Made by a program: the position numbers and the translations under genes
Source of the DNA: a virus
Taxonomy: Duplodnaviria; Heunggongvirae; Uroviricota; Caudoviricetes
DNA length: 10,352 nucleotides
IMG/VR virus record: IMGVR_UViG_2695420596_000008
Location: 1-10,352 of that record
Strand: one strand, 5' to 3'
The notes under the pieces: generated by a model
The model's database searches: none
What the model was told of the DNA's origin: nothing
Seen by the model: the letters and a program-made list of their open reading frames with translations, nothing else
In this document: piece by piece, positions 1-10,352 of the stretch
Position numbering within the stretch: position 1 is the first letter of the stretch
Layout: the number at the start of each line of letters is the position of its first letter

Positions 1-1074
1 TCATTTGTCGATTTCAATTTTGTCCCATTCCCGTCCACGGCTGTCCCTATACCGCGCCGCCATTGAATCTGATTTATGCCCGAGAAGACGTTGAGCAAAC
101 TTATCGCCAATCTGGTTCCGGTATAGCCTCGCTGACAGGCTACGCAGTTCATGGAATGTTGGCGGGTTTCCATCAAATGAGAGGCCAGATGCATTTCTCG
201 CCTTTGTAAAATACTTTGATACTGTTTTCGGGGAAAGCGGATCGTGATGCTTTGATGCGATTATAGTTTCACTGCTGCTGGCCTCCCTGCATTTCTGTAG
301 TGTATCAGCCAATGAGATATTGAGCGCGTCAATCGTTAGCGTTAGCGGAATGGCGAGTTTAGCCCCTGTTTTACTCTGTTTAATGTGAAGATGGTTGTCG
401 TTTATGTCTGACCATTTCATTCTGCACAAATCGCCGACTCTCTGCCCTGTAACGACGGCCAAATCCATCGCCAGCCTTAGCCAGATAGGGAGAGGTTCGG
501 CTGCATGGTAAATCTCGACATACTCATTAGCTGTCAGCCTTGAGCGCCTTACTTCTGACTTTGCTGTACGGGTTGCTGTTACCGGATTCGTTGCCACATG
601 CCCCTCGGCTATTGCTTCACGAAAAACGTCAACAAGGGTTGACCTGATTAATTTTGCGGAAGCTGCTTTACCTTCTGCTACGTAGGTGTTTAGCATTGCT
701 GCCACTTCTTTCGTTGATATGTCAGTGAGCGGTTTGTCCGGCAATTTTCTTCGGATTGCCCTGATTTTGCTGGCGTAGTCGAGTAGAGTTTTCGGCCTGA
801 TCCCCCTTTCGGTGAGGATTGTTTCATATCGGTCAAGCCACACATGAAGAGTGATTGCGTCACCGCCTTTAATTCTGTCTATCAGTGATTTGCGTCCGCT
901 GTCTGAGAGTAACTCAATATTGGCCTGTATTGCTTCAGTGATTGCTATCCTCCTGTCTCGGCCTAATCCAAACTCTTTACCCGTCCTTGGGTCCCTGTAG
1001 CAGTAATATCCATTGTTTCTTATATAAAGGTTAGGGGGTAAATCCCGGCGCTCATGACTTCGCCTTCTTCCCAT
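1..1074 (-). CDS. int: Tyrosine-recombinase integrase, lambda/HK022 Int family
   Basis: 357-codon ORF whose stop lies at the window edge. The N-terminus MGRRRSHERRDLPPNLYIRNNGYYCYRDPRTGKEFGLGRD reads as the lambda-family arm-binding domain. The catalytic signature is present: TGQRVGDL (Arg), FHELRS (His-x-x-Arg), LLGHKS (His), ARYRD (Tyr). It overlaps xis by 23 nt, as in lambda. The length (357 aa) and the central domain look HK022-type rather than lambda-type, from memory. Confidence 0.97.
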   Translation of the reverse strand: MGRRRSHERRDLPPNLYIRNNGYYCYRDPRTGKEFGLGRDRRIAITEAIQANIELLSDSGRKSLIDRIKGGDAITLHVWLDRYETILTERGIRPKTLLDYASKIRAIRRKLPDKPLTDISTKEVAAMLNTYVAEGKAASAKLIRSTLVDVFREAIAEGHVATNPVTATRTAKSEVRRSRLTANEYVEIYHAAEPLPIWLRLAMDLAVVTGQRVGDLCRMKWSDINDNHLHIKQSKTGAKLAIPLTLTIDALNISLADTLQKCREASSSETIIASKHHDPLSPKTVSKYFTKARNASGLSFDGNPPTFHELRSLSARLYRNQIGDKFAQRLLGHKSDSMAARYRDSRGREWDKIEIDK

Positions 1075-1270
1075 TTCTGATCCTCTTCAAAAGGCTACCT
1101 GTTACTGGTCGATTTAAGTCAACCTTTACCGCTGATTCGTGGAACAGATACTCTCTTCCATCCTTAACCGGAGGAGGGAATATCCTGCACTCGCGTACCC
1201 ATCGACGAACTGTTTCAAGGCTTCTTGGGCGTCGCTGGCGTGCGTTCCACTCCTGAAGTGTCAAGTACAT
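1052..1270 (-). CDS. xis: Excisionase Xis
   Basis: 72-aa ORF MYLTLQEWNARQRRPRSLETVRRWVRECRIFPPPVKDGREYLFHESAVKVDLNRPVTG.. reads as lambda Xis. It overlaps the int start. Confidence 0.97.
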   Translation of the reverse strand: MYLTLQEWNARQRRPRSLETVRRWVRECRIFPPPVKDGREYLFHESAVKVDLNRPVTGSLLKRIRNGKKAKS

Positions 1271-1296
1271 CGCAAAGTCTCCGCAATTACACGCAA
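1264..1296 (-). promoter_or_regulatory. pI-like CII-activated promoter for int
   Basis: The minus strand reads TTGCGTGTAATTGC (plus 1283-1296), a TTGC-N6-TTGC CII site. It is followed by 13 nt and then TGTACT (1264-1269). The geometry matches the pRE-like site at 9438-9470. The promoter sits across the xis start codon, so its transcripts would express int but not xis, as in lambda. Confidence 0.6.
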
Positions 1297-1320
1297 GAAA
1301 AAACCGCCATCAGGCGGCTT
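1296..1320 (-). terminator. Intrinsic terminator-like hairpin between the 55-codon ORF and xis
   Basis: Minus strand: GCCGCC-TGAT-GGCGG followed by TTTTTTCTTG. It overlaps the stop codon of the 55-codon ORF. Confidence 0.55.
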
Positions 1321-1477
1321 GGTGTTCTTTCAGTTCTTCAATTCGAATATTGGTTACGTCTGCATGTGCTATCTGCGCCCATATCATCCAGTGGTCATAG
1401 CAGTCATTGATGTTCTCTGCTTCGATAACTCTGTTGAATGGTTCTCCATTCCATTCACCTGTGACTCGGAAGTGCAT
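1310..1477 (-). CDS. Small conserved lambdoid protein (55 aa) upstream of xis
   Basis: Hand-translated because it is below the ORF-track cutoff: MHFRVTGEWNGEPFNRVIEAENINDCYDHWMIWAQIAHADVTNIRIEELKEHQAA*. Its size and position match the 55-codon ORF I recall just upstream of xis in lambda. The overlapping 61/117-aa track ORFs have no comparable support. Confidence 0.7.
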   Translation of the reverse strand: MHFRVTGEWNGEPFNRVIEAENINDCYDHWMIWAQIAHADVTNIRIEELKEHQAA

Positions 1478-1529
1478 TTATCATCTCCATAAAACAAAAC
1501 CCGCCGTAGCGAGTTCAGATAAAAGAAAT

Positions 1530-1545
1530 CCTCGTCAGTGCGAGG
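1530..1545 (-). terminator. Weak terminator-like hairpin
   Basis: Minus strand: CCTCG-CACTGA-CGAGG followed by ATTTCTTTTATCT. The stem is only 5 bp and the U-tract is interrupted. Confidence 0.3.
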
Positions 1546-1719
1546 ATGCTGTTCATTGCTGCTATACACTTTTTTGCTCTCAACGTAAGCGGTAGCTCAT
1601 TCTGTTGGGTTGGTGCAGTTGCTTTTAGGAAATGCTATTTACCCCTTAAACGTCGGCTGAAAGAGCTAAAATCCATGCAAAAAATTTACGCAATTTTGTG
1701 TATTATTGTGCAGTAAGTA

Positions 1720-2322
1720 ATGAGCTATTTTCTGCGCAAAAAATGGATGGTAAATTTGTCCGGGGCAGGAAAAATTTTATGGACGCTAAACATGAAAAAA
1801 GATTCGTATCCTTATTTGATTTGCATGACAGTTTCAGGCCTGATCTTTATTTTCCTTTTCTTCTGGTGGCGGGCAGATATTTACAGGGTCACGTTTCTTA
1901 ATCAGAGTATATCCCACTATTACATTCTGTTTAGCATGGGAATAGCTTTTCTGTTATCTCTGTTTTGGGTTAAGAAGGGGATAGTAAAACAAAGCGGCTG
2001 GAAGAGTCTGTCAGCATACCTTAAGGTTTATGCAGGGATGTGCATATTTGCTGGATTTTTTCTGATTATACCCCTTACAACACTAACTTATTTTTTGCCT
2101 GGAGAGACATCGTCTTATGTTGCACCGTATCGGTATACTTCCGGTAGTTCAAAAAGTTGTTCTGGAGCTGAGGTGGATGACCCCGATCTACATGAGAATA
2201 TTCGCATTTGCTATCCGTATGGCAATTATGAGTACGATAATATTATCTATGTTGAAAAGAAAATTAATACATTAGGTGCGGTAGTAACATATGCACAGAC
2301 CGCGCGTGATGATACTGAATGA
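1720..2322 (+). CDS. Hypothetical integral membrane protein (about 3 TM segments plus a roughly 75-aa C-terminal soluble domain); moron-like accessory gene
   Basis: 200-codon ORF on the strand opposite to all neighbouring pL-operon genes. It looks clearly more AT-rich than exo/bet (estimated by eye, not counted). Hydrophobic stretches: YLICMTVSGLIFIFLFFWW, YYILFSMGIAFLLSLFWV, YAGMCIFAGFFLIIPLTTLTYFL. A hairpin follows at 2357-2380. The start is uncertain (ATG at 1720, 1747 or 1792, none with a strong SD). Confidence 0.7.
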   Translation: MSYFLRKKWMVNLSGAGKILWTLNMKKDSYPYLICMTVSGLIFIFLFFWWRADIYRVTFLNQSISHYYILFSMGIAFLLSLFWVKKGIVKQSGWKSLSAYLKVYAGMCIFAGFFLIIPLTTLTYFLPGETSSYVAPYRYTSGSSKSCSGAEVDDPDLHENIRICYPYGNYEYDNIIYVEKKINTLGAVVTYAQTARDDTE

Positions 2323-2356
2323 GATAGTATATAGCGGGCAAGTTTTAGTTAATTTA

Positions 2357-2392
2357 TCGAGGTAATATAATTTACCTCGACTCGTTTATTCT
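2357..2392 (+). terminator. Intrinsic terminator of the membrane-protein moron
   Basis: Perfect 9-bp stem TCGAGGTAA (2357-2365) / TTACCTCGA (2372-2380) with loop TATAAT, followed by CTCGTTTATTCTGG. It lies 35 nt after the stop codon. Confidence 0.55.
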
Positions 2393-2532
2393 GGTATTAA
2401 TATTTCGCTTTACGATCGATTTTTATCTGATGATATCATGCGGTTTTCATATACTGACTTACTGTCTTTTCTCCGTTAGCGATTTTCTCCTGCTCAGCGA
2501 TGATTTTATCTTTGGCTTCTAGTTAATTTCGC

Positions 2533-2754
2533 TCACTTCGAACCTCTCTGTTTACTGATAAGTTCCAGATCCTCCTGGCAACTTGCACAAGTCCGACAAC
2601 CCTGAACGGCCAGGCGTCTTCGCTCATCTATGGGATCGCCACACTCACAACAATGAGTGGCAGATATAGCCTGGTGGTTCAGGCGGCGCATTTTTATTGC
2701 TGTGTTGCGCTGTAATTCTTCAATTTCTGATGCTGAATCAATGATGTCTGCCAT
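2533..2754 (-). CDS. orf73: TraR/DksA-family C4 zinc-finger protein (73 aa), the orf73 position of the exo-xis region
   Basis: The CxxC-N17-CxxC motif (CCECGDPIDERRRLAVQGCRTCASC) is typical of TraR/DksA C4 fingers. The 73-aa length and its location downstream of orf61 in the exo-xis region match what I recall as orf73 of lambdoid phages. Confidence 0.85.
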   Translation of the reverse strand: MADIIDSASEIEELQRNTAIKMRRLNHQAISATHCCECGDPIDERRRLAVQGCRTCASCQEDLELISKQRGSK

Positions 2755-2806
2755 CTTCCATTAATCCCTGAATTGTTGGTTAATACGCTTGAGGGTGAAT
2801 GCGAAC

Positions 2807-2830
2807 AATAAAAAAGGAGCCTGTAGCTCC
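2807..2830 (-). terminator. Intrinsic terminator-like hairpin upstream of orf73
   Basis: Minus strand: GGAGC-TACAG-GCTCC followed by TTTTTTATTG. Confidence 0.5.
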
Positions 2831-2852
2831 CTGATGATTTTGCTTTTCATGC

Positions 2853-3134
2853 TCACCGTTCCTTAAAGACGCCGTTTAACATGCCGATCGCCAGGCTTAA
2901 ATGAGTCGGTGTGAATCCCATCAGCGTTACCGTTTCGCGGTGCTTCTTCAGTACGCTACGGCAAATGTCATCGACGTTTTTATCCGGAAACTGCTGTCTG
3001 GCTTTTTTGATTTCAGAATTAGCCTGACGGGCAATGCTGCGAAGGGCGTTTTCTTGCTGAGGTGTCACTGAACAAGCCCCATGTCGGCAAGCATAAGCAC
3101 ACAGAATATGAAGCCCGCTGCCAGAAAAATGCAT
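2853..3134 (-). CDS. exo-xis region ORF (orf61-like); start uncertain
   Basis: 93-codon ORF with no SD before the ATG at 3134. An alternative GTG at 3068 has GGGG 8 nt upstream and forms a GTGA overlap with a 27-codon upstream ORF; it would give a 71-aa product, MTPQQENALRSIARQANSEIKKARQQFPDK... The position corresponds to lambda orf61, but the reading frame is organised differently (see findings). Confidence 0.5.
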   Translation of the reverse strand: MHFSGSGLHILCAYACRHGACSVTPQQENALRSIARQANSEIKKARQQFPDKNVDDICRSVLKKHRETVTLMGFTPTHLSLAIGMLNGVFKER

Positions 3135-3144
3135 TCAGTGGTTG

Positions 3145-3336
3145 TCATACCTGGTCTCTCTCATCTGCTTCTGCTTTCGCCACCATCATTTCCAGCTTTT
3201 GTGAAAGGGATGTGGCTAACGTATGAAATTCTTCGTCTGTTTCTACTGGTATTGGCACAAACCTGACTCCAATTTGAGCAAGGCTATGTGCCATCTCAAT
3301 GCTCGTTCTTAACTCAACAGGAGATGCTTTGTGCAT
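3145..3336 (-). CDS. orf63: exo-xis region protein Orf63
   Basis: 63-aa [40 protein letters not shown]... Its size, position and 28-nt overlap with orf60a match lambda orf63 as I recall it. Confidence 0.85.
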   Translation of the reverse strand: MHKASPVELRTSIEMAHSLAQIGVRFVPIPVETDEEFHTLATSLSQKLEMMVAKAEADERDQV

Positions 3337-3491
3337 ACAGCCCCTCGTTTATTATTTATCTCCTCAGCCAGCCGCTGGGCTTTCAGTGGATTTTGGATAA
3401 CAGAAAGGTCGGGAAATACCCAGCCTCGCTTTGTAACGGAGTAGACGAAAGTGATCGCACCTACCCGGATATTATCGTGAGGATGCTTCAT
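3309..3491 (-). CDS. orf60a: exo-xis region protein Orf60a
   Basis: The ATG at 3491 forms an ATGA overlap with the exo stop and gives a 60-aa product, [24 protein letters not shown]... The track ORF starts two codons earlier, at 3497. Confidence 0.85.
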
Positions 3492-4168
3492 CGCCATTGC
3501 TCCCCAAATACAAAACCAATTTCAGCCAGTGCCTCGTCCATTTTTTCGATGAACTCCGGCACCATCTCGTCAAAACCCGCCATGTACTTTTCATCCCGCT
3601 CAACCACGACATAATGCAGTCCTTCACGCTTCATACGCGGGTCATAGTTGGCAAAGTACCAGGCATCTTTTCGCGTCACCCACATGCTGTACTGCACCTG
3701 GGCCATGTAAGCTGACTTTATGGCCTCGAAACCACCGAGCCGGAACTTCATGAAATCCCGGGAGGTAAACGGGCATTTCAGTTCAAGGCCGTTGCCGTCA
3801 CTGCATAAACCATCTGGAGAGCAGGCGGTACGCATACTTTCGTCGCGATAGATGATCGGTGATTCAGTAACATTCACGCCGGAAGTGAACTCAAACAGGG
3901 CTCTGGCGTCGTTCTCGTACTGTTTTCCCCAGGCCAGCGCTTTAGCGTTAACTTCCGGAGCCACACCGGTGCAAACCTCAGCAAGCAGGGTGTGGAAGTA
4001 GGACATTTTCATGTCAGGCCACTTTTTTCCGGAGCGGGGTTTTGCTATTACGTTATGAACTTCTGAAGCTGTGATGACGCCGAGCCGTAATTTGTGCCAC
4101 GCATCATCCCCCTGTTCGACAGCTCTCACGTCGATCCCGGTACGCTGCAGGATAATGTCCGGTGTCAT
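3488..4168 (-). CDS. exo: Lambda exonuclease (Red alpha)
   Basis: The 226-aa translation [65 protein letters not shown]... reads as lambda Exo almost residue for residue. There is a 4-nt overlap with bet. Confidence 0.98.
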
Positions 4169-4950
4169 GCTGCCACCTTCTGCTCAGTGGCTTTCTGTTT
4201 CAGGAATCCAAGAGCTTTCACTGCTTCGGCCTGTGTCAGTTCTGACGATGCGCGAATGTCGCGGCGAAATATCTGGGAACAGAGCGGCAATAAGTCGTCA
4301 TCCCATGTTTTATCCAGGGCGATTAGCAGAGTGTTAATCTCCTGCATGGTTTCATCGTTAACCGGAGTGATGTCGCGTTCCGGCTGGCGTTCTGCAGTGT
4401 ATGCAGTATTTTCGACAATGCGCTCGGCTTCATCCTTGTCATAGATACCAGCAAATCCGAAGGCCAGACGGGCACACTGAATCATAGCTTTATGCCGTAA
4501 CATCCGTTTAGGATGCGACTGCCACGGCCCCGTGATTTCTCTGCCTTCGCGGGTTTTGAATGGTTCGCGGCGGCATTCATCCATCCATTCGGTAACGCAG
4601 ATCGGATGATTACGGTCCTTGCGGTAAATCCGGCATGTACAGGATTCATTGTCCTGCTCAAAGTCCATGCCATCAAACTGCTGGTTTTCATTGATGATGC
4701 GGGACCAGCCATCAACGCCCACCACCGGAACGATGCCGTTCTGCTTATCAGGGAAGGCGTAAATTTCTTTCGTCCACGGATTAAGGCCGTACTGGTTGGC
4801 GACGATCAACAATGCGATGAACTGCGCATCGCTGGCATCGCCTTTAAATGCCGTCTGGCGAAGAGTGGTGATCAGTTCCTGTGGGTCGACAGAATCCATG
4901 CCGACACGTTCAGCCAGCTTCCCTGCCAGCGTTGCGAGTGCTGTACTCAT
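4165..4950 (-). CDS. bet: Red beta single-strand annealing protein
   Basis: The 261-aa translation [66 protein letters not shown]... reads as lambda Bet. Confidence 0.98.
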
Positions 4951-4955
4951 CCGTT

Positions 4956-5372
4956 TTATACCTCTGAATCAATATCAACCTGATGGTGAGCAATGGTTTC
5001 AACCATGTACCGGATGTGTTCTGCCATGCGCTCCTGAAACTCAACATCGTCATCAAACGCACGGGTAATGGCTTTTTTGCTGGCCCCGTGGCGTTGCAAA
5101 TGACCGATGCATAGCGATTCAAACAGGTGCTGGGGCAGGCCTTTTTCCATGTCGTCTGCCAGTTCTGCCTCTTTCTCTTCACGGGCTATCTGCTGGTAGT
5201 GACGCGCCCAGCTCTGAGCCTCAAGACGATCCTGAATGTAATAAGCGTTCATGGCCGAACTCCTGAAATAGCTGTGAAAATATCGCCCGCGAAATGCCGG
5301 GCTGATTAGGAAAACAGGAAAGGGGGTTAGTGAATGCTTTTGCTTGATCTCAGTTTCAGTATTAATATCCAT
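4956..5372 (-). CDS. gam: Gam, RecBCD inhibitor
   Basis: The 138-aa translation [61 protein letters not shown]... reads as lambda Gam. An internal Met (MNAYYIQ) would give the short form. Confidence 0.98.
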
Positions 5373-5470
5373 TTTTTATAAGCGTCGACGGCCTCACGAA
5401 ACATCTTTTCATCGCCAATAAAAGTGGCGATAGTGAATTTAGTCTGGATAGCCATAAGTGTTTGATCCAT
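5327..5470 (-). CDS. kil: Kil (FtsZ-targeting host-killing peptide, 47 aa)
   Basis: An internal Met of the 89-aa track ORF gives [47 protein letters not shown], which is lambda Kil as I recall it. It overlaps both gam and cIII, as in lambda. Confidence 0.9.
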
Positions 5471-5603
5471 TTTTTGGGACTCCTGGCTGATTAAGTATGT
5501 CGATAAGGCGTTTCCATCCGTCACGTAATTTACGGGTGATTCGTTCAAGTAAAGATTCGGAAGGGCAGCCAGCAACAGGCCACCCTGCAATGGCATATTG
5601 CAT
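5439..5603 (-). CDS. cIII: CIII, FtsH (HflB) protease inhibitor (54 aa)
   Basis: Hand-translated because it is below the ORF cutoff: [54 protein letters not shown], which reads as lambda CIII. The SD AAGGAG lies 7 nt upstream (taaataAGGAGcacaccATG). Confidence 0.93.
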   Translation of the reverse strand: MQYAIAGWPVAGCPSESLLERITRKLRDGWKRLIDILNQPGVPKNGSNTYGYPD

Positions 5604-5627
5604 GGTGTGCTCCTTATTTATACATAA

Positions 5628-5652
5628 CGAAAAACGCCTCGAGTGAAGCGTT
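5628..5652 (-). terminator. Intrinsic terminator-like hairpin between ea10 and cIII (tL2-type position)
   Basis: Minus-strand RNA: AACGCUUC-ACUC-GAGGCGUU (8 bp including one G-U pair) followed by UUUCGUUAUG. Confidence 0.5.
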
Positions 5653-5675
5653 ATTGGTATGCGGTAACGCAGCGC

Positions 5676-6044
5676 TCAGGCGGCTTTGATAGTCATATCA
5701 TCTGAATCAAATATTCCTGATGTATCGATATCGGTAATTCTTATTCCTTCGCTACCATCCATTGGAGGCCATCCTTCCTGACCATTTCCATCATTCCAGT
5801 CGAACTCACACACAACACCATATGCATTTAAGTCGCTTGAAATTGCTATAAGCAGAGCATGTTGCGCCAGCATGATTAATACAGCATTTAATACAGAGCC
5901 GTGTTTATTGAGTCGGTATTCAGAGTCTGACCAGAAATTATTAATCTGGTGAAGTTTTTCCTCTGTCATTACGTCATGGTCGATTTCAATTTCTATTGAT
6001 GCTTTCCAGTCGTAATCAATGATGTATTTTTTGATGTTTGACAT
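5676..6044 (-). CDS. ea10: Ea10 (lambda early-left protein, 122 aa)
   Basis: The 122-aa translation MSNIKKYIIDYDWKASIEIEIDHDVMTEEKLHQINNFWSDSEYRLNKHG... matches lambda Ea10 in size, position and sequence, from memory. Confidence 0.9.
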   Translation of the reverse strand: MSNIKKYIIDYDWKASIEIEIDHDVMTEEKLHQINNFWSDSEYRLNKHGSVLNAVLIMLAQHALLIAISSDLNAYGVVCEFDWNDGNGQEGWPPMDGSEGIRITDIDTSGIFDSDDMTIKAA

Positions 6045-6063
6045 CTATTCATATCCTCATAGA

Positions 6064-6092
6064 TAAAAAATTGCCCTCACATCGGAGGGCAA
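6064..6092 (-). terminator. Strong intrinsic terminator upstream of ea10
   Basis: Minus strand: TTGCCCTC-CGATGT-GAGGGCAA (8-bp GC-rich stem) followed by TTTTTTATC. Confidence 0.7.
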
Positions 6093-6206
6093 AGAAGATT
6101 TCCAATAATCAGAACAAGTCGGCTCCTGTTTAATTATGAGCGACATTTCTCCGTGTATTCACTCGTTGGAATGAATGCACAGTGCAGTGTTTATTCTGTT
6201 GTTTAT

Positions 6207-6235
6207 GCCAAAAATAAAGGCCGACTATGCGGCCT
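6207..6235 (-). terminator. Intrinsic terminator after the 149-aa membrane-protein gene
   Basis: Minus strand: AGGCCG-CATAGT-CGGCCT followed by TTATTTTTGG. It begins 5 nt after the stop at 6240. Confidence 0.65.
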
Positions 6236-6239
6236 AAAA

Positions 6240-6689
6240 TTACTTAACCAATGATGCTGCATATTCGATAAGGTAAAGCTTTGGGGCCAGCCAAATTTTT
6301 AACCAAGTCATATTGGTTACTACAGCAATAATAAAACTTACCCACAGAACAAAAACTGCAGCTAATGGTAAGATTAGAAAACTAATCTCACCGTTACTTT
6401 CCCAAATCATAGTCGGTTTGTATTTAGTCTTCCCCTTATCCCATGACCATCCTTCATCATCGAACTTACCAATTTCAACTTTTTGGCACTGTTTCTTCAT
6501 AAACCAGAAAACCAGCGGGATTGTTAAAATGGCTATTAATGTTTTAATCAGACTGTCAACCATATTCCATAGCAGTAACTGATGAACAACATCAGGAATC
6601 TGTGCCTGGCTAAATGAGACAGCCGCGTCTATTCCATTACTGGCTTTTTGCAATAGTTCTATGAGAATCTTATTTGCCTGTTCTTCCAT
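6240..6689 (-). CDS. Hypothetical membrane protein (2 predicted TM segments) immediately downstream of N
   Basis: 149-codon ORF with a good SD (GAGGTGatatATG). TM candidates: LIKTLIAILTIPLVFWFM and ISFLILPLAAVFVLWVSFIIAVV. It has its own terminator. It occupies the slot where lambda carries sieB/ral, but I see no similarity to either. Confidence 0.75.
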   Translation of the reverse strand: MEEQANKILIELLQKASNGIDAAVSFSQAQIPDVVHQLLLWNMVDSLIKTLIAILTIPLVFWFMKKQCQKVEIGKFDDEGWSWDKGKTKYKPTMIWESNGEISFLILPLAAVFVLWVSFIIAVVTNMTWLKIWLAPKLYLIEYAASLVK

Positions 6690-6747
6690 ATATCACCTCA
6701 AATAAGTGGTTTGCTGCCTAATTTCATTTTCTGGCGAACAGTGCAGG

Positions 6748-10352: not shown

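What the first reader, a model, noticed from the sequence alone, without database searches (positions are those of the whole stretch)
1600..2400. Opposite-strand, AT-rich membrane-protein moron inserted between the xis-proximal ORF and the exo-xis genes
**Seen in the sequence**
- Everything from int to N is leftward except one 200-codon ORF (1720-2322, plus strand).
- That ORF looks markedly more AT-rich than its neighbours (estimated by eye). It has an AT-rich upstream region (1600-1719).
- It is followed by its own perfect 9-bp-stem hairpin (2357-2380).
- The product has three strongly hydrophobic helices and a roughly 75-aa Tyr/Gly/Ser-rich C-terminal domain (…YVAPYRYTSGSSKSCSGAEVDDPDLHENIRICYPYGNYEYDNIIYVEKK…).
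- It replaces the position where lambda carries ea8.5/ea22.

**Inference**
- This is an autonomous transcription unit convergent with pL transcription, the classic moron layout. It is often lysogen-expressed and frequently involved in superinfection exclusion, envelope modification or defence.
- I recognise no family.
Basis: partly seen in the sequence, partly recalled or inferred. Interest (0 to 1): 0.6.

Follow-up and report, generated by a model that had tools for sequence, protein, structure and literature searches.

The report
Prophage membrane-protein moron captured from P2-like phage
A self-contained accessory gene for a small inner-membrane protein of unknown function sits backwards in the early-left operon of a lambda-like prophage; it was copied from the 'defence hotspot' of P2-like phages and probably protects the lysogen at the cell envelope, but this is untested.

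Summary
The plus-strand ORF 1720-2322 is real, AT-rich (GC 0.39; neighbours 0.45-0.52), has three hydrophobic helices and is followed by a strong 9-bp hairpin. It fills the slot where lambda has ea8.5/ea22. The conserved protein starts at Met25 (window 1792, 176 aa). It is predicted N-in, with three TM helices and a periplasmic five-stranded beta-domain carrying two invariant cysteines.

It is a true gene: dN/dS is 0.08-0.15 and 107 of 110 loci are intact. It occurs in phages 434, 2B8 and mEp332 and in about 17% of complete E. coli genomes, including defective O157:H7 Sp3 (ECs_0804).

New here: the module (~1569-2537) came from a P2-like phage. Diverged homologues sit in the P2 portal-Q/replication-A hotspot. 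The window's upstream 1569-1720 is relic P2-like backbone, including the TTGTGC repeat array that the 434 annotators called a CII box. The right end is a decayed Ea22-like gene. A conserved extended -10 promoter (1728-1756) travels with the gene. Older syntenic chromosomal homologues exist in seven other enterobacterial genera.

No known family or fold matches, and it is not SieA. The moron interpretation is supported. Envelope-level superinfection exclusion is the best guess and is unproven.

The parts
1528..1547 (-). Leftward terminator hairpin (t-L4 of the phage 434 literature record). It belongs to the lambda-shared flank and marks the left neighbour of the module.
   Evidence: The terminator-like site is found. 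M60848 annotates t-L4 at the equivalent position. Lambda homology runs to about 1553.
1569..1659 (+). Relic of P2-like phage backbone, from the portal-Q side of the hotspot/cos region.
   Evidence: It is 70-72% identical to the backbone 110-200 nt upstream of the TTGTGC array in P2-like loci that carry unrelated cargo (L204, L213, L219, L157, L131, L152). About 78 bp present in the P2-like loci between this segment and the next is missing here.
1660..1713 (+). Relic of the P2-like backbone A-tract plus the 10-bp-phased TTGTGC repeat array. In the window it reads TTACGC-aatt-TTGTGT-atta-TTGTGC. It includes the 'CII box' 1696-1709 annotated in phage 434.
   Evidence: The array, with its conserved left flank, was found in 85 P2-context loci followed by diverse cargo. 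The window aligns to it at 73-76% identity. TTGYN6TTGY has 4 matches in the window against 2.4 expected by chance.
1728..1756 (+). Predicted sigma-70 promoter of the cassette: -35-like TTTTCT (1728-1733), a 17-nt spacer, and an extended -10 TG-g-TAAATT (1748-1756). The predicted transcription start is near 1763.
   Evidence: The footprint TTTTCN/TTTCCA-N17-TGnTAA(A/T/G)TT is conserved in lambdoid, P2-like and two chromosomal (Cedecea, Citrobacter) copies (alignment A4). The generic scan missed it because the -35 matches only 3 of 6. This is an inference, not a mapped start.
1792..2322 (+). Coding sequence of the 176-aa inner-membrane protein (phage 434 gp36, ECs_0804, WP_000120056 minus 24 N-terminal residues). 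Predicted layout: cytoplasmic N-terminus, three TM helices, periplasmic C-terminal beta-domain. The mechanical ORF extends upstream to 1720.
   Evidence: Met25 is invariant and no upstream start exists in 8 other loci. dN/dS is 0.08-0.15 and 107 of 110 loci are intact. AF2 gives pLDDT 82.5 for the whole protein and 90.8 for the C-domain. Loop charges are consistent with N-in/C-out.
2357..2380 (+). Downstream hairpin with a 9-bp perfect stem and 6-nt loop. It is a probable terminator or 3'-end stabiliser of the cassette transcript.
   Evidence: dG -12.9, z -5.6. A hairpin at the same place in the closest P2-like copy, L098, has one compensatory change, one wobble and one mismatch.
2475..2537 (-). 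Decayed Ea22-like gene remnant. It reads GTG-S-E-I-N-stop, then out of frame LEAKDKIIAEQEKIAN. It is the right-hand junction of the module with the lambda-type backbone.
   Evidence: tblastn of the intact 127-aa Ea22-like ORF that neighbours the gene in L098 matches this segment. DNA homology to L098 covers 2479-2522. Lambda homology resumes at 2520.

Best explanation
Window ~1569-2537 is a single-gene accessory cassette (a moron) that a lambdoid phage acquired from the cos-proximal cargo hotspot of a P2-like phage.

Shown:
- The cassette carries relic P2 backbone on its left and a decayed Ea22-like gene on its right.
- The 176-aa product is a conserved protein under purifying selection.

Predicted:
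- The protein sits in the inner membrane with its N-terminus and the basic TM2-TM3 loop in the cytoplasm.
- Its conserved loop 1 and a small acidic five-stranded beta-domain, with two invariant cysteines, face the periplasm. The cysteines are probably disulphide-bonded.

Inferred:
- The gene has its own extended -10 sigma-70 promoter and points against pL. It would therefore be made in the repressed prophage and damped by N-antiterminated pL read-through during lytic growth.
- Its most likely job is envelope-level protection of the lysogen. The periplasmic face would bind a conserved host or phage component at the inner membrane and block genome entry of superinfecting phages. That is the logic of P22 SieA, HK97 gp15 and T4 Imm.

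The phage copies descend from an older chromosomal enterobacterial gene family, as HK97 gp15 descends from YebO.

Confidence by layer: real autonomous accessory gene captured from a P2-like hotspot, about 0.85-0.9; inner-membrane N-in/C-out topology, about 0.75; anti-phage or superinfection-exclusion function, about 0.4.
For: A real gene:
- dN/dS is 0.08-0.15 against P2-like copies.
- Within the lambdoid alleles there are 62 synonymous and 34 non-synonymous differences over 116 and 412 sites.
- 107 of 110 loci are intact.

Moron features:
- Low GC.
- The region is replaced by ea8.5/ea22 in lambda.
- A conserved promoter footprint and a downstream hairpin.

Origin:
- 47-80% identical homologues always lie between portal Q and replication gene A in several P2-like lineages. 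That interval is the old/tin defence hotspot (PMC9122126).
- Window 1569-1720 matches P2-like backbone found next to unrelated cargo.
- The lambdoid copy is sister to an 80% identical E. coli P2-like copy in the tree.
- An Ea22-like remnant marks the right junction.

Topology and functional face:
- Net charge is +1.3 at the N-terminus, +2.4 in loop 2 and -1.5 in the C-domain.
- Loop 1 and the C-domain are the best conserved parts.
- Cys147 and Cys164, with the CSGAxV and IxICYP motifs, are conserved.
- The models are confident.

Selection in lysogens:
- The gene is intact in defective Sp3 of O157:H7 Sakai, where int and bet are pseudogenes, and in strain 2149, where exo is split by an IS.
- It is present in 906 of 5426 complete E. 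coli genomes.

Prior:
- 6 of 8 randomly chosen unknown-function loci from the equivalent P4 hotspot gave phage protection (PMC13586616).
- SieA is likewise a roughly 164-aa, three-TM inner-membrane protein expressed from the prophage (PMC10883804).
Against: - There is no experimental or transcript evidence of any kind (searches found nothing).
- There is no homology to any known exclusion or defence protein: PADLOC gives none and hhalign to SieA gives probability 0.14%.
- Stable, syntenic chromosomal homologues in Enterobacter, Phytobacter/Kosakonia and others argue for an underlying cellular envelope function.
- Strong purifying selection with an invariant periplasmic motif is unlike the fast diversification often seen in arms-race proteins.
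- Machine learning flagged only 15-32% of unknown P2 hotspot proteins as antiviral (PMC13586616).
- The promoter is a footprint, not a mapped start, and the -35 is weak.
- The hairpin lacks a good T-tract.
Confidence: 0.45

Rival explanations
1. Lysogenic-conversion or envelope-physiology factor unrelated to phage defence. The phage copies keep the ancestral cellular role of the chromosomal family. Candidate roles include envelope stress tolerance, modulation of a periplasmic or inner-membrane host machine, or orphan immunity against a periplasm-acting toxin such as a colicin-M-type bacteriocin or a T6SS effector. In that case the disulphide-bonded periplasmic domain would be the binding module.
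For: - Syntenic, GC-ameliorated chromosomal homologues occur in seven genera. In Enterobacter the gene starts 16 nt after a LysR gene.
- Purifying selection is strong and the periplasmic motifs are invariant across phage and chromosomal copies.
- The architecture (membrane anchor plus small periplasmic Cys-pair domain) resembles periplasmic immunity proteins. This resemblance is from my own knowledge, not tested.
Against: - Phage-borne copies sit precisely in the P2 hotspot, which is dominated by anti-phage cargo (PMC9122126, PMC13586616).
- There is no toxin partner nearby.
- There is no family or fold assignment.
Confidence: 0.3
2. Abortive-infection or toxic membrane effector. The protein would be held inactive or made at low level. 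On infection it would permeabilise or depolarise the inner membrane and kill the cell before phage release.
For: - It is a single small multi-TM protein in a defence hotspot.
- TM proteins in known systems are often suicide effectors (discussion in PMC9122126).
Against: - There is no sensor partner.
- It is a stand-alone gene, stably carried in 17% of E. coli genomes and in chromosomes of other genera.
- The most conserved part is the periplasmic beta-domain, not the helices. That fits a binding role better than pore formation.
Confidence: 0.1
3. CII-activated establishment gene. The TTGT-N6-TTGT box at 1696-1709, annotated in phage 434, would make this a lambda-CII-dependent promoter like pI, pRE or paQ. 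The gene, or an antisense transcript against pL read-through, would then be switched on during the lysis-lysogeny decision or by CII of a superinfecting lambdoid phage.
For: - The box matches TTGYN6TTGY.
- The two bona fide CII sites of this prophage (pI at 1283-1296, pRE at 9457-9470) are the only other biologically placed matches.
- pRE itself uses a TTGT half-site.
Against: - The repeats are inherited P2-like backbone, found next to dozens of unrelated cargos in phages that have no lambda-type CII.
- pI and pRE have their -10 hexamer 13 nt after the second repeat. Here that position reads AGCTAT, and the best -10 is 3 nt out of register.
- 2.4 matches are expected by chance.
- A separate conserved extended -10 promoter lies downstream.
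Confidence: 0.07
4. Not a functional gene: a chance ORF in AT-rich junk left by recombination.
For: - No family is assigned.
- Part of the surrounding module is demonstrably relic DNA.
Against: - dN/dS is about 0.1 over 20-50% protein divergence.
- The ORF is intact in 107 of 110 loci across three kinds of genomic context.
- The AF2 model is confident and the start codon and promoter footprint are conserved.
Confidence: 0.02

Closest known systems
P22 SieA (superinfection exclusion A)
   Same: - It is a prophage-expressed stand-alone gene on the opposite strand to its neighbours, with its own promoter.
- It is about 162-164 aa, with three predicted TM segments, and is located in the inner membrane.
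- It blocks DNA injection of related phages (PMC10883804).
   Different: - There is no sequence relationship: hhalign probability is 0.14%.
- The SieA motif FxRYPxEAxxFNK is absent.
- SieA has no C-terminal beta-domain. Its TM2 and TM3 lie at the C-terminus after a long loop.
- SieA genes are confined to P22-like prophages, between genes 16 and 9.
HK97 gp15 (the founding moron; YebO-derived)
   Same: - It is a moron with deviant GC and its own promoter and terminator.
- It encodes a small inner-membrane protein that blocks genome entry.
- Its homologues are restricted to Enterobacteriaceae and most are chromosomal, suggesting capture of a host gene (PMC3594210). The same pattern is seen here.
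   Different: - gp15 is much smaller with a single TM, lies in the tail operon, and is unrelated in sequence.
- The function of the present protein is untested.
P2 old / tin (cargo of the P2 Q-A hotspot)
   Same: - It occupies the same genomic slot in P2-like phages, with the same orientation (convergent with gene A).
- It is transcribed from a promoter next to the cos-proximal repeat region.
- It is expressed in the lysogen and excludes other phages (PMC9122126).
   Different: Old is a cytoplasmic ATPase-nuclease and Tin is soluble. Neither shares anything with this membrane protein in sequence, fold or cellular location.
PHROG phrog_1416 (unknown function)
   Same: Residues 113-200 match the whole 90-position profile with E = 2e-50. 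It is the same family.
   Different: The PHROG covers only TM3 and the beta-domain, apparently because it was built from truncated gene calls. It carries no functional information.
DUF1093 / small OB- or SH3-like membrane-anchored barrels (e.g. PDB 3npp, 2k5q)

Membership tests
Moron (Hendrix/Juhala definition as summarised in PMC3594210) | Extra DNA that is present in some and absent from other closely related phage genomes | tested here: met
   Lambda and many relatives share both flanks at 97% identity but carry ea8.5/ea22 instead. Only 434, 2B8 and mEp332 among 50,697 phage records have the gene.
Moron (Hendrix/Juhala definition as summarised in PMC3594210) | Nucleotide composition different from the surrounding genes | tested here: met
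   GC is 0.39 for the gene and 0.34-0.40 for its flanks, against 0.45-0.52 in neighbours.
Moron (Hendrix/Juhala definition as summarised in PMC3594210) | Own promoter and terminator allowing expression from a repressed prophage | tested here: inconclusive
   A conserved extended -10 footprint lies at 1728-1756, and the hairpin at 2357-2380 has z -5.6. No transcript data exist. The -35 and the T-tail are weak.
SieA family | Sequence homology to SieA types A-C, including the motif FxRYPxEAxxFNK | tested here: not met
   hhalign probability is 0.14%. The motif is absent from the sequence.
SieA family | Location in P22-like prophages between the homologues of genes 16 and 9 | tested here: not met
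   The gene is found between xis/orf55 and orf73 in lambdoid prophages, in the P2-like Q-A hotspot, or in chromosomes.
SieA family | Blocks DNA injection by superinfecting phage | not testable with these tools
   This needs plating, potassium-efflux and DNA-entry assays.
P2-like hotspot cargo / anti-phage defence system | Located between gpA and gpQ next to cos in P2-like phages | tested here: met
   This holds for the 47-80% identical homologues. The window copy itself is in a lambdoid prophage but carries relic hotspot-flanking backbone.
P2-like hotspot cargo / anti-phage defence system | Match to a known or candidate defence protein model | tested here: not met
   PADLOC-DB gives 0 families. 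Pfam and NCBIfam give none.
P2-like hotspot cargo / anti-phage defence system | Confers resistance to phage infection | not testable with these tools
   This needs efficiency-of-plating assays with the cloned gene.
Lambda CII-dependent promoter (pRE/pI/paQ type) | TTGC-N6-TTGC-type direct repeat flanking the -35, with a -10 hexamer 13 nt after the second repeat | tested here: inconclusive
   The repeat is present at 1696-1709. However, the -10 register differs from pI and pRE of the same prophage, and the repeat is inherited P2-like backbone.

The most novel reading that the evidence does not exclude
This is the founding member of a new family of envelope-acting superinfection-exclusion proteins. 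The architecture is three TM helices plus a disulphide-clamped periplasmic mini-barrel. The family would have been recruited from a chromosomal enterobacterial gene, spread through P2-like defence hotspots, and then been handed to lambdoid phages together with a piece of P2 backbone. If so, classical phage 434 and about one in six E. coli strains, including O157:H7, would carry an unrecognised phage-entry block. The locus would also be a rare case in which the direction of a defence-gene transfer between unrelated temperate phage families can be read from the DNA.
Probability: 0.3. Interest if true: 0.6.

Novelty: new member of a known kind. Interest (0 to 1): 0.45.

Why it matters
Phage 434 is a textbook phage, and the same gene sits in about 17% of complete E. 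coli genomes, including a defective O157:H7 prophage that has kept it intact. Yet it has no name, no family and no function.

If it blocks phage entry, it would matter in two ways. It would add a new protein family to the small set of inner-membrane exclusion factors (SieA, gp15, Imm). It would also bear on phage-therapy host range and on experiments that use 434 or lambda-434 hybrids.

Independently of function, the locus documents the movement of hotspot cargo from a P2-like phage into the lambda exo-xis region, with backbone relics that fix the direction. The recent large survey of P2/P4 hotspots (PMC13586616) says such direction is usually hard to infer.

The result also warns that the 'CII binding site' annotated upstream of this gene in the 434 genome record is probably a relic of a P2-like repeat array.

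Tried and rejected
- **Family libraries.** Pfam, NCBIfam and PADLOC gave nothing. PHROGs gave only an unknown-function family covering the C-terminal 88 residues.
- **Deep profile search.** A profile search of 1.84 billion representatives returned only 57 hits, all of the same roughly 170-aa architecture, with no fusions or informative relatives.
- **SieA homology** was tested and rejected.
- **CII-dependent promoter.** I first took this idea seriously. I demoted it after the collection scan showed the repeats are P2-like backbone.
- **cos core.** I tried to show that the roughly 78 bp missing from the window relative to P2-like backbones is the cos core. The P2 19-mer is not recognisable in these diverged P2-like loci, and P2 itself does not align there, so this stays open.
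- **Literature.** Searches by accession, by the Sakai locus tag and by phage names found no functional or expression data.
Full report
**1. What is in the sequence**

The window is the int-to-O region of an E. coli lambdoid prophage. Its arrangement is that of prophages integrated next to ybhC, for example O157:H7 strain 2149. It is not phage 434 itself. It lacks 434's ORF114 and has a different cI. It does share the 1500-2550 module with phages 434, 2B8 and mEp332 at 98.8-100% identity.

The plus-strand ORF 1720-2322 exists. It is the only convincing rightward gene between int and N.

Its GC is 0.388, with flanks of 0.398 (1478-1791) and 0.343 (2323-2532). Its neighbours are at 0.45-0.52. Two leftward ORFs further on (5676-6044, 6240-6689) are equally AT-rich.

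The 2357-2380 hairpin has nine perfect pairs, dG -12.9 kcal/mol and z -5.6. Its T-tail is poor.

Three hydrophobic stretches are present.

Lambda and many relatives share window 1050-1553 and 2520-3350 at about 97% identity and have ea8.5/ea22 in between.

**2. The gene is real, but shorter than the ORF**

Homologues were found only in Enterobacteriaceae: 74 clusters in 5.8 billion proteins and 57 representatives in 1.84 billion. They are 169-180 aa long.

All begin at the residue aligned with Met25 of the 200-codon ORF. In eight loci from other contexts there is no in-frame ATG, GTG or TTG upstream of that codon. The coding sequence is therefore 1792-2322, 176 aa.

Selection is strongly purifying:
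- dN/dS is 0.08-0.15 between the window and P2-like copies.
- Among 21 lambdoid alleles there are 62 synonymous and 34 non-synonymous differences over 116 and 412 sites.
- 107 of 110 sampled loci are intact.

**3. The protein**

AlphaFold2 with the family alignment gives mean pLDDT 82.5. It predicts three long helices followed by five beta-strands. The last 77 residues modelled alone reach pLDDT 90.8.

Family-wide charge is +1.3 at the N-terminus, +2.4 in the TM2-TM3 loop, +0.5 in loop 1 and -1.5 in the C-domain. By the positive-inside rule this gives N-in and C-out.

Loop 1 and the C-domain, the predicted periplasmic parts, are better conserved than TM2, TM3 and loop 2.

Two cysteines (147 and 164 in ORF numbering) lie in the motifs S-C-S-G-A-x-V and I-x-I-C-Y-P. 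They are present in all 19 representatives examined, phage-borne or chromosomal. A periplasmic disulphide is likely.

No family was assigned:
- Pfam, NCBIfam and PADLOC gave nothing.
- PHROG 1416, of unknown function, matches only residues 113-200.
- A profile search against PDB sequences found nothing.
- BFVD gave nothing significant, and AFDB50 could not be searched.

**4. Where the family lives**

There are three kinds of context.

a) About 65 lambdoid loci carry copies that are 97.7-100% identical. The gene is always at the same place, with orf55/xis 479/737 bp to the left and orf73 744 bp to the right. It is always opposed to the pL operon.

b) About 16 viral contigs plus Salmonella and Klebsiella genomes carry copies that are 47-80% identical. 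These always lie between portal gene Q and replication gene A of several P2-like lineages, convergent with A. Rousset et al. (PMC9122126) define exactly this interval as the P2 anti-phage hotspot. In P2 itself it holds old and tin.

c) Copies that are 36-56% identical occur in ordinary chromosomal neighbourhoods of Enterobacter, Klebsiella, Kosakonia, Phytobacter, Pseudescherichia, Serratia, Citrobacter and Cedecea.
- Six Enterobacter species share the same GGDEF-protein neighbour.
- Phytobacter and Kosakonia share about 90% identical 12-kb flanks.
- Enterobacter and Klebsiella copies have GC close to that of their loci, but the Cedecea copy does not (0.41 against 0.51).

In a neighbour-joining tree the lambdoid copy is sister to an E. 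coli P2-like copy. It sits inside the P2-like clade, which in turn is nested among chromosomal lineages.

**5. The module was captured from a P2-like phage**

DNA homology between the window and the closest P2-like locus (L098) runs from 1655 to 2412. There are extra pieces at 1598-1659 and 2479-2522.

The phage-borne copies share two to four TTGTGC repeats at exact 10-bp spacing upstream of the gene. In the 434 genome record this is annotated as a CII binding site.

A scan of IMG/VR for three phased TTGTGC repeats returned 120 or more loci. In 85 of them, with P2 markers, the array and a conserved left flank (gccggaagggtaaaaagtcgttcaaaaaaa) are followed by many unrelated cargos. The array is therefore P2-like backbone at the edge of the hotspot, not part of the gene cassette.

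Window 1569-1659 and 1650-1720 align at 70-75% identity to that backbone in loci with unrelated cargo. About 78 bp is missing between the two segments. cos is expected in this interval (PMC9122126, PMC13586616). I could not recognise its core in these diverged phages.

At the right end, window 2475-2537 (minus strand) is a decayed Ea22-like gene. It matches the intact 127-aa Ea22-like ORF that neighbours the gene in L098. Lambda homology resumes within the first codons of ea22.

The simplest history is recombination between a lambdoid phage and a P2-like prophage, homologous at the ea22-like sequence on the right and illegitimate on the left, followed by decay. The transfer direction, P2-like to lambdoid, is fixed by the backbone relics and the tree. 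The 2026 survey of P2/P4 hotspots notes that such direction is usually hard to establish.

**6. Regulation**

The TTGYN6TTGY box at 1696-1709 is one of four matches in the window, against 2.4 expected by chance. Two others are the true pI (1283-1296) and pRE (9457-9470) sites. In both, a -10 hexamer lies 13 nt after the second repeat. Here that position reads AGCTAT, and the only decent hexamer is 3 nt out of register. Combined with the P2-backbone origin of the repeats, CII control is unlikely, though not excluded.

An alignment of the proximal upstream regions shows a conserved footprint: TTTTCN/TTTCCA, 17 nt, then TG-n-TAA(A/T/G)TT. It is present in lambdoid, P2-like and the Cedecea and Citrobacter copies. 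In the window it lies at 1728-1733 and 1748-1756.

This is an extended -10 sigma-70 promoter predicting a start near 1763. The ATGs at 1720 and 1747 and the TTG at 1756 would then lie upstream of or inside the promoter. That agrees with Met25 as the start.

This is comparative inference; no transcript data were found. The gene opposes pL. It should therefore be free to be expressed in the repressed prophage and subject to interference from antiterminated pL transcription in lytic growth (inference).

**7. What it most likely does**

Shown:
- It is a conserved, mobile, single-gene cassette.
- It resides in the P2 defence hotspot.
- It is retained intact in decaying prophages. In Sp3 of Sakai, int and bet are pseudogenes. 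In strain 2149, exo is split by an IS.
- It is present in 906 of 5426 complete E. coli genomes.

Predicted: an inner-membrane protein with a conserved periplasmic face.

Inferred: it acts at the envelope of the lysogen. The best-supported specific mechanism is blocking genome entry of superinfecting phages by binding a conserved component at the inner membrane or periplasm. This is analogous to P22 SieA, which is 162-164 aa, has three TM segments, sits in the inner membrane and is prophage-expressed (PMC10883804). It is also analogous to HK97 gp15, which likewise derives from a chromosomal enterobacterial family (PMC3594210).

The prior is helped by the finding that 6 of 8 randomly chosen unknown loci in the equivalent P4 hotspot were defensive. 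It is tempered by only 15-32% of unknown P2 hotspot proteins being predicted antiviral (PMC13586616).

Against the exclusion reading:
- The family has stable chromosomal members.
- It evolves conservatively.
- It has no similarity to any known exclusion or defence protein.

A non-defence envelope role, including orphan immunity to a periplasmic toxin, is a serious rival. An Abi-type membrane effector and a CII-controlled establishment function are less likely. A spurious ORF is excluded.

**8. Comparison with known families, and novelty**

It works most like SieA or gp15-type morons, but it is a member of neither:
- SieA homology and its motif were tested and not met.
- gp15 is a single-TM YebO relative.

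It is the same family as PHROG 1416, which carries no function.

I classify it as a new member of a known kind: a prophage moron encoding a small inner-membrane protein. The protein family itself is uncharacterised. The traceable P2-to-lambda transfer and the re-interpretation of the annotated CII box are modest new points.

Interest is moderate. Nothing here overturns expectations. The gene is nonetheless common, sits in a classical phage, and the hypothesis is cheaply testable.

Noticed in passing
L115-L234 (IMG/VR), e.g. L204, L213, L219; relic at window 1660-1713: P2-like phages carry a conserved array of three (sometimes more) TTGTGC repeats at exact 10-bp spacing, preceded by gccggaagggtaaaaagtcgttcaaaaaaa. 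It lies at the Q-side edge of the Q-A cargo hotspot and is immediately followed by highly variable cargo. Reference P2 has a different phased repeat there (TTAATGCA / ATGCA / TTGAATGCA), whose last copy is my inferred -35 of the old-tin promoter. I did not establish what binds the array: terminase, a regulator, or nothing.
   Followed up: partly
window 2475-2537 (-) and L098 6622-7005 (-): An intact 127-aa Ea22-like ORF (N-terminus MSEINYQALRE...) sits in a P2-like hotspot next to the membrane-protein gene. The window keeps only a frameshifted remnant of it. Ea22-like sequence shared by lambdoid and P2-like phages may serve as a recombination bridge between the two phage families.
   Followed up: partly
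window 1546-1716 (+): The 434 genome record annotates a 56-aa 'putative membrane protein' (CPT_434_35) here. The ORF lies on relic non-coding P2-like backbone that is interrupted by about 78 bp in the P2-like originals. It has no Pfam match and is probably not a gene.
   Followed up: partly
window 6240-6689 (-) and 5676-6044 (-): Two further AT-rich (GC 0.37-0.385) accessory ORFs lie in the pL operon between cIII and N. One is a 149-aa protein with hydrophobic segments and no Pfam family. The other is a 122-aa DUF2528 protein (E 1e-47). Both look like additional horizontally acquired cargo.
   Followed up: partly
window 7483-7611 (-) and 7627-7989 (-): Two leftward ORFs (42 and 120 aa, no Pfam family) occupy the slot between N/pL and cI where lambda has rexB and rexA. 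They are candidates for prophage-expressed genes co-transcribed with the repressor.
   Followed up: no
window 9457-9470 (-): The resident phage's pRE-type CII box (TTGCTGTAACTTGT) overlaps codons 4-8 of its cII gene, as in lambda. This holds even though this cII (98 aa, MEQTSYSKL...) does not, by my recollection, match lambda cII. A TAAGAT -10 lies 13 nt downstream.
   Followed up: partly
window 5558-5616 (-): The lambda cIII thermoregulator RNA element (Rfam RF01804, 88.5 bits) is present upstream of cIII. It is the only Rfam family detected in the window.
   Followed up: yes
L007, L024, L034 (Enterobacter chromosomes), ~5085-6510: In at least three Enterobacter species (L007, L024, L034) the chromosomal homologue starts 16 nt after the stop of a LysR-family regulator gene in the same orientation, suggesting co-transcription. 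The upstream gene differs in the other three (L025-L027). A GGDEF protein gene is the conserved downstream neighbour in all six. This could be a handle on the ancestral cellular function.
   Followed up: partly
L013/L014 (Klebsiella P2-like prophage), 2281-5623: In this P2-like hotspot the membrane-protein gene shares the slot with a 790-aa AAA_16 ATPase and a 279-aa partner on the opposite strand. This is probably a separate defence system.
   Followed up: no
L021: A 3.5-kb contig labelled 'Candidatus Nanosynbacter' MAG carries a 99% identical copy with orf73 and exo. It is almost certainly an E. coli prophage contaminant binned into the MAG.
   Followed up: no

Follow-up and report, generated by a model that had tools for sequence, protein, structure and literature searches.

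A small gene downstream of the phage antiterminator gene N encodes a predicted membrane protein of a widespread and already catalogued accessory family

What is the small gene that follows the antiterminator gene N in this phage genome, and does it take the place of the exclusion and anti-restriction genes that lambda and P22 carry in the same region? In lambdoid phages such genes are known to collect in the early-left accessory region, and most of the genes in this region have no assigned function. The window, by which we mean the whole 10,352-nt stretch of DNA that was analyzed, contains in this region a 149-aa ORF. A preliminary description, made from the letters alone, took its product for an unrecognized membrane protein with two transmembrane (TM) segments and a terminator of its own, occupying the sieB/ral slot and plausibly acting as an exclusion or abortive-infection effector, or as a lysis or host-modulating factor.

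The coding sequence is located on the minus strand at 6240..6689, including the TAA stop codon at 6242–6240, and is supported by the ORF list, hydropathy, family match, and codon-position bias. A ribosome-binding site GAGGTG (6694..6699, minus strand) stands 4 nt before the ATG, and a 58-nt spacer (6690..6747, minus strand) separates the start from the N stop codon (6750–6748), exactly as first described. Among 55 distinct close alleles of the ORF, the variable sites are distributed over the three codon positions as 57/33/84, and both ends of the ORF are under strong purifying selection. Specifically, the ratio of nonsynonymous to synonymous codon differences is 0.35 in the N-tail, 0.21 in TM1, and 0.20 in the C-tail, as against 2.05 in the loop and 4.9 in TM2; the DNA matches of the ORF have the same pattern of conserved ends and a variable middle. 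The GC content of the ORF is 0.37, compared with ~0.50 in the neighboring genes. The codon-position bias, the purifying selection at the ends, and the numerous homologues demonstrate that the ORF is a genuine gene under selection, which encodes a small protein whose two hydrophobic segments are predicted to span the membrane. An antisense ORF at 6313–6582 on the plus strand was dropped, because codon-position bias and homologues favor the minus-strand frame.

The protein begins with an acidic and conserved N-tail (residues 1–43), followed by TM1 (residues ~44–66), a Lys-rich variable loop (residues ~67–101), TM2 (residues ~102–126), and a conserved C-terminal segment (residues 127–149), both TM segments being assigned by hydropathy. 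AlphaFold2 models contain helices at residues 2–68, 106–125, and 128–148; the pLDDT values of the two runs, 64 and 70.5, are low to moderate and support secondary structure only, not a fold. Residues 3–20 are amphipathic with a hydrophobic moment of 0.52, and the C-terminal tail has a low moment of 0.15–0.17 and moderate hydrophobicity. The layout proposed in the preliminary description is retained for the two TM segments; the loop is shorter than given there (~36–40 instead of ~45 residues), and the tail, given its low moment, is not clearly amphipathic.

We then compared the protein with catalogued families. It matches PHROG 3054 with an E value of 4.2e-61, residues 1–149 aligning to profile positions 1–137 of 137, and so do 81 of 81 diverse relatives. 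Its homologues were counted at 520 and 2,471, and the family has ~2,470 clusters at 50% identity. The Shigella phage Sf6 gene 34 protein (NP_958210) is 48% identical to the 149-aa protein (BLASTP E 8e-38), and identical DNA is present in E. coli RefSeq genomes, where the product is labeled hypothetical protein (RefSeq protein WP_053901473). Another family member is orf47 of Salmonella phage SPN9CC (AEW47744.1; Silas et al., 2023), for which TMHMM gives two segments (supplement of Silas et al., 2023). Family alignments contain a nearly invariant N-terminal motif, G.DAAV.FSQAQIPDV..QLL.W, and a retained C-terminal motif, W[LI][KQ]IW[LI]APK[LI]YL[IL]EYAASL (WLKIWLAPKLYLIEYAASL); the 149-aa protein carries both, and alignments and hydropathy place two hydrophobic segments between them. 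Sf6 gp34 and orf47 share the two segments and have identical N- and C-terminal motifs, and are true homologues. What differs is the cassette of loop and TM2: the 149-aa protein has a long, Lys/Trp-rich one, Sf6 gp34 another one, and orf47 a very short one. The gene order of Sf6 (N, ral, gene 34, tL2A, cIII) is as here. Hence, the protein is not unrecognized: its family is already catalogued, as PHROG 3054, and the window gene is an ordinary accessory gene.

Scans of the 149-aa protein and the 81 diverse relatives against Pfam, NCBIfam, and PADLOC returned no consistent family. Matches to MscL, TMEM128, a 2TM effector, and others were each confined to a single member and are attributed to membrane-protein composition; the MscL lead was rejected at an hhalign probability of 1.8%. 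PADLOC-DB v2 gave 0 matches at E ≤ 10 for the 149-aa protein, and three unrelated single matches among the 81 members. The PDB profile search with the 149-aa protein produced one match, which was non-significant; with the modeled structure, Foldseek found no match in the PDB and only uncharacterized phage proteins in BFVD. A full-text literature search for the family peptide motifs or 'phrog_3054' found no paper. To this extent the expectation of non-homology was borne out, as HMM and profile checks against SieB, Ral, Imm, RexB, and holin found nothing (hhalign probability to lambda RexB, <1%).

On the downstream side, a hairpin at 6235–6218 begins 4 nt past the TAA, 1 nt closer than first reported, and with its T-run makes up the first intrinsic-terminator-like site after N in the terminator scan (6208..6235, minus strand). 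It consists of the stem AGGCCG/CGGCCT with six pairs, five of them G-C, the loop CATAGT, and then TTATTTTTGG; its folding energy is −9.7 kcal/mol, with a z against shuffles of only −1.6. The preliminary description had lambda homology resuming near 6222, and the alignment gives just this position: a mosaic junction at 6222..6223 lies inside the hairpin, with ~98–100% lambda sequence to its left (ea10 side) and non-lambda sequence to its right. The 5′ arm thus belongs to the inserted module, and the 3′ arm and T-run to the lambda backbone, so that the hairpin exists as described but is only by half the gene's own. The lambda position matching the junction is just downstream of the ral stop, and a comparable stem is missing there (−6 kcal/mol, z +0.4). 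Phage Gally has the ral-type GGCCTTTATTTTTG motif on both flanks of the gene. A terminator-like site is present within 70 nt past the gene stop in 59 of 80 related loci, and the region contains seven such sites versus 2.1 expected. A second terminator, TTGCCCTCC...GGAGGGCAA with a T-run (6061..6092, minus strand), is stronger (−13.2 kcal/mol, z −3.8) and corresponds by annotation and alignment to the Sf6 site annotated 'tL2A, homology to phage lambda'. Identification of the hairpin directly after the ORF with lambda tL2a was rejected, because the Sf6 annotation puts tL2A at this next, stronger hairpin.

Directly upstream of the ORF is the N gene (6748..7020, minus strand; Pfam N_peptide, E 2e-32), which equals the RefSeq CDS at 7599–7871 of locus L002. 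The spacer between them has no promoter-like or terminator-like site and a fold z of −0.11. For N and the ORF together, the pattern scan of the minus strand found a sole promoter-like site upstream, a candidate pL promoter (TTGCCA-17-TAAAGT; 7211..7239, minus strand) identified by pattern match only. In a sigma-70 pattern scan, none of 80 related loci has a sigma-70-like promoter within 120 nt upstream of the gene, and neither does the window spacer. Conservation upstream is limited to ~20 nt around the ribosome-binding site, in four of five aligned contexts (PhiR46_1 differs), and on both grounds a conserved private promoter was dropped. In related loci where N and the gene adjoin, the gap is 8 or 58 nt, and a terminator-like site separates the two in only 4 of 44 loci. 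As the ORF has neither a promoter-like site of its own nor a terminator-like site between it and N, it should be co-transcribed with N in the window; Rho-dependent termination between the two is possible.

We then inspected the genomic contexts of the family in 166 non-redundant loci. The gene is early-left in 115 of them, after lysis genes and before terminase in 13, and elsewhere in 38. Gene ral occupies position −1 relative to the family gene in 19 loci and SieB is encoded upstream in ~10, the orders found being N-ral-TM, N-sieB(−)-TM, and, once (L080), N-sieB(−)-ral-TM; the annotations of Sf6 and Oslo agree with this co-occurrence. Judged by gene order, the family gene is an addition beside sieB and ral and not a replacement, contrary to its earlier portrayal as a non-homologous occupant of the same slot. 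The N alleles to which the gene is joined are of at least three unrelated types, with differing junctions (8 or 58 nt), and in some phages its place is between genes for head and tail. It is also carried by virulent phages of the N4-like and phi92-like kinds, in the early or middle region of the former and among uncharacterized genes in phi92. In five loci it is antisense between portal-like and terminase genes; the sole antisense locus examined (L150) has a bidirectional terminator of its own for the gene, and a promoter of its own is implied only in these five contexts. Other neighbors are glycosyl-, sialyl-, and DNA-methyltransferase morons, and in Erwinia prophages the gene directly follows holin, endolysin, and spanin. 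The phages carrying the family infect Vibrio, Pseudomonas, and enterobacteria and differ in virion type. Given the three or more N alleles, the late regions, and the virulent phages, the gene assorts independently, and the assignment to a swapped immunity module fails. The family gene is a mobile accessory gene, located mostly early-left between N (or ral/sieB) and cIII/ea10 in enterobacterial temperate phages, which upholds the broader claim of a small membrane protein gene in a variable accessory stretch of the early-left operon.

Morons of lambdoid phages are exemplified by HK97 gp15 and by lambda bor and lom. The family gene resembles them in its presence or absence at a sharp junction (6222), its deviant GC, the terminator immediately downstream, and its several unrelated genome slots. 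Different from them, it has no promoter of its own in the window and in the loci of 80 close relatives as far as the sigma-70 scan goes, and it mostly rides the early-left transcript, the classic independent antisense unit occurring in only ~5 of 166 loci.

As to function, we tentatively propose, at clearly less than an even chance, an early envelope-level effector that would act like T4 Imm or P22 SieA while being unrelated to both. Its expression should start at pL along with that of N, immediately early after infection or induction, and transcription without N modification would stop at the hairpin 6235–6218 or at the tL2A-like site 6092–6071. Over the 81 sequences, the N-tail has on average 2.3 Lys/Arg versus 5.7 Asp/Glu, and the 10 residues after TM1 have 2.64 Lys/Arg versus 0.56 Asp/Glu. 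Applying the positive-inside rule to these charge statistics only, we infer that the Lys/Arg-rich, length-variable loop is probably cytoplasmic, which would put the acidic N-terminal helix and the invariant C-terminal segment at the periplasmic face. The effector, which would be produced at phage takeover or by a prophage in which the gene forms an independent moron, may modify the inner membrane or some conserved component of the host envelope, and phage DNA arriving later, or an attack on the envelope, would thereby be blocked. The hypervariable cassette of loop and TM2 might reflect an arms race or absent constraint. Counted for the proposal are the early or middle placement in N4-like phages, the antisense moron contexts, and the transferase morons nearby, which suggest that the gene, like those of exclusion proteins, is expressed early and in lysogens. 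Counted against it are the invariant motifs across Vibrio, Pseudomonas, and enterobacterial phages of different virion types, as these make it less likely that one particular incoming phage is recognized.

The absence of similarity to any exclusion family or PADLOC model is likewise counted against the envelope effector, and so is the published screen record. Silas et al. (2023) chose orf47 as an accessory gene for screening, with phages T2–T7, P1, and lambda-vir and with E. coli lab strains and ~20 ECOR strains as hosts. It is missing from the genes reported there with a phenotype, those for counter-defense and cell-death triggering included. T4 Imm was in the same screen, and the superinfection-exclusion notes of its log name Imm and Cor for such an experiment and do not name orf47 (Silas et al., 2023). 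A follow-up of the accessory-gene screen (Nat Commun 2025) does not mention orf47 either.

The likeness to T4 Imm, a superinfection immunity protein, is one of architecture and timing only: Imm, too, is small, is located in the inner membrane, has two hydrophobic segments, and is made early from an accessory gene. No sequence relationship exists between them, as the hhalign probability is 0.2% and neither the 149-aa protein nor the 81 members have a Pfam match to Imm (PF14373), and Imm has no counterpart of the 43-aa conserved N-tail. P22 SieA, which blocks DNA injection, is likewise an inner-membrane phage protein of similar size (~160 aa) without a signal peptide, and keeps a more conserved short motif within divergent sequence types (Leavitt et al., 2024, PMC10883804). 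It differs in having three or four predicted TM segments, in its motif FxRYPxEAxxFNK, which is absent from the 149-aa protein, in its expression from the prophage, and in the locus that encodes it.

Rather unlikely, but the most probable of the alternatives, is a counter-defense or host-takeover factor, an early membrane protein whose invariant termini would bind and neutralize a conserved host inner-membrane component, such as a defense effector, a protease, or an envelope-synthesis machine, and so aid the phage's own lytic growth instead of excluding other phages. The invariant motifs would suit a conserved host target. The gene shares its accessory region with ral, a gene against restriction, and is near anti-RecBCD genes, Silas et al. 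took their family member as an accessory gene from such regions, and virulent phages carry family members too, the N4-like ones in their early region. However, orf47 was not among the hits of that screen for counter-defense or for cell-death triggering, nothing points to a partner gene or target, and the antisense, independently terminated moron contexts and the lysogenic-conversion-type neighbors better suit a function expressed from the prophage.

It is improbable that the protein serves lysis as a holin, an antiholin, or a lysis-timing modulator in the inner membrane. Its small size and two, possibly three, hydrophobic segments fit such a role, as do the 13 loci between lysis cassette and terminase and the Erwinia prophages. 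In the 115 early-left loci, however, a holin would kill prematurely; where lysis genes are near, the family gene comes after the spanin and not immediately upstream of the endolysin, and in the antisense moron contexts expression must be independent of the late program. None of the 81 members matches a Pfam holin family. The 149-aa protein lacks the dual-start motif, having a single N-terminal Met followed by EEQ, and also lacks a highly charged C-terminus, as it ends with ...EYAASLVK.

The SieB-like effector of the preliminary description, expressed from the prophage as a part of the immunity module, is the least probable: the product is, like SieB of lambda and P22, an accessory protein associated with the membrane and encoded in the stretch from N to cIII, where ral also lies, and its gene has a low, moron-like GC, but sieB is antisense to pL and on the opposite strand to N (lambda, phage Oslo) whereas the ORF reads in the direction of N and no promoter-like site precedes it, the family gene co-occurs with sieB, with ral, and with both, its varied N alleles and presence in virulent phages disagree with an immunity module, and the two proteins are not homologous (no Pfam match to PF14163 at E ≤ 1 for the 149-aa protein and none in the 81 members; BLASTP to lambda SieB, E 2.6; hhalign to P22-type SieB, 0.3%).

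Returning to the early envelope effector, we consider a wider form of it with more reserve. The Sf6-gp34/PHROG 3054 family might represent a new, widespread class of inner-membrane effectors that are made as infection begins, here on the N transcript, and present an invariant, periplasm-facing module of N- and C-termini to a conserved host envelope target, thereby providing either exclusion or protection of the envelope, with no relation to Imm, SieA, SieB, Cor, or any catalogued defense; this is possible, though on balance doubtful. The family comprises at least 2,400 clusters at 50% identity in temperate and virulent phages of Gammaproteobacteria, and its 81 scanned members belong to no Pfam family. 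It stands out by its size, its reach into virulent N4-like and phi92-like phages, and its near-invariant termini around a hypervariable middle. If its role became known, thousands of phage genes now labeled 'hypothetical' could receive an annotation together, and a general step of phage takeover, or of competition between phages, might come to light at the membrane level.

The window spans the region from int to O in a lambdoid prophage of E. coli. Its genes include, in left-to-right order, int, exo, bet, gam, kil, cIII, ea10, the target ORF and N, followed to the right of N by two small ORFs, a LexA-type repressor gene, and then cro, cII and O. The seven genes named from int to ea10 are near-identical to those of lambda, and the N gene has a Pfam N_peptide match. 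The target ORF at 6689..6240 (-) is a real gene for a protein of 149 aa, and the variable sites among 55 distinct close alleles fall on codon positions 1/2/3 in the numbers 57/33/84. As the preliminary description stated, it has a strong Shine-Dalgarno sequence (GAGGTG), a 58-nt spacer separates it from the N stop, and a six-pair hairpin with a T-run follows it. GAGGTG lies 4 nt ahead of the ATG, five of the six pairs are G-C, and the hairpin sets in 4 nt past the stop. Several complete E. coli genomes, e.g. that of strain SLK172, contain DNA identical to 6150-6760, and their annotation lists the ORF as hypothetical protein WP_053901473. Three other parts of the window are also worth recording. 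A 200-aa ORF at 1720-2322 (+), on the strand opposite int/xis and the early-left genes, has several hydrophobic segments, lies in a low-GC patch (0.37-0.40 versus ~0.47-0.52 around) and has no Pfam match; it looks like another moron-type membrane protein, possibly prophage-expressed. The small ORFs at 7483-7611 (-) and 7627-7989 (-), of 42 and 120 aa, occupy the rexAB position of lambda between pL and the repressor gene; both are named hypothetical in RefSeq and neither has a Pfam match. The O-like replication protein contains about three copies of a tandem peptide repeat, IPQNEGGSPKMRD, at ~10100-10230 (+), the usual footprint of origin iterons within the O gene.

The protein had been called unrecognised, but its family is already catalogued as PHROG 3054 ('unknown function'), Shigella phage Sf6 gene 34 (48% identity) and RefSeq WP_053901473. 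PHROG 3054 was matched by the target protein and by all 81 diverse aligned relatives; these proteins have no Pfam, NCBIfam or PADLOC family in common. A word-indexed search returned 520 relatives, all named hypothetical, from Escherichia, Shigella, Salmonella, Citrobacter, Cronobacter, Klebsiella and other hosts, and when 1.84 billion cluster representatives were searched with a profile, 2,471 scored E<=1e-3 and 1,123 E<=1e-10. The PDB contained no relative by sequence or by fold. The family is huge and uncharacterised, with no detectable link to exclusion, lysis or defence families that have been characterised. Two matches of 28.5% identity, from Campylobacter phages A150 and A110a (~146 kb), equal the E. 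coli phi92-like phages in identity and in genome size; this points to their being phi92-like coliphages entered with Campylobacter as the host.

Hydropathy clearly defines two membrane segments, at ~44-66 and 102-126, joined by a loop of ~36-40 residues rather than the ~45 first estimated. The C-terminal tail, described earlier as amphipathic, is not clearly so (hydrophobic moment 0.15-0.17, mean hydrophobicity 0.41); residues 3-20 are (moment 0.52). AlphaFold2 places helices at 2-68, 106-125 and 128-148, and the intervening loop is poorly ordered; with pLDDT values of 64 and 70.5, we used these models for secondary structure alone. Across the family, the first 42 and the last 22 residues hardly change, even between proteins 30-40% identical overall; their consensus sequences are G.DAAV.FSQAQIPDV..QLL.W and WLKIWLAPKLYLIEYAASLVK, respectively. 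Both hydrophobic segments vary freely, and the length of the loop goes from 8 to 66 residues. The nonsynonymous/synonymous ratio of codon differences among close alleles is 0.35 in the N-tail, 0.21 in TM1, 2.05 in the loop, 4.9 in TM2 and 0.20 in the C-segment. The DNA has the same pattern, as CUS-3, N7, HK633 and SPN9CC match the gene at its two ends only. In the 81 sequences the N-tail is acidic (2.3 Lys/Arg versus 5.7 Asp/Glu), the ten residues following TM1 are strongly basic (2.64 versus 0.56), and Lys/Arg density in the loop is four times that of the N-tail. By the positive-inside rule, these charge statistics favour a periplasmic N-tail and a cytoplasmic loop.

We then inspected the genomic contexts. 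In the loci of 80 close relatives, N upstream of the family gene belongs to at least three unrelated allele types (lambda-type, window type and Gally/HF4s type), and the gap between the two is 8 or 58 nt when they are adjacent. Other upstream neighbours are ral, an unrelated 83-aa ORF and antisense sieB. One locus (L080) reads N, sieB(-), ral, family gene; Sf6 reads N, gene 36, ral, gene 34, 'boundary sequence', tL2A, gene 33, cIII, kil. The gene therefore co-occurs with both sieB and ral: it is an addition to the accessory region, placed after ral, not the replacement for them that had been proposed. The orientation of sieB matters for comparing occupants of the slot after N; in the RefSeq lambda record (L001, NC_001416), sieB is annotated at 1483-2037 (+), opposite N, as 'Predicted by GeneMark' with a TTG start. 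The family gene is early-left in 115 of 166 non-redundant loci, between the lysis cassette and terminase in 13, and elsewhere in 38. This last group, together with separately looked-up contigs, places it in the gp4-gp10 gap of P22-like phages, directly after spanin in Erwinia prophages, next to glycosyl-, sialyl- or DNA-methyltransferase genes, and, in five loci, antisense with portal-like genes on one side and large-terminase genes on the other. A bidirectional terminator of its own accompanies it in L150, the antisense locus examined, and this separately terminated context is that of a classic independent moron. In the antisense contexts a 73-aa ORF without a Pfam match (4769-4990 (+) in L150) precedes the family gene. 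This ORF follows an upstream plus-strand terminator, and the two genes may be partners in a two-gene cassette. The 56-kb record IMGVR_UViG_3300045988_113976 carries the gene near both ends (loci L085/L086, 1462-11908 and 44215-54661), probably through terminal duplication or concatemeric assembly. A tblastn search of phage genomes also placed the family in virulent phages: Schitoviridae (N4-like; Salmonella FSL SP-076, where it lies just after the RNA polymerase genes, Klebsiella MY01 and Vibrio Pariacacavirus), phi92-like myoviruses (gp220) and many Vibrio phages. Hence, the target gene is an independently assorting accessory gene.

The sole promoter-like site upstream of N on the minus strand is at 7239-7211, the expected pL position. 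No promoter-like or terminator-like site lies in the 58-nt spacer, whose fold is unremarkable; a sigma-70-like match in the 120 nt upstream is missing from all 80 related loci; and upstream conservation is confined to ~20 nt around the ribosome-binding site. The gene thus presumably shares the pL transcript with N. The N-independent transcript of lambda ends at tL1, directly behind N, whereas here the first terminator-like sites lie beyond the target ORF; on this comparison it would be an immediate-early gene. As a terminator, the hairpin after it is a candidate of modest strength (-9.7 kcal/mol, z -1.6). A far stronger one (-13.2 kcal/mol, z -3.8) lies 150 nt further on at 6092-6071, within the site 6061-6092 (-) that the Sf6 annotation calls a lambda-type tL2A, and with another strong intrinsic-terminator-like hairpin at 5633-5652 (-) it flanks ea10. 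The three form a tandem series on the leftward transcript. Lambda identity reaches exactly 6222, as the preliminary description had placed it, and stops within the first hairpin, so that the lambda backbone supplies its 3' arm and T-run; in lambda itself these lie behind the ral stop codon, where no comparable stem forms. This motif, GGCCTTTATTTTTG (6208-6222), flanks the family gene on both sides in phage Gally (L004, ~3540-3600) and may be a recombination joint for module insertion or loss.

As to function, the gene itself had been described accurately while its position was over-interpreted. Our best guess, a tentative one, is an envelope-level effector acting like Imm or SieA. Such an effector would be made as infection begins, and also from the prophage where the gene is an independent moron, which would fit both the early contexts in virulent phages and the antisense moron contexts. 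The accessory-gene screen of Silas et al. (bioRxiv 10.1101/2023.04.06.535777) included a short-loop member with the same termini, UDP0047/orf47 (AEW47744.1, Salmonella phage SPN9CC; two segments by TMHMM). It is absent from the phenotype-bearing genes reported there (orf7, 24, 48, 63, 92, 98, 116, 126, 143, 145, 148 and 184), and the superinfection-exclusion hits named in the experimental log are UDP79, UDP183, cor and Imm, but not UDP47. This negative evidence is weak, since the log contains notes and no data table, the tests scarcely covered lambdoid phages, and the orf47 allele differs from ours. Somewhat less probable than the Imm- or SieA-like effector is a protein for host takeover or counter-defence that acts on a conserved target in the inner membrane. 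A lysis-related role is unlikely given the early position of the gene and the missing holin features. Least likely is SieB-like abortive infection from the prophage, against which stand the strand of the gene, the lack of a sigma-70-like promoter site upstream, its co-occurrence with sieB and the presence of the family in virulent phages.

The phage L genome paper reports no known function for most early-left genes. The target gene is an ordinary accessory gene, already catalogued, to which no function has been assigned. The breadth of its family and the unusual conservation pattern make the family a reasonable experimental target.
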